Below the pieces are notes generated by a model that saw only the letters and a program-made list of their open reading frames with translations, was not told where the DNA came from and ran no database searches. A DNA stretch of 64,000 nt from an uncultured Acidobacteriota bacterium (lineage in GTDB: Bacteria > Acidobacteriota > UBA6911 > RPQK01 > JAPXNP01), in the NCBI GenBank assembly GCA_963777605.1, contig CAVZRV010000010.1, positions 512,001 to 576,000 on the forward strand. The letters are read 5' to 3'. Numbering within the stretch: the first letter of the stretch is position 1; each line of letters begins with the position of its first letter. The translations under genes were made by a program, and so were the position numbers. This document shows positions 1 to 64,000 of this stretch, in pieces.

Positions 1-424
1 CGTAGCGCAGAAGATAGCCCTCATGAAAGGCCCTGGAAGCCCAGTCGGCGGCTTGCTTGGCGGCAAGGAAGAAGAGGATCTTTCGGAAGATCCCCTTGAG
101 GAGAGCCCCCAGAAAGCGTATCGGCAGGATGACGGCGAGAAAGAAGAACTTGTAGAGGCATGCCCCCGCCTGCATCCCGTCCCGTTCACCGGCAAGAATG
201 CGCAGCCCGGTACGGCTCGCTACTGCCCTCCGCTCTCGCAGGAGTTCCACGAACATGCGTCGCCGGACCCAGTTGAATATCCAGTCATCCAGAAGCGGAA
301 TCGGAACCAGGGCGGCAGCACCTGCCAGGAGACCGTAGAATACGATCCTTTTGAGGCCGTCCTGGGACCGCCGCAAATCGGGTAATCTTCTATTTACGCT
401 CGGAGTCGCGCTTCCATCATTCAC
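1..424 (-). CDS. Hypothetical membrane protein, truncated by the window edge; last visible gene of the peptide-ligase operon
   Basis: Not in the ORF track. Manual translation from a GTG at 424 that overlaps the upstream TGA (GTGA): MNDGSATPSVNRRLPDLRRSQDGLKRIVFYGLLAGAAALVPIPLLDDWIFNWVRRRMF...FFFLAVILPIRFLGALLKGIFRKILFFLAAKQAADWASRAFHEGYLLRY. The frame stays open to the edge and has two hydrophobic segments. Confidence 0.7.
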   Translation of the reverse strand, partial: MNDGSATPSVNRRLPDLRRSQDGLKRIVFYGLLAGAAALVPIPLLDDWIFNWVRRRMFVELLRERRAVASRTGLRILAGERDGMQAGACLYKFFFLAVILPIRFLGALLKGIFRKILFFLAAKQAADWASRAFHEGYLLRY

Positions 425-1131
425 TGGAACACCCAGATCAACGAATTCCTCAGTCCTTCCGCAAGCACTCGCCGGAATTCCGGCATGTCGGGCATCCGTC
501 TCAGCAGCCAATCCTGGTTGACCTCGATTTCGATTCCCACGTACCTGTTACCCAGTTCCTTCCTGAGGGTGACCACGAACCCGTCTGCGGTCCCTCGGTA
601 AGGATAATTCCGCCGGAGTCTGACCGGCAGGGCCCCTAACCGCAAGGAGTCGATCCAGGCATCGGCCAGTCTCTTTTCCAGCGGGCGACTCGGATCGTAA
701 AGCACTCCAATATCAGCATTTCGGACCACTCCGTTCAGCTCCGGAACGAATGAATGGACAGAGACGTGAACTACCTGTCCCAGCCTCTCCTGGACTTCCC
801 GGAGGATTGCCTCCACGCGAGACCGGTAGGGTACGTAGTAGATGCCTGAAACTCTTTCTTTGAGACTTTCGGGCAGCGGTCGGGTCACCTCAGAGAAGCG
901 CCCCCGGTGTCGAAGAGACCGGTTAAGGTCGACCAGAAGTCGAGTCGTTCTCGCGATCAGACAAGAGCAGGACAGCGCCGAACTGAGCGACTCAGCCAAC
1001 TCCGCCGCACCCGGATCAAAGCCACGGTGGCTCTCAAGGAGCTCCCTTCTGCCCGCGAACAGATATTGAAATTCTTCAGGAACTTCGTTGCCACCGTGTT
1101 CACAGCTAATGACGAGGGGCAAGTCGCGCAT
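421..1131 (-). CDS. N-formylglutamate amidohydrolase family protein
   Basis: Motifs SCEHGGN, SHRGFDPGA, TRLLVDLNRS, HVSVHSF, RRNYPYRG, GIEIEVNQ. Start moved to the ATG at 1131. Confidence 0.85.
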   Translation of the reverse strand: MRDLPLVISCEHGGNEVPEEFQYLFAGRRELLESHRGFDPGAAELAESLSSALSCSCLIARTTRLLVDLNRSLRHRGRFSEVTRPLPESLKERVSGIYYVPYRSRVEAILREVQERLGQVVHVSVHSFVPELNGVVRNADIGVLYDPSRPLEKRLADAWIDSLRLGALPVRLRRNYPYRGTADGFVVTLRKELGNRYVGIEIEVNQDWLLRRMPDMPEFRRVLAEGLRNSLIWVFQ

Positions 1132-2356
1132 CGAAGAGTTCTCCCTTTGCCAGGGCAGTGGCAAGCCGGAGGTACACTCGGGAGATCGCCTCGCGGCTGC
1201 TGTTGCCTGCGAGCGCGGCGACGATGCGCTCTGCGAGGGTCTCCACTGAGATCAGGGCCCCGATTTCTTCAGCCGCAGCGTTATCCAGCCGGTCGGCGAC
1301 TCCTTCGAATATGGCTCTCCATAAATCGCGGGCCCTCAATGGCCCTTTGTCGCCCACGCCAAGGGCTTCCAGGTAGTCAATATTTCCGATCACATACTGC
1401 CCGCCCTGCCGAACAGTTCCTTCGAGAATCTCCAGAAGCGGTGGAATCTCCCAATCCTGCTGGGAAGCCCAGGTTGACCAACGCTCCTCCACCAGACCCT
1501 CCAGGAGCTCCACGATCAGACGATAGACGGCCAGGTCCGCCGTCGGGGACTCCTGGATATCGAGGACGCGAATCTCGATCGCGTTGCGGTCAAACCTCGG
1601 GATTGCTCCCCGCGAGTTGAGCCATTCGAACTGCAGAATCCCTTCCGGGTCATGGGGGGAGATGTCCCGGTAGATTCGAGACAGTATCCGGTTTTGATAC
1701 TCGTCGGGAGTAAACACGGCCTCCGGAATCACCAAACCGGTGATCGAGGGAACCCGTCGCTGATTCGTCCGGTAAAAGGAGAGGCGGTTGTCCGCCAACC
1801 CGGTGACTCTGCCGTCCACAATCGGAGAACTCGCCGCCAGGGCCGGAATGATGGGCAGCGCCAGACGAATCGCCGCATGGAGGCGACCAAACTCCTGGTC
1901 GTCCCCGAAAGGGAGGTTCATGTGAAGGCTTTGCAGGTTCGACCATCCGTGGCCTTGGCATCCAAAAATCCGGTTGTACGATTCATATACCGGGCTGTAC
2001 TCATGCGGCCACAGGGAGGCCTCCACAATGGGATTCATCCAGGGGTGCATAGCAGTCGGCATAAGACAGCAACCCCATTCCGCCAGAATCGAATTTGCCT
2101 GTTCAACCCCCGCCTGGAACTGAGCGTCCAGACCGTCCAGCGTTGCAGAGGGCCCGTTGGTCTTCAACTCAATAACATGAAGCACGAGTTCGTTGCACCA
2201 GGCGACCGGGCCAAGTTCGACTTCGGACACGTAACTGCCGGCTACCGCCTTCAGCAGTTCGTCGGAAACAGGGGCCACCGAGAGTTCGGCGCTGCGGACG
2301 ATCATGTACTCGAGTTCGACACCAAAGCCCTGGAAAAGGCCGAGGGGAGACGTCAA
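1106..2356 (-). CDS. Glutamate-cysteine ligase family 2 (GCS2) carboxylate-amine ligase
   Basis: Motifs FGVELEYMIV, NELVLHVIELKT, PTAMHPW, NLQSLHMN, ALAASSP, RFDRNAIEIRVLD. Confidence 0.85.
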   Translation of the reverse strand: MTSPLGLFQGFGVELEYMIVRSAELSVAPVSDELLKAVAGSYVSEVELGPVAWCNELVLHVIELKTNGPSATLDGLDAQFQAGVEQANSILAEWGCCLMPTAMHPWMNPIVEASLWPHEYSPVYESYNRIFGCQGHGWSNLQSLHMNLPFGDDQEFGRLHAAIRLALPIIPALAASSPIVDGRVTGLADNRLSFYRTNQRRVPSITGLVIPEAVFTPDEYQNRILSRIYRDISPHDPEGILQFEWLNSRGAIPRFDRNAIEIRVLDIQESPTADLAVYRLIVELLEGLVEERWSTWASQQDWEIPPLLEILEGTVRQGGQYVIGNIDYLEALGVGDKGPLRARDLWRAIFEGVADRLDNAAAEEIGALISVETLAERIVAALAGNSSREAISRVYLRLATALAKGELFDARLAPRH

Positions 2357-3819
2357 GAGGCGACTCCTTTAAGGCGGTCCAACCGGGAACTGAAAACGGA
2401 CAGGATTTTCGTGTAAAGCTGATCCTTGAGAAGCGCATCTTCGTAGCCAGCATCCACACTCGGGTTGTCGTTCACCTCGATAACAACAGCTTTGTCGCCG
2501 ATCTCCTTCAAGTCGACTCCATAGAATCCGTCACCTATCAAACCAGCCGCTTTCAGGGCCGTGCCCACCACGAGTGCCGGGGCCTCTTCAATTGGCACCG
2601 CTTCAACCCGACCGTACTCACTCCGACCCTCTCCCGCAGATTTGATTATTTGCCAGTGCCTGCGTGCCATATGATACCGGCAGACATAGATCGGTTCGCG
2701 GTTGATGATCCCGACACGCCAGTCGAAGGCGGTGGGCACGAATTCCTGAGCAATTACAAGTTCAGATCGGTCGAGGAGGCGATCCAGCTGCGTCTGCAGT
2801 TCTTGGGGCGTTTCCGCCTTGGAGACCCCTTGTGAAAATGAACTGTCCGGCTGCTTGAGAATACAGGGGAACCCAAGGGCGTCGGCAACCTGCCCGGGAG
2901 CGCTGCGGCTGACCACGAGGGTACGCGGCACTGGAATACCATGCCGAACAAGCAACTCGGCCAGGTAAACCTTGTTCGTACATCGCAGGATTGAATCCGG
3001 GTCGTCAATCACGACGAGGCCTTCAGCGCTTGCTCGTCTGGAGAAACGATACGTGTAGTGATTGACGTTGGTGGTGTCTCGAATGAAGAGTGCGTCGAAC
3101 TCTGCCAAACGCCCGAAGTCCTCCCGGGTGATTATCTCAACCGAAAAGCCAAGATCCTCGGCAGCTGAGACAAAGCGGCGGATCGCTCTCTCGTTGGAGG
3201 CGGTAGGACCCGCAGATGGGTCCCAGAGAATGGCAAGGTCGTAACGGGTCGCCGTCTTTCGCGGAACGCGAATTCCCGGTGCGGAGAGGTATTCCTGGGC
3301 GGCGTCTGCTACAAATGAACGATGGTCCTGCGGCACTTCGCTGACCCCGATCAGGCTCAGATCCCTGAGTTCCCACTCGTCACTGAATCGGAACTTGGCC
3401 CGCAGCAAAGGAGCCTCGAACAATCGGAACAAGCTCCTGCTCAGTCGGTCATAACGCTTGGCAACGTTCTTGCCGAAGTAAATGCTCAAAACGAATTCGG
3501 ACGACCGGATCGGTCTCAGACTTCGCTGTATGATTTCATCAAGATCGTCGGAAATCGCCCGGAAAATTGCCTGTGTCTTCAAGTCCTGAATCGTGGCGAC
3601 GGTGGGGATCGGCTTGTGGCCCCGGGCCTGCGCCAGTAGGGAGACGTAGTAGCCCAGACTCTGGTACCGGTAGCTCCGACACAGGTTGAACACCTTTAAC
3701 CGACGGACACGGCTAAATTCAGGGTTGGTCAGGTAGGATCGGGCCGAGATGATCTCAACACCGGGGATATCCAAGGTCCAGTTTGCCGGGTTTTGAACTA
3801 CCAGGATCGCATTGCTCAC
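2353..3819 (-). CDS. RimK-family ATP-grasp ligase with N-terminal RLAN domain
   Basis: N-terminal NLCRSYRYQSLGYYVSLLAQARGH (RLAN). ATP-grasp motifs CTNKVYL, ILKQPDSSFSQGV, QEFVPTAFDWRVG, GVDLKE, IEVNDNP. Confidence 0.9.
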   Translation of the reverse strand: MSNAILVVQNPANWTLDIPGVEIISARSYLTNPEFSRVRRLKVFNLCRSYRYQSLGYYVSLLAQARGHKPIPTVATIQDLKTQAIFRAISDDLDEIIQRSLRPIRSSEFVLSIYFGKNVAKRYDRLSRSLFRLFEAPLLRAKFRFSDEWELRDLSLIGVSEVPQDHRSFVADAAQEYLSAPGIRVPRKTATRYDLAILWDPSAGPTASNERAIRRFVSAAEDLGFSVEIITREDFGRLAEFDALFIRDTTNVNHYTYRFSRRASAEGLVVIDDPDSILRCTNKVYLAELLVRHGIPVPRTLVVSRSAPGQVADALGFPCILKQPDSSFSQGVSKAETPQELQTQLDRLLDRSELVIAQEFVPTAFDWRVGIINREPIYVCRYHMARRHWQIIKSAGEGRSEYGRVEAVPIEEAPALVVGTALKAAGLIGDGFYGVDLKEIGDKAVVIEVNDNPSVDAGYEDALLKDQLYTKILSVFSSRLDRLKGVAS

Positions 3820-3822
3820 CGC

Positions 3823-4548
3823 CTACGGCACCTCCCGACGGGTGATCACGAGGAGGTTCGCGTCGTAAGTGAGCGTCCCCAGCAGGATTGAAGAAATCAC
3901 CCGATTGATATCCATGTCGTAGAACTGCGAGTTGAAAAGCGGGTTAGGATGAAGCGGATCAGCGATACGCACCTTATGCTGTGAACCGAGAAAGCTGCAA
4001 AGAATCACAAAGTGGCCGGCCGGTTCCCCGCGGACATCGTCATAGTCATCATCGATCTCACGCGAACAGTTGTACAGATAGGTGGCACTCAAGCCAGTCA
4101 AAATCGGAGTACCTTGGGACAGAATCCGTTGCAGCAAGTCAGCTGTCAAGTCCTCGAATCGAACAATTCCTCCCTCTTCAAGGAACGACTGGTACTCCGA
4201 CATGATCTTTCTTAGCTTTCGCCCCGACTTGACCCTCTCCTGCTGACCCAGTTTATCAATCAGCCGAACCGAAAGGTCGCTGAACCAGGTGGGGTCAAAA
4301 AGCTGCAGATTGTACGTGTAAATTGTGGCGTCAAACCCTGACCGAAGGGCGTGATTACCCAGGGTAACAGCAACGGTTCCTCCACCCTCCAACTGTTCAA
4401 TCTCGTGGATCAATTCGCCCAGTTCGACTTCCTTCCCGTAGTGCCCATAAATTCCGTGAAGGCAGGTCGGGCCGCACGTCCGATCGTCCGGTTGGGGCAG
4501 GATTTCCAGGTGGATTTGGTGATAGAAGGTGCTTGGCTTCGAGGACAA
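3823..4548 (-). CDS. C39-like (papain-fold) cysteine peptidase
   Basis: QPDDRTCGPTCL (Q..C), GHFVIL (H) and IADP (D). A TTG start at 4548 is preceded by GGGAG. Confidence 0.75.
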   Translation of the reverse strand: MSSKPSTFYHQIHLEILPQPDDRTCGPTCLHGIYGHYGKEVELGELIHEIEQLEGGGTVAVTLGNHALRSGFDATIYTYNLQLFDPTWFSDLSVRLIDKLGQQERVKSGRKLRKIMSEYQSFLEEGGIVRFEDLTADLLQRILSQGTPILTGLSATYLYNCSREIDDDYDDVRGEPAGHFVILCSFLGSQHKVRIADPLHPNPLFNSQFYDMDINRVISSILLGTLTYDANLLVITRREVP

Positions 4549-4566
4549 ACCGATACTCCCAGTGGG

Positions 4567-4572
4567 ATTATA
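4567..4572 (-). promoter_or_regulatory. Candidate -10 box (TATAAT) for the peptide-ligase operon
   Basis: Perfect TATAAT just upstream of the GGGAG RBS. No consensus -35 is visible. Confidence 0.35.
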
Positions 4573-4603
4573 GACCGAAACTGGCGACCGCCGCGCGGGC
4601 GTA

Positions 4604-4790
4604 ATGGACTTTCGGCTCCGGTTTCGGAGCTTCAACGAGGTGCTGGATGGTGACGGGAAGGCAGTGCTTGCGAACGCGAGCGTGCAACTGATGTTCGGGT
4701 ACGCTCTCTACTTGCCGGAACTGAACAGCGCAGCGGACCTCCTCCGGACTGCAGACCAACGCATGTATGAAGACAAAATGAAAGGTCGGC
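4604..4790 (+). pseudogene. Remnant of a GGDEF domain C-terminus
   Basis: VQLMFGYALY...AADLLRTADQRMYEDK resembles the GGDEF terminal strand and helix (S.G.A.yp...lL..AD..MY..K). The GGDEF motif itself is absent. Confidence 0.55.
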
Positions 4791-4840
4791 TTGCCCCGCT
4801 AGCCCGGGGGCGTCCTTCCAGCGGGCTCGTCCGACCTGCG

Positions 4841-4870
4841 TTGACGGCCTCAGAGTCCCTCATCTATGCT
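4841..4870 (+). promoter_or_regulatory. Sigma70-like promoter for the amrS operon
   Basis: TTGACG (4841-4846), 18-bp spacer, TATGCT (4865-4870). Confidence 0.5.
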
Positions 4871-4966
4871 GGTCAGTGTAGATCAGACCAAGTGCCCCGG
4901 TAACGGAGCTTCGCTGATGAGGTGCCTGACCGTTACACCGGGCGGCTTGGGAACGGAGCGCGAGTC

Positions 4967-6251
4967 GTGGATTCGAAGTCGAAGGGAGAGGAACCCCGGC
5001 CGGCCGGGTGGCACACCCGTCGAGAGTTTCTGGAGGCACTGGTTCCGGCTACCTGTGCCACCTGTCTCGCTACGATGTTGCCCGGACACGTCTTGGCCAG
5101 GGCGGCGACGAAGTCTGGATCGACACCCGAAACAATCTTCGAGATCCTCAGAAACGCGCCCGAGGCACGTTACTGGATTGCCCCCGGAGATGCCCCGTCC
5201 TCCTGCCGCGGCTGTCACGACCCGGGCGACGGCATCAATCTTCAGACGGCCCACGATCACAAGGAGCATCCCGTGCAGTGCCAACTCTGTGCACGCCAGT
5301 GCCTGATCTTCGAAGGTGAACGCGGGATGTGTCGATCCCGCATGAACGTCGGAGGCAAACTGAGAAGCCTGGTTTACGGCCGCCCCGCCGCAGTCCACGT
5401 TGATCCCATTGAGAAGAAGCCCTTCTACCACTTCCTTCCCGGCGCGATGGCCTTCTCTCTGGCCACAACCGGGTGTCCGCTTCGCTGCAAATTCTGTCAG
5501 AACTGGGAACTTTCCCAGTCCAGCCCCGAGGACTACAGCGTGTCTTTCACCCCGCCCGACCTGGTCGTTTCGGCCGCCAGGGATCGAAAGACCCCGGTGA
5601 TCGCGTTCACCTACAACGAACCGACTGTGTTCATTGAGTACCTCACGGACATCGCCCGGAAGGCCCGCAAGAGAGGAATGGCATCCGTCCTGGTGAGCTG
5701 CGGGTTCATGGCTGAAGAACCGCTTGCCGAGATGTGCGAAGTCCTCGACGGCATCAAGATCGACCTGAAGGGTTACGGCGAGGACTTTTACCGGGAGGTC
5801 TGCGGTGCCCATCTGGGACCGGTCCTGCGCTCGATCAAGCAGATCTCCCAGAGTGGAGTCCACCTCGAGATCGTTAACCTGGTGGTGCCAACCCTGAATG
5901 ACTCGGAACCGATGCTTCGGGAGCTTTCCAACTGGATCGTCGGCGAATTGGGGCCCGACGTACCGATCCATTTCACCCGGTTTCACCCCGACTATCGCCT
6001 GCTGAACCTGCCTCCGACCCCGAGTCTCGACACTGGAAAGGGCTTACGGGATCGCCCGCGCAGCCGGCATTCACTATCCCTACGTGGGCAACGTCCCCGG
6101 GCACCGCGGAGATAACACTTACTGTCCGCGATGCGGGACAGAACTGATCACCCGGAGCGGGTTCTTCGTCGTCGAATCGAAGATCAAGAACGGGCGCTGC
6201 TCCTCCTGCGACTTTCCGATCGCCGGAGTCTGGACCCGAGAAAGTCAGTGA
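4967..6251 (+). CDS. amrS: AmmeMemoRadiSam radical SAM enzyme with a Tat-type leader and CxxCH insert; +1 frameshift at about 6023
   Basis: CQLCARQC, DPIEKKPFYHF, radical SAM motif CPLRCKFCQNWELSQ, AFTYNEP, IHFTRFHP. Removing A6023 restores ...PTPVSTLERAYGIARAAGIHYPYVGNVPGH..NTYCPRCG...CSSC..IAGVW, ending at TGA 6251. GTG start at 4967 follows GGAG. Confidence 0.9.
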
Positions 6252-6254
6252 AAC

Positions 6255-7820
6255 ATGCGTCACCTCTGGCTGTGCGCTCTTGCCTTATCCCTCGTGCTCA
6301 CGGCTGAATTCTGCACTGCCGCCGACGATGATATCCGTCCATCGGCGGTTTCCGGTCAGTTCTACCCGGCAGATCCTGCAGTACTCAGGGAAACCGTCGA
6401 TTCGTTCCTGTCGGCAAGCCACAAGAAAGTCGGTGGCAAACCATTTCTCATCGTCTGCCCCCACGCAGGCTACGCCTATTCGGGCAAGGTCGCAGCCGCG
6501 GCATTCAAAGAGGCGGCGGGAAACCGTTACGACCTGGTCATCATCCTCGGCACCAACCACACCACGGCGGGGTTCAACAAGGCAGCGGTCTTCGTCGGCG
6601 ACGGGTTTGAGACGCCGCTCGGGGTTGCGAAGGTCGATCGTTCGGCCGCCTCGCAACTGCTCGATTCTGACTCCATCTTCACCGAGTTCGCCGCGGTTCA
6701 CCGGGCCGAGCACTCCATCGAGGTGCAAGTGCCTTTCATCCAGGTACTTTTTCCCGGCGTTCCGATCGTTCCAATCGTGGTATCGACTACTGATCTTTCC
6801 GACTGCGAGCACATCGGAAGAGAACTTGCCCGGCTTTCAAGAGACCGGTCGGTTTTGATCGTGGCGAGTTCCGATCTTTCCCACTACCCCCGATACCAAG
6901 ACGCAGAGAAGGTCGATCACAAGACCCTCGATCTGATCGTTCAGGAAGACGTCAAGGCACTCCATCGTTACCTGACGCGGATTCCGGGAAGCGCTCCGTC
7001 GCTGGTTACCGGCGCCTGCGGGGAAGGGCCGATCCTGGCGGGGATATGTGCAGCCCGCACACTCGGAATCGAACACGGCATCCAGATAGCGTACGCCAAC
7101 TCGGGGGATCTCCTCCCCGGTAGCCGCGACCGGGTTGTCGGCTACGGAGCAGTGGCGTTCCTTTACAGTGCCCCGGCCGGTAGTACCCCGGCCGTCGATC
7201 CTGCCGTTCCGCCAGCGCCTTCTGATGGGCGAAACAAACCAGGGCCGTCCAGCGAAACGCTCGACAGCAACACGAAGCGCGCTCTCCTGCGACTGGCTCG
7301 CCGGGCCATTACCGAGTTCGTCACGAGCGGACGAGACTTCGAGGAAATGACCGGGAAAACGAAGATTTCGTTTCGGGCGGGCGCGTTCGTCACTCTTCGC
7401 GAGAACGGCCGATTGAGAGGTTGCATCGGCCGGCTGGAGCCCGACCTGCCGCTCGAGGAAGTCATCGCCCGGTACGCAGTCTACGCAGCAACGCAGGATC
7501 CCCGCTTCAACCCGGTCAGGCCGGCCGAAGTGAAGCAGTTGGATATCGAGATCTCAGTGCTCAGCACTCCCAGGCCGGTGCCCGGTTTCCAGGCCATCCG
7601 AATCGGTCGGGACGGTGTAGTGCTGACGAAGGACGGGCACTCAGCCACGTTCCTTCCCCAGGTCGCCGACGAACAGCACTGGAGTCGTAACGAAATGCTC
7701 TCCAACCTCTGTCTGAAGGCCGGACTCGAGGAAAACTGCTGGACCGAGGGTGCCCGATTCGAAACTTACCAGGCAACCGTGTTCAGCGAAACCGATCTTG
7801 CGCCCGAGACGCCACGTTGA
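6255..7820 (+). CDS. amrB: AmrB (Memo-like)-AmrA (AMMECR1) fusion with Sec signal peptide
   Basis: IRPSAVSGQFYP, PHAGYAYSG, EHSIEVQ, SSDLSHY, VVGY; then GAFVTL, LRGCIG, DPRF, ATFLPQVA, LCLKAG. Hydrophobic N-terminal leader. Confidence 0.92.
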   Translation: MRHLWLCALALSLVLTAEFCTAADDDIRPSAVSGQFYPADPAVLRETVDSFLSASHKKVGGKPFLIVCPHAGYAYSGKVAAAAFKEAAGNRYDLVIILGTNHTTAGFNKAAVFVGDGFETPLGVAKVDRSAASQLLDSDSIFTEFAAVHRAEHSIEVQVPFIQVLFPGVPIVPIVVSTTDLSDCEHIGRELARLSRDRSVLIVASSDLSHYPRYQDAEKVDHKTLDLIVQEDVKALHRYLTRIPGSAPSLVTGACGEGPILAGICAARTLGIEHGIQIAYANSGDLLPGSRDRVVGYGAVAFLYSAPAGSTPAVDPAVPPAPSDGRNKPGPSSETLDSNTKRALLRLARRAITEFVTSGRDFEEMTGKTKISFRAGAFVTLRENGRLRGCIGRLEPDLPLEEVIARYAVYAATQDPRFNPVRPAEVKQLDIEISVLSTPRPVPGFQAIRIGRDGVVLTKDGHSATFLPQVADEQHWSRNEMLSNLCLKAGLEENCWTEGARFETYQATVFSETDLAPETPR

Positions 7821-9955
7821 AAATTGAACTTTTCGTGATCGGCCTGGTATCCATTCTCGGCCAGGTCGTGATCCTGCGAGAGCTCAACGTAGCCTTCTTC
7901 GGCATCGAGCTGATTTACATCCTTGCGATCGGGAGTTGGTTGCTTGGAACCACGGCAGGAGCAATCATTTTCGGCCGCAGACTTCGACCTCCCCGAAGCG
8001 GGATCGAGGTAATGCTTCTTGCAGCCGCATTGCTCGTCCCCGCGGAAGTGGTCTTTCTCCGCGGGCACCGGCTCCTCTTCGGGGGAGTTGCCGGGGCTTA
8101 CCTCTCCTACGAACACCAACTCGCCTCGCTGATCCTGGCAACCTGCCCTGTCGGACTCGTGCTTGGTCTCCTCTTTCAGTGGGCAGCCAAGCGATACTGT
8201 GCTGACACGGGCAGCCTGGGCCGAGCCTATGCGATCGAGAGCCTGGGAGGGCTCGTCGGAGGGGTTGTCTCGTTCGGCTCTCTCTCGCTCACAATCCCCA
8301 ACCTCGCAGTGGCGCTGATCTGCGGCCTGGCGGCCGCTGCTCCGTTGGTTTTGTGCCGGAGGAACCGGGTCGTGGTGTTGGCCGGAGGATTGGCGATCTC
8401 CCTGTTTGGCCTGGCTCTCTGGTTCTCACCAACCCTCGACCTGGGCCTGACCGCTCTCAACCACCCCAACCTCGTTTCATCCCTTGACACTCCTTACGGC
8501 CGGATCACGGTTTGTCGGGAAGGTGGCCAGGTGACGGTATTCAAAGACGACGTCTACGTCTACGAAAGCCAGGAAAACTCGGCGGAAGAACTGGTTCACT
8601 TGGCAGCTCTCCAGGTAGCAGAGCCACGCCGGATCCTGGTAATTGGTGGAGGGGTTTTTGGCCTCGTTCGTGAGGCTTCAAGGTACCGGCCGGAGACTCT
8701 CGACTCGTTCGAGATCAATGCGAAGATGGAGCAATTCGTCGGCAAGTTCCTCATGCCGGATCAGAGTTCCGCCAGGGTTACACCGACCTCCCGGCTGGAG
8801 GCCGGGGAACCTCGCCAACTTCTTCGCCAGTCCGGCCGGTACGATCTCATCATTTTGGGAATCCCGGATCCCGACTCGGGGCAGGACAATCGCTTCTTTA
8901 CCCAGGAATTCTTTCAGTTGGTCCGGGAGCACCTCACCCAGGAGGGAGTCCTGGCCTTCCGGCTCGGCACTACCCCAAACGTCTTCACCCAGGCACGGCT
9001 TGCCCGGGACGGAAGCATCGGGCGTGCCCTCGCCGATGTCTTTCCCGATACCATCGCCCTGCCGGCAACCTCAACCATTGTCGTCGCCGGCCTGCGGCCC
9101 CTGAACCGGGACACTACCCTGCTCGAAGCTCGGTGGCAGACACGAAACATCAAAACCCGGCTCGTTTCCGTTCCCTACATCGACTACCTCTTCAACGGAG
9201 ATCGTTTTCCGGCGTTGAACCGTCAACTGTTTGAAACGGACGTAACGCCGAACCGGGACCTGGCGCCGGTTTGTTTTCGTTATTCGACCTGGATTTGGCT
9301 CTCGCGGATTTTCCCCTCCCTGACCAACCGCCTGCCGACCGGGCCCGGGTCTGCGGCATGGACTATTGCCGCAATGTTCTGTCTCGCCGCAGGTTGTCTG
9401 GCCTGGATGCTTGCCCGCAAGTCCCGGAGGCTCCAGGCGATTTTGCTCATGACCCTGGCAGCGGCCGCCGGGATGTTCCTCGAAACCCTCCTTCTCCTCT
9501 ACTACGAGACCCGGCACGGAGTACTCTACCGGGACCTGGGCCTGCTCCTGATGATGTTCATGCTTGGCCTCGCAGCCGGGGCCGCATCCCTCTCCTCCTG
9601 GCTCGGCAACCAGTCTCGGATCGGGAGGCGCTGGGGAGTCGTCCTGTCGGCCGGCTTCCTCTTGCTCTCGCTCACCTACATCCTCTCGCTCAGAATCGCT
9701 TCGGGAGCTTCGCTCGAACTCGTTGCCCTGCAACTCTTTGGAGCAGGCCTGATGGTGGCGGGCGTCTTCATCTACTGCAGCCGGAAAGGTGTCCAGGATG
9801 AGAGAAGTGTCGTGTCGCCGCTGTACGCCGCCGACTTGCTGGGGGGCTTTGCCGCGACCTTGATCGGAAGCCTTTTACTGCTTCCGTTCCTGGGTTTCGT
9901 GCTGTCTGGCTGGGTCGTCTTCGGAGTCGCTCTGGCGACGCTGCTATTCGTCTGA
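7817..9955 (+). CDS. Polytopic membrane protein with a central spermidine-synthase-like (class I SAM-binding) domain
   Basis: About 7 N-terminal TMs, then TPYGRI, EELVH, ILVIGGG, YDLIILGIPDP, NRFFTQEFF, PNRDLAP, then about 6 C-terminal TMs with LYAADLLG. TTGA overlap with amrB. Confidence 0.8.
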   Translation: MKIELFVIGLVSILGQVVILRELNVAFFGIELIYILAIGSWLLGTTAGAIIFGRRLRPPRSGIEVMLLAAALLVPAEVVFLRGHRLLFGGVAGAYLSYEHQLASLILATCPVGLVLGLLFQWAAKRYCADTGSLGRAYAIESLGGLVGGVVSFGSLSLTIPNLAVALICGLAAAAPLVLCRRNRVVVLAGGLAISLFGLALWFSPTLDLGLTALNHPNLVSSLDTPYGRITVCREGGQVTVFKDDVYVYESQENSAEELVHLAALQVAEPRRILVIGGGVFGLVREASRYRPETLDSFEINAKMEQFVGKFLMPDQSSARVTPTSRLEAGEPRQLLRQSGRYDLIILGIPDPDSGQDNRFFTQEFFQLVREHLTQEGVLAFRLGTTPNVFTQARLARDGSIGRALADVFPDTIALPATSTIVVAGLRPLNRDTTLLEARWQTRNIKTRLVSVPYIDYLFNGDRFPALNRQLFETDVTPNRDLAPVCFRYSTWIWLSRIFPSLTNRLPTGPGSAAWTIAAMFCLAAGCLAWMLARKSRRLQAILLMTLAAAAGMFLETLLLLYYETRHGVLYRDLGLLLMMFMLGLAAGAASLSSWLGNQSRIGRRWGVVLSAGFLLLSLTYILSLRIASGASLELVALQLFGAGLMVAGVFIYCSRKGVQDERSVVSPLYAADLLGGFAATLIGSLLLLPFLGFVLSGWVVFGVALATLLFV

Positions 9956-9968
9956 TCGAGTAGGACGA

Positions 9969-10700
9969 TCAGCGCACGCTCACTTGGATCGACTGTCGAT
10001 TTCGGGCTAATTTCTCGTCGATCAAGGCGAGAGTGGCCCGAGCGATTACCGGAATCGGTACCCGCGCCGTATTCCAGATGACGTCGTACAGTTCGGGATC
10101 ATCAATATTCCGACGGAAGTAGGTCTGAGCCAGCCTGGCCCGGTCACGGTCAACCTCCTCCAGTTGCTTTCTGGCACGCGCCCGACCAATTTTGTCCAGA
10201 CCCATCTGCTCGATTCGAAACTCGAGAGGCGCGACGAGTCGAATGTGAACACCGAGAGGGAGCGACGCGGTCACACAGGAACTGGCCCTTCCAACGATGA
10301 TGACTTTTCCCCGGGTTGCCACCGTGCGGATCGCCGCAAACATGGCCGCGATGGCGGCCGGCTGGTCCGACCTGACACCCAGAAGGTTGCGCACGAGCGC
10401 GTCAATTTCCGAATGACACTCCTCGGAAAACACCGAGTCCAGAGATCTCTTCAACTCCCGGTTCTGCGTCAGCTCTTCGCAGAGCCTCCGATCGAAGACC
10501 CTCCAGTCGTGAAACATTTCGGAGGGATGCCCGATCATTGCGTCAGTCAGCGCCGCTGCCAACTCGCGGCCCCCAGCGCCGCATTGACGCGAGATGGTGA
10601 CGAACGGGAACAACCCTCGATGCGCGTCAGGCTGCTGGGCAGCCGTATCCTTGTAACAGGTAACGTCGAGGAAACTCTTGACTTCTCTAAATCTCTTCAT
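9969..10700 (-). CDS. Cytidylate kinase-like family protein
   Basis: VTISRQCGAGG P-loop, VIIVGR, HIRLVAPLEFRI, DRDRA...YF, DPELYDVIWNT. Confidence 0.8.
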   Translation of the reverse strand: MKRFREVKSFLDVTCYKDTAAQQPDAHRGLFPFVTISRQCGAGGRELAAALTDAMIGHPSEMFHDWRVFDRRLCEELTQNRELKRSLDSVFSEECHSEIDALVRNLLGVRSDQPAAIAAMFAAIRTVATRGKVIIVGRASSCVTASLPLGVHIRLVAPLEFRIEQMGLDKIGRARARKQLEEVDRDRARLAQTYFRRNIDDPELYDVIWNTARVPIPVIARATLALIDEKLARNRQSIQVSVR

Positions 10701-10961
10701 GGCGCACTCCCGGCCGGGCCGCCACCAAGAACCAAAGTGGAGCAGAACTGGGGATCTTCTGCATGAGTTGCTCGGATGAGCCGGGCCTTTGCATTGATGA
10801 TAGCTCCCTTTCACGACCGCGGTCAACCACTCCAACTCCTCGTCGTTCTCTCTACTCTTACTGACTTGGCACAAGGTTTCACTACTGGAGGATCCGAAAT
10901 TCTGTTAGCTTATGCGCTAACTCAAAACCAGTGTGATCCCATTCATCGTAGGAGAAGGTGT

Positions 10962-11421
10962 ATGTGGAAGGAATTCAAGAAGTTCGCCGCCAAAGGTAAC
11001 GTCATCGACATGGCCGTGGGCATCATCATTGGGGCTGCGTTCGGCTCCGTAGTCAAGTCCCTGGTCGCCGACGTCATCATGCCTCCAATCGGCCTGCTGC
11101 TGGGTAATGTCGACTTCACGAACATATTCCTCACGCTCAAAGAGGGCGCAACTCCGGGTCCTTACGTCACCCTCGCCGATGCGAGTCGAGGCCGGCGCGG
11201 TCACCGTCAACCTCGGAGTCTTCGTCAACGTGGTCCTGTCGTTCCTGATCGTGGCATTAGCCGTCTTCGTGCTGGTGAAAAACGTCAACCAGCTCAAATC
11301 GCGTTTTGAGGAGGAAAAGGTGGCTGCGGCGCCGACGACCAAGGACTGCCCCCAGTGCTTCACGGCAATCCCGATCAAGGCGACCCGCTGCCCGAATTGC
11401 ACTTCGCAACTTTCTGGTTAG
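10962..11421 (+). CDS. mscL: Large-conductance mechanosensitive channel with C-terminal zinc ribbon; +1 frameshift at about 11184
   Basis: [28 protein letters not shown]; the second frame gives [14 protein letters not shown] and CPQC...[11 protein letters not shown]. Confidence 0.9.
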
Positions 11422-11559
11422 CCTGGGTGGAGTCTGGAACCTTAAAGGCGCACAGCCGGTCCGCGGAGTCATCCTGTCCGGCGGCACCTTACCGTCGCCC
11501 AGGGCTCTTCAGTGCGGCCTGACTGACTGTTGGACCGGCACGGTTTCGGAGGGTGCACA

Positions 11560-11754
11560 ATGACGGAGCTTTTTCTTAAATCGACCACGATCTGGATTGC
11601 ATTCCTCGTCCTGGCCGTCGTCAACGCAGGGCTGCGCGAGAAGGTGCTCGATCCCCTGCTGGGGAGCAGTGGCGCGCTGCTCTTGAGTGGGCTTCTGTTG
11701 GTAACCTTGCTTGCTCCTTACGTGTGCGCAAAGTCGAGAGGCCTGTCTAAGTGA
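11560..11754 (+). pseudogene. Short membrane protein, probably internally deleted
   Basis: MTELFLKSTTIWIAFLVLAVVNAGLREKVL... with a good RBS (GGAGG). Only 64 aa; it resembles the N-terminus of longer 'NGxLRE' membrane hypotheticals, from recall. Confidence 0.4.
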
Positions 11755-11904
11755 CGCCCTCTTCCTCGTCACAGTCGGCGCCGACGATTTCCATCGAGTC
11801 CTCGTCGAGCAGGTAGTGCGGAAACCACCTGGTGATATCATGAGTGGAAAGCATCCCGCACGACAGCAGAAAGGAAATCCGAGGCAATAAGAGGCACGGA
11901 TTCG

Positions 11905-12534
11905 ATGCCAATGAGAACAGCTTTCCTGGGCATACTGGTCGGTCTTGTCACCTGCTCCTATCCGATTCTTCCCGGCTCCCAGTCCCCGACAGGGAAAGGT
12001 CCGCCTGTAGAGGACGAACTCCGGGGAAAGTTCCTGGTTGCCCAACCCCAAGTCAATGATCCCCGGTTTGCGAAATCGATTATCCTCGTCATCGACCACT
12101 CCAGCGGAGGGTCGATGGGGCTCGTTATCAACAAGGTGATGGGAAAGCTCAATTCAGCCGAGATCCTGGAAAATCTCGGGCTGGAGCCGCTGGAACGGGA
12201 GGAGGATCTGACCATCTTCTTCGGGGGGCCGGTGGAGCTGACCCACGGATTCATCCTTCACACCACCGAAACCTCGGTTGAGACCAGTCAAGCGGTAGGC
12301 GAGAACCTGGCCTTTTCAGCTGACGCCGAAACAGTCCGCCTCCTTCTCTCCGGAAAGGGTCCGCTGCGCTACCGGATCGCGTTCGGATATGCGGGCTGGG
12401 CACCGGGACAGCTCGATGCCGAACTCGAGCGGGGAGACTGGCGCATTATGCCCGCTGACCTCGACATCATCTTCACCGAGGATCCCGAGAGCAGCTGGGA
12501 CCTGCTGATGAAAGACCAGGTCTTTCACCTTTAG
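11905..12534 (+). CDS. YqgE/AlgH family protein with an N-terminal signal-like segment
   Basis: GKFLVAQPQVNDPRFAKS, GSMGLVIN, FFGGPV, GYAGWAPGQLDAELERGDW. Confidence 0.88.
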   Translation: MPMRTAFLGILVGLVTCSYPILPGSQSPTGKGPPVEDELRGKFLVAQPQVNDPRFAKSIILVIDHSSGGSMGLVINKVMGKLNSAEILENLGLEPLEREEDLTIFFGGPVELTHGFILHTTETSVETSQAVGENLAFSADAETVRLLLSGKGPLRYRIAFGYAGWAPGQLDAELERGDWRIMPADLDIIFTEDPESSWDLLMKDQVFHL

Positions 12535-12603
12535 CGCCGGACGGCCCGCAATTCGTATTTCCGGGACTTCGCGATGCCGGCAACTTATTCCGAACCGGAC
12601 CGG

Positions 12604-15489
12604 CTACCCGAGGAAGACGGAGAAGTCCACCTGGGTGGAACAGCCGAGGACGTCGGTGGCGGTTACCGTCACAGTCACCGGGCGATCCACTCCCTCCGGG
12701 ACCACGAAGCTCACCAGGGCTTCCCGCTCAGTCGGATCCTCCGTCGAGATCTGGGTCGTGTTCGGCTCAATCTCCAGGTCGTACAGGTCAAACAACCCCC
12801 AACCGATCAGGTCGATTCCCGTCTTGACCGAGTCCAAACCCGACGCCGCCTCCGACTGGTCCCGAAACATCACCCGGACCGTCGCCGTCCGTCCTGCCCC
12901 AACCGTGTACTCGCCCCGCAGCGGGTCCGGCAACACCGAGACCACCTCCGGCCCCTGGTTGCTCCCGCACTGGCTCCGGTTCACCCTCAGCACCCCCGCC
13001 TTCAGCAGCGGTGCCTGCCCTTCAATCGCCGACAGGTAATGCAGCCCCGTGTCCCCGAACAGCGCAAAGGCATACACCGGCTCCGTGCTCCGCACCCGGA
13101 TGTGCCCCCCGACCTGTTCGAACTCCGGCCCCAGCAGTCCCGTCCCGTTCAGCAGGTCCACCAACCGCTGTCCCGGCGCCAACTCGAACTCCACTTCCCC
13201 ACTCTGTTCGCCCGCTTCCGTGAATACCGTCACCGTGATCCGGGCCGCAACCGTCCCGCTGTTCAGCACCGCCAGCCCCGTGAACAGGTTCACCGCTGAC
13301 GACTGCGCCACGTGCAGAAAATCGACTTCCTTCATCCCCTCCGCAATCAGCGGCAGCGATGAGGCGTACTCCGCACCCCGAAACGCGATCGCCCCGACCA
13401 CCTGCCCGCTTTCCGCCAGCCGGATCTCGAAGTAGCCCGTCAGCGTCTCGCTTGACCCCGGATCGCTTCCCAGCACCGTTGCCAGGTCCAGTACCGTCAG
13501 GCTCTCCGCTCCCAGGGTCTCCTGCCGCCGGACCAACTCGGTCCCCGCGTTGTCGTAGACAACTACCTCCACGTCCCGCGCGCTCGACTCCCGGTTCAGC
13601 AGCCGCACCGCCGTCGTCCCGTTCGACGCCACGATGAAGTGAGGTGCCGTCAGCCGGCTCACCGGACGGACGATCTGTGCCGGCAATGCCGAAAAGGTCT
13701 CCGCGTCCGCCACCAACTCGAATCCGCCGACAGCCACGTCCGAATCGACCTCCAGGTATCCCCCGCTCAACTCCGTCACCTCGGGAAACAGGTCCCCGAG
13801 CACCCCCCGGAACGTCCCGTGAGCCTCCAGCTGAACCTGGGTCGATCCCTTTGACTGGCCTGTCCCGTCCCGCAACGTCAGCGTCACTTCGTCGGCCGGA
13901 GTCGAACCGTCGTTGAACAGGTTGACCACGATGCTGCGCTGCGCTCCCAGATCCGCGTTGAGCAGAAAAAGACTCGTCCCGCTCTGCGAGGCGCCGCCGA
14001 TCCCGTCCAGTCGTCTCAGCGCCAAATCTCCGGCCAGGAAGAACCCCTGCACCGGGACGTCCCAACCCCGCGCCCAGATCGCCGCCGTCCCGCTCGACTG
14101 CGTGAACTCGCTGGTCAGAAACGCCGACTGGGCCTGGGCCTCGATCGTCCGCCGCTCGGCGGTTACTTCCGCCCCCGCATCATCCCGCGCGGTCACATCC
14201 GTCCTCGGCTCCGCCACGTCGCTCGGATTGGCCAGCACCGCTCCGATAAAGGTGTCGTCCAGGTAGGCGGACGGCTTCGCTCCAGCCGTCGCCACGCCTG
14301 CCGTTGGATCAAGACTGTACGGGATGAAGACCTGGTTCGGGTCCGGCGAGTCCACGAAGATCGAGACCTCGTCAAACGCCTCGGCTCCCGGCGCATCTCG
14401 CGCCACCAATCGCAGGTCAACCCGGTAGTCCCGGACCCAGTCAGGCGGAACGAACTCGGTGACGGCAACTTCCGGGTCGGCCAGCACGACTTCCGGTGCA
14501 TCCGTGGTCCCGGCGACCTGGATCCAGGTCAGGGCCACCGTGTCCCCGTCCGGGTCCGAAGCCGTCCCGTCGAGCGTCACCACCGCCCCGGCCAGCACCT
14601 GCTGATCGGGCCCGGCCGACACCTCCGGCTTCGCGTTGTAGTTCGGGTCGATCGTTACCTGAACCTGGTCTTTCCCGGTGGTCAAGCCGTCGTGAGCAGT
14701 CAGCCGGAACGTCAAGGTCGTTGCGCCTGTCGCATCCGGAGCCATGAAGCTCGCTTCCAGCTGATCTGCATCAACCAGATCAACGAGGAAATAACCTGAG
14801 GTTTGAGTCCACTTGACCGCGAACGGGTCTCCATCCGCGTCTACGACAGTTCCAGAGAGCAAGACCTCTTCCCCAGGCCGCACGGAAAAATCCTCCCCCG
14901 CATCAACGGTTGGTGCGCGGTTACCTTGACTGACACCGATAAATCCCTCGAAAACATTGTTGCCCTCGTCCCTTTCAGTAACGACGTTGGTACTGTCAAG
15001 TACAATTCGAAAAGGGTGGGCACCGGGATCCAGCGGCCCGATCTCAAAATCGCGTACGGCAACGCTGTAGCGGCGCAACTTGGAAGTGTACGTATACCAG
15101 CTCCCGACCAGAACATCGTCAACGTAGAGGTCCATGTAGACTGGAATTTTCTCGCTCGGCAGGTAAATGCTATACGTCGCGGTCATCGCCCAGTCGAGAT
15201 AGATCGCTTCGTCTGAAAAAAAGCTTGCAGCCATGACGGATGTCTGGGGCTCCTTGGAGAAGACGATCGCTGAGGGCCAGTTCCAAGGCTTGTAGAAAAC
15301 AAGGTCGGGGAGTTCAGTATCCTCCAGGCTTGGAGAACCGGAATCAAGACTCGTATCCAGTGGCAAAGTGCCGGCGGCAACCCGATCAATCGCCCTGGCA
15401 GTAAGGAAGGGCTGTGAACCGACGAAAATCACTGCGAGGGCAAGTAACCACCTTACAACGACGGTCTTTTTGACAGGACTGGACATCAT
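12604..15489 (-). CDS. Large secreted/surface protein with a CARDB-like domain, two PKD/REJ-like repeats and repeated C-terminal beta-sandwich modules
   Basis: Signal peptide; PDLVF...LDSTNVVTERDEGNN; repeats NRAPTVDAGED...DADGDP...WTQ and NAKPEVSAGPDQ...DPDGD...WIQ. Confidence 0.75.
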   Translation of the reverse strand: MMSSPVKKTVVVRWLLALAVIFVGSQPFLTARAIDRVAAGTLPLDTSLDSGSPSLEDTELPDLVFYKPWNWPSAIVFSKEPQTSVMAASFFSDEAIYLDWAMTATYSIYLPSEKIPVYMDLYVDDVLVGSWYTYTSKLRRYSVAVRDFEIGPLDPGAHPFRIVLDSTNVVTERDEGNNVFEGFIGVSQGNRAPTVDAGEDFSVRPGEEVLLSGTVVDADGDPFAVKWTQTSGYFLVDLVDADQLEASFMAPDATGATTLTFRLTAHDGLTTGKDQVQVTIDPNYNAKPEVSAGPDQQVLAGAVVTLDGTASDPDGDTVALTWIQVAGTTDAPEVVLADPEVAVTEFVPPDWVRDYRVDLRLVARDAPGAEAFDEVSIFVDSPDPNQVFIPYSLDPTAGVATAGAKPSAYLDDTFIGAVLANPSDVAEPRTDVTARDDAGAEVTAERRTIEAQAQSAFLTSEFTQSSGTAAIWARGWDVPVQGFFLAGDLALRRLDGIGGASQSGTSLFLLNADLGAQRSIVVNLFNDGSTPADEVTLTLRDGTGQSKGSTQVQLEAHGTFRGVLGDLFPEVTELSGGYLEVDSDVAVGGFELVADAETFSALPAQIVRPVSRLTAPHFIVASNGTTAVRLLNRESSARDVEVVVYDNAGTELVRRQETLGAESLTVLDLATVLGSDPGSSETLTGYFEIRLAESGQVVGAIAFRGAEYASSLPLIAEGMKEVDFLHVAQSSAVNLFTGLAVLNSGTVAARITVTVFTEAGEQSGEVEFELAPGQRLVDLLNGTGLLGPEFEQVGGHIRVRSTEPVYAFALFGDTGLHYLSAIEGQAPLLKAGVLRVNRSQCGSNQGPEVVSVLPDPLRGEYTVGAGRTATVRVMFRDQSEAASGLDSVKTGIDLIGWGLFDLYDLEIEPNTTQISTEDPTEREALVSFVVPEGVDRPVTVTVTATDVLGCSTQVDFSVFLG

Positions 15490-15748
15490 CGCGTCTTCTC
15501 CCAAACAAGCCCGACTGCAACCGATCCGATTGCTTGAAGTCAGACTCCACATCCTGGAACCGAAATCACCAAGTGAATTCGAATTGCAGCGCTGCAACAA
15601 ACATAGGCAGACTATTGCCACTGTAGGAAAAAGGCAACATGGATAATTTTCCACAATGTCAAAACAGGCAACCGGCAACGTTCGAGGAGGCCTCAGGAAG
15701 TGAAAACAGGCTGGTTTCGCGACCGCCGGGCGAGAACGGGACCGCTGA

Positions 15749-16579
15749 TCACTGATCAGAAAGCGCAGTGGAGTTCACGAGGAATGCTTCCGGGTTGCAC
15801 TGGTAGGTGACCGGCTTCCCTTCAGCGTTCACTTCAACGATCCGGTAGCCCCGGTATTGAGTACCCCATGAGCCCCCCAGGTGGCCATCAAAGAAATAGG
15901 GCCTCCGATTGACCCAGATCACGTTGTCCTGATCGTGGTCGTGGCCGTGAAAAACCCCGGCCAGGTTGGGTGTCGCCTCGAACAACGCCTGGATCTCGGG
16001 ACAGGAGATCGCGTTTCGGGTGACCCCGGTCTGGCAAATGTGCAGAAGGGCAAAGACGGCGTCTTTGTCGCGAAACGAGTGGAATTGCTCCCGCATCCAG
16101 GATTCGTCGGCGCAGAGATACTTGCCCGTTCCATCGGTCGTCGTCGCGAGCACGAAACCAAACCGGCCGATTTCGAATGCGTGATTGACCTCGGTACCCC
16201 AAACCGATTTCCACTCTGCCGCAGTCACTTGGTCGTGGTTGCCCTGGACGGTATAGTAGGGGACATTCAATCCGGCATAGGCCTCTTTGACCTTGGGAAG
16301 AAGGGCGGGTTCATTGTGAATCAGGTCACCGTTGAAGACAACGAAATCGAGCCCTTTGCCGGCCTCTTCATCGTTGAGCCACTGAATCATCTCCCGGTGA
16401 AAACGTTCAAAATCGGTATCAGGCTGACCGAAATGACCATCGGAAGTGATCGCGTAGCGGAGTTTTGAGCGCCGTGCCGCTGCTCCACGAACAGAGCGTG
16501 AAGGAAGCCCGACGGCGACCGAAGACCCAACTGCCCATGAAACCGCAGAGAGAAACCTGCGTCGATTGGTTGTAACCAT
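15749..16579 (-). CDS. Tat-exported calcineurin-like metallophosphoesterase
   Basis: NRRRFL leader; SDGH, NGDL, GNHD, HGHDH. Confidence 0.85.
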   Translation of the reverse strand: MVTTNRRRFLSAVSWAVGSSVAVGLPSRSVRGAAARRSKLRYAITSDGHFGQPDTDFERFHREMIQWLNDEEAGKGLDFVVFNGDLIHNEPALLPKVKEAYAGLNVPYYTVQGNHDQVTAAEWKSVWGTEVNHAFEIGRFGFVLATTTDGTGKYLCADESWMREQFHSFRDKDAVFALLHICQTGVTRNAISCPEIQALFEATPNLAGVFHGHDHDQDNVIWVNRRPYFFDGHLGGSWGTQYRGYRIVEVNAEGKPVTYQCNPEAFLVNSTALSDQ

Positions 16580-16728
16580 GAACTTCGTATCCTTGAGTAG
16601 TGGAATCGCACGAAGCCGCCCCACCAGGTTCCCGCCTGGAAGCCTTCAAACAGCGGTCCCGACTCGATCCTTCGGACTTGAGACGTCAGGATAGCACGAC
16701 ATCAAAATACCCTAGCGAAAGAAGATGG

Positions 16729-17418
16729 ATGCAGTCTGAACAAAAACGGGAACTGGTTTACCTCGTACTGGCCGGGTTCTTTGTCACCAATGCGATCCTG
16801 GGAGAACTCATCGGCGGAAAGCTGATTCAGGTCGGTCCGTTTTCCATGAGTGTCGGAGTCATACCTTGGCCGGTGGTTTTCCTGGCCACCGATCTGATCA
16901 ACGAGTACTTCGGAAAGGGCGGAGTGCGGCGGCTGACTTTGATGACCGCTGCCATGATTGCCTACGCATTCATCATTCTGTTTGCTGCAATGGGAGTTCC
17001 CGCCGCCGAGTTCTCGCCGGTCAAGGACGCCCATTTTACGGCTGTCTTCGGCCAGTCGCTCTGGATCATCGGCGCCAGCCTGATCGCATTCATGGCGAGC
17101 CAGCTGGTCGATGTGCTCGTCTTCTGGGTTTTCCGGAGACGAACAGGAGGAAGCAAGCTGTGGCTTCGGGCTACCGGTTCCACGGCGGTCTCCCAGCTCA
17201 TCGACAGCTTCATCATCATCGGAATCGCATTTTGGCTTCCCGGGAAAATCAAGCTCGGAGAGTTCCTGAACGTGGCGACCACCAACTATTCCTACAAACT
17301 GGTAATCGCTATCGCAGTCACTCCCCTGATCTATTGGTCCCATGCCGTCATCGATCACTTCCTTGGACGAGACGTGTCCCATGAAATGATCGAGGAAGCG
17401 GCCCGGGAATCGATGTAA
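16729..17418 (+). CDS. yhhQ: Queuosine precursor transporter (YhhQ/Vut_1)
   Basis: FLATDLINEYFG, ASLIAFMASQLVDV, LWLRATGSTAVSQLIDS. Confidence 0.88.
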   Translation: MQSEQKRELVYLVLAGFFVTNAILGELIGGKLIQVGPFSMSVGVIPWPVVFLATDLINEYFGKGGVRRLTLMTAAMIAYAFIILFAAMGVPAAEFSPVKDAHFTAVFGQSLWIIGASLIAFMASQLVDVLVFWVFRRRTGGSKLWLRATGSTAVSQLIDSFIIIGIAFWLPGKIKLGEFLNVATTNYSYKLVIAIAVTPLIYWSHAVIDHFLGRDVSHEMIEEAARESM

Positions 17419-17468
17419 ACGCTGGGCATTCCCTACAACTTTTCGGCAATGTACTAGAATGTCGGGCC

Positions 17469-19463
17469 ATGCCCGACTACGTAGGCCGGATGATCGAGTT
17501 CCTGGTGGGCGATTCACTTCGCTTCGGCGTCGTCACCGGCGAAGGCAAGAACAAGCTCCAGGTCACGGACCAGCACGGTCGACAGCACAGTCTGCCGCTT
17601 CGTAACGTCCTCATCGGACACCAGGAAAAGGCGGACGTCCGAGAGGTCGCCCAAGTCGCGGACGCGCTGAATACGAAAATTGCCGACGCGGTAGAGGACG
17701 TCGATTCCGAACTGCTCTGGGACGCGGTCGCCCAGGACGAACGCGACCTGGAACCGGCTGAGCTTGCCGAAATCTACTTCGGCGAAACCAACTGTTGCCT
17801 CGAATCGGCCATCCTTCGGGCGGCCATGGCAGATTCCGTTCATTTCAAAGTTCGCTCCGGCCGCGTGCAGCCTCGAAAACCGGAACAGGTCGAGGAACAG
17901 GAACGGGCGGTCCGGCGCCAGGCCGAAAAGGAGGCCCATCGCCGTCAGATTCGGTCGTGGTTCAGCGAAGTCCTCAGCGGAAACCAGTCCGAACCGGGTC
18001 TCGATCTCTCCGAGGTCGAGACGATCTTCCGCCGCCTCGAAGATTTTCTCCTTCAGCGACAGAAGGACGACGAAGTCTTTCTGTGGCTCGATGGACTCGA
18101 GCCGGAAGTCACTCCCCGCATGGCGGCTTACGAAATCCTGGCTTCACTGGGACGTCTTCCCGCCTCGGCCGACCCTCTCCTGGCGGCGGCGGGGATCGAT
18201 CCGAGATTTTCGCGAGAGGCCCTGGAATCGGCTGCGGCGCTGACTGCCTACATCGCGTCTTCCCGAAACCCGACCTTCGGTGGACCGCTGACGTTTGCGA
18301 TTGACGACGAAGAGACCAGGGAGGTGGACGACGCAATCACGGTCGAGGAGACCCCCGAAGGGCTCCAGGTTGCGGTCCACATCGCCGACGTTGACAGTTT
18401 TGTCACCCTTGATTCGGCTCTCGACGCAGAGGCGAGAAAGCGGGTCGCCACGGTATACCTGCCCCAAACAACGGTCCGCATGCTTCCCGAAGCCCTGTCC
18501 TGCGACCTGGCCAGCCTCGTCGCCGAAAAAGCCCGCCCCGTGGTGACCCTGATCGCAAGGTTCGATACCGAATTCCAGCTGACATCGTGGCACTTCACGC
18601 GTTCCGAGGCCACCGTCGCCGAGAATATCCCTTACGACAGAGTTGACGAGATCCTGGCCCAGAAGACCGACCCGCGCTACCCCGGGATGGCCCGACTGCA
18701 GAAACTTTCCAAACACCTGCTCAGGGAACGGGTTGAAGCGGGGGCGATCAGCATCAATCGACCGGAAGTCAAGGTGATTGTCCGCAAAGATTCGGTCCGG
18801 CTCAAAATGCTCGACCCCGACTCACCCAGTCGGGTGATCGTCCGTGAGTTGATGGTCCTGATGAATCGTCTGGCAGCGACCTTCGCCCAGGAAAACGGGG
18901 TCCCCGTTATATTTCGGTCCCAGCCCCCTCCGACCGAACCGATTGCCCTCCCTGAGGTCTACGACCCGGTCCGGGTCAACGAGGCTTTCTCTCGCCTGGA
19001 GAAGAGCCGACTCTCTGTGGAACCGGGTCGCCACTCCGGGCTTGCGCTCGACCAGTACACCCAGTTCAGCTCCCCAATCCGCCGCTATGCGGACCTCGTC
19101 GTGCAACGTCAAATTGTCGCCGCACTGAACGGCAATGCTCTGCCTTACAGGCCGGAGGACCTCCTGGAGATCATCAGCCAGGTCCAGACGATCGACGGCG
19201 ACATCCGATCGGCCGAGCGCAGTGCGATCCGTTTCTACACGCTGACCTACCTTGCCGAGAACTGTCGAGATGAAATCTTGCCCGGGACGGTGATCCGGGT
19301 TTTCGATCATGGGTACCTGGTAGAAACGCACGAATTCCTCATTCGGGGACTCCTTCCCAGAACCCGCGACCTGGTTCCCGGGAACCAGGTAGAAGTGAAA
19401 ATCGAACAGGTTTACCCGGCCCGAAACGTCCTGGTTTTTCGGGAGAACCACGGGAGTGGCTGA
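17469..19463 (+). CDS. RNB-domain exoribonuclease (RNase II/R family)
   Basis: IDDEETREVDDA, VHIADV, TVYLP, HSGLALDQYTQFSSPIRRYADL. Confidence 0.88.
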   Translation: MPDYVGRMIEFLVGDSLRFGVVTGEGKNKLQVTDQHGRQHSLPLRNVLIGHQEKADVREVAQVADALNTKIADAVEDVDSELLWDAVAQDERDLEPAELAEIYFGETNCCLESAILRAAMADSVHFKVRSGRVQPRKPEQVEEQERAVRRQAEKEAHRRQIRSWFSEVLSGNQSEPGLDLSEVETIFRRLEDFLLQRQKDDEVFLWLDGLEPEVTPRMAAYEILASLGRLPASADPLLAAAGIDPRFSREALESAAALTAYIASSRNPTFGGPLTFAIDDEETREVDDAITVEETPEGLQVAVHIADVDSFVTLDSALDAEARKRVATVYLPQTTVRMLPEALSCDLASLVAEKARPVVTLIARFDTEFQLTSWHFTRSEATVAENIPYDRVDEILAQKTDPRYPGMARLQKLSKHLLRERVEAGAISINRPEVKVIVRKDSVRLKMLDPDSPSRVIVRELMVLMNRLAATFAQENGVPVIFRSQPPPTEPIALPEVYDPVRVNEAFSRLEKSRLSVEPGRHSGLALDQYTQFSSPIRRYADLVVQRQIVAALNGNALPYRPEDLLEIISQVQTIDGDIRSAERSAIRFYTLTYLAENCRDEILPGTVIRVFDHGYLVETHEFLIRGLLPRTRDLVPGNQVEVKIEQVYPARNVLVFRENHGSG

Positions 19464-19490
19464 CCCGATTCCGTCACTGAAAAACACTTC

Positions 19491-20013
19491 TCCCGAAACT
19501 GGGAGCAGGCGGCCTGCATGTTCCAGGCGCTCGGCGATGGGAGCACCGTGCCTTCATCCGGCTACCACAAACTAATGGAGTCGGAAGTGATCGAGTTGAT
19601 TAACATTGCCGACGTCAGAGGTGCCGACCTGGTCAACTCGATCGTGATTTTTGACGAGGCACAGAACGCCAATCCGTTTCAGACGAGAACGCTGGGAACT
19701 CGGCTTGGGGAGAACACCAAGCTGATGGTACTCGGCGATCCCACCCAGATCGACAGCGCCTACCTCGACAAGTATTCCAACGCCTTGATCAACCTCCACA
19801 TCAACGCCACTCAAGTACCCAAAGCGCTTCATCGCTCAGATCTGCCTGACTCAGATGGTGCGAAGCTGTACTTCAAAGTGGTTCGAGGTGACTATTCAGG
19901 ACCCTGTCCGGGCGAAATCGTCGGCCCACGGCTTTCTGAACAGTAGAAAAGACCGGAAAAAAATCGGCCGACGACTGAAACATTGTCGGAAGATTATCCA
20001 TCTTTCCAATTAA
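19491..20013 (+). pseudogene. PhoH-family ATPase remnant (internal deletion and frameshift)
   Basis: RNWEQA runs almost directly into VRG...IVIFDEAQN...TRLGENTKLMVLGDPTQID. Walker A is missing. A +1 shift at about 19822 restores FIAQICLTQMVRS. Confidence 0.7.
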
Positions 20014-20105
20014 AAGACAGTTGTGAATCGCCGACCGGGTTTCTCACGACCAGTTGAATGCGACGAAAAGACCCGGCGCTCAAAGCGCCGACGGAGATTT
20101 GTTAA

Positions 20106-20474
20106 ATGGCAACGAAAGCGCTGATGCTCAAGTCCGAACGCCTTTTTCCCCAGAACCGGCGACCGGAGAGAGAACTCATCAACCTTGCCATGGGAATCCT
20201 GACTCAGGCGGTCAGAGATTTGATCAGCCCTCAGAAGAAGGTCGAAAAGGATTGGAAAGACTGGCAGGCTGATTCTCGCGAATGGTTCAATTCGCCCGAG
20301 CAAGATACCGGTAGCTTCCTTTGGGTCTGCGACGTAATCGGAGCCGAGCCGGAACGAATGAGAGAGTGGGTCGAGAGCCTGGACAACCTCGATCGCCGTA
20401 AGAAGAAAGCCATGATTCTCAGCCTGATCCGGCTGACCTACCTTCGCAATAACCCAAGGGCTGAATCCAATTAG
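20106..20474 (+). CDS. Small conserved hypothetical protein
   Basis: RBS GGAG; LAMGILTQAVRDL...REWFNS...SFLWVCDVIG motif pattern. Confidence 0.7.
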   Translation: MATKALMLKSERLFPQNRRPERELINLAMGILTQAVRDLISPQKKVEKDWKDWQADSREWFNSPEQDTGSFLWVCDVIGAEPERMREWVESLDNLDRRKKKAMILSLIRLTYLRNNPRAESN

Positions 20475-20547
20475 AACCAGGTAGCGGAGAGCTGGATGAA
20501 ATCCGGGCTATGGCCTGGACGCTAAGGCTCTGCCATAATCCTCAGCC

Positions 20548-22401
20548 ATGCTGAGGAGAATAATTCTGGCCGTCTTGGCCGGCAGCCTGACCGGCTGTGG
20601 CCCGGCCACTGTGCTTCGCCTCCAGGGCGACCTGACGGTCGGGCAACCAGTGACCATCACGATCAGCGGCCCCCAATGTTTGGAGAAGGGCACGCCGAAC
20701 CCGTTCCTCGACTACCGGATGGAAGCCGATTTCACCCATGAATCTGGCCTCGAACTGCGGATTCCAGGCTATTTTGCCGCCGACGGCCGGGCAGCCGATT
20801 CGGGAGCGTCCGCGGGTGATAAATGGCGCGTCAATTTCCTTCCGCCGGTACCCGGACATTGGAGCTTCAAGGTTTCGCTTGTTGAAGGTGACCGGGTAGC
20901 CCTGATGCCCGGGAACGAGCGAGCCAAAGCGGCGGGAGACGGAACCCGGGGAGAGATCGAGATTATAGCCGCCCCCGAGTCGTCGAGTAAGCGGGATCCC
21001 CGAAATCGGGGGAAGCTGCAGTACGTTGGGCGACGCTACCTCCGGTTCTCTACTTCCGGAGACTATTTCCTGAAGGCGGGGACCGACAGTCCTGAGAACT
21101 TCCTGGCTTTTGCCGACTTTGACTCCGATACCGAGGGTCGGCGTGAGTCAGGAATGCCGAGGTCCGGCGAGGCGGCCCTTGCCCCAAGGCATCGTTACGG
21201 ACCTCATGTCAGGGACTGGCAGGAGGGCGACCCGACCTGGCGGGACGGGCTCGGCAAGGGGATTATCGGAGCCCTCAACTATCTTCATTCTCAGGGCGTC
21301 AATTCGGTCTACTTTTTGACCATGAACATTGGCGGTGATGGGGACGACGTCTGGCCTTACTCCAGCCGGAGTGACCGCTACCGCTTTGATTGTTCCCGCC
21401 TCGACCAATGGAACATCGTTTTCGATCACATGGACCGCCTCGGCCAGATGCTCCACGTCGTCCTGACTGAGACGGAAAATGAGAATCTGTTCGAATCAGA
21501 GGAGGGCGGCACCTTTGCAGATTCCCGAAAGATCTACTACCGGGAACTGATCGCACGGTTCTCCCACCACTCGGCGCTGGTTTGGAATCTCGGCGAAGAA
21601 AACGGTTGGGACAACGAATCCCTTCAGGAGGGCCCCGTCCCGGGCAAGGGAAACTCCGACGAACAGCGGAAGGCTTTCGCCCAATACCTGCGCGCAACCG
21701 ATCCCTATGAAAACCCTATCGTCGTCCACACCCTTCCCGGAGATTACGACCGGATCTACACGCCCCTGCTAGGTGTTGACTCAATTGACGGCCCCTCACT
21801 TCAAATGGGCGATGTCCGTCAAACTCATGCGGAAACGCTCAAATGGGTTCGGAAGTCAGAGGGCGCTTCGCATCCGTGGTTCGTTTGTCTCGACGAGGTC
21901 GGTCCCGCAGACACCGGGGTATTGCCCGACCTGGAGGACCCCGAACACAACGATATGCGGCGCTTCGGACTGTGGGGCAACCTGATGGCCGGCGGAGCCG
22001 GCGTCGAGTGGTACTTCGGCTACAGGCACCCTGACAATGATCTTAACCTGGAGGACTTTCGCAGCCGGGAGCAGATCTGGAGGCAGACGGCGGCTGCGAT
22101 CCGCTTCTTTCAGGAGGAGGTGCCCTTCGAGGAAATGAATTCGGCGGATGACCTGGTTTCGAGCCCGGACGCCTACTGCCTGGCCGACCCGGGCCAGGTC
22201 TACCTGGTTTACCTGGGACGAGGCGGCACCACGGAGCTCGAAATTCCGAACGGCACCTTCCACGTCAGCTGGTTTGACCCGGCCGCTGGACGAGAACTTC
22301 ACGAAGGCTCGGTGAGAACCATCCAGGGACCTGGGAAGCGGTCCCTTGGGTCTCCCCCGGGACGCTCCAGCCGAGACTGGGCGGTACTGGTTCGCAAGTA
22401 G
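20548..22401 (+). CDS. DUF5060-domain lipoprotein, putative glycoside hydrolase with a C-terminal collagen-binding-like domain
   Basis: Lipobox LTGC; GYFAADG, KWRVNF, WNLGEEN, LWGNLMAGGAGVEWYFG, WFDP. Confidence 0.75.
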   Translation: MLRRIILAVLAGSLTGCGPATVLRLQGDLTVGQPVTITISGPQCLEKGTPNPFLDYRMEADFTHESGLELRIPGYFAADGRAADSGASAGDKWRVNFLPPVPGHWSFKVSLVEGDRVALMPGNERAKAAGDGTRGEIEIIAAPESSSKRDPRNRGKLQYVGRRYLRFSTSGDYFLKAGTDSPENFLAFADFDSDTEGRRESGMPRSGEAALAPRHRYGPHVRDWQEGDPTWRDGLGKGIIGALNYLHSQGVNSVYFLTMNIGGDGDDVWPYSSRSDRYRFDCSRLDQWNIVFDHMDRLGQMLHVVLTETENENLFESEEGGTFADSRKIYYRELIARFSHHSALVWNLGEENGWDNESLQEGPVPGKGNSDEQRKAFAQYLRATDPYENPIVVHTLPGDYDRIYTPLLGVDSIDGPSLQMGDVRQTHAETLKWVRKSEGASHPWFVCLDEVGPADTGVLPDLEDPEHNDMRRFGLWGNLMAGGAGVEWYFGYRHPDNDLNLEDFRSREQIWRQTAAAIRFFQEEVPFEEMNSADDLVSSPDAYCLADPGQVYLVYLGRGGTTELEIPNGTFHVSWFDPAAGRELHEGSVRTIQGPGKRSLGSPPGRSSRDWAVLVRK

Positions 22402-22440
22402 GCGCGCCCGGCTGTGCCGGATCATTCAAAGAGTGAAACT

Positions 22441-22640
22441 GCCCCGCGCTGGCGCCTTGGTTTCAGCCCAGGGCTTACCCTGGGTCCGTGGTCCCGGCAA
22501 GGCGATCGCGGCCTGTAAGGTCGCGCCGATTCTTCACGTCCGGAGAGCTGTGCCGCCCTTTCAGGGCTGGATTCTTGATGGGGGAACCGTAAACCCAGGC
22601 AAATGCCTGGGCTGGAAACAGGCCCCCTTCAGGGGCCAGC
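22441..22640. repeat. REP/REPIN-like composite palindromic element
   Basis: Hairpins CCCAGGG-CTTA-CCCTGGG, GCGGCCTGTAAGGTCGC, GCCCTTTCAGGGC, CCCAGGC-AAAT-GCCTGGG and GGCCCC-CTTCA-GGGGCC. Outer inverted arms GTTTCAGCCCAGG and CCTGGGCTGGAAAC. Confidence 0.7.
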
Positions 22641-22760
22641 CCGGCGCCGATCCCGTGATCATCACTCATCCACGTCTGGCACCGGACCAGGAACCAGGTT
22701 CCAGCCGATAATCGCGTCCCTGGCTCTCCACCGATCGCCCGAATCTCCATCCAGACGCGT

Positions 22761-22787
22761 CCAATTCATCCAGTTCTTCCAGTTCAT
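22761..22787. repeat. Degenerate 9-bp tandem repeat, three copies
   Basis: CCAATTCAT CCAGTTCTT CCAGTTCAT. Confidence 0.55.
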
Positions 22788-22837
22788 CCAAATGAAGTTT
22801 CAGGTTAAGCTCACCGCGAAAATGAATCCTCCGTTAC

Positions 22838-24280
22838 TCAGTTGTCGGAGCCGGGTCCAAAGACACTTGCCGAGAAACGGAATATCACGGTGTCGGAACG
22901 CTCCCACGCCGCAGGCTCGAGACCAGCCTTGGTGCAGGTCTGACGGAGTAACGCAAGTCGGTCCCAGCCATGCTCCGGGGCCACCTGCGGGAGAAGCAGT
23001 CCGCGCCGGGAGCCTTGCTCTATCATCAGTCCGTCACGGCCGATTTCGATTTCGTCGATGCGCCGCACGATCCTGAGCGGAGAGAGAATCGATATCTCAT
23101 AGTCGATCTCCTCCAACTCAGACTCCGTAACCGGCGGAAATCTCGGGTCGAGCGTCGCCGCACTGATCGCAGCATTCCTGACCGCGTCGGCCAGTGGCTC
23201 GCGGGCCACGATGCTGCCGATGCAACCGCGCAAAACCCCTCCGAACCGAAGAGTTACAAAGACGGCGGCCGGCTCTTCCAGATCGGGCAAATCTGGTCGT
23301 TCCACGGCCGAGCGGGTTCCCTCCACCGCGTCATCCAGGGCCTGGCGACAGATTTCGAGAAGTTGTCGGCGGACAGCCGGGCCGGGCCCGAAATCAGGAT
23401 CCCGCAACCCTTCGGTCTCGACGAATGCGGCTGAAAGGTAGCCGACGACTCCATCCCTCCGAAACGGAGGGACGTCACCCGAACTCGAGTAATTGAGGAT
23501 TTCGGCACGGTTACCGCCTGCCTGCTGTGCCGCAATCATGGCGGCGGCAACAGGTCCTGCTCCGCATGCCTCGGACTCCCCACCCTCCACATTCTGAAGA
23601 AGGCTGAGGTAATCCCATTTTCGGATCATGCTGATCACGCGATTGTCCAGATCACGGGCCTCGGAGTAAGGGTGATAGTGGGAGAGGTCGGAACTTGCCA
23701 CGAGCACGCTGTCACCGTCCATCAGATCGGCCAGTGCGATTCCCAATTTCCGGCAGGTGGACCAGTCCTGGCTGCCGAGCACAATGGGAACGAGCAAAAA
23801 GCTGTCCATAATCGCCTGCAGAAACGGCAACTGTACCTCGAGGGCGTGCTCGCCCCTGCCGCCCCTTCCTGTCACATGGCCCCGCTCCGAAACAGCGCCG
23901 GCACCGGCCGCCGCCAGCCGTCCAGCGAACTCACTGTCAACCGGAATCTTTCCCAACGGCGTCAAATAGTGGGAACCCGAAAAGATTGAAGCTCCGTCGA
24001 AAGCGTCCACGTGACACGGAGCAATCACCACCACTCGACGCGGCTTTTGCCGTGCCAGCAGTTTGAACCCGTGAGCGGCAACTTGTCCCGAGTAGGGATA
24101 CCCGGCGTGGGGAGAGACGACGGCAATGACCCTCCCCAGGTTCTCGGGAACCGAAGCATCGCTCAGGTAGCCGTCCACCTGGTCCTTCAGGTCGCTGGGA
24201 TCGTCCGGGTAGAACAGGCCTGCGACTGCCGGCTCCCGGACCAGCCCGCGTCGCGTGCGGGAGAAATCAATTCCGTACAC
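22838..24280 (-). CDS. amrB: Second AmrB-AmrA fusion, without signal peptide
   Basis: VREPAVAGLFYP, SPHAGYPYSG, EHALEVQLPFL, SSDLSHY, AVFVTL, LRGCIG, DPRF, GLLLPQVA. GTG start at 24280 after GGAGGAGG. Confidence 0.92.
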   Translation of the reverse strand: MYGIDFSRTRRGLVREPAVAGLFYPDDPSDLKDQVDGYLSDASVPENLGRVIAVVSPHAGYPYSGQVAAHGFKLLARQKPRRVVVIAPCHVDAFDGASIFSGSHYLTPLGKIPVDSEFAGRLAAAGAGAVSERGHVTGRGGRGEHALEVQLPFLQAIMDSFLLVPIVLGSQDWSTCRKLGIALADLMDGDSVLVASSDLSHYHPYSEARDLDNRVISMIRKWDYLSLLQNVEGGESEACGAGPVAAAMIAAQQAGGNRAEILNYSSSGDVPPFRRDGVVGYLSAAFVETEGLRDPDFGPGPAVRRQLLEICRQALDDAVEGTRSAVERPDLPDLEEPAAVFVTLRFGGVLRGCIGSIVAREPLADAVRNAAISAATLDPRFPPVTESELEEIDYEISILSPLRIVRRIDEIEIGRDGLMIEQGSRRGLLLPQVAPEHGWDRLALLRQTCTKAGLEPAAWERSDTVIFRFSASVFGPGSDN

Positions 24281-24439
24281 GGTAACACCTCCTCCAGACC
24301 GCTCTTTGAAAAATTGCAAGCGATTCGGTAGGCGTCCCCATTCTAACTCGCGCCGGGCCATTCAGAAACCGTGCCCGATGATCTTTTTCACTTCCTTCTG
24401 CTAGAATCAACGCCAACGGGTGAAGAAAAGGTAAACATC

Positions 24440-25465
24440 ATGCAAGGACGAGGTACTCCGGAGAACCCTGCCAACCGCTTTGACCGGCTCCATCTCGAGT
24501 GGGACGAAGGTTACCAGCCGAGTGCGGAAACCCACTTCCTGGTTGACCGAACCGGCAGAATCATCACTTCGAACGACAGTCCGGACATCGGCTACGACTT
24601 CAGCCTGAATCCTTATCGGGGTTGCGAGCACGGCTGCATTTACTGCTACGCCCGCCCTACTCACGAATACCTCGGTTATTCCTCCGGCCTCGACTTTGAA
24701 ACCCGGATCCTGGTCAAAACCGAAGCTCCGACGCTGCTCCGCCGCGAGCTCGACTCGCCGCGCTGGTCCCCCGCCGTAGTGGCGCTCTCCGGGGTAACCG
24801 ATCCCTATCAGCCGGCGGAACGCCGACTCCGGTTAACCCGCGGCTGCCTCGAAGTGCTTGCGGAATTCCGCAACCCGGTCACGATTATCACCAAGAATCA
24901 TCTCATCACCCGGGACCTTGACCTGCTCGAAGAACTCTCTCGTTTCAATGGCGTCAGCGCCCGGGTTTCGGTGACCACGCTGAACGCCGAGCTGCACCGA
25001 GTCATGGAACCTCGCACATCCAGTCCTCGCCGCCGCCTCGACGCGATCGAACAACTTGCGCGCCACGGGATACCGGTTGGCGTCATGGTGGCACCGGTAA
25101 TTCCCGGTCTGAATGATCACGAGATCCCCGAGATCCTGAAGCAAGCCCGACTCCGGGGAGCGATCGCCGCTCACTTCCAGATCGTGCGACTGCCCTATTC
25201 CGTCAAGGACCTCTTCATCTCGTGGCTGCGGGAGCGCTTCCCCGATCGCGCCGACCGGGTAATCAACCGAATCCTGGAGGTCCGAGCCGGACGTCTGAAT
25301 GACTCCCGCTTCTTTCATCGCATGCGGGGAGAGGGGGAGTATGCGGGGCAGATTCAGCAACTCTTCGAGAGGTCCCATCGCCGGGAAGCGTTCCTGGACC
25401 ACCTGCCGCCACTCTCCTGCGCTTCATTTCGACGCCAGGGTCAGCTCAGGCTCCCCTGGGATTGA
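24440..25465 (+). CDS. PA0069/Rv2578c-family (SplB-like) radical SAM protein
   Basis: GRGTPENPANRF, SLNPYRGCEHGCIYCYARPTHEYLG, TDPYQPAE. Confidence 0.9.
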   Translation: MQGRGTPENPANRFDRLHLEWDEGYQPSAETHFLVDRTGRIITSNDSPDIGYDFSLNPYRGCEHGCIYCYARPTHEYLGYSSGLDFETRILVKTEAPTLLRRELDSPRWSPAVVALSGVTDPYQPAERRLRLTRGCLEVLAEFRNPVTIITKNHLITRDLDLLEELSRFNGVSARVSVTTLNAELHRVMEPRTSSPRRRLDAIEQLARHGIPVGVMVAPVIPGLNDHEIPEILKQARLRGAIAAHFQIVRLPYSVKDLFISWLRERFPDRADRVINRILEVRAGRLNDSRFFHRMRGEGEYAGQIQQLFERSHRREAFLDHLPPLSCASFRRQGQLRLPWD

Positions 25466-25478
25466 TTCGGCGTCCCGA

Positions 25479-25775
25479 TCACATCTCGGCGGTCAGTTCG
25501 AGGAATCTTCGGTACGGAATCGCCGACCAGCTCTCGGCGGAGAATGCTCCGTTTTTCAGGCTGATCATGGACACCTTGGCGGCCGTTTCTTCGTCGGGAG
25601 CCTCGTAGATGTCGAGAAAGTCATAGGGTCCCAAAAGCGCATAGTGGGCCACAAACCGTACTTCAGGGCATTTCTGCCTGACCTGCTCCAGCCACTCGCG
25701 CCCCTGGGCGGCGCGGTCCTCGATACGGCGCGAGACCTCAGGTGCCAGTTTCGTCATCAGAACAAAGGTTTTCAT
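25479..25775 (-). CDS. GYD domain protein
   Basis: MKTFVLMTKL...YALLGPYDFLDIYEAPDEETAAKVS. Confidence 0.85.
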   Translation of the reverse strand: MKTFVLMTKLAPEVSRRIEDRAAQGREWLEQVRQKCPEVRFVAHYALLGPYDFLDIYEAPDEETAAKVSMISLKNGAFSAESWSAIPYRRFLELTAEM

Positions 25776-26054
25776 GGCGGGTCTCCTTTCAGAGAACGAG
25801 TCGTTACTTCCCTGTTTACCACCGTAGACGCCGCGAGACAATTCCCCCGCCGGATCCCGTACCGATGCCGGCCCGGACCGAGTTCACGAAGTCGGACACC
25901 GGTTCGTGGACGTGCTCAATCACGGAGCCTCTCCAGATCTCCGCCCGGCATTGTCGCGCAGAAAGCCATCGAACTCGGTGCTGCTTGTACCCGCATCCCA
26001 CTTTCGGGAAAATGGGCAGAGCCGACTTGACGGCTCCGACCACAAGAGGTGCCA

Positions 26055-27419
26055 ATGGGGTTTCTTGACGAAAACTATCTGCTGAGCTCTTCTGCCGCGC
26101 GGGACCTGTACTCCATGGTCAAAGATCTGCCGATCGTTGACCCGCACAACCACGCCGACGTGGAGGAGATCGTTCTCAACCGCAACTGGATCGACATCTG
26201 GCAGGTCGAGGGGGCCACGGACCACTACGTCTGGGAGTTGATGCGGCGCCGGGGCGTTGCGGAAGAGAACATTACCGGGACAGGATCCAACCTGGAGAAG
26301 TGGAGGGCTCTCGCCTCCCGGTTTCCGGAGTTTACGGGCAATCCCACCTACGAGTGGATCCACCTGGACCTGCGCCGCCGGTTCGGTCTTTCCGACACGA
26401 TTTCGGGAGCAACCGCCGACCGCATTTGGGAAGCCGCCGCCGCCCGACTCGCGACAAGAGAGATGCGACCGCAAGCGGTCCTGAGGGAGATGAAGGTCGA
26501 GATCATGTGCACGACCGACGATCCTACCCTCGACCTTGGGCTGCACGAACGAGCCCGAACCGAGATCGCCGACGTCCGGATCCTTCCCACCTGGAGGCCC
26601 GACAAGGCGATGAACCTCCGCTTGCCACGTTGGAAGCCGTTCGTAGAAGGGCTCTGCGCCGAAGCCGGTGTCGGCGCCTCGACCCTTTCCGGCCTGGAAC
26701 AGGCGCTGGCGGCCAGTCATCACTACTTCGGCCGCATGGGCTGCGTGGCCAGCGATCATGGGCTGACCACTCCGGCCGCTCACCATGTCCGCCGTGAAGT
26801 AGCCGCCCACCTCTACGCACGGGCAATCGGCGGCGAGAGCATTGACTCCGAGATGGCGGGTGATTTCCAGGCCTACATGCTTCACTTCTTCGCCCGGCTG
26901 AACCGTGATGCGGGGTGGGTCACGCAGTTGCACATCGGCCCCGTCCGCGACTACCGGGACTCGCTTTGGAAGTCTTTGGGCCCCGATTCCGGCGGCGACA
27001 TCTCGACCCAGAGTATTGACCTGGTGCCGGGACTGCACCACTTGCTGAACGAGTTCGACGGGAGCATGAAGATCGTCCTTTACGTCGTTGATCCCACCCA
27101 CTGGCCGACCCTGGCGACCCTGGCAAGAGCATTTCCGAATGTCTCCCTCGGCTCAGCCTGGTGGTTCAACGACAGCCCTTTCGGGATGGAAACCCAGCTC
27201 AAGTACCTCGCCACTGTTGACCTGCTCGCCAACCATGCCGGAATGGTCACGGATTCCAGGAAACTCCTGTCATTCGGGTCGCGAACCGAGATGTTTCGAC
27301 GCGTGCTTTGTCAGGTGGTCGGAGAAATGGTCGAGAAAGGGCAGGTTCCTGATGCACCGGCCGAGTGGCTGGTCAAACAGCTTTCGTACAATCGGCCCCG
27401 GGAGCTCTTCTTCGGCTGA
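26055..27419 (+). CDS. uxaC: Uronate (glucuronate/galacturonate) isomerase
   Basis: PIVDPHNH, TDHYVWELMR, GNPTYEW, TTDDP, PTWRPD, SDHG, AWWFND, TDSRKLLS. Confidence 0.93.
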   Translation: MGFLDENYLLSSSAARDLYSMVKDLPIVDPHNHADVEEIVLNRNWIDIWQVEGATDHYVWELMRRRGVAEENITGTGSNLEKWRALASRFPEFTGNPTYEWIHLDLRRRFGLSDTISGATADRIWEAAAARLATREMRPQAVLREMKVEIMCTTDDPTLDLGLHERARTEIADVRILPTWRPDKAMNLRLPRWKPFVEGLCAEAGVGASTLSGLEQALAASHHYFGRMGCVASDHGLTTPAAHHVRREVAAHLYARAIGGESIDSEMAGDFQAYMLHFFARLNRDAGWVTQLHIGPVRDYRDSLWKSLGPDSGGDISTQSIDLVPGLHHLLNEFDGSMKIVLYVVDPTHWPTLATLARAFPNVSLGSAWWFNDSPFGMETQLKYLATVDLLANHAGMVTDSRKLLSFGSRTEMFRRVLCQVVGEMVEKGQVPDAPAEWLVKQLSYNRPRELFFG

Positions 27420-27544
27420 TTCTCCAAGGAGGCAGCACGGACTTGCAGACCATACTCCGCCTGCAACGTCCCACTGCCCACAATCTGGCTTTATCCGCCG
27501 GCCTTCAAGCCGAGCCAACGACGACAATATCGAGAACTGAGCCA

Positions 27545-29102
27545 ATGACTGAAATTCTGAACAGTTCAAGCCTTCAAGGCCCCTTCAAAACGAATCTGGT
27601 CCCATTTCTGGTTGCGCCGGACCGTCCGATCCAGGTTTACGCCCGCTCAATCCACCGCCTGGGCGCAAACCGGGCTTTTATTATCAGAGACAAGAGCGGC
27701 CGCCGGCTCGCCATCCTCGAAGACAAACCCGGTCAACGTGCGTCCGGCTCATTCGAACGCGAAGAGGTGTTTGACCTGCCCGGTAGCGCAAAGCTGAACC
27801 TGGGTCCGCTGTCTCGACAGAACGCCGCTTTCCTCCGGGAGCACTTCCCCTGGACGGCACCGCGTCTTTCGCCGGCAGGGCCTTCCTTCGGGCTCGGCGA
27901 CCGGCTCGGGTTGGCCGGTCCAGCCCACGTTCGTGCGGTCAGTGGCACCTCCCTTTTCCCGATTCTGGCCCAGCAGTCGATCCGGGAACTGGAGCGAACC
28001 CATAGAACGCCGCAGGAGGTCGTCGATTGTGCCACAGTCTCCGCCTTTCAAGAGGACCTGCAAAGTGGATTCGGTGCCGATGCCGACCACCTTAAGTCAA
28101 CCCGGGACATCGACCGGGTCAGCGGCGCCGGGTTCGGCTGGTACACGCTCGATCCCGGCGAGCACGTCGTCAATGAAGCCGACCACATGAGCCCGACCGA
28201 GTTGAAGAGCCGCGCGGAAGACCTGGACTGGAGTCGTCTGGGCAGGTCGATCGAGTCAGTCCGCGCCGATTATTCAGGGAAGACCTTCACGATCTCGGAT
28301 TCCTTCCAGTTGAGCCCGTCGGACGACGAGATCTGGAGGGCATGGGTAAAGTACGGCCGGGTGATCCGCCACGTCCATGAACTGCACGATCACCTCGAAA
28401 AGTGTTTCAGGAAAGACCGCTTCGAACTCGAACTGTCGGTCGATGAAACCGACTCGGTGACCAGCCCATTCGAGCATTTTCTGGTGGTCTCTGAACTGAA
28501 GAGGTTGGGCGTCCGAATCGACAGCATCGCGCCCCGCTTTGTGGGCAGATTTGAAAAGGGTGTCGATTTTCGCGGCGACCAGGACGAATTTGAGCGTCAA
28601 CTGGAACGCCACGTGGCGGTCTCCCGGAAGCTGGGCCCCTACAAGCTGAGTCTGCACTCCGGTAGCGACAAGTTCAGCATTTACCCGGCCTTCGCGCGAA
28701 ACTGCGGTAAGTACACCCATGTCAAAACAGCCGGCACCAGCTACCTGGAGGGCCTGCGCGCGATGACGGAGCTGGATCTGGCCCTGTTCAAGGAGATCCT
28801 CGACTTCTCCCGGGCTTGTTATCCGTCCGCCAAGGCCAGCTACCACGTCTCTGCCGAACTTGCCAACGTTCCCGAGGCTAGCCGCCGTGGACAGTGCGTC
28901 AGGGGCACGCCTTTTCGAGGCCAATGATGACGCCCGCCAGGTCTTGCACGTCGCCTACGGAGATGTTCTGTGCGCCGAACTCCCGGACGGTCGAAGCCGT
29001 TTTCGAGAGCGGCTCCTGCAGGCCCTCGACGCCGGAGAGGAAGTCCACTTCCGCTGTCTCGAGGCCCATTTCGAGAGGCACTTTTCGCAATTACGAGGCT
29101 GA
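27545..29102 (+). CDS. uxaE: Tagaturonate/fructuronate epimerase; +1 frameshift at about 28871-28880
   Basis: SFGLGDRLGLA, AQQSIREL, GADADHLK, ELSVDET, KLSLHSGSDKFS, HVKTAGTSYLE; the second frame gives DARQVLHVAYG. Confidence 0.9.
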
Positions 29103-29156
29103 CCGTTCAGGAGTTTTGATCGACATCGGGCGGATGAATCCTTATCCTAAGGAGCC

Positions 29157-31118
29157 ATGCGCGATCTGACCCGACGGACCTTTCTGTCTTCGGTCGGCAG
29201 CTACACGCTGGTTGTCAAGGCGAATCCTTCGTCTGATCCAAACGAACGGACACACTCCCAGGCGCCTGAACCGTCCGTTCCATCTGCGCCTTCCCGCCCC
29301 CTCCGCGGCGAGGAACCTCACATGCGGACGGTGGACCTGAACTGCGGCGTCCTGGTTGCCGGAGGAGGCCTCGCCGGAGTCTGTGCAGCGATTGCAGCCG
29401 CCCGCCACGGAGCCAGGGTCGTGCTCGTCCAGGATCGTTCCCGGCTGGGAGGAAACTCGAGCAGCGAAGTGCGCATGCACGTTGTCGGCGCGGACACTCA
29501 CGGCCAGCGCCCGAACTGGCGGGAAGGAGGCCTGATCGAGGAATTCCGCCTCGAAGATGCCACGCGTAATCCCTATCGGTCGTTCGAACTGTGGGACCTG
29601 CTTCTTTACGAGAAGTGCCTCGCAGAGCCCAACCTGACCCTGCTCCTGGACACCACTCTCTATTCCGTGTTCCGCTCGGAGAACCGGATCCAACAGGCAC
29701 TGGCCCGCTGCGACAAGAGCGAGCACATCTACCGGATCGCGGCGTCCATCTTCTGTGACTGTACCGGAGACAGCCGGCTGGCACTCGAGGCGGGCGCAGA
29801 ATTTCGCATGGGCCGTGAAGCCAGGGATGAGCTGGGTGAGTCACTCGCTCCCCTGGAAGCGGACGACCACACGCAGGGATCGAGCATACTGTTCACCGCC
29901 CGCCGCCACTCCAGACCGACTACGTTTCGGCCCCCGAGATGGGCCCGGACGATCACCCGGGAACAGCTGAAGTTCCGACCGCCCGGAACCGACTCGTGGG
30001 AGTACGGCTACTGGTGGATCGAGTTGGGCGGGATGTACAACACCATCTCCGACAACGAGCGCCTTCGCTTCGAACTGCTCGCCGTCGTCCTGGGGGTCTG
30101 GGACTACATTAAGAATTCAGGAGAGTTCCCTTCCAGCGAAAATTGGGCGCTCGAAACGGTCGGCATGGTTCCCGGAAAGCGGGAGTCGCGCAGGGTGATG
30201 GGCGAAATTCTCCAAACTCAGGCCATGCTCGACGGGGGCTGGAAAGCGATGACCGACGGAGTCGCAATTGGAGGCTGGAATTTCGACGACCACCCGCCGG
30301 GCGGATTCAACGCGTTCGATGTACCGCCATTCACGTCAGTGCCGGTTTCGGAACCCTACAACATCTCCTTCGGAGCTCTTTTCTCGAAGGACGTCGAGAA
30401 CCTGATGATGGCGGGCCGCAACATCAGCAACAGTCACGTTGCATTTTCGTCCACTCGAGTCATGGCGACCTGTGCCTGCATCGGACAGGCGGTCGGAACG
30501 GCTGCCGCCGCCTGCGCTCTCCGGAACATCCTGCCTGCGGATATCCGCAATGATCCCGTCCGGATGAACCACCTTCAACAGGCGCTGTTGCGGGATGACC
30601 AGACCATTCGGGGCGTCACCAACCGCGACCGGAGGGACCGTGCATTGAAGTCCCGTGCCACGGCTTCGAGCACGATTGAGGGTTCCAATCCCGGCAATGT
30701 ACTCACCGGGCTCACGCGGGATCCGGACGGCGGCTTTTCCAATCGGTGGGTTGCAGCCATGCCAGAGTCGGCCGGTACTGTGGGGCCGTGGATCGAGCTC
30801 AGGTGGGAGGAACCGGTGATCGTCCGTAAAGTCCACCTCACGTTCGACTCCGGGTTTGAGCGGGAACTCACCCTCTCGGCGAGCGATCACGTGACCCGCA
30901 GGGTCATTCGCGGGCCTCAGCCGGAGACCGTCCGCGACTATACGGTCACGGCGGAGACAGAAGATCAGGGGCAGGTTGAACTCTGTTCGGTCACCGAAAA
31001 CTACCAGCGCCTGCGCCGCCATTCCTTCACGCCGGTTCGGATCCATTCCCTGCGGGTTCAGGTGCTGGCGACCAACGGCGACTCCCTGGCCCGGATTTAC
31101 GAGATCCGTTGCTACTAA
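29157..31118 (+). CDS. Tat-exported FAD-dependent oxidoreductase (FAD_oxidored family) with a C-terminal discoidin-like domain
   Basis: TRRTFL leader; VAGGGLAGVCAA, LGGNSSSE, DCTGD, GKRESRR, AGRNIS, STRVMATC, ARIYEIRCY. Confidence 0.85.
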   Translation: MRDLTRRTFLSSVGSYTLVVKANPSSDPNERTHSQAPEPSVPSAPSRPLRGEEPHMRTVDLNCGVLVAGGGLAGVCAAIAAARHGARVVLVQDRSRLGGNSSSEVRMHVVGADTHGQRPNWREGGLIEEFRLEDATRNPYRSFELWDLLLYEKCLAEPNLTLLLDTTLYSVFRSENRIQQALARCDKSEHIYRIAASIFCDCTGDSRLALEAGAEFRMGREARDELGESLAPLEADDHTQGSSILFTARRHSRPTTFRPPRWARTITREQLKFRPPGTDSWEYGYWWIELGGMYNTISDNERLRFELLAVVLGVWDYIKNSGEFPSSENWALETVGMVPGKRESRRVMGEILQTQAMLDGGWKAMTDGVAIGGWNFDDHPPGGFNAFDVPPFTSVPVSEPYNISFGALFSKDVENLMMAGRNISNSHVAFSSTRVMATCACIGQAVGTAAAACALRNILPADIRNDPVRMNHLQQALLRDDQTIRGVTNRDRRDRALKSRATASSTIEGSNPGNVLTGLTRDPDGGFSNRWVAAMPESAGTVGPWIELRWEEPVIVRKVHLTFDSGFERELTLSASDHVTRRVIRGPQPETVRDYTVTAETEDQGQVELCSVTENYQRLRRHSFTPVRIHSLRVQVLATNGDSLARIYEIRCY

Positions 31119-31178
31119 ACTTCCCTTCAGGAGATGCTCTGCCCGGTTACGGTAAACTGTGCCTACAAGGAGGGTTCA

Positions 31179-31766
31179 ATGGCAAGCAAGAAGATTCTCA
31201 TGCTGGTGGGAGATTTCGTTGAAGACTACGAGGCCATGGTGCCTTTTCAGATTTTGACAATGGTCGGGCACTCCGTTGACACGGTCTGTCCCGGAAAAAA
31301 GCCGGGTGAGTCGGTTCGGACCGCCATCCACGATTTTGAGGGCGACCAGACCTACAGCGAAAAGCCCGGGCACCGGTTTCCGGTCACTGCCGACTTCGAC
31401 CAGGTGAACGTGGCTGACTACGACGCCCTGGTTGTTCCCGGGGGACGCGCCCCGGAGTACCTGCGGCTGAACGACCGCCTGATCGAGATCGTTCGTGAAT
31501 TCTCCGCAGCCGGAAAACCGATTGCTTCCATCTGCCACGGCCAGCAGATTCTGGTCACGGCCGGCGTCGTCAGCGGAAAGTTGTGTACGGCATACCCCGC
31601 GGTTAAGCCGGATATCGTGCAGGCTGGGGGGCGCTGGGGCGAAGTCAACGAAACATTCTCGAACGCCTATGTCGATGGCGGCCTGGTCACGGCCCCGGCC
31701 TGGCCCGCTCACCCCGAGTGGATGCGCAAGTTCCTCGAAGTGCTGGGATCGAGAATCGACCCTTAG
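31179..31766 (+). CDS. DJ-1/PfpI family protein
   Basis: [22 protein letters not shown] nucleophile elbow, TAPAWPAHP. Confidence 0.92.
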
Positions 31767-31771
31767 CAGCC

Positions 31772-32608
31772 TTACCTGCGAACCTGCTCCCGGACGGAAT
31801 GGAGAAAGTCGGTGAGGTGGCCCAGGAACGCTTCCCTGCAGTCCAGAAAAGGCCAGTGGCCGGCACCGGAGACACCGACCAGGTTGGCACCTGAGGCTTC
31901 GAGCAAATCGAGAGAGCGGTGGCCGGCACCGCCGTCGAGTCCCGCCACGTAAACTCCAGGCATCGAGAGTCGGGAAAACCGCTCAGCCAGGTCTTCCCGG
32001 CTCGAGTACTCGACCAACTCGCGCCCGTTGAGGTGAAATGCCCGGGGATCGGCAAACATCAGGCTCGCAAAATAGCTGCGGGCGGCCGGCTCGGCAATGC
32101 CCAGTTCAAAGACCCATTCCCGAAAGTCGTTCCAGGAACGCTCGACGAAACGGGCCTCGTCCGTCGCCGCCGCCTTGCTGCTGAACATGCAGTCCTGAAG
32201 GCTGATGTTGCCTTCGATGTTGACGAAACCTTCGAAACGATCTGGGTGGCGCTCAGTGCAGAGCTGACCGATAACTCCGCCCATTGAGTGGCCGACCAGG
32301 ATCACCGGGTGGAGTGCCATCTCTTCGAGGATCACACGAACCAGTCCGGAGAAATCGGCCAGCGTCAGCGGCCTCTCGAGCCACTCCGATCGCCCGTACC
32401 CGGGAAGATCAGGCATGACTTGCATCCACGAGGCCAACCGGGGGTCGGTAGCCAGTGACTCGAAGCAGAGGCTGGACTCCCCGAGCCCGTGGATATAGAG
32501 AATTGTCCCAACGGGGACCCTCGGAAGAATCGACTTGACGAAAACCCGACTCACTACCGGGTGCGCAACGGAGATCAGCTGGTGGTGAATTGGAAGTGCC
32601 CGAAACAT
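31772..32608 (-). CDS. Alpha/beta fold hydrolase (start uncertain)
   Basis: YIHGLG, DLPGYGRS, GHSMGG, NIEGN, AGHW. Confidence 0.85.
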   Translation of the reverse strand: MFRALPIHHQLISVAHPVVSRVFVKSILPRVPVGTILYIHGLGESSLCFESLATDPRLASWMQVMPDLPGYGRSEWLERPLTLADFSGLVRVILEEMALHPVILVGHSMGGVIGQLCTERHPDRFEGFVNIEGNISLQDCMFSSKAAATDEARFVERSWNDFREWVFELGIAEPAARSYFASLMFADPRAFHLNGRELVEYSSREDLAERFSRLSMPGVYVAGLDGGAGHRSLDLLEASGANLVGVSGAGHWPFLDCREAFLGHLTDFLHSVREQVRR

Positions 32609-35600
32609 CGGCGAGATGCTACCACGCCGAGGAGACGGATAAACTGCTGGCGTCCGACGAGAGATGAAGACTCCAGGCTGGGAAACCGATCGGTCGACCA
32701 CGATGATCGCGTCACTTCGCCGGCCGCTGTTCCCAAACCCTGCCCACCCGCCCAGTTCCGCGCGGTAAAGTCGAGTCCGATACTGAATCGGCTCAACTCA
32801 GCGGCAATCGGTGCAAAGCTCCAGATGTGCACTCGGTTGGCTGCCGAAGAGAGAAAGAGTCGATCACCCTCTGCCCCGAAACAGATCCCGGTGACCGATT
32901 GGGGGTCGTCGAGGCGGAGGTTGGCGATCGTCTTGAGAGTAGGGCTTTCCAGAACCCGTATCGAATTCTGGTCCAGCACCAGGGCGACCAGGTTGCCATC
33001 CGGCGAAAAGGCGAGTTTCCCCGGAAGGTTCGAGAACCGGTCGGGTCGTTTGACCTGGAGTACCTCGTTCCAGGTTTCGGTCTCCCAGAAACGGTATTCT
33101 CCGCTGGAACCGGTGGCGAGCAGGTTGCCGGAAGGACTGAACTCGACAGCGACTGTTCGTTCTCCGGCTAGCAGTTCGGTGATGACGCGGCCGGTATGAC
33201 CGTCCCAGACGACCGTGCGGTCTCCCCTCCAATTCCCGACCGCCACCATCCCGCCCCGCCGACTCACGGAAGGATGGGCGGCTGTCGGAAAGGCGTTCAA
33301 GAGAAGCACGCGGGTTCGATCCGCAAGGCTGCGCACCATTGCACGTTCTCCTCGATGAAAGGAAGCCAGTTGCGTCCGTGACGGATCCACCGCCGCGTAG
33401 AAGCAGGATGCGGGCTCCAGAATCTCCGGCTCCAGTGCGGAGGCACCCCAAGCCGATTCCGGAAGGGTCCAGAGCAAAAGTCCGTCCGATCCGCAGCTGA
33501 CCAGTTGACGGTCTCCGGACACAAAAAAAAGATCTTTGACAAGTCCCGTCGAAATCGCGCGGACAGGCTCAGAACCGTCCAGCGTCCGAATCTGGATTCC
33601 ATCTCCCGCTCCCGACGCGAGCAGGCGCCCGTCGGCCGAGTTGTCGATACAAAGAGGCCCTTTTCCCGTATGTCCATACAAGGTCTGGAAGCTGTCCCCG
33701 TGCCGAAGACGCCAGAGACCCAGGTCGCTTCCGCCAACGAAACCAACAGTTCCGCCGTCCGAGGAGAATCCCAGGGCCTGCTCCTGGAGTTGGATGAGCT
33801 GCTCCCCCGAAAAGGCGTTCCAGAGGCGGGACGTCTCGTCCCAGGAATAGGTCAGGACCAACGGAAGTCTGGGGTGAAAAGCGAGCTTGACGATCTCTGC
33901 CTGGTGCCCGGTCAGGACCGCCGTGGGTCGCCCGGATTCCATCGACCAGACGAGCGCCCTGGAGGCTCCATAACCCACCGCCAGGTGTTTTCCGTCTCCG
34001 CTCCAGTCCAAACAATAGGCCGGGGTGTCTGCTTCAAATTGCCGGACGACCGCCCCGTCCGAGCGCCTGAAGACCAGAGTGAGTCCCTCCCGGCTTCCGA
34101 CCGCCAACAACCGGTCGTCCGGACTGAATCGGATCTGGGTACAAGAGCCGGTGACTTGCCGCTGAAGCTGCTTCCGGCCCGTCTTCAATTCATAGGTGAC
34201 CAGGAAGCCGTGTTCATTGGCGATGGCAAGAAGCCTGGAATCCCGTGAAAACGCCAGCGACGCACCCTGGATGAGACCAGGCAGTTCGAGAATCGGCCGC
34301 CCCGTCAAGAGGTCCCAGACCCGCACACAGGCCCCCTCCCAGGAATCTGCCCGGTGGTACTTCACCGCCAGGTACCGACCGTTGCCGCTGTGCGTCGAAA
34401 CCCACGGGGCTCCCGGCGGTCCGCTGAGGACGTTCAACAACCTGCCGCTCCCCGTCTCGCGGATCTCGATGTCGCCTGAAACCAGGCCGAGAGCGTAGCT
34501 CCCGCTGCCGGGTTCGAAACTGACCGAGACTGACTCCTCGACAGGCCTCGGCCAGCGGGAGAACTCCTCCAGGTCGGTGAGCATGGCACTGGCAATCCCC
34601 TCGTCCCGCAAGTCCCCGCCAGTCTGGATCTCAGCGGCCTGGGAGAGCAGTGTCAGAGCCTGCATCCGCCTTCCGGGCGAATGACCGCGACGCAGCGCGG
34701 TCGCCTGGGCCAACAGGGCATTGCGCAGCCTCAGGTTGGCCTCCCGTTCCGACGAACGGGCCTTGACCGCCTGGCGTTCCGCCTCCAGCCGCGCCTGGTC
34801 CGCCTCCACGAGACCGATCGTCATCCCCACCACTCCCAGCAGAAGAGCGCAAAGGGCAATCGCGGCGGCAGCAAGAAACGGGCGGTGCCGCTTCATGAAC
34901 TTGCCCGCGCGATACAGCGTCCCTCCGGGCCGAACCGACACCGGCTCGTCGTTGAGGAATCTCTCGATGTCTTGGGCCAGCGAGGTCGCCGAATCGTAGC
35001 GATCGATCCGGTCATGTGCCGTCGCCCGGGTCACGATACAGTCGAGGTCCCCACTCAATTCGGAAACCAGATCCCTGCACGAGGACGAACGGGCCGCAGC
35101 AATCGCCTCTCCTCGACGACCCAGATTCAAGAGCCGGGAGCTGGGCATAGAGATTCCACCGGACGAGCCGGTCGGCCCTGACCGGGCCTCCCAGCCCTTG
35201 TCGTTGGAAAGATCCCAGGGCAGCACACCGACCAGGAGTTCGTAAAGCATCACGCCCAGCGAATAGATGTCGGACCGGGTATCGATGTCCAGGCCGGTCC
35301 GGTCCGCCTGCTCCGGGCTCATGTAGGCCGGAGTTCCAATAACAGCCTGGCTCTGAGTCAACTCCAGGTCTTCGGACAGCTTCGGGCCAATCGCCTTGGC
35401 TATCCCAAAGTCGATGACCTTGGGAACCGGCCGGCCGTCCTGCATGGCGACGAGAACGTTTGAGGGCTTCAGATCCCGATGAATGACTCCCTTCTGATGA
35501 GCGTGCTGGACAGCCCTGCAGAGCGTGATCAAGAGGATCAGGCGATCACGGACCGAAAGACGATTCTGATCGCAATAGCGGGTGATCGGGATCCCCTCGA

Positions 35601-36057
35601 CCAGTTCCATAACGAAGTAGGGTCGTCCATCCGGTGCCTCACCCGCGTCGAGCACCTTGGCGATGTTCGGATGGTCCATCACCGCCAGCGCCTGCCGCTC
35701 CGCTTCGAAGCGCGCAAACACCTGCTTCGAGTCCATGTCCTGGCGAACCAGCTTGAGAGCCACCCTGCGGCGGACCGGAAAGCGCTGTTCGGCCTCGTAA
35801 ACCACTCCCATGCCCCCCTCGCCCAGAACCCGGACCGGCAGGTAGGGACCGATAGGACGCATTTCGGAATCGGGTTTGGGAACGAGGCCTGAAAGGCTCA
35901 CCTCATCCGCTATTCGATGGGCTTCGAGCAACCGCCGGATCCTCTCCTCCAAGGCGGGATCATTCTTGCAGGCGTCCGCTATGAACCGGTCCCGTTCGTG
36001 TAGGGGACAGACCAGACACGCTTCAAAGATTTCTCGTTCGCTGGAGTCTCTCAACAT
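32575..36057 (-). CDS. Hanks-type Ser/Thr kinase with a TM helix and C-terminal WD40 beta-propeller
   Basis: LGEGGMG, VALK, HRDLKPSN, DFGIAK, GTPAYMSPEQ; TM AAAAIALCALLLGVVG; WD40 repeats such as GHQAEIVKLAFHP...SWDETSRLWN. Confidence 0.92.
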   Translation of the reverse strand: MLRDSSEREIFEACLVCPLHERDRFIADACKNDPALEERIRRLLEAHRIADEVSLSGLVPKPDSEMRPIGPYLPVRVLGEGGMGVVYEAEQRFPVRRRVALKLVRQDMDSKQVFARFEAERQALAVMDHPNIAKVLDAGEAPDGRPYFVMELVEGIPITRYCDQNRLSVRDRLILLITLCRAVQHAHQKGVIHRDLKPSNVLVAMQDGRPVPKVIDFGIAKAIGPKLSEDLELTQSQAVIGTPAYMSPEQADRTGLDIDTRSDIYSLGVMLYELLVGVLPWDLSNDKGWEARSGPTGSSGGISMPSSRLLNLGRRGEAIAAARSSSCRDLVSELSGDLDCIVTRATAHDRIDRYDSATSLAQDIERFLNDEPVSVRPGGTLYRAGKFMKRHRPFLAAAAIALCALLLGVVGMTIGLVEADQARLEAERQAVKARSSEREANLRLRNALLAQATALRRGHSPGRRMQALTLLSQAAEIQTGGDLRDEGIASAMLTDLEEFSRWPRPVEESVSVSFEPGSGSYALGLVSGDIEIRETGSGRLLNVLSGPPGAPWVSTHSGNGRYLAVKYHRADSWEGACVRVWDLLTGRPILELPGLIQGASLAFSRDSRLLAIANEHGFLVTYELKTGRKQLQRQVTGSCTQIRFSPDDRLLAVGSREGLTLVFRRSDGAVVRQFEADTPAYCLDWSGDGKHLAVGYGASRALVWSMESGRPTAVLTGHQAEIVKLAFHPRLPLVLTYSWDETSRLWNAFSGEQLIQLQEQALGFSSDGGTVGFVGGSDLGLWRLRHGDSFQTLYGHTGKGPLCIDNSADGRLLASGAGDGIQIRTLDGSEPVRAISTGLVKDLFFVSGDRQLVSCGSDGLLLWTLPESAWGASALEPEILEPASCFYAAVDPSRTQLASFHRGERAMVRSLADRTRVLLLNAFPTAAHPSVSRRGGMVAVGNWRGDRTVVWDGHTGRVITELLAGERTVAVEFSPSGNLLATGSSGEYRFWETETWNEVLQVKRPDRFSNLPGKLAFSPDGNLVALVLDQNSIRVLESPTLKTIANLRLDDPQSVTGICFGAEGDRLFLSSAANRVHIWSFAPIAAELSRFSIGLDFTARNWAGGQGLGTAAGEVTRSSWSTDRFPSLESSSLVGRQQFIRLLGVVASRRCFGHFQFTTS

Positions 36058-36230
36058 TTGTCCAGAAACCCTGGTTATTGCGACGGACCTGTTTCACATG
36101 GTTGAGCAGGAAGCAGGTGGGAACAGTCAGATTAGTCAAGGAATATAACAAGAAAGCAATTACTGGACAATCTATTTCTCTTTGTGGAAACGTTGGGACA
36201 GAACGGCAGCCATTGACGGTCAGCCTTGGT

Positions 36231-36788
36231 TCAGGCCCCTTTCATATGGGTCAGAAGCCAGGCCCGTGCGTACAGCCAGTCTCGCTTGACCGTAGCCGGA
36301 GAAATCCCAAGGATCTCAGCGGTCTCCTCGATGCTGAACCCTCCGAAATAGCGCAACTCCACAACCTGGACCAGCCGCTGATCCTCGGCTTCTAAAGCCT
36401 TTAACGCTTCGTCCAGCGCAAACAGGTCCAACTGGCGGTCGTCCGAGGCGACGGCCAGTTCATCGAACGTCATCTTGTTGACAGCCCCTCCGCGCTTCAG
36501 CGCAGCCCGTGACCGGGCGTAGTCGATGAGGACTCTCCGCATCGCCTTGGCAGCCGCACCGAAAAAGTGGCGCCGGTTCTCCCAACGGGGTTCACCTTCG
36601 AACAGCCGAATAAATGCCTCATTGACCAGCGCGGTCGGCTGGAGAAGGTGCCCGGGTGATTCCCGCTTCATCAGGATTGCCGACAACCGCCGAAGCTCCG
36701 AGTAGAGCGCGTTGATCAAACGGTCGAAGGCCTCCCGATCGCCCTGGTTCACACTCTCGAGAAGTTGTGTGATGTTGTTTTCAGTCAC
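36231..36788 (-). CDS. ECF sigma factor of the kinase-associated type (TIGR02999-like)
   Basis: ITQLL, LYSELRRL, LLQPTALVNEAFIRL, HFFGAAAKAMRRVLIDYAR, VELRYFGG, TVKRDW. Confidence 0.9.
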   Translation of the reverse strand: MTENNITQLLESVNQGDREAFDRLINALYSELRRLSAILMKRESPGHLLQPTALVNEAFIRLFEGEPRWENRRHFFGAAAKAMRRVLIDYARSRAALKRGGAVNKMTFDELAVASDDRQLDLFALDEALKALEAEDQRLVQVVELRYFGGFSIEETAEILGISPATVKRDWLYARAWLLTHMKGA

Positions 36789-36939
36789 GCTGTATTCTTT
36801 CTCCGAAGCAGGTCCAGCCGGGATCAGGTGAGGGGTTTTCCTGACTCTATTCCCAAATTCCGAGAAAGTGAAGCTCCGGTGAGCCTCCAGTCGCTGATTC
36901 TCCGCACGTAGATACAGAAGGCAAAAAGGAGGTTCACGC

Positions 36940-37700
36940 ATGAAAGATTCAAAGGGCTCACTCAATCGGCTGGCGACATTCATCTATGGGGTCGTCTGCT
37001 ACATCATCTTCTTGGGGACGTTTCTTTACCTGATCGGATTTGTCTCCGGATATCTCGTTCCCAAGACTCTCTCGTCAGGGTCGTCGGACAACCTGGGACT
37101 CGCAGTCGTAATCGACGCGCTCCTGCTCTCACTGTTCGCTGCCCAACACAACGTGATGGCGCGGCCGGAGTTCAAGAAGTGGTGGACGGGCATCGTGCCG
37201 CCTGCCACCGAGCGCAGTACCTTCGTCCTGCTCTCCAGTGCGAGCCTGATCCTGATGTTCGTGTTCTGGTCGCCGCTTCCCACCGTCATCTGGAGCCTCG
37301 AGGGCGGCCTGGCGTACTGGCTGGTTAGCGCCACGGCCGCAATCGGATGGATCGTGGTCTTGCTCTCGACCTTTTTGATCAACCACTTCGATCTTTTCGG
37401 GCTGCGCCAGGTTTATGGCCGCCTCACCGGCACGGACCGCAGCAGTCGCCCGTTCAAGACGACCGGACTGTACAAGTACGTTCGCCACCCACTGATGCTG
37501 GGGTTTCTCATCGCTTTTTGGGCGACAACCACGATGACGATTGGGCACCTCCTCTTCGCGGGCTTTCTCACCCTGTGGGTGCTGGCCTCAATCCAACTCG
37601 AGAAACGGGACCTGGAAGCTTTCCACTGGGAGATCTATCGCGTCTACAAAAAGCGGGCCCCATGATTCTCACGCTAAAAGGTCCTTCCGGACGGCACTGA
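36940..37700 (+). CDS. mddA: Methanethiol S-methyltransferase (MddA)/ICMT-like membrane methyltransferase; probable -1 shift at about 37660
   Basis: QHNVMARPEFK, ERSTFVL, STFLINHFDLFGLRQ, LYKYVRHPLMLG, MTIGHLLFA. One extra C in the CCCC run extends the frame ...KRAPMIL to 37700. Confidence 0.75.
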
Positions 37701-37778
37701 ACAACCACGCAGAGACGTCTCCGTCTCTGACGGGACATTCCGGGGAGTAATGAAATGTTGTCAGGGATCAACGCGAGA

Positions 37779-37802
37779 TCAGACGGGCCCAGTCCCGTCT
37801 GA
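37779..37802. repeat. Intergenic 9-bp inverted repeat (hairpin)
   Basis: TCAGACGGG-CCCAGT-CCCGTCTGA. Confidence 0.5.
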
Positions 37803-37999
37803 CTGAATCTGCTTCGGCGGACGAATGCGCTTTCACTCCAGGACCGGCAGCAGAAACTCTTCCCGGTAGCGGCCGTCCGCCGACTTCCTGAACTCGGTCA
37901 GACCTGTCCAGCAGGTCCGGTCCAGAATGCTCAGACGCTCGAGAACTCGACACGATCGTTGTGCTTGTTCCCTCGTCGATATCCCACTAAACTCCAGCC

Positions 38000-38896
38000 A
38001 TGTCTCGCAAAAACGTCCCGCTGCTTCTCATCGTGTTCGTTCCGCTGTTGTTGTCCTCGCTCCTGGCTGCCCAGAGCAAGGAGCCCACTACGATCCTCAT
38101 CTGGCCTGACGGAGCTCCCGGGGCGGTCGGGGACGAGGACGTGGACCGGCCCACCCTGACTCTCTATCCGGCCGACCCGGCGATCAACACCGGAACGGCT
38201 GTCGTCATCTGCCCGGGCGGAGGGTACGCCATGGTGGCCATGGACCACGAAGGCCACCAGTTTGCCCGCTGGTTCAATTCAATTGGGGTCTCGGCGTTCG
38301 TGTTGCGCTACCGGTTGGGAATGCGATACCACCACCCGGCGCCGCTTCAGGACGTCCAGCGGGCGATCCGCTACGTCCGGGTTAACGCTGCCGACTGGGG
38401 AGTCCAGCCAGACAGGATCGGAGTCATGGGGTTTTCCGCCGGTGGCCACCTCGCCTCCACTGCAGGGACCCACTTCGACAGTGGGGACCCGAGCGCCCAG
38501 GAGCCCATATCCCGCGCATCCTGCCGGCCCGACTTCATGATCCTGGGGTATCCGGTGATCAGCTTCACGACAGAGTACACCCACCAGGGTTCCAGGAGAC
38601 ATCTGCTGGGCGACAACCCCGATCCTGCACTGGTCGAGTCACTGTCCAACGAGTTGCAGGTTGCCAGCGATACTCCGCCGACATTCCTGGTCCACGCGGA
38701 CGATGACCGGGGAGTCCCTCCGGAAAACTCGATCCTGTTCTACCTGGCCCTCAAGAAGGCCGGGGTCCCGGCCGAACTCCACATCTATCGGAAGGGCGGT
38801 CACGGGTTCGGGCTCGCTCCCCAGGACGCAATCCTGGGCTCCTGGCCCGGAAGACTGCGCGACTGGTTGCTGGGGACGGGCCTGCTCCGCCGCTAG
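38000..38896 (+). CDS. Secreted alpha/beta hydrolase (BD-FAE/acetyl-xylan-esterase-like)
   Basis: Signal peptide; CPGGGY, GFSAGGHLA, RPDF..LGYPVI, PPTFLVH, GGHGFG. Confidence 0.88.
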   Translation: MSRKNVPLLLIVFVPLLLSSLLAAQSKEPTTILIWPDGAPGAVGDEDVDRPTLTLYPADPAINTGTAVVICPGGGYAMVAMDHEGHQFARWFNSIGVSAFVLRYRLGMRYHHPAPLQDVQRAIRYVRVNAADWGVQPDRIGVMGFSAGGHLASTAGTHFDSGDPSAQEPISRASCRPDFMILGYPVISFTTEYTHQGSRRHLLGDNPDPALVESLSNELQVASDTPPTFLVHADDDRGVPPENSILFYLALKKAGVPAELHIYRKGGHGFGLAPQDAILGSWPGRLRDWLLGTGLLRR

Positions 38897-39000
38897 TTTC
38901 CAGCGGGGGACGAACCGGTCAACAACGCCGGTCCCGAGAATGAACTTTCTGTCTTCGTCATTCGTATTCAAAGCAGAGTGGAAACAAGAGCGAGGAAACC

Positions 39001-40200
39001 ATGACGAAGAAACGAAAGCGGCGTTGGACATTTCTAATATTGGTCATTCTGTCGATTTCGATCGCGACCTTTGTTTACAGCCAGATGAAATCCGAGCCGA
39101 TCATGATCGACTCATCTCTGCTGGCTTCAGTAGAGCGCGGAGACCTGGCCCGTTCCGTCGTCGCAACGGGGTTCATCGAACCGATCTCGAACAAGATCGA
39201 GATCCGCTCGAAAGCCAGCGGAATCGTCAAGCAGGTACACGTGGACGTAGGCGACGTGGTGGCACCGGGCGATCTGCTGATCGAACTCGATCGCGATCAG
39301 CTCGAGGCACAGCGGCGTGAAGCGGATGCCAACCTGGTGGCGGCGCAGGCCGACGTCAAGGCGGCCCAGGCCGAGTTGGAGCGCTGCCGAATCCTGGCTG
39401 AAGCCTATGACGTCGAACTGGCTCGCAACAACCACCGGCGCAGCATCGAGCTCCTGGAACAGAAGCTGATCTCGCAGTCAGCTTTTGACGCAACCGCCGG
39501 GAAGCTTCAGGAAGCTCTGAACCGGCAGCGGGCAGCAGCGGCGTCCATAGGAGTCGCGCAGGCCTCCATCTCGCAGAAGCAGGCCCAGGTGACCCAACTG
39601 CAGGCAGCCATTGACCGCATCCGGGAAGAGCTTTCCTCTACCAACATTCGCTCTCCCATTCACGGAATCGTCCTGTCCCGCAACGTGGAGGTTGGAAGTG
39701 CAGTCTCGTCGATTCTGACAATGGGCGCCGGCGCAACCACGGTCCTGGCCCTGGGTGACATGCAAGCAGTCTACGTTAAAGGCAAGGTCGCCGAGAACGA
39801 CATCGGCAAGGTGACGGTCGGACTGCCTGCCCGGATCACGGTAGAGGCTTACAAGGACAAGGTTTTTCACGGCAAAGTTTACAAGATCGCCCCCCTCGGG
39901 GCCGAGGAAGACAACGTGACCTCGTTCGAAGTGCGAGTTTCGGTCGACAACCCGGAGGGCCTCCTGCTCGCCAATATGTCGGCCAACGCCGAGATCATCC
40001 TCGAAGAGCACACCCAGGTCCTGACCATTCCGGAAGCGGCCCTGATCTACGACAAGGATCGCAACAGTTTCATCGAACTCCCCGACTCCAGCGTTCCCTC
40101 GGGCCGGCGCAAGGTGGCGGTCAAGCTCGACATCACCACCGGGACGCGGGCCGAGGTCGTGGACGGGCTCACTGAGGGCGACCAGGTCATCCTCCAGTAA
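39001..40200 (+). CDS. Efflux periplasmic adaptor subunit (MacA/HlyD-like)
   Basis: N-terminal anchor; lipoyl half-motifs IRSKASGIV..V..GDVV and IRSPIHGIV; coiled hairpin; GLTEGDQV. Confidence 0.9.
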   Translation: MTKKRKRRWTFLILVILSISIATFVYSQMKSEPIMIDSSLLASVERGDLARSVVATGFIEPISNKIEIRSKASGIVKQVHVDVGDVVAPGDLLIELDRDQLEAQRREADANLVAAQADVKAAQAELERCRILAEAYDVELARNNHRRSIELLEQKLISQSAFDATAGKLQEALNRQRAAAASIGVAQASISQKQAQVTQLQAAIDRIREELSSTNIRSPIHGIVLSRNVEVGSAVSSILTMGAGATTVLALGDMQAVYVKGKVAENDIGKVTVGLPARITVEAYKDKVFHGKVYKIAPLGAEEDNVTSFEVRVSVDNPEGLLLANMSANAEIILEEHTQVLTIPEAALIYDKDRNSFIELPDSSVPSGRRKVAVKLDITTGTRAEVVDGLTEGDQVILQ

Positions 40201-40218
40201 CAGGGTGTCAGGAGAGGT

Positions 40219-41496
40219 ATGTCCGTGAGCATCTACTCCCGTTTCAAGGTTTCTCTGCAGCAGGCGGCGGCCGAACTCTGGCGCCACAAGCTGCGGACCT
40301 TCCTGACCATGTTCGGCATTGGGTGGGGCATCTGTGCCCTGGCCCTGATCAGCGCTTCCGGCGAAGGTTTTCGCCAGGGACAGCGCAAAAATTGGGCGCA
40401 GATGGGAGATCGCATCGTGATGGTCTTTCCCGGACGGACCGAGCTGCAGGCTGGGGGAAGGAGGGCCGGCCGGGACATCAGGATGTACCAAAGCGACGCG
40501 GCCGTGATTCGTGAACAGTGCCCTCTCGTCACCCAGGTCGCAGGCGAAGTGAAGAATTGGGGCGTCGCCATGGAGAGCGACTTCAACGCGGGGCAGTTTC
40601 TCGTCCTTGGAGTTGACCCGGACTACCTGGAGCTCCGCAATCTTCCCGCGGCCCAGGGTCGGAACATCAGCTGGAACGACGTCCAATCCCGGTTCCGGGT
40701 CTGCGTGCTCGGGGACTCAGTGCGCAAGCAGCTCTTCGCCGATCGCAGCGACGTTGTCGGCAGTCAGGTTCGGATCAACGGCTTCCGGTACCAGGTCATC
40801 GGGCTGATGAGCGAAAAGAACCAGAACAGCAGTTACGACGGCTGGGACAACGACAAGGTGCTGATCCCCAATACGGTTCTTAGGTCCGACTGTCCCCCCT
40901 CTCGGGCCGTAGCCGTGGAAGGTCGGGTCATGAACCTGATCTACCGCCCCCTCTCCGTGGTGCAGTGGGAAAAGGCCCAGCAACAGGTCCGCGGCGCCCT
41001 GGCCCGCGTTCATAATTTCGATCCTCGAGACAAGGCTGCCGCTCCGATGTGGGACACCATCGAAACCGCTGCGATGTTCGACGGGATCTTCCAATCGCTG
41101 GGCTGGTTTCTCGGGGCGGTCGCGCTGGTTACGCTCAGCCTGGGTGGAATGGGCGTCATGAACACGATGATGACCTCGGTCATCGAGAGAACCTCCGAGA
41201 TTGGCCTCAAGAAAGCGATGGGCGCCACTTCACGGCGGGTCCTGCTGGAGTTCTTCCTCGAAGGGGCCCTGCTGGCCGGAATCAGCGGGGCTGTCGGAAT
41301 CCTGCTGGTCTGGGGCCTGGCCTCCATTGTGAACTCTCTGCCGATGCCGGCCTTCTACTCGGGACTTCCCCTCTCGGAGGGAATGATCCTCAAACTGGTC
41401 CTGGTCCTGGGTGCCGTGACCATCCTCTCGGCCTTGCCCCCAGCCTGGCGGGCCGCCCGGATGGCCCCGGTAGAAGCTCTTCGATTCGAAAAATGA
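40219..41496 (+). CDS. MacB/FtsX-type ABC transporter permease
   Basis: KLRTFLTMFGIGWG, GGMGVMNTM...ERTSEIGLKKAMGA, PVEALRFE. Confidence 0.9.
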   Translation: MSVSIYSRFKVSLQQAAAELWRHKLRTFLTMFGIGWGICALALISASGEGFRQGQRKNWAQMGDRIVMVFPGRTELQAGGRRAGRDIRMYQSDAAVIREQCPLVTQVAGEVKNWGVAMESDFNAGQFLVLGVDPDYLELRNLPAAQGRNISWNDVQSRFRVCVLGDSVRKQLFADRSDVVGSQVRINGFRYQVIGLMSEKNQNSSYDGWDNDKVLIPNTVLRSDCPPSRAVAVEGRVMNLIYRPLSVVQWEKAQQQVRGALARVHNFDPRDKAAAPMWDTIETAAMFDGIFQSLGWFLGAVALVTLSLGGMGVMNTMMTSVIERTSEIGLKKAMGATSRRVLLEFFLEGALLAGISGAVGILLVWGLASIVNSLPMPAFYSGLPLSEGMILKLVLVLGAVTILSALPPAWRAARMAPVEALRFEK

Positions 41497-42755
41497 GAAC
41501 GCGCACGCTTCTTCAAAACGCTCTCGACGCTGTCTTCGCCAACAAGCGGCGAACGGCCATTACGATTGTCAGCCTGGCCTGGGCGGTGGCGTCGTTCCTG
41601 GTCCTGATGAGTTACGGTCAGGGCTTCGATGTCGCCCTGCACTCCGCCTTTCGGTCGGTTGGGAAGGACCTCATCATCGTTGGCTCCGGCCAAACCAGCG
41701 AACAGGCGGGCGGGATGCGATCGGGCCGGAAGATCGTCCTGGAGCGGGATGACGTCGATGCCATCCGGGAGAGCTGCCCGTTCGTTGGCGGAATTTCGCC
41801 GGAGATCATGCGCGACGCCGCTATCGTCTACGGGACCCGCCAGAAAGAGTACATGCTTCGGTCGGTGATCCCGGAGTACCAACGCATTCGCAACCTCCAG
41901 ATCGTGCAGGGAAGGTGGCTGACGGGAGACGACGAACTCTATGCCCGCAGAGTGGCGGTCATTGGATCGAAGGTGGCGAGCGAACTCTTTGGCGCGCGCC
42001 CTCCGGTCGGCGAAGAGATCACCGTCAACGGAGTCCAGTTCACGGTGATCGGGACTCTCGAAACGAAGGTTCAGCTCGCCAACTACAACCGGCCGGACAA
42101 CGAGTGCCTTTTCATCCCGTACCAAACGATGCAGCTGTTCCAATCCATCCGCTATCCCGAGCTGATTGTTTGGACTCCCTCGATCCCCGAGGTTCGGGAT
42201 CGCGCCATCAAGCAAGTCCGCTCGACGCTTGCCGGGATTCACCGATTCTCGCCAACCGATGAAAAGGCGGTCTTCATCATGGCCTTCAGCCAGTTCACCA
42301 GCATCATCGACGGCATGTCGCTCGCGCTGAACGCCCTGCTCATCTTTATCGGCCTGGTTACCCTGGGTATCGGGGCGGTCGGGTTGGCCAACATCATGTT
42401 CTCGGCAGTCATCGAGAGGACCCGCGAGATCGGCGTTCTGAAAGCACTGGGCGCGCGACGAAAAACCATCCTGGCTCAGTTCCTCTGGGAATCGGTCTTC
42501 GTGGTCCTCATAGGAGGAACGATCGGGGTATTTCTGGGCGTTGCAATTGCCTACTCGGTCGGTTCTCTGCCCTTCATGGGTGTCATGCTCGGGAAGGAAC
42601 TCTCCGAGAAATACGGGCGGATTCACTTCGAGATCTCCGCGCTTTCCGTGGCCGTCTCGCTGGGAGTCCTCTTCGCAGTCGGACTGATCGCCGGCATGCT
42701 GCCGGCCATCCGGGCTTCCCGGCTCGACCCGGTCGAGGCACTCCATTATGAGTGA
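41493..42755 (+). CDS. MacB/FtsX-type ABC transporter permease
   Basis: ATG at 41493 overlaps the previous stop; GAVGLANIM...ERTREIGVLKALGA, DPVEALHYE. Confidence 0.9.
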   Translation: MRTRTLLQNALDAVFANKRRTAITIVSLAWAVASFLVLMSYGQGFDVALHSAFRSVGKDLIIVGSGQTSEQAGGMRSGRKIVLERDDVDAIRESCPFVGGISPEIMRDAAIVYGTRQKEYMLRSVIPEYQRIRNLQIVQGRWLTGDDELYARRVAVIGSKVASELFGARPPVGEEITVNGVQFTVIGTLETKVQLANYNRPDNECLFIPYQTMQLFQSIRYPELIVWTPSIPEVRDRAIKQVRSTLAGIHRFSPTDEKAVFIMAFSQFTSIIDGMSLALNALLIFIGLVTLGIGAVGLANIMFSAVIERTREIGVLKALGARRKTILAQFLWESVFVVLIGGTIGVFLGVAIAYSVGSLPFMGVMLGKELSEKYGRIHFEISALSVAVSLGVLFAVGLIAGMLPAIRASRLDPVEALHYE

Positions 42756-42756
42756 G

Positions 42757-42783
42757 GTCCGACGTGTCGCACCTGTCCGACCA
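42757..42783. repeat. Degenerate 9-bp tandem repeat, three copies
   Basis: GTCCGACGT GTCGCACCT GTCCGACCA. Confidence 0.45.
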
Positions 42784-42930
42784 GCCTGCCTGGCCCGGAC
42801 GGTCTGGTTTGGGTTCTTTCCCGGCGACGCCTGATTTGTAATAGACTGTCCTCTTCGGAACCCGCACGTGTTGCATTGACTCTGGTCACGGAACGCCGAG
42901 GACGGCGCTTCGATTTCCCTGGTACTTAAC

Positions 42931-44736
42931 ATGGATACGCAGTCGAATATCAGGAATTTCTGCATCATTGCCCACATCGATCATGGCAAGTCGACCCTTG
43001 CCGACCGGATTCTGGAAGATACCGGGACCGTCGAATCCCGCCGAATGCGCGAGCAGTTGCTCGATCAGATGGACCTGGAAAGGGAACGCGGCATCACGAT
43101 CAAGATGGCGGCGGTCCGGCTCTACTACCGGGCGGACAACGGCGAGATGTATGAATTGAACCTGATCGACACGCCGGGTCACGTCGATTTTACCTACGAA
43201 GTATCCCGAAGCCTTGCTGCCTGCGAGGGCGCGATCGTGGTCGTCGATGCCGTCCAGGGGGTAGAGGCGCAGACTCTGGCCAACGTCAATCTCGCCATGA
43301 ATCAGAAACTGACCCTGGTTCCGGTGATCAACAAGATCGACCTTCCGGCGGCCAGCCCGGACCGGGTTCGAGCCGAGATTGAAGAGAGCCTGATGATCGA
43401 AGGTCACGAGGCGTTGCTTGCATCGGCCAAACAGGGGATCGGCATCCACGAGATCCTGGAGGCGATCATCGAGCGCGTTCCTCCTCCGGCGGGCGAACCG
43501 GATGCACCGTTGCGTGCCTTGATTTTTGACAGCCACTTCGACCCCTACCTCGGAATCGTCGCCTACGTTCGCGTGATTGACGGAGAGCTCGAGGCCGGCA
43601 CGAGAATCCGGATGATGGCCTCGGGATCCGTGGCCGAGGTCGCCGGTGTCGGAGTCTTCGCTCCTGCAATGAGGGCTTGCGACCGACTGACCGCCGGCCA
43701 GGTCGGCTTCGTCCATGCCGCAATCAAGGAAATCGGCCTGTGCCGCGTGGGGGACACGATTACCGAACACGCCAGGCCGGCCAGCAAACCGCTTCCGGGC
43801 TACAAGCAAATCAAACCGATGGTGTTTTGCGGGCTCTACCCGGTGGACGGAGACCGGTTCTCCGACCTGCGGGAAGCACTCTCCAAGCTGGAACTGAACG
43901 ACGCAGCCCTCAGATTCGAGGCGGAGACGTCGGCTGCGCTCGGTTTCGGGTTCCGCTGTGGGTTCCTCGGCCTGCTTCACAGCGAGATTATCCAGGAACG
44001 TCTGGAACGCGAGTTCGACCTGGAACTGGTCGCAACAGCTCCCTCGGTCGTCTACAACGTGCGGACCAAGAACGGCGAAGAACAAATGGTGGACAACCCG
44101 GCTCACTGGCCGCCGCTGGGCGACATTGAAGCCGTCGAAGAGCCCTATGTAAAGGCCGTGATCTTCACCCCCAACGACTACGTCGGTGCGCTCATGGAGC
44201 TCTGCACCGAGCGCCGGGGTGAGTTCGTCACCATGGAATATGCCACCACGGAAAGGGTCATGCTGACTTACCAGCTCCCGCTCGCCGAGATCCTGCTCGA
44301 CTTCTTCGACACGCTCAAGAGCCGCTCACGAGGCTATGCGTCGTTCGACTACGAACTTTCCGGCTACCGTGAGAATGCTCTCGTCAAGCTCGACATCCGC
44401 ATCAACAACGAACCGATTGACGCGCTCAGCTTCATCAGCCACCGCGACAAGGCCTACTACAAGGGCAAGGCCCTGGTGAGCCGCCTGCGTGAAGTCCTGC
44501 CGAGACAACTCTTCGAGATTCGAATTCAGGCCGGAATCGGCTCGAAGATCGTCGCCGCCGAACGGATTCAGGCCCTGCGAAAGAACGTTCTGGCCAAGTG
44601 CTACGGGGGAGACATCACCCGGAAGCGGAAGTTGCTCGAGCGCCAGCGCGAGGGGAAGCGCAGGATGAAGTCGGTGGGCCGGGTGGAGATTCCCCAGGAG
44701 GCCTTCCTCAGCGTCCTGCGCGTCGGCAACGAGTGA
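42931..44736 (+). CDS. lepA: Translation elongation factor 4
   Basis: [62 protein letters not shown]. Confidence 0.97.
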
Positions 44737-44745
44737 CGGAGCAGC

Positions 44746-46470
44746 TCAAATCATCCCGGCAGTGCGGACCAGGTCGATCAGAAGATACCCGCCCTGGACG
44801 TTTCGGACTCGATCCCATCCCCGGTTCATCAGAATTCGCTGAGCGACGTAACTCCGGTACCCACTGCGGCAATGGACGACCACGTCGCGGTCTCTCGGCA
44901 CCTCTTCGAGGCGTCCCCGCAGTTCGTCGAGCGGAATGTTGACGGCCACGTCGAGGTTTCCTTCCGAGTACTCCGGAGGCGTCCGGACGTCAAGTACGAA
45001 CGGCGGCTGCTCGCCGGACAGTTCCTTCATGAGTTCGAATGGAGTAATGGCGGGCATTACGGCTCTCCGGATGTTTGCTCCTGCAAAACCCACCATGATC
45101 GGAACATCTTTGGCCGATCCCACCGGCGGGGCGTAACAGAGATCGAGTTGCTCCAGGTCTTCGACCGTCATCTTGCCCGAGATGGCAGTGGCCAGCACAT
45201 CCACCCGCTTGTCGACGCCCTTGCCTCCAACCCCCTGGGCACCGAGAATCCGACCGGAATCAGCATCGTACAGGACCTTCAAAAAAAGCGGCTCGGCATT
45301 CGGATAGTAGCCCGCGTTACTGGCCCCGAACATGTAAGCGATCTCGTAAGACACGCCCCATTCCCGCGCGCTCCGCTCACTCAGGCCAGTGACCGCCGCA
45401 AGACAGTCACAGACCCGCACCACGGCGGTACCCAGGACACCCGAAAAAGAGAGCCGCTCCGAATGGTCTTCCGGGGCGCCCAGGAGATCGAGGGCCGCAT
45501 TTGCCCCCGCAACGCGCCCCATCTTGTTGGCCGGTCCGGCCAGTGGAATGTTGACCGGCTTGCAGAGCACCAGGTGGTTGACTTCGCAGTTGTCACCGGC
45601 CGCGTAGATCCCCGGAATGCTGGTCCGCTGCCGGGCGTCCACCTTGATTGCGCCCGTGGTACCCAAGTCGATTCCGGCGTCCCCGGCCAGCTGGACGTTC
45701 GGCCTGACTCCCAGCGCCTGAACCCCGATGTCGAACAGGACCTCACGGCCCGATTCGGTACGGGCCACGGTCGTCCCTTCGATTTCGACAATTTCGGCAA
45801 TCGCGTCTCCGAGAAACACATCTGCCCCTTCACTCTCGAGGGCGTGGCGAAGCTGCAAAGCGACCTCGGGGTCCAGACCCGACATCACCTGGTTAGCCTT
45901 CTCGACAACGGTCACCTTGAGACCGAGCAGGGCCAGCTGTTCGGCGGTTTCGAGGCCGATGTACCCACCCCCCATGACGAGAGCCCGGCAACCGGCATCG
46001 GGGTGGCAGGCGCGGGCCGCCAACTGGTCGAGGTGGGAAAGGATCGAATCGACGTCGGGAACGGTCCGTACCGTGAAAATGTTGGCACGATCCAGTCCTG
46101 GGATCGGCGGCTTGATGGCTACCGTTCCGGTGGCGAGAATGAGTCGATCGTACTCGACCGTCTCCTCATTCCCGTCGCTGTCGCTGACCGTCACCGACTG
46201 TCCGGCCGGATCTACCAACAAGACCCTGGTGTGTACCCGAACGTCGATTCCGAAACGACGTGAGAAGTCGACACGATCGGTTACAAAGAGCCGCTCGCGC
46301 CGGTTGATTTCCTGGCCGACATAGTAGGGCAGTCCGCAGTTAGCAAAGCTGATATAGGGCCCCGCTTCGAAGATGACAATTTCCAGCTCTTCACTGGTTC
46401 GCCGGGCCTTGGCGGCGGCCGAGGCTCCGGCTGCGACACCCCCCACCACCAGAAGTCTTTTCCGTGACAT
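44746..46470 (-). CDS. CoA-disulfide/persulfide reductase-rhodanese fusion (CoADR-RHD)
   Basis: GGVAAGAS, SFANCGLPY, GGGYIGLE, LDLCYAPP; rhodanese domain LDVRTPPEY...HCRSGYRS. Confidence 0.9.
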   Translation of the reverse strand: MSRKRLLVVGGVAAGASAAAKARRTSEELEIVIFEAGPYISFANCGLPYYVGQEINRRERLFVTDRVDFSRRFGIDVRVHTRVLLVDPAGQSVTVSDSDGNEETVEYDRLILATGTVAIKPPIPGLDRANIFTVRTVPDVDSILSHLDQLAARACHPDAGCRALVMGGGYIGLETAEQLALLGLKVTVVEKANQVMSGLDPEVALQLRHALESEGADVFLGDAIAEIVEIEGTTVARTESGREVLFDIGVQALGVRPNVQLAGDAGIDLGTTGAIKVDARQRTSIPGIYAAGDNCEVNHLVLCKPVNIPLAGPANKMGRVAGANAALDLLGAPEDHSERLSFSGVLGTAVVRVCDCLAAVTGLSERSAREWGVSYEIAYMFGASNAGYYPNAEPLFLKVLYDADSGRILGAQGVGGKGVDKRVDVLATAISGKMTVEDLEQLDLCYAPPVGSAKDVPIMVGFAGANIRRAVMPAITPFELMKELSGEQPPFVLDVRTPPEYSEGNLDVAVNIPLDELRGRLEEVPRDRDVVVHCRSGYRSYVAQRILMNRGWDRVRNVQGGYLLIDLVRTAGMI

Positions 46471-46604
46471 GTTCGACACCTCTCAATCGGCTCCGTGGCA
46501 AAGTGCCAGGAGACGTCCCGGATTCTATCCGTCGCGCGGAATCCTCTTCAACCTGAACCGGGGTTCCCACACAGCACGGACTTTCATGAGAAAATCAGCC
46601 AGGA

Positions 46605-47792
46605 GTGATTATCGAGGGTGCTTTCGCAATATATATCCATGTTCCGATATGCGCCCACAAGTGCTACTACTGTGACTTTCATTCCCGACCTGTTGAACCG
46701 ACCGACCGAAGCCGTTACCTGAAAGCTCTCTGCAACGAGATTCGCAACACTCCCTACAAGGACTCCCGCGCCTGCACGCTTTTCCTGGGAGGCGGCACCC
46801 CCTCTGAGCTGACCGGCGACGAAATCGAACGGATCGTCCGGGCACTGGAGGAGAGCTTTGTCTTCGATTCAGAAGCCGAGTGGACGATCGAGTGCAACCC
46901 GGGGACGGTGAGTCCTGCATCCTGCGACCGCTTCCTCGAGCTGGGTTTCGACCGGGTCAGCATGGGTGCGCAGTCCTTCCACAATCATCACCTGAAACGA
47001 CTGGGGCGGATCCACTCCGCCAGTGACATCAGCCGGGGTTTCGACTGGTTCAGGGGCGCGGGATTCGAAAACATCAGCCTGGACCTGATGTTTGGTATTC
47101 CGGACCAGACCCGGAGAGAGTGGAATACCGATCTCAAGAAAGCGATCGAACTCGGCCCGGAGCACATGTCGCTCTACAGCCTCTCGATCGAGCCTGGGAC
47201 TCCGTTCGGACATCTTGTCGAGGTCGGCAACCTGCAGCAGTCTGATGACGACGTCATCGCCGATATGTACGAGACGGCGATGGACGTCACCCTGGCCGCC
47301 GGGTACCACCAGTACGAAATCTCTAACTACGCCCTGCCCGGCTACGAGTGCACCCACAACCTCTCGTACTGGTCCAATTCACCATACCTCGGATTCGGAG
47401 TGAGTGCCGCTTCGTATTGCAACGGAGTTCGCTGGACCAACACCTACGACTGGAACGCCTATTTCAAGGCTGCCGAAACGGGCCAGGTACCCCGCTTGAG
47501 CGTGGAGCGGCTCGACTGGAACCTGGCGCTCGGCGAGGAAGTCATGCTGGGTCTGCGGACAAGCCGGGGAATCTCCACTTCTCGCCTTTCCCGCAAGTAC
47601 CGCTGTGACTTCGAAGGGCTCTTCCGGTTCTCCATCGACTTCTTGACCGAGCAGGACTTGCTGGCGCGAGAGGGCGATCAGCTGAGGCTGACTCGGCGAG
47701 GCCGCCTGCTTGCGAACGAAGTCTGCAGGGAATTCCTCGACTCCGCACGCCGTCTGGATGGCAGCGCGGAACGCCCCCCGGCCAACGAGTGA
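46605..47792 (+). CDS. hemW: Radical SAM heme chaperone HemW (HemN-like)
   Basis: YIHVPICAHKCYYCDF, GGGTPS, YEISNY, HNLSYW (HNxxYW). Confidence 0.88.
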   Translation: MIIEGAFAIYIHVPICAHKCYYCDFHSRPVEPTDRSRYLKALCNEIRNTPYKDSRACTLFLGGGTPSELTGDEIERIVRALEESFVFDSEAEWTIECNPGTVSPASCDRFLELGFDRVSMGAQSFHNHHLKRLGRIHSASDISRGFDWFRGAGFENISLDLMFGIPDQTRREWNTDLKKAIELGPEHMSLYSLSIEPGTPFGHLVEVGNLQQSDDDVIADMYETAMDVTLAAGYHQYEISNYALPGYECTHNLSYWSNSPYLGFGVSAASYCNGVRWTNTYDWNAYFKAAETGQVPRLSVERLDWNLALGEEVMLGLRTSRGISTSRLSRKYRCDFEGLFRFSIDFLTEQDLLAREGDQLRLTRRGRLLANEVCREFLDSARRLDGSAERPPANE

Positions 47793-47825
47793 GGCTCCCC
47801 GGAGCAGCACGATCGGGGGCCCGTT

Positions 47826-48833
47826 TCAGACCCTCACGGTAACCTGGTGAATCCCGGTGGATCCTGAAGGAAACACCCCCGAGTAACCCTCCTCCTGACG
47901 CCTCCCGGCCGCATCGACGACCCGCGCCGACAAAGTGTATTCACCGGTCGACTTCGGAACCCAGTCGAATGTCCACGTGCTCCAGGCATTGGGTCGAGGT
48001 GGCTCTCCAAGAACGGCCCGGTGCCAGGTCTCGCCATCGTCGCTGACCTCGATCCTCCCGGCCGGCGCGGCACCACAAAATGCCACCCCGCTCACCTGGT
48101 ACCGGCCGGCCGCCTGCCGGCGCGCCGAGTCAATTCGTGCCGTCATGTGAATAGAGCACTCGTCGCACCAGCCCCGGCGTTCCCAGTAGCCCGGGTCTTC
48201 TTCAGAAACGACGATCTTCTCGAGCCAGCGCGGCTGTTTCATCCCGTATCTACCGGGGATCAAAACGCGCAGCGGATAGCCGTGCGCAGGAGGAATGGGT
48301 TCGCCGTTCATCTCGTAGGCCAGCAGAGTCTCCGGGTCGATAGCATCCGAGAGGGGAATGCTGGAATAGAAACCGTCCATCCCGTAAAACGTTGCAAACA
48401 GTCCCTTCGCTCGTCCGCCCAGCACCGGCTCGATTACCTGGCGTAGCGAAACGGACGTCCACTCCGCGTTCCCCATTCCTGTTCCGCCGACTCCGTTGCC
48501 GACGCAGACCAGGGTCCTCATTTCACGTTGCACCGCCAAGGATCGAATCTGATCCAGGCTCATCGATTGCTTTCCGCCCGGCCCTTCCAGGAGCAGGCGA
48601 AACTCAGCCGGATCAATTTCGGGACGGAAACCGGGGCGAATCGAGACCGAGAAGAAGGACTGATTCGGCGTCACATAATTGGTTTCCCGCTGGGCAACAG
48701 GTACGGGTCGAAACTTCCACCACCGGTACGCATAGATGGCTCCGATGCCGGTCACAGTGAAGGTGATGAACCTCCGTCTCAGCACCGCTCGCCGGTTTCG
48801 TTTCCGTTCTTCCTGAAATTCGAAAAGCGCCAT
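47826..48833 (-). CDS. Sulfite-oxidase-family molybdopterin oxidoreductase with dimerisation domain
   Basis: TLVCVGN (Mo-ligating Cys), GNAEW, LAYEMNGEP..AHGYPLR..PGRYGMKQPRW, GYWE. Confidence 0.85.
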   Translation of the reverse strand: MALFEFQEERKRNRRAVLRRRFITFTVTGIGAIYAYRWWKFRPVPVAQRETNYVTPNQSFFSVSIRPGFRPEIDPAEFRLLLEGPGGKQSMSLDQIRSLAVQREMRTLVCVGNGVGGTGMGNAEWTSVSLRQVIEPVLGGRAKGLFATFYGMDGFYSSIPLSDAIDPETLLAYEMNGEPIPPAHGYPLRVLIPGRYGMKQPRWLEKIVVSEEDPGYWERRGWCDECSIHMTARIDSARRQAAGRYQVSGVAFCGAAPAGRIEVSDDGETWHRAVLGEPPRPNAWSTWTFDWVPKSTGEYTLSARVVDAAGRRQEEGYSGVFPSGSTGIHQVTVRV

Positions 48834-48835
48834 GG

Positions 48836-49505
48836 TCAGAGGATGAAGGTGGCCGCCTGTTCCACGGATTTCTTCTCGAGGACCGGGACCTGCACTCCTT
48901 CAGCGGGATATCCCACAGGAAACAGTATATAGGGCCTCTCGTTTCCAGGCCGGTCAAGTATCTCCCTTAGAAAGCCCATCGGGCTCGGAGTGTGAGTCAG
49001 GGTGACCAACCCCATCTGGTGAATCGCAGCGATGAAAAGACCGCAGGCGATTCCGACGCTCTCCTGGACGTAATAGTTCTTTCTCCTGCCGCCGCCGGAA
49101 GTCACGCGATAGGACTCGGCGAACACCACCACCAGCCAGGGAGCGGTTTCGAGGAACGGCTTCTTCCAGTCGGTTCCCAGAGGAGCCAACTCTTCGAGCC
49201 ACTCCTCGGGCATGCGGTGCTGATAACTTTCCTGCTCCTCCTTCTCCGCCGCCTTCCCGGATCCGCTGTTTTACTTCGGGATTGCCGACGGCTACGAAGT
49301 GCCACGGCTGACAGTTGGCACCCGAAGGGGAACTGATCGCCGTCCGGATCGCCAACTCGATCAGATGGCGGGAAACCGGTCGGCTGGAAAACTCCCGGAC
49401 GCTGCGTCGCCGTAACATCGCGGTCTGAAATGAAACCGCCCTCTGCTCCATTTCTTCGATGGAGTACTCCTGGAACTCGAGCGCCTGAAACAAGGTCCGG
49501 CCCAT
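48836..49505 (-). CDS. Iodotyrosine-deiodinase-like nitroreductase; +1 frameshift at about 49254
   Basis: RRSVREFS, SPSGANCQPW, restored IREAAEKEEQESYQHRMPEEW..LAPLGTDWKKPFLETAP, YYVQESVGIA, LTHTPSPM. Confidence 0.88.
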
Positions 49506-49507
49506 GG

Positions 49508-50554
49508 CTACCTCCCGGCCGGAGCGACCGGCTCTTCCAGCAACTTGATGGTGCCCTTGTCGGCATCGACCTCGGCGAGAATTCCCTCCGGCAGCGTCCA
49601 CTTCTCGGGGATGTGCCCGATCATGGCGCCCTGCCAGGCCGGAACCTTGAGGGGAACCAGGTGATCGTCGAATACCTGCTCCAGGGTCAGCGAGCCATAG
49701 CCGGTTCCCGGCGAGCAGTCGGTGCACTTCCCGATCACGACCGCAGAGACCTTCTCGAGGATCCCGGCAAGCCCCAACTGAGTAAGCATCCGGTCAATCC
49801 GGTAGATGTCTTCATGCACGTCTTCGAGAAACAGGACTGCGTTGTCCCAATCGGGAAGGTAGGCAGAACCGATAATTGCGGAAAGTACCGTCAAGTTTCC
49901 ACCCAGGAGACGCCCGCGGGCCCTGCCGGGAAAGATTGTCTCCACCCGGTCGGCGACCTGTGTCAGGTTGTTACCCAGTCGAGTCGGATTCGAATAGAGG
50001 ACCGCTTCGCCCTCGAACAAGACCTTCCTGACGTAGTCCACGGAGTAACTGTTCCAGGGGCCAAGGCCGATCGGCCCGTGAAAAGTAACCAGCCCGGTCC
50101 GGGCGTGAATGCCCAGAAGTAGAGCGGTGACGTCGCTGTAACCCATAATGATCTTGGGGTTGCGGGCGATCGTGTCATAGTCGAGCAAGGGCAATATACG
50201 GGCACACCCCCACCCCCCCCGCACGGCGACCACACCATCGATCGATTCATCGGCGAACTGGGCATTGAGGTCGGCGGCGCGTTCCTCGTCCGTACCCGCG
50301 AGGTACCCGTAGCGATCGAGGACGTGCTCACCCTTCTTGACTTTGAGGCCGAGCGCTTCCAGGCTTTCGACCACGATCTCCACATCGGACCGCAGGAAAG
50401 TCGCGCCCGCGGGATTGACAATCGCCACCCGGTCCCCGGCTTTAAGCCGGCGTGGCTTGATGACCGGACGTGAAGCCGCCTGCCCTTGAACCAGGGCACT
50501 TCGCAGCCCGAAGCCGGCCACACCCGCCGAAGCAAGAAAAGAACGTCTGTTCAT
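49508..50554 (-). CDS. Tat-exported LD-carboxypeptidase (S66 family)
   Basis: MNRRSFL leader; AGTDEERAADL, RGGWG, GYSDVT, GGNL, FLEDV, IGH. Confidence 0.9.
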   Translation of the reverse strand: MNRRSFLASAGVAGFGLRSALVQGQAASRPVIKPRRLKAGDRVAIVNPAGATFLRSDVEIVVESLEALGLKVKKGEHVLDRYGYLAGTDEERAADLNAQFADESIDGVVAVRGGWGCARILPLLDYDTIARNPKIIMGYSDVTALLLGIHARTGLVTFHGPIGLGPWNSYSVDYVRKVLFEGEAVLYSNPTRLGNNLTQVADRVETIFPGRARGRLLGGNLTVLSAIIGSAYLPDWDNAVLFLEDVHEDIYRIDRMLTQLGLAGILEKVSAVVIGKCTDCSPGTGYGSLTLEQVFDDHLVPLKVPAWQGAMIGHIPEKWTLPEGILAEVDADKGTIKLLEEPVAPAGR

Positions 50555-50711
50555 AGCTCTTTCATCTCCTATCCATTTCCACCCAAGTGGTCCGTTCCCG
50601 AAATTCGAAACCTGAAAGTCTGAATCAACTACGATCAAAACAACTTTTCGGGAACTTTTCCACGTTCCGTACGTGAAAAGAATAAATAGCCATTCCTCCT
50701 GGAACAAATCT

Positions 50712-51461
50712 ATGAGTCAATCCAACCTGCTTGAAACGCTGGATCGATCTGATCGAATCTGGCATTTGAGCCGAACTGGGCTCCTCGAAGGCCTGGGACC
50801 TGAGGATCTGGAAGCCGTGATCCTCCACCTTGAAGACCGTGTCTACGCCGAAGGCCGAGTGATCTTCAATCCGGGCGAATCGGCTCAGACAATCTACTTT
50901 CTCAACCGCGGCTCGGCACGGTTGTCTCTGGTGCCGGACGACCACCGGGAGAAAACGGTCGAAATCCTCAAAGGAGGGGACGTTTTCGGAGTCGAGGCGA
51001 TGAGAGAGTCCGGCCGCTACGAGGTCCGCGCGGAAGCCCACGAAGAGAGCTGGATTTCGCTGCTTCCCAGACAGGACTTCATTCAACTGGCCGGTCGCCA
51101 CCCTGCCCTCTGCAACAACCTCATTCAACTGCTTCTCGAGAAACTGGCCCATGCCCATGATGAAATCAAGGCGCTCTGTTTCCTCGACATCGAACAGCGC
51201 CTGATCCAGGCTCTCCTGCGACTGGCACGCAAGCATGGCCATCGGCTGGCAAACCGTAACAACATGGTCCGGCTCCAGCTCCGGCTCTCCCACGACTACC
51301 TGGCACGCCTCACCGGTGCCAACCGCCCCTATCTCTCCAACATCATGTCCAGCCTCAGAAAACAGGGCTTGATTCAATACCAGAGAAAGCACCTGCTGAT
51401 CGACTTCGACGCGCTCAATTCCCAAGCCCGGTCCGGTGCCCAGGTCGGCCGCGTAGATTGA
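50712..51461 (+). CDS. Crp/Fnr family transcriptional regulator
   Basis: cNMP-type domain (IFNPGE, GDVFG) and HTH LSHDYLARLTGANRPYLSNIMSSL. Confidence 0.88.
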   Translation: MSQSNLLETLDRSDRIWHLSRTGLLEGLGPEDLEAVILHLEDRVYAEGRVIFNPGESAQTIYFLNRGSARLSLVPDDHREKTVEILKGGDVFGVEAMRESGRYEVRAEAHEESWISLLPRQDFIQLAGRHPALCNNLIQLLLEKLAHAHDEIKALCFLDIEQRLIQALLRLARKHGHRLANRNNMVRLQLRLSHDYLARLTGANRPYLSNIMSSLRKQGLIQYQRKHLLIDFDALNSQARSGAQVGRVD

Positions 51462-51495
51462 CCCAGGCCGGAGCTTTGTGTTGCCATGAGCAGGC

Positions 51496-52278
51496 GTGTT
51501 GAAATCAAGCTTCCGCCTGCTGCTGGTTGGGTCGCTCGCTCTTGTTGGGGGGTGTGTCCGTCACCGGATTATTGAATCCGCCGCAGATCACCAAGTCGGG
51601 AACTCGCTCGTTCAAACCGTTCTCTACCGTGCCGAGGGCTCCGATTTGCTCCTTCTGAACCTGCACGAGAACGAACACACTTCGGTTGAGGCAGGACTAC
51701 ACCTGATCCGTCGCAAGGGTGGCGAGGTACTCATGCTGCGTCACTCCGGAAAGCGGATGATCTCGTTTCACTTCGACAACCGGCCGTTCGAGTTCGATCC
51801 GAACCGGATGTTCACGGACGGGGGAGCCCAAAAGACCCTTTCGGCCGAGTCACCGGCCCCCGAAGGAGCAATCCGCATAGTACGGAACTTCGCGACCAAC
51901 GTCCTGAACAGCTACCATCTCAACCGGCAGTCCATCATCGTGACGCTGCACAACAACAGCGAGGGTTCCTACTCAGTTTTGAGCTACCTCCCCGGGGGTG
52001 AGTACGAACTCGATGCTTCCCAGGTCTACGTCAACCGAAGGCGCGACCCGGACGATTTCTACTTCGTCACCACAAAGGCATTCTTTGACGGATTGAAAGA
52101 CAGGGGCTTCAACGTGGTCCTTCAGAACAACCGTTTTGCCACCGACGATGGTTCCCTGTCGGTATTGGCCGGGTTGAAGGGAATTCCCTACGTAAATGTC
52201 GAAGCCCAACTAGGGCACCTGAAGGAACAGGAAAAGATGCTGGGCGCCGTCTTCAAGCTGATTTCCAGCCGAGAGTAA
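51496..52278 (+). CDS. Lipoprotein with a putative Zn-carboxypeptidase/deacylase-like fold
   Basis: Lipobox VGGC; LHENE (HxxE), DPNRMF, TLHNN, DDGSLSV, YVNVEA. Confidence 0.65.
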   Translation: MLKSSFRLLLVGSLALVGGCVRHRIIESAADHQVGNSLVQTVLYRAEGSDLLLLNLHENEHTSVEAGLHLIRRKGGEVLMLRHSGKRMISFHFDNRPFEFDPNRMFTDGGAQKTLSAESPAPEGAIRIVRNFATNVLNSYHLNRQSIIVTLHNNSEGSYSVLSYLPGGEYELDASQVYVNRRRDPDDFYFVTTKAFFDGLKDRGFNVVLQNNRFATDDGSLSVLAGLKGIPYVNVEAQLGHLKEQEKMLGAVFKLISSRE

Positions 52279-52284
52279 AGGTAT

Positions 52285-53220
52285 CTATCGGATCGAGGCT
52301 GCCACACGATCCTGTTCGGCCCGAAGCTGAGGGTCTTCCCGGACACCATCCTTCAACTCCATGAAGTCGGGGCGCAGATCCTTCACCGAACGGGATCGAT
52401 CGAACGTCACCAGCAGGTCACCCAGGTAACGGCCCCTCTCGATCGAAGAGAGAATGACGCTCGACCCCACCTGGAACGGCCGGTAGCGGACAAAACGCTT
52501 CTCCGTGGTGATGATCAAGTCGATCCCCTCGACCGACTGGGCCAGTTTGACAATCGGTGAGTTCGGGGGGATCTGTTGGGAGGGGCGAATCGTGTCCCAG
52601 AGGAGGATGACCAGGTCGGCCTTCTTGCGCAGATCCGGCATCACTGCCCGAACCGCTTCGACCGGGTCGAGGGCCCGAAAACCCGAGTTGGGCTTGACCA
52701 GCATAGGGTCAACCAGCCCGAGGAAGCCGATTCGGACCGCTCCTCCTTCGACTCCGACCAAGGGCACATCTTTGATCAGAAAACGCCCGGGCACCGGAAT
52801 TCCTGCCTCCCTGGGCTCGAGGTTCGTCGAAATGAGGCGGTCCCGGACGGCCTTGCTTTCGGAAAGTTGCGGCCACCAGTAGAGATCATCCGAACCCAGG
52901 TTCATGGCCGTGATCGGAATCCGCTCCAGGCTCTCCTCCATGAGTTGATTCACTGCTTCGGCGCTCGGCCCGGGACTCTCGAAGTAGTTACCCGCATCGA
53001 TTTGCAGCAGAGGGCCTGCCCAGGTCTCCAAGATCTCTGAGGTGTATCCAACCCGCCGGGCCAACCCTCCATCTGGGCCTCCGGCACAGCCGCAAGGTTC
53101 GAACGTGCCCTGGACGTCACCCGTAAAGAGAATCCTGACCGCGGTCTCCGAAGAGTCCTTGCCCGAAGCAAACCCTGCGGTCGCCACAAATAGAACGGTT
53201 ACTCCTATCCACTTGAGCAT
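52285..53220 (-). CDS. Secreted UshA-like (5'-nucleotidase N-terminal) metallophosphoesterase, CxC form
   Basis: Signal peptide; ILFTGDVQG.FEPCGC...GGLARR, IDAGN, ISTNL, IGFLG, GRYLG. Confidence 0.75.
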   Translation of the reverse strand: MLKWIGVTVLFVATAGFASGKDSSETAVRILFTGDVQGTFEPCGCAGGPDGGLARRVGYTSEILETWAGPLLQIDAGNYFESPGPSAEAVNQLMEESLERIPITAMNLGSDDLYWWPQLSESKAVRDRLISTNLEPREAGIPVPGRFLIKDVPLVGVEGGAVRIGFLGLVDPMLVKPNSGFRALDPVEAVRAVMPDLRKKADLVILLWDTIRPSQQIPPNSPIVKLAQSVEGIDLIITTEKRFVRYRPFQVGSSVILSSIERGRYLGDLLVTFDRSRSVKDLRPDFMELKDGVREDPQLRAEQDRVAASIR

Positions 53221-53271
53221 CACAAGTTCAAAGATGAGACAATGTCGCCGAAGTCGCACGAGGGTTAGTTG

Positions 53272-54018
53272 ATGGCACGAATTTCCGATCTTCGATTCAA
53301 GCACCGCCTGTTCATGAAGACCTACCGCTACCGGGCCGCCGATTGGGGAACTGGTTCGAAGCTGAACAAACCTCTCTCGGAATGCCGCATCGCGCTGGTG
53401 ACGACTGCCGCCCTCTACCGGGACGACCAGGAGCCTTTTGACGAAGAATTCAAAGGCGGGGATTTCTCCTACCGGATCATCTCGAGCGACACCGACCTCG
53501 ATACCCTGCGGATCGGTCATCGAAGCAGTGCCTTCGACCACTCCGGGGTGGAAGCGGACAAGAACCTGGCCCTTCCCATTCACCGATTCCAGGAACTCGT
53601 GGAGCGGGGCCGAATCGGTTCTTTGAACCACCGCCATTTCAGCTTCATGGGATCGGTCTCCGCTCCCGGCCGATTGGTTTCGAAGACAGCCCCTGAGGCC
53701 GCCGAACTTCTCCACCAGGATGGTGTCGATGCCGTGTTTCTGACACCAGTCTGACCGCTCTGTAATCAGTCCGTTGGACTGATCCAGGGCGCTATCGAGA
53801 AAGCCGGAATTCCCACCGTCTCGATCTCACTGCTCCGAGAAGTCACCGCGAAAGTAACTCCGCCCAGGGTTCTTTTCGTCGATCGACCGCTTGGCTACCC
53901 ACTCGGCACTCCGCACAATGCCGGCGACCAGCACGAGATTATCGCGGCAGCCCTCGAAGTGCTCGAGTCGTCTGGTCCCCTGCCGCTCTTCGTGGAGTTC
54001 GAATCCGCACGGCGGTGA
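53272..54018 (+). CDS. PrdB/GrdB-like selenoprotein (UxxC); Sec encoded by TGA at 53752
   Basis: KPLSECRIALVTTAAL, GDFSYR, DKNLALPI, HFSFMG, DAVFLTPV-U-PLCNQSVGLIQ..IEKAGIPTVSIS...PPRVL...LGYPLG. The frame stays open for 87 codons past the UGA. Confidence 0.9.
53755..53783 (+). promoter_or_regulatory. Bacterial SECIS-like hairpin
   Basis: ATCAGTCC-GTT-GGACTGAT, an 8-bp stem at 53765-53783. The apical G lies 19 nt downstream of the UGA. Confidence 0.75.
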
Positions 54019-54455
54019 GAATCTGGCGGCCGGTTGCGGCTCGCACTGGCGCCATTCCAACTACCGGGGTGAAACTCACCGCTTCGCTTCCAATCCGGGG
54101 AATATTTCCAGCCCCGGAGAAAGCAGGGCCGGACAAAGCCTTGATTGTGTACGGCCGGAAACGCCTGTTCGGTGCCAAGGTTGTTGACGACAGTGGCAGT
54201 ATCACTGGTTTTCGGTCTGGTGAACCCTGCATTGGCGGCGCTCGCGGTTGACCTGTCGCCGACCGAAACAACAGCGGGTCTTCTGAAGCGCCGGTTGCAA
54301 CGCCTTCAGTACAGCTGACCGTCGGACGCGTTTGATCGGTCCGGCCCCGCCAATCCTGTCAGACCTGTTGGACTTACCGGAATTGTTCGACCGCTTCCCC
54401 AATCGTGTATCCTTGGGCAAAAGGTGGGCAACCCCAGGAAGGAGACCGCAGTCTG

Positions 54456-55199
54456 ATGCAGGTTTTGTGTTTCGAGAGTGATCCCTTCGTCCCAACGCGA
54501 GAGGTCGTGCTGGAACTGCAGGGGGTCCCCAAGACAGGAAAGATCTCGCCGCAATCAGAGGCGCTTCTGGCGTCGGCACTGGAAGAGGTCGACGGCCTGG
54601 CCGAACCGAAGGCCGTTTATCGACCCGTCAGCGAGGAAGATTTTGCCGCGGTCTACGCCGGAGAGGGAGTCAACGAGCACCCCAATCCTGTCGACGAAAT
54701 CTTTCCCCGTGCCGGGCGACTCGCCCTATTCGCCCTGACCCTCGGGCCGGTCATCAGCGACCGGATAACAAGCCTGTTTCGCGAAGGGGACTTTGCCCTG
54801 GGATACATGCTCGATTCGGTGGCGTCGGTGATGGCCGAGCAGGTCGCCGACCGGGTCGAGGCACACTTCGAGGAAGCATTGGAACGGAACGGCCTGCCTG
54901 AGCGTTCCAGGGCAGTCATGCGATACAGCCCGGGATACTGCGGCTGGGACTTGTCGGGCCAGCGCAGCCTGTTTCAGTTCCTGGACCCTGGACGAATCGG
55001 CATTACGATCAACGAAAGTTGCCTGATGACGCCAATGAAGTCGGTCTCCGGGGTCATGATTGCGGGTGAGCCGGAGATTCACTATTTCGAGAACGACTAC
55101 CGCTTCTGTAGGGAATGCCGAACCAAGACCTGTCGGGGGAGGATCCGGGCGCTGAAAATGCGCTTTGAGCCGGGTTTCGTCTGGCCCCACCGGTACTGA
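54456..55199 (+). CDS. Stand-alone B12-dependent methionine synthase activation (reactivation)-domain protein
   Basis: FALTLG, GYMLDSVAS, RYSPGYCGWDLSGQ, IGITINESCLMTPMKSVSG, C-terminal CRECRTKTC. Confidence 0.85.
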   Translation: MQVLCFESDPFVPTREVVLELQGVPKTGKISPQSEALLASALEEVDGLAEPKAVYRPVSEEDFAAVYAGEGVNEHPNPVDEIFPRAGRLALFALTLGPVISDRITSLFREGDFALGYMLDSVASVMAEQVADRVEAHFEEALERNGLPERSRAVMRYSPGYCGWDLSGQRSLFQFLDPGRIGITINESCLMTPMKSVSGVMIAGEPEIHYFENDYRFCRECRTKTCRGRIRALKMRFEPGFVWPHRY

Positions 55200-55233
55200 C
55201 TCGCCATAATTCCACTCCGACGAAAGGATCCTT

Positions 55234-55689
55234 TTACCCGTAGGAGTGCGGTTTCTTCTCCGGATCGTATGTAACCAGCGTCTTGTAGCTGTCCGTCAGG
55301 CGTTCGCGGACGAAGGCAGCCAGGCGTCGATAGAAGGTGAGGCCTTCCGCGGGAACCTCTTCCAGCAGCTGGTTCATCTTCACACCCTCGATCCGAAACA
55401 CGGTGGCATGGGTCAGGCACTGGGCCGACGCCGTGTAGGAACTGGGGCCCAGCAAGCTGGACCAACCGAAGACGTCTCCGGGGCTGCGAACCGTCTTGGC
55501 GACCGTCCCCGATTCCCCGACCGCAATCCGGATTCGCCCTTTCTCGAGGATGTAAAGGGAGCGGGCGACTTCGCCCCGACGGAAGATGTAGTCCCCTTCC
55601 TTTAAACAGCACTCTTCCCCGAGTTCGAAAACCCGGTCACGAAGTTCCGGCTGCATTTCGTCGAACAGATAAGATCGTTTTACGAACAT
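55234..55689 (-). CDS. Stand-alone cyclic-nucleotide-binding domain protein
   Basis: IFRRGE, LYILEKGRI, PGDVFGWSSL, YTASA. Confidence 0.85.
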   Translation of the reverse strand: MFVKRSYLFDEMQPELRDRVFELGEECCLKEGDYIFRRGEVARSLYILEKGRIRIAVGESGTVAKTVRSPGDVFGWSSLLGPSSYTASAQCLTHATVFRIEGVKMNQLLEEVPAEGLTFYRRLAAFVRERLTDSYKTLVTYDPEKKPHSYG

Positions 55690-55701
55690 CTCCGCTTCCT
55701 C

Positions 55702-57465
55702 CTAGAAAAGCCCGGTTACCTTGCCCGTCTCGACATCGACATCGACCCGGCGGAAACCCGGATTGGAGCCGGTGCCCGGCATCAGGCTGATCGTTCCGGC
55801 GCAGGGACACAGGAACTTCGCACCCGAATAGATCAGCACGTCGCGGATCGGCAGAATCCAGTTTCTCGGGACTCCTTTCAGAGCCGGTTCGTGACTGAGA
55901 CTCAGGTGTGTCTTGACCATCAGTGTCGCATAGCCTTCGTAGCGCGGGTCGGATTCCAGCATCTTGGCCTTCTCCAGGGCCTCGGGCGACCAGGCTACGC
56001 CGTCGGCTCCGTAGATCTCCTGGGCGATCGTCTCCACGCGGTCCCGCAGCTTCATTTCCATTGGGTAGAGAAAACGAAAATCGGTGTCCTCCTCGCAGGC
56101 ATCCAGCACGGCATCCGCCAGTTCCAGCGCACCTTCCCCACCTTGAGCCCAGTGGTCGCTGAGTGCACAGCGGGCCCCCGCCTGTTCCACGGCATCGCGA
56201 ACCATCTTGACCTCGTCCGGCGTGTCGGAAACAAATCGATTGATGCACACAACCGGGTTGATCCCCGACCTGCGGACGATTTCCAGGTGGTGGAGCAGGT
56301 TCGGCAATCCCTGCTCCACCAGTTTCAGGTTCTCGGAGCGGTACTCCTCAGGAAGGCTGATCCCCGGAACCACCCTCGGCCCTCCGCCATGCATCTTGAG
56401 CGCCCGGATCGTCGCGGTGAGCACCGATACGTGGGGTTTGAGCCCGCTGTAACGGCATTTTACGTTCCAGAACTTCTCGAACCCAATATCCGCACCGAAG
56501 CCGCTTTCGGTTACGTGGTAGTCAAAGAGCTTCAAGCCGACGCGATCCCCGATGATCGACGACTGCCCCACGGCGATGTTGGCGAAGGGACCGGCGTGCA
56601 CCATGACCGGCTGATACTCCGCCGTCGAGCAGAGGGTCGGATTGATGGCGTTCCTCATCCAGGCACACATTGCCCCTGCCACCTCGAGGTCGGAGGTCGT
56701 CACGGGATTTCCGCGCTTGTCAAACGCGAGGGTAATCTCTCCGAGACGCTTCCGCAGGTCGGGGAGATCGTTGACGATCGAGAGGATCGCCATCAACTCG
56801 GAACTGACCGCGATTCCAAATTTCGATTGCATCATGAAACCGTCGAAGCGTGCCCCGATGCCGACAATGACGCTCCTGAGCGCCTGGGCACAGAAATCCA
56901 TGATCCAGCCAAACTCCACTCGGGTCGGGTCCACATCGAGACGGGACATCCCGGTGAGGCGCATCAACTGCTCGTCCGAGTAGTTGCGCTCGTGCTGCAT
57001 TCTCGCCGTCAGCGCCACCATGGCCAGGTTGTGGGCATTCATGATGTCGTTGATGTCCCCCGTCAATCCCATCGAGAATTCGGTCATGGGAACCAGCAGC
57101 GCGTTGCCGCCACCGGCTGCGGTCCCCTTGATGTTCATGGTCGGACCTCCCGATGGCTGCCTGAGGCAGCCTCCGACCCGCTTTCCGCGCATCCCCAAAC
57201 CCTCGAGCAGACCAAGCGAGGTGGTCGTCTTGCCTTCTCCAAGGGGGGTGGGGGTGACAGCCGTGACTTCGACATACTTTCCGTCGGGCCTGCCTCCGAG
57301 GCGTTCCATGATGCGCAGGAAGTCAAGCTTGCTGACCCGCCCCATGGGAATGACTTCGTCTCGTGCAAGTCCCAGTCGATCGCGCCATTCGTCGGACCGG
57401 GGCATGTTGGGTTCGGCCGCTTCCGAGATCTCCCAGTCGGCCATTTTCGTGGGATCGTACGGCAT
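55702..57465 (-). CDS. fhs: Formate--tetrahydrofolate ligase
   Basis: [68 protein letters not shown]. Confidence 0.96.
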
Positions 57466-57793
57466 GGCTTTCTCCTCTCGAATGGACCTCGCGCAGTGAT
57501 TCGCAGCGAGATCGCGTTGGATGACCAGCGGTCCCCTACCGTGACTCCCCTATTCCAGCACGCCGCCACAGGAAAGAAAAGGTGACACGCACCAATTCCG
57601 GTCCTAAGGGCCCACAAACAAAGGATTCCTTACCAAGGCTGGCACCAATTACCAGGATGGCGACGAGGGACCAGCAATCTAAAGAGTGGGGATCAGAAAC
57701 CGGTACGGCGACAGGGAGAAGCTTCACCGCAGCGCCGCAGAGTGCGCCAGGGTTTCGCGGAGAGTAAAACCAACCGAAGAACGAGAGTGAAAG

Positions 57794-57871
57794 TGGCGTC
57801 CCCAGGGGGATTTGAACCCCCGTCGCCGCCGTGAAAGGGCGGTGTCCTAGGCCAGGCTAGACGATGGGGAC
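57794..57871 (-). tRNA. tRNA-Glu (TTC)
   Basis: GTCCCCATCGTCTAGCCTGGCCTAGGACACCGCCCTTTCACGGCGGCGACGGGGGTTCAAATCCCCCTGGGGACGCCA folds as a cloverleaf with an encoded CCA. Confidence 0.96.
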
Positions 57872-57978
57872 GCTCTCGATGAAGGCGGCATTCTAGCAAT
57901 TTTGTCCGACCAAGTCCAGCGCGGGTGGAAAGGGCAAGACTGGATAGACAACGAGAAGTCGTTCACAATACGGAATCC

Positions 57979-58953
57979 ATGAAACCGGCAAAGATTCTCT
58001 CAATCGGCCCCTTACCGCAGAATGTCATCGAACGCTTCTCAGACCGCTGGGAGGTAGCCTGGGTTCCGGATTCATCCCGGGAGGAAGTCCTCGAAGCCGT
58101 CGGCCCGGACGTCGTCCTGATCATCGCCCGCGGATCGGTAATGCTCGATGGCGTCATCATGGACCGGGCTCCTAACCTGAAAGCGATTGCCCGAACCGGG
58201 GTCGGCTACGACACGGTTTCCATCGAAGACGCTACCGCCCGCAAATTGCCGGTTCTCTACACCCCGGGCGCCATGACCAAAGCGGTCGCCGAATTGGCCG
58301 TCGGCTTCATGATCGGAGCCTGCAAGCGGCTTACGTTCTGGCGAGAGGCGCTGGAGAAGGGAGACTGGGATTCGAGATACCGGACGATGAGCCGGGATCT
58401 ACAGGGAGCGACGCTGGGAATCATCGGCTACGGAAGGATCGGACGCCAGGTCCGGCGACTGGTTCGGCCGTTCGAAATGACGGTCCTGGCTAACGACCCC
58501 TACATCGACCATGACGCTTTGAGCGGTGAGGAGGTAGAGTTCGTCGATCTCGAAGAAATCCTCTCCCGATCATCGATTGTTACGCTTCACGTTCCTCTGA
58601 CCGAAGAGACCCGGGCCCTGATCAACCGGCGCAACATTTATCGCATTCAACCCCGAAGCATCCTGATCAACACGGCTCGCGGCTCGGTGATCGAAGACCT
58701 CGATCTTCTGGTTGACGAACTGGAGAGCGGGCGACTGGATACGGTCGCACTCGACGTGTTCCCGGACGAGCCACCCCCGGCCGGTCACCCGATCTTCAAA
58801 CACTCCCGCGCCCTGCTCACCGGGCACGTGGCGGCGCGGACTCCGCTGGCCCAGAAGGGAATCCTGGAAACCATGATTCACGACTCCCTCGCAGTCCTGG
58901 AGGGGAGAAAGCCCCGGCTCAAGAATGTCGTAAATCCGGAGGTATTCTGCTAA
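57979..58953 (+). CDS. D-isomer-specific 2-hydroxyacid dehydrogenase (SerA-like)
   Basis: ARTGVGYD, AVAE, GIIGYGRIG, LHVPLT, INTARG, LDVFPDEP, LTGH. Confidence 0.9.
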   Translation: MKPAKILSIGPLPQNVIERFSDRWEVAWVPDSSREEVLEAVGPDVVLIIARGSVMLDGVIMDRAPNLKAIARTGVGYDTVSIEDATARKLPVLYTPGAMTKAVAELAVGFMIGACKRLTFWREALEKGDWDSRYRTMSRDLQGATLGIIGYGRIGRQVRRLVRPFEMTVLANDPYIDHDALSGEEVEFVDLEEILSRSSIVTLHVPLTEETRALINRRNIYRIQPRSILINTARGSVIEDLDLLVDELESGRLDTVALDVFPDEPPPAGHPIFKHSRALLTGHVAARTPLAQKGILETMIHDSLAVLEGRKPRLKNVVNPEVFC

Positions 58954-59004
58954 CTGGCAGGATTGTCTGCGGTTCTTCCTGGCCTGAAACTTCATTTGGG
59001 ATGA

Positions 59005-59250
59005 GTTCCTGGTTCCTGGTTTCTCGTTCCTGGAGGGAGAGTAATCCAGGCAGCCGTGCCCTGGTATGGCGGCCGGGCAGCTTGCCCGGCGGAATTGAAC
59101 ATTCTCAATCCAGGATTCTTGATTTCCGGTTTGTTCTGAAACAGTCCGCCATCGGGGCTGAATCGCACTTTCAGTGCTGCATTGCCCTCTCGGCTCCCAT
59201 TCCCCGGGCGTTGCCGACAGGCTGAAAATGACCCTGCGCCGTTGGCGTGC
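59005..59250. repeat. Heptamer tandem repeat plus REP-like palindromes
   Basis: Four degenerate GTTCCTG units at 59005-59032; GCCGGGCA-GCT-TGCCCGGC; GCACTTTCAGTGC followed by CCCCGGGCGTTGCC..AGGCTG, similar in style to 22441-22640. Confidence 0.55.
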
Positions 59251-59401
59251 TCATCTGGCGATGCTCCACCAGTTTCACTCTTTGAATGGTCTCCGCGGCG
59301 CGGAGAGGGCAGGACTTGAAACTCCCGCCGTTGAGGACGAAACTGGTATTGCACAGCAACCTGAAACCGACACTGGAGTGAATCCGACGGGGGACCTGAC
59401 G

Positions 59402-60241
59402 ATGCCTGCGTTGAATGTTGAGAAAGTACTCTGTCCTGTTGATTTGAGTGAGATTTCCGGAGCGGTTCTGTCCTGGGCGGGCATGGTGTCGTGGTCCTTC
59501 AGAGCCAATCTGACCGTTTTTCACGCCGACTGGTTTGAACTGCCGCCCTACTTTACCCATTCGCAGATCGAGGAATTGAGCCGGCAGTCCGAGGCCGAGC
59601 GGCAGTTTCTGGTTGAATCCCTGCGTGCTCTGGTGAAGGAGAGAATCAGCCCGGAAGTGATGACATCGGTTGAGGTTGGCAAGGGACATGCCATCGAGTT
59701 GATCGACGAGATCCTGGTCCGGGACCAGCCCGACCTGGTGGTGCTGGGAAGCGAGGGCCGGACCGGAATTTCGCGCCTGATGATGGGCTCGGTGGCGGAA
59801 AACGTGGTCAGGTCGGCCCACTGCCCGGTTCTGGTTGTCCGTTCCATGAGTGTGCCCTCATCAGTGGAACGGGTCCTCGTCCCGGTTGACTTTGATGACC
59901 GGTCCAGGGAACTCGTGGAGATCGCCGCCGAGATTGCGGGGCGGTTCGGTGCCGAAATGATCGCTCTCCACGCTTCGGAGCAGGCGTCTTCGGAGTCAGA
60001 AGACCAGCTCTGCTCCTTTATTCCGGCTGCGAGCCGGGATCATTGCCGGGTGCGGGAACTGGTGCGGCAAGGGGATTTCGCAGAGCAGATCGTCCTTGCG
60101 GCGCGGGAGGAAGAAGTGGATCTCGTGATCGTTCCGGTTCGGCGGCAGACCTTTCTCGAGTTCACAACGATGGGTGGGGAGACGGAACGGGTGATCCGCC
60201 ACTGCAGCCGGTCGGTACTCACCGTCCCATTTCACGGGTAG
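59402..60241 (+). CDS. Tandem universal stress protein
   Basis: VLCPVDLS, DLVVLGSEGRTG...GSVAENVVRSAHCPVLVV; a second domain begins VLVPVDF. Confidence 0.9.
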   Translation: MPALNVEKVLCPVDLSEISGAVLSWAGMVSWSFRANLTVFHADWFELPPYFTHSQIEELSRQSEAERQFLVESLRALVKERISPEVMTSVEVGKGHAIELIDEILVRDQPDLVVLGSEGRTGISRLMMGSVAENVVRSAHCPVLVVRSMSVPSSVERVLVPVDFDDRSRELVEIAAEIAGRFGAEMIALHASEQASSESEDQLCSFIPAASRDHCRVRELVRQGDFAEQIVLAAREEEVDLVIVPVRRQTFLEFTTMGGETERVIRHCSRSVLTVPFHG

Positions 60242-60259
60242 GGATGTGAAGGTTCAGGC

Positions 60260-61429
60260 TCAGGACGCCAGGGCCTGCTCGAGATCGGCGATCAGGTCGT
60301 CGGGGTCTTCGATTCCGAGGGCGAGCCGGATCAGGTTGTCCCGGATCCCGAGGGCCTCCCTCCGATCCGGTTCCAGTTCCCAGAAGCTCATAAGGGCGAC
60401 ATGATCGACCAGCGTCTCGACCCCGCCGAGGCTCGGTGCCAGCCGGGGGATTCGGAGGCGATCCACAAACCGGGTTGTCTTCTCAAAGTCGCCGTCGATC
60501 AGGAATGTGACGACGCCTCCGAAACCGGACATCAGCTCTGACGCCACCCCGTGGTCGGGGTGTGAAGGGAGTCCCGGGTAGAAGACCTGCAAGATGCGGG
60601 GATGGGATTCGAGAAACCGGGCCACCTTGAGTCCGTTTGTATTGTGCCTCTGAACCCTCAGGTCGAGTGTCTTCAGGCCGCGTTCGAGCAGAAAAGCCGT
60701 GTTCGGATCGCAGATCCCGCCCAGGGTCATCAGGAACTCCCGGACCGGGTCGATTAACTCGGCACGACCCGCGATCACACCCGCGATCAGGTCGTTGTGA
60801 CCGCCGAGATATTTGGTGGCCGAATGGGTGACGATATCGGCTCCAATCTCCAGCGGACGGAAGTTGACCGGGGTGGCAAAAGTGCTGTCTACGACGGTCA
60901 CTACACCACGGGCCCTGGCAACTTCCACCAGGCGTCGAACGTCGAGGACACGGAGATAAGGGTTAGTGGGTATCTCCGAAAAGATCAGCCGTGTTTCGGG
61001 ACGGATCACCGACTCGACCGCCGCCATCGAAGGCTCTACCAGGTCCAGTTCTATTCCGAACTTGCCCAGAAAGTAGCTGAAGTCCCGGGTGCGCCGGTAG
61101 GAGTCGCTCGTGAGGATGAGGCGATCTCCGGATTTGAGGTACCACAGAAAAAGAGTCGTGACTGCCGCCATTCCGCTGCCGAACAACTGTGCCGACTCGG
61201 CCCCTTCCAGGGCAGCGAGGCGGGCTTCCACGGCGTTCACGGTCGGGTTCCCCATTCGCCCGTACTCGGGTTGCCGCCGATCCGACCGCCCTTCCATGAA
61301 GGCCTTCAGTTCTCCCGTTGAGGAAAACGAAAAGGGGGCCGAGTGAACGATGGGAGGGGTCACGGATCCTTCGGTGTGGTCGCGCCGGGAGCCGGAGTGC
61401 ACGCAATCGGTCGAATTGATCTTTCCCAT
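60260..61429 (-). CDS. metB: Cystathionine gamma-synthase family PLP enzyme
   Basis: [55 protein letters not shown]. Confidence 0.85.
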
Positions 61430-61499
61430 GGAAGCACTAATGATAGCAGGAGTCGCGTTGGGCCTGCGTTTCACCACCCTTGATGAGCGCCCCTCAGGT

Positions 61500-62510
61500 T
61501 TAACCTTTTGCCGACCTGGATGCGGCGGCCAGGATCTCGGTTGGGGTGGCGGTGCCGGTCATGCCGATCTTCTGCACAGTCACGGACGCGGCCAGCACCG
61601 CAAGTTGGGCGGCGTCACGTGGATTGGCTCCTGCCGCGAAGGCGGACCCGAGGGACGCACTGACGGTGTCGCCGGCTCCCACCGTGTCGATCGGCCCGCG
61701 AACCGGAATCGCACCGACACGGCACGGGCTGGTCCCGTCGTAGAAGTGGATTCCTTCGGCTCCCGCGGTCAGGAAGACGGTCCGGCCGGTCTTTCCGTAC
61801 AAGAGTTTCAGTAAATCCGGAAGCGTATCAGTGCCGGGAAAGAGGGCCCGGGCTTCCGCCAGGTTCGGTTTGATCATGACGTTGCGAAACCGTCCAATAT
61901 AGTTCCGGGAATCGGCAAGAACTGAAATCTGGCTGCTGGTTGCGCCCAATTCACTCAGGTGATTCCGAACCGCTTCCGTCAAGACTCCGCAATTCTCCTC
62001 CTGGACCTGGTCAAGGGCGATGACCGAGCCTCCGTCTTTGACGGCCTGGTCGAGGGCGGTCATGATCGCACGCTCCAACAACTGGTCGGTCGGGACCCGG
62101 TTCTTGATATCGAAGCGTTCTCCTTCCACTCCGGGACCTTCTCCGTCACGGAACATCGGCTTCGTGTAGACCGGAGTGAGCCGGTCGGATGCCGTCAAGA
62201 GGCCGGTGGTGTCTACACCCATCGATTTCAGGGCGCGCCTCAGCTCGAAGCCGGCGCCGTCGTCGCCGGTAAACCCGATTGCGCGAATCCGGCCAACCCC
62301 GAGAGCGACCAGGTTGTTGACCACGGTGCCGGCTGCCCCTGGGAAGGCCCGAACGGCGGAAACCTGGTTCGACCGGAGCCCGGTTTCGATCGACAATTCG
62401 GCGAGGCCGTTTTCAACCGTCCAGTACTGGTCGAGGAAGAAATCTCCGATGACCGTGACCGTGGCCTGGCCGAGTTGCCGGATTATGGCGTCGATTCGGT
62501 CGACATGCAT
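61500..62510 (-). CDS. PfkB-family sugar kinase, HldE/RfaE kinase-domain-like
   Basis: VIGDFFLDQY, PGAAGTVVNN, KPNLAEA, IDTVGAGD, VQKIGMTGTA. Confidence 0.85.
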   Translation of the reverse strand: MHVDRIDAIIRQLGQATVTVIGDFFLDQYWTVENGLAELSIETGLRSNQVSAVRAFPGAAGTVVNNLVALGVGRIRAIGFTGDDGAGFELRRALKSMGVDTTGLLTASDRLTPVYTKPMFRDGEGPGVEGERFDIKNRVPTDQLLERAIMTALDQAVKDGGSVIALDQVQEENCGVLTEAVRNHLSELGATSSQISVLADSRNYIGRFRNVMIKPNLAEARALFPGTDTLPDLLKLLYGKTGRTVFLTAGAEGIHFYDGTSPCRVGAIPVRGPIDTVGAGDTVSASLGSAFAAGANPRDAAQLAVLAASVTVQKIGMTGTATPTEILAAASRSAKG

Positions 62511-62515
62511 GATTT

Positions 62516-63490
62516 TCAGCCACCTGCCGAAAGCCGGTTAACCCATCGATAGAGGCCGGGAAAGGTCTCCCGGTGCTCGCCGCGGACGTAGTAACTCTCT
62601 CCTCCGTCCCGAACGGTGCGCACCAGCAGTGTCTTGAAGGGGCGAAAATAGTAGCGAGGATCGCCTCGCGGAGGTTCAGAGTCGAGATCATTGCCGAGTT
62701 CCACCAGGTCGAATACGGCCGTTGTGAAATGGCGGATCTGCCGACCCTCCTGGCGGGCGACGTTGCGGGCCATGGAGAGGGCCTTGAGAAACACTTCCGG
62801 ACCCATGACGGCAGTGCCGAAATTGAGCAGGACCCCACCCTCCATCGATGTAACCGACTGAGCGAAGACCAGGAAATCATGGTAGGACGCTCGCCCGACC
62901 GCACCCCCATCGCAGTCGGGATGCTCATGGATGATGTCGTAGCCGATGCCGATGTGCGCGGTGGCCGGGACCCCGAGGCGGTAGGCGCCTGCCAGGACAC
63001 TGATGTCCCGGTTCGGAAAATCGCCTTCCTGGATCGCCTTCCCGATTGTCTCCCCGAAGCCCGCATGTTCCGCTGCGGCCTCAACGGCGATCCGGTTCAA
63101 TCGGCCGGTTTCCTTCCAGAGGCCAAACTGACCCACCTGAATGTAATCGGCAACACTCTCGGTGGTCGCGCCAATCAGGGCCATCTCGAAATCGTGAATG
63201 GGCCCGGCGCCGTTCATCGCAACGTGAGTGATCCAGCCATTCTCCATCATTCGAATCAGGTATCGGGCGACCCCGGCGCGCAGCAAGTGAGCCCCCATCA
63301 TCAGAATCACGGCTGAACCCCGTTCTCGGGCTGCCAGAATCGACCGGGCAATCCGGCGAAGGGTATCGTCTTCGGGAACGGGCCGGTCTTCCAGATCCAT
63401 CACCGTGTCGAGGCCCAGCAGGTTTCTCCGTTCGGACAGAGGCAGCAACTCGAGCCGGGTGCGATCGAACGTTGGATAACGGCTTGGCAT
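62516..63490 (-). CDS. Deoxyhypusine-synthase-like (GSU2086-type) uncharacterised protein
   Basis: MMGAHLLRAG, AMNGAGPIHDFE, TTESVA...GQFG.W.ETG, HIGIGYDIIHEHP, GTAVMGPEVFLKALSMARN, YYVRGEH. Confidence 0.7.
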   Translation of the reverse strand: MPSRYPTFDRTRLELLPLSERRNLLGLDTVMDLEDRPVPEDDTLRRIARSILAARERGSAVILMMGAHLLRAGVARYLIRMMENGWITHVAMNGAGPIHDFEMALIGATTESVADYIQVGQFGLWKETGRLNRIAVEAAAEHAGFGETIGKAIQEGDFPNRDISVLAGAYRLGVPATAHIGIGYDIIHEHPDCDGGAVGRASYHDFLVFAQSVTSMEGGVLLNFGTAVMGPEVFLKALSMARNVARQEGRQIRHFTTAVFDLVELGNDLDSEPPRGDPRYYFRPFKTLLVRTVRDGGESYYVRGEHRETFPGLYRWVNRLSAGG

Positions 63491-63492
63491 GG

Positions 63493-64000
63493 CTACATCC
63501 TCAATTCTGCAAGGATCGAATCGATTTCCCGGAAGTCGGCCACGATCAGGTCGGCACCCGCTTCGGTCAGGCGCCGCTTCTTCCATTCGTCATAGCCCGC
63601 CCTGTTCTTCTCGTCACTGGCAACCCCGACGGCAGTCCCGCCTACCTTCTTGGTCTCCTCGATTTCAACGTAACCGTCCCCGAAAGCAACCAGTTCATGG
63701 CCTCCCAGGCTTTCTTCCGTCAGCAGCCGGTCGATGATTTGTCGCTTGGAAAAGGCGTGGTAATCGTCCAGGGCCCCAAAAACTCGATCGCCGAAATAGG
63801 TCTCGAGTCCAAGGAGGCGGACTTCTTTGCGGACAAACTCCAGATCGGTGCCGCTGGCCAGGTAGAGATCGACGTCGCGGTGCCGCAGTGCCTCCAGGAT
63901 CTGGTACGATCCGGAAACGAGCCAATCCTCCGGCCCGCAGCGGCCCGTTTCCAGGCCCTCCAAGCGATCCCGGATCACCATCCAGAGTCGGTCATGGTAT
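63493..64000 (-). CDS. HAD-family hydrolase, 5' end outside the window
   Basis: LYLASGTD, FSK, FGDGYVEIEE, AVGVASDE, AGADLIV. Confidence 0.8.
   Translation of the reverse strand, partial: YHDRLWMVIRDRLEGLETGRCGPEDWLVSGSYQILEALRHRDVDLYLASGTDLEFVRKEVRLLGLETYFGDRVFGALDDYHAFSKRQIIDRLLTEESLGGHELVAFGDGYVEIEETKKVGGTAVGVASDEKNRAGYDEWKKRRLTEAGADLIVADFREIDSILAELRM

Follow-up and report, generated by a model that had tools for sequence, protein, structure and literature searches.

Can a radical SAM enzyme and its partner proteins work outside the cytoplasm? Radical SAM enzymes make up one of the largest enzyme superfamilies. Their dependence on SAM, iron–sulfur cluster assembly and a strong reductant is the reason why they are assumed to be cytoplasmic. 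The locus described here lies in a window of 64,000 nucleotides from an uncultured Acidobacteriota bacterium and encodes a radical SAM enzyme of the AmmeMemoRadiSam system with a predicted export signal. On the strength of sequence conservation and structural models, we lean towards the view that the locus encodes an extracytoplasmic, membrane-anchored AmmeMemoRadiSam variant in a self-contained three-gene operon, which may possibly be fed by its own transporter.

The locus and its relatives

Three coupled genes occupy positions 4967–9955 of the forward strand: AmrS, an AmrB–AmrA fusion (AmrBA) and a membrane protein of 712 residues, called MFS-SpeE below (Table 1). The tight coupling described in the first-pass annotation holds, as do the positions of all three genes. 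The ATG of AmrBA (6255) lies 3 nt past the AmrS stop codon (6249–6251), and the TTG start codon of MFS-SpeE (7817) overlaps the TGA of AmrBA (7818–7820). In the closest related locus (L009), a diguanylate-cyclase gene is found upstream; in the window, only a 99-codon remnant of it is present (4604–4903).

AmrS starts at a GTG (4967) with GGAG 8 nt upstream, and the public gene call P0002 has the same start. Its first part alone scores 289.9 bits with TIGR04337 (cut-off 220), to which the frameshifted tail adds 60.5 bits. The AmrBA frame scores 236.3 bits with TIGR04336 (cut-off 26) and 176.1 bits with TIGR04335 (cut-off 99). As in canonical AmmeMemoRadiSam, the same three families are adjacent, all above their curated cut-offs, and the same C-x3-C-x2-C and N-terminal C-x2-C-x3-C...C motifs are present. 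Unlike the canonical system, the variant adds a predicted Tat leader, a CxxCH insertion (in this clade), a predicted signal peptide on the fused AmrB–AmrA and an obligate-looking MFS-SpeE.

Table 1. Features of the locus, in positions of the window
Feature	Position	Strand	Basis
AmrS-type radical SAM gene, part 1 (351 codons, ends at frameshift)	4967..6020	+	TIGR04337, profile positions 5-263; public gene call P0002
Tat-type leader (predicted): n-region, T-R-R-E-F-L (5015-5032), hydrophobic stretch, A-R-A at ~5104	4967..5104	+	sequence
CxxCH within an insertion of ~25 residues absent from canonical AmrS	5204..5218	+	sequence, homologue counts
Radical SAM cluster motif C-x3-C-x2-C	5474..5497	+	sequence; PF04055; invariant in alignments A1 and A3
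+1 frameshift (one extra base) inside the conserved P-P-T-P-V-x-T-L-E-R-A stretch	6018..6023	+	frame comparison
AmrS C-terminal 76 residues and stop, +1 frame, CxxC...CxxC zinc-ribbon-like end	6021..6251	+	TIGR04337 positions 260-338, 60.5 bits
AmrB–AmrA fusion (521 aa)	6255..7820	+	PF01875, PF01871, TIGR04336, TIGR04335
Parts of AmrBA: leader 6255-6323, Memo domain ~6336-7160, AMMECR1 domain ~7281-7784		+	PF01875, PF01871
MFS-fold transporter (predicted, 14 helices) with inserted SpeE-like domain	7817..9955	+	AF2 model and structure comparison
SpeE-like domain (aminopropyltransferase fold) inserted between helices 7 and 8; predicted to be periplasmic and to be where AmrS docks	8429..9346	+	Thermus SpeE, E 8.7e-16

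The AmrS frame is broken by a +1 frameshift near 6020, a site (about 6018–6023) at which all AmrS homologues run on without a break. Both this frameshift and the inserted CxxCH...His module discussed below are absent from the first-pass annotation. Because of the one-base frameshift, the AmrS copy of this genome may be inactive. Whatever holds for the family, the chance falls just short of even that the frameshift is real rather than an assembly error and that the window copy is decaying, which would leave the operon non-functional in this organism. The extra base lies outside any long homopolymer. Indels are not rife in the assembly, given that long reading frames remain uninterrupted in rpoB (partial; 1031 codons), rpoC (1394 codons) and dnaE (1210 codons); the truncated diguanylate-cyclase gene also speaks for decay. 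However, AmrBA and MFS-SpeE are intact over their full lengths (521 and 712 aa), both AmrS halves are well conserved, and a single assembly error could also be the source of the extra base, as no read spans the site.

The gene order recurs in genomes of about ten phyla, all related loci being from metagenome-assembled genomes (MAGs). AmrB and AmrA follow AmrS in 68 of 70 loci, and MFS-SpeE is found downstream in 52 of 56 and absent from 4. The reverse search, starting from MFS-SpeE, finds Amr genes in 44/45 close loci and 14/22 distant ones (8/22 lack them); some of the loci found in this way have a different gene order, and one belongs to an archaeal MAG. The clade-level co-occurrence of Tat-AmrS, signal-bearing AmrBA and MFS-SpeE, for which the first-pass annotation had proposed to look, thus holds in both search directions. 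No other gene family is present in more than 22 of the 136 loci.

Predicted export signals and the CxxCH module

The T-R-R-E-F-L motif of AmrS and the hydrophobic stretch running to A-R-A were found where the first-pass annotation had placed them. The leader has the features of a Tat substrate, namely S/T-R-R-x-F-L followed by a stretch of moderate hydrophobicity and an A-x-A site. The twin arginines occur in 111 of 120 close AmrS homologues, with S or T before them in 102 of those, and in none of 120 canonical AmrS homologues; the best 12-residue hydropathy after the motif has a median of 1.69 among the close homologues. Lack of conservation in close homologues had been named as a finding that would count against export, but R-R is invariant across the 105-sequence alignment A3 and present in 78 of 80 genome loci. 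Nor are the leaders artefacts of start choice, the other concern raised, as they are kept upstream of the catalytic cores in 78/80 loci for AmrS and 72/72 for AmrBA. In the tree, leader-bearing AmrS stands apart from canonical AmrS with a support of 100, also when the leader is trimmed, and the canonical AmrS paralogue of the same genome (L001) has no leader. TatC is encoded in the window's genome (PF00902, 220 bits). Judged from its sequence, the AmrS leader is conserved, of the twin-arginine type and a predicted Tat export signal.

The S/T-R-R-x-F-L leader before a cofactor-bearing passenger is shared with Tat-exported iron–sulfur proteins, among them the Rieske proteins and the small subunits of hydrogenases. 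Here, however, what the leader precedes is a radical SAM enzyme, with its need for SAM and a low-potential reductant. No example of an exported radical SAM enzyme was found in the searchable literature.

The Sec-like leader attributed to AmrBA is also borne out: the N-terminus carries a hydrophobic leader of 23 residues, and a hydrophobic leader is present at each of the 72 loci. Both the fusion and its leader recur at related loci, and a second AmrBA in the same genome (22838–24361) lacks the leader. The conserved leader is predicted to be of the Sec or lipoprotein (lipobox-like) type.

The CxxCH motif is present in 120 of 120 close AmrS homologues and invariant in A3, and it occurs in none of 120 canonical homologues. 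A conserved His follows 12–15 residues after it (103/103). By these counts, the RR motif and CxxCH occur far beyond chance. AmrS resembles c-type cytochromes in having the CxxCH together with this His as a putative further axial ligand. AmrS differs from them in having a single short motif in a Tat passenger and no significant cytochrome family match; the Pfam matches are weak (NrfB-like in 5/105 sequences, best E 0.047; cytochrome c7 in 3/105). Cytochrome c assembly genes are encoded in the window's genome, PF01578 is present in 20/20 genomes with a CxxCH-type AmrS, and at one of the 136 loci the genes immediately upstream of AmrS are ResB and CcsA. Attachment of c-type haem normally takes place after Sec export of the unfolded protein, a route that the twin-arginine leader of AmrS does not match, so that a Tat leader and CxxCH make an odd pair. 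Alternatively, this module could be a Cys2His2 zinc site; weak zinc-ribbon Pfam matches cover the CxxCH stretch. There are also AmrS subclades with the leader but without CxxCH.

The membrane protein and its predicted contact with AmrS

MFS-SpeE had been described as a protein of about 13 transmembrane helices with a spermidine-synthase-fold domain. The domain stands, but the helix count does not: the AF2 model (pLDDT 90, pTM 0.89) has 7 + 7 helices, and these include the two six-helix bundles of the MFS fold. Many MFS structures align along the whole length of the model (residues 1 to 712) at Z above 20, and Pfam MFS families give no match to the protein. The membrane helices superpose on DHA1-type and vesicular amine transporters (VMAT2 9kqa, VAChT 8zmr, SotB 6kki, NorA, MdfA) over 329–338 residues with Z 26–30; VMAT2 is aligned over 329 residues with Z 29.6 and rmsd 3.4, and Z is 28.3 for VAChT and 26.5 for SotB. 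Identity to these transporters is, however, 10–13%, two extra helices bear an enzyme-like domain of 300 residues, and transport by MFS-SpeE is predicted from the fold. Membrane-embedded carboxylates are conserved at E141, E556 and D673. At an E-value limit of 1e-30, this large and uncharacterised family counts 2058 representative clusters.

The inserted domain has the N-terminal beta domain and the Rossmann domain of the SpeE fold. It matches SpeE structures with a target-normalised TM of 0.73–0.78 over 257–287 columns (for 1uir, Z 29.4 and rmsd 2.4 over 267 aligned residues), and PF01564 matches residues 257–380. The two extra helices are hydrophobic and flanked by Arg/Lys clusters, and the K+R count is 13.8 inside against 5.6 outside, in 49/49 MFS-SpeE sequences. 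The domain between these helices lies on the opposite side from the MFS termini in the model and is predicted to be periplasmic.

In SpeE, the D-x-x-D-P motif and the acid of the G-G-G-D/E-G loop are catalytic. The window copy has L-G-I-P-D-P where the Thermus enzyme has I-D-L-T-D-P, the first Asp being replaced by Gly and the second acidic residue being kept, and the family consensus at this site is V-G-M-P-E-P. Its glycine loop reads G-G-G-V-F-G, compared with G-G-G-E-G-A in Thermus, so that the acid is missing. Because of these two changes, the SpeE-like domain may not use SAM or dcSAM. Curated SpeE cut-offs are missed by a wide margin (TIGR00417, 59.5 vs 249.55; NF002010, 66.6 vs 260; NF002956, 65.8 vs 472). 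NF037959 (fused MFS/spermidine synthase) and PRK03612/NF002956 (membrane-bound polyamine aminopropyltransferase) likewise describe an SpeE fold joined to a polytopic membrane part; the former scores 23.1 bits (cut-off 40) over the SpeE part only, and NF002956 aligns residues 52–383, including part of the membrane region. MFS-SpeE differs from both in the placement of the SpeE-like domain between the MFS halves, in the loss of the first Asp, in its tie to the Amr genes and in scores far under the cut-offs.

Complex modelling, suggested in the first-pass annotation, yields a predicted contact. With the L009 orthologues and the excised SpeE-like domain, AmrS docks on this domain with ipSAE 0.90, 0.91 and 0.90, against 0.00 for the highest of three controls. 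Among solved complexes, 58 of 80 attain the same mark as the AmrS pairing; among mismatched pairs, 2 of 110 do. The runs share at least 93% of their contacts, and the partners have pLDDT of at least 89. In the model, the AmrS contacts flank the C-x3-C-x2-C motif and the SpeE-like domain lies over the mouth of the radical-SAM barrel, with the invariant N388 and R463 among the contacts on the SpeE side. Contact residues 215–217 and 497–504 adjoin helices 7 and 8, and the membrane part could cover them. The modelled interface is not more clade-specific than the remainder of AmrS. The earlier suggestion that MFS-SpeE is a source or a user of SAM gains indirect support from the MFS fold, the predicted periplasmic domain and the docking model.

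How the system may work

In the extracytoplasmic reading that we favour, iron–sulfur clusters would be loaded into AmrS in the cytoplasm, and the folded protein would be exported by Tat. Periplasmic AmrS would then seat its barrel mouth on the SpeE-like domain. The MFS part, which is cation/H+ antiporter-like, would supply the enzymes in the periplasm by exporting a cationic compound; the most appealing candidate is SAM or a derivative of it, failing which an amine. SAM is not known to occur in the periplasm, nor is any MFS exporter of SAM known. In this AmrS clade, electrons might enter via a covalent c-type haem at the CxxCH...His module, and the target of the triad's chemistry, performed by the Memo–AMMECR1 fusion, would be a substrate in the cell envelope. 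In its boldest form, which we put forward tentatively and hold to be doubtful, AmrS would be the first radical SAM enzyme outside the cytoplasm: Tat would export it in the folded state, a covalent c-type haem of its own would connect it to electron carriers in the periplasm, and it would dock on a dedicated MFS transporter whose periplasmic SpeE-like domain hands over the exported SAM or derivative. Such a module for envelope radical chemistry would be shared by at least ten bacterial phyla and a double-membraned archaeal lineage. No description of an exported AmmeMemoRadiSam/MFS-SpeE system was found in the searchable literature.

The best structural match of the AmrS core is a PFL-activating enzyme with a peptide substrate (3cb8; E 1.7e-15, target-normalised TM 0.82, 255 columns), and NCBIfam glycyl-radical activase models match AmrS weakly. 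AmrS could thus be a maturase of the pyruvate-formate-lyase-activase branch with the SpeE-like domain as its protein substrate: exported with SAM already loaded, it would dock once and modify or activate a residue, and the activated MFS-SpeE would be the working enzyme. PFL-AE binds its substrate peptide at the barrel mouth, and the modelled SpeE-like domain takes the same position, against the AmrS face that bears the cluster motif and with contacts from N388 and R463; the translational coupling of the genes suggests matched amounts, and a standing periplasmic SAM pool would no longer be needed. We nevertheless consider this unlikely, as canonical AmmeMemoRadiSam works without an SpeE-like partner (in-genome paralogues), MFS-SpeE is missing from some loci (4/56), no glycyl-radical-type motif was found at the modelled interface, and the transporter fold and AmrBA would be left without a role. 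AmrS shares 18% identity with PFL-AE, has no glycyl-radical enzyme gene nearby, and differs in its extra N-terminal Cys and CxxCH modules, its zinc-ribbon-like C-terminal end and its predicted periplasmic location.

The likeness of the membrane part to vesicular amine transporters and DHA1 antiporters, the full aminopropyltransferase fold and the retained second acidic residue of D-x-x-D-P would also suit a system that makes or alters an extracellular polyamine-type compound. Like DHA1-type exporters, MFS-SpeE would carry a diamine or polyamine out of the cell, where the SpeE-like domain would bind or alkylate it before AmrS and AmrBA modify it further for attachment to the envelope. Aminopropyl transfer outside the cell would still require a SAM-derived donor there, Gly stands in for the first Asp of the motif, and neither a SAM decarboxylase gene nor a polyamine gene recurs as a conserved neighbour among the loci examined, which makes this possibility quite improbable. 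It would take three independent errors, in the Tat motif of AmrS, the signal or lipobox-like leaders of AmrBA and the two extra helices, for the system to work on the cytoplasmic side of the membrane with its supply of SAM and reductants. The RR and hydrophobic segments would then be membrane tethers or chaperone-binding remnants, and the predicted topology would be wrong. Radical SAM enzymes are otherwise cytoplasmic, as is the central loop of standard 12-helix MFS proteins, and the Pfam TAT_signal model matches just 19 of 105 AmrS sequences at E up to 1. However, the cytoplasmic paralogues of the same genome have none of these features, and the CxxCH motif and the adjoining ResB–CcsA genes of one genome point outward, so that we regard such a location as very improbable.

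If the extracytoplasmic reading is true, export signals on every component of a widespread and conserved clade would overturn the assumption that radical SAM chemistry is confined to the cytoplasm. The system would hold plausible built-in answers to its own demands: supply through a transporter, and electrons through either a haem or a redox partner exported by Tat. SAM or a derivative of it would also be deliberately exported. The Memo/AMMECR1/AmrS triad, a functional orphan with human disease-linked relatives, would gain a tractable variant, the location of which would narrow its substrates to envelope molecules and the predicted AmrS–SpeE contact of which would be directly testable.

The three coupled genes and this copy of them

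At window positions 4967-9955 (+) lie three translationally coupled genes, whose families are borne out by profiles and whose coupling is borne out by coordinates, as the first-pass annotation had proposed. The radical SAM enzyme AmrS reaches 289.9 bits on TIGR04337 (cut-off 220) and matches PF04055 as well. Its GTG start is that of the public gene call P0002 and has a GGAG 8 nt to its 5' side. The twin-arginine motif and the hydrophobic stretch noted earlier are both present: residues 17-22 read T-R-R-E-F-L (5015-5032), and the stretch that follows has an A-R-A end near 5104. The TIGR04337 alignment opens only at residue 111 of the longest AmrS ORF, so about 95 residues stand ahead of the canonical core. 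Read through a frameshift, AmrS stops 3 nt before the start of AmrBA, the fusion of AmrB and AmrA, which carries the Sec-like leader ascribed to it. A scan for promoters and terminators stayed at chance level, with 1 promoter-like site against 0.9 expected.

Features of the window discussed in the text
Feature	Position	Strand	Remarks
RimK-like ATP-grasp protein	2353-3819	-	RLAN N-terminal domain
C39-like peptidase-domain protein	3823-4635	-	
99-codon ORF	4604-4903	+	just upstream of the operon
AmrS-type radical SAM gene	start GTG 4967, stop 6249-6251 in next frame	+	TIGR04337, PF04055
AmrB-AmrA (Memo-AMMECR1) fusion	6255-7820	+	23-residue hydrophobic leader at N-terminus
MFS-SpeE membrane protein	7817-9955	+	712 aa, spermidine-synthase domain
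Cytidylate-kinase-like protein	9969-10874	-	PF13189, convergent with MFS-SpeE
Second AmrB-AmrA fusion	22838-24361	-	507 aa, hydrophilic N-terminus, no leader
ORF with C-x3-C-x2-C-type motif	24371-25465	+	364 aa, divergent from second fusion

The AmrS gene itself stands, but a +1 frameshift at about 6018-6023 had been overlooked, and the last 76 residues lie in the next frame. This frameshift may be genuine: long open frames are kept by three housekeeping genes of the genome, and the inserted base does not fall within a long homopolymer. Three sequencing runs contained only 0.05-0.11 of the sampled words, with no RNA run among those listed, and their contigs give no coverage of 6000-6300. Elsewhere in the genome (G000:C8:297542-300475), a second DnaE-like match has two in-frame TGA codons, which may point to a disrupted gene for an error-prone polymerase or to a fault in the assembly.

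The 99-codon ORF upstream of the operon is a deletion remnant: it aligns with no more than a PAS fragment and the C-terminal 34 residues of the 732-aa PAS-GGDEF diguanylate cyclase that precedes AmrS at L009, the closest related and intact locus. This loss, too, speaks for a real frameshift. The adjoining RimK-like and C39-like genes are kept beside the module only in L009 (70% and 66% identity), and the cytidylate-kinase-like gene keeps its position only in L009 and L010.

Conserved leaders and two-way linkage

The arginine pair is not lost among close relatives of AmrS. In the close set, which comprises the 120 best of 7488 homologues (387-565 aa, the window's own protein included), R-R-x-hydrophobic-hydrophobic stands ahead of the core in 111, with S or T preceding it in 102 of these, and CxxCH occurs in all 120. 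Eight of the nine sequences without the pattern start within or past the hydrophobic stretch and therefore resemble gene calls cut short; in P0007, the ninth, the sequence is S-R-R-E-F-C, which the search pattern overlooked. Both arginines and C-x-x-C-H are invariant columns in a 105-row alignment of leader-bearing AmrS, and the RR motif recurs in 78 of the 80 genome loci retrieved with the window AmrS as query. The control was L001, a canonical AmrS of the same genome (650 bits on TIGR04337), whose 120 best homologues have neither RR (0/120) nor CxxCH (0/120); the median position of the cluster motif is 89 in this canonical set versus 161 in the leader-bearing set. The Pfam TAT_signal model was set aside as a Tat test in favour of motif counts, being insensitive (19 of 105 sequences at E up to 1). 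Trimmed of leader and insertion, leader-bearing AmrS still splits from canonical AmrS in a quick IQ-TREE analysis (SH-aLRT 100), and CxxCH-type AmrS forms one nested group (support 86), the canonical sample being a narrow one of 25 close relatives of one paralogue.

A hydrophobic leader, often lipobox-like, is found on AmrBA at all 72 loci with a readable region. A search of 201 genomes from the phylum for a clean leaderless AmrBA control was unsuccessful; hydrophobic leaders are also found on 10 of the 12 fusions with lower scores and are absent only in L186 and L192. The survey tally was 135/201 and includes the unpublished genome G024, on which no locus or claim rests. The ten further leader-bearing fusions of the phylum are L185, L187-L191 and L193-L196; AmrS and MFS-SpeE are absent within the 1.5-kb flanks of nine, and both are present at L187. 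To judge by these sequences, the full module may be rarer than exported fusions of Memo and AMMECR1.

AmrB and AmrA come next after AmrS in 68 of 70 loci with at least 2 kb downstream (exceptions L012 and L016), and the MFS-SpeE gene is present in 52 of 56 with at least 4.5 kb after AmrS (exceptions L012, L016, L039 and L056). Its start mostly lies no further than about 30 nt from where AmrBA ends; at four loci an unrelated gene intervenes. These loci belong to MAGs labelled Acidobacteriota, Desulfobacterota/Syntrophales, Latescibacterota, Ignavibacteria, Calditrichota, KSB1, Eisenbacteria, Fibrobacteraceae and Bacteroidota. The reverse search, made with an MFS-SpeE alignment, yielded 77 new loci, ten of which were set aside for short flanks. 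Amr genes lie beside 44 of the 45 judgeable close MFS-SpeE homologues (at least 34% identity) and beside 14 of 22 distant ones (25-33% identity). Co-occurrence of Tat-type AmrS, leader-bearing AmrBA and the membrane gene as a clade is thus found in both search directions.

The distant cases come from Terriglobales, Anaerolineales, Pirellulaceae, a Desulfobacterales MAG and an Altiarchaeota MAG, often with a different gene order. Their AmrS again has an RR leader (R-K in L159), their AmrB a signal or lipobox-like leader, and CxxCH is mostly absent. At the Altiarchaeota locus (L142), MFS-SpeE adjoins AmrS with an RR leader and AmrB-AmrA with a lipobox-like leader, on the opposite strand; either the module extends from bacteria into archaea or the contig has been binned wrongly.

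An all-against-all comparison of the ORFs at 136 non-redundant loci gave no gene family, beyond the three genes, with a presence above 22 loci. Response regulators, DUF362/ferredoxin proteins, dehydrogenases and cation antiporters were the more frequent additions, and genes for SAM decarboxylase, SAM synthetase or cytochromes did not recur among the neighbours at these loci. Judged by gene content, the module looks self-contained.

The membrane protein and its predicted contact with AmrS

The third gene product had been described as a protein of about 13 transmembrane helices with a spermidine-synthase fold. The fold holds, and the number of helices is revised: the AlphaFold2 model (49 sequences; pLDDT 90, pTM 0.89) has seven helices, a 300-residue domain and seven further helices. 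The soluble domain has a complete aminopropyltransferase fold (TM 0.73-0.78, normalised to target) and matches Thermus SpeE at E 8.7e-16. The helices adopt the MFS fold, with VMAT2 (9kqa; Z 29.6, rmsd 3.4, 329 aligned), VAChT (28.3) and DHA1 SotB (26.5) as matches; Foldseek against the PDB matched only the SpeE part, and it took the VIA wide search to reveal the MFS fold. With 2058 representative clusters at E up to 1e-30, the MFS-SpeE family is a large one.

In MFS proteins, the termini and the central loop are cytoplasmic. The hydrophobic helices 7 and 8, bordered by R-R-N-R and R-K-S-R-R, enclose the inserted domain, which is therefore predicted to lie on the outer side. The Lys+Arg counts agree with this modelled placement: 13.8 on predicted inner loops versus 5.6 on outer ones, with inner exceeding outer in 49 of 49 sequences. 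Conserved carboxylates lie within helices 5, 9 and 13; carboxylates inside helices are also known from cation/H+ antiporters. From its residues, the SpeE-like domain is not an orthodox SpeE: the curated models score it far under their cut-offs, Gly replaces the first Asp of D-x-x-D-P, and an acid is missing from the glycine loop of the window copy.

The complex of the SpeE-like domain (204-512) and mature AmrS (50-428), both from L009, was modelled with a separate alignment for each. The ipSAE was 0.90, 0.91 and 0.90, and the best of three controls gave 0.00; in the benchmark, 58 of 80 solved complexes and 2 of 110 mismatched pairs reached this mark. At least 93% of the contacts are common to the runs, and partner pLDDT is at least 89. 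We know of no solved complex of this kind, which makes memory an unlikely explanation of the score. On AmrS, the predicted contacts (142-148, 180-191, 217, 342-357, 378-380, 399-404) surround C-x3-C-x2-C (171-178); by analogy with PFL-activating enzyme, the best structural match of AmrS, this face is the barrel mouth. The SpeE side contributes invariant N388 and R463 and nearly invariant Q238, Y454, Y457, N461, D462 and P500. The domain was modelled excised from its membrane context, and contacts 215-217 and 497-504 border helices 7 and 8. Conservation within the leader-bearing clade reaches 0.8 at 26 of the 38 AmrS interface positions, 12 of the 26 unlike the canonical consensus, against a background of 199 of 325 and 86 of 199. 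The interface is thus not enriched for clade-specific positions relative to the rest of AmrS, a neutral result.

Putative cofactor, literature and a possible mechanism

AmrS of the window's clade has about 25 residues more than canonical AmrS, inserted after the A-R-Y-W motif and ahead of the first Cys cluster. They hold C-x-x-C-H and a His 12-15 residues further on in 103 of 103 sequences, and no further Cys. As a sequence pattern, this is the hallmark of c-type haem with bis-His ligation, and the chances that haem is bound there are about even. Cytochrome c assembly genes occur in the window's genome and in 20 of 20 other carriers checked, the base rate being high (9 of 14 control genomes). 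Haem is usually attached after Sec export, which counts against haem on a Tat-type AmrS, and cytochrome family matches to AmrS are insignificant; a Cys2His2 zinc site in place of haem is possible. On an Anaerolineales chromosome (L147, 1959-5334), a CxxCH-type AmrS is immediately preceded by the cytochrome c synthetase genes ResB (CcsB) and CcsA, all in one orientation, an anecdote found at only 1 of 136 loci. At six loci from Terriglobales MAGs (L153, L154, L156, L160, L164, L166), AmrS has the RR leader, lacks CxxCH and is convergent with MFS-SpeE. A DUF362 protein with its own S/T-R-R-D-F-L leader precedes AmrS in these loci and may be an alternative periplasmic redox partner.

No description of an exported radical SAM enzyme, a Tat-type AmrS or an MFS-SpeE fusion was found in the literature searched. 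The paper likeliest to touch the subject, Burroughs et al. 2019 (J Biol Chem), may already describe secreted Memo contexts. The radical SAM gene of PMC10924467 is merely a neighbour, and the exported protein of PMC13128918 is the effector rather than the enzyme.

The genome has other Amr genes. The 364-aa ORF divergent from the second AmrB-AmrA fusion may, from its motif, encode another radical SAM protein. With this possible partner beside a leaderless fusion, the genome would hold a cytoplasmic set as well as an exported one. The canonical AmrS L001 (G000:C10:590764-591810, about 15 kb past the window end) has neither leader nor CxxCH and adjoins quinone-oxidoreductase-like and uroporphyrinogen-decarboxylase-like genes, not AmrA/B.

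A mechanism can be sketched around what is established here: the families to which the proteins belong, the conservation of the leaders, genetic linkage in both search directions, the joining of MFS and SpeE parts in one protein, and a topology and a contact that are predicted. Cluster-loaded AmrS would be exported by Tat and AmrBA by Sec, and AmrS would dock on the outer SpeE-like domain. The MFS part would export a cationic compound that feeds the outer enzymes, either SAM or a derivative of it, or an amine, and electrons would enter via haem. The main rival mechanism casts AmrS as a single-use maturase of the SpeE-like domain, to which the predicted contact would also belong. In the mechanism preferred here, the exported module would act on an envelope substrate.
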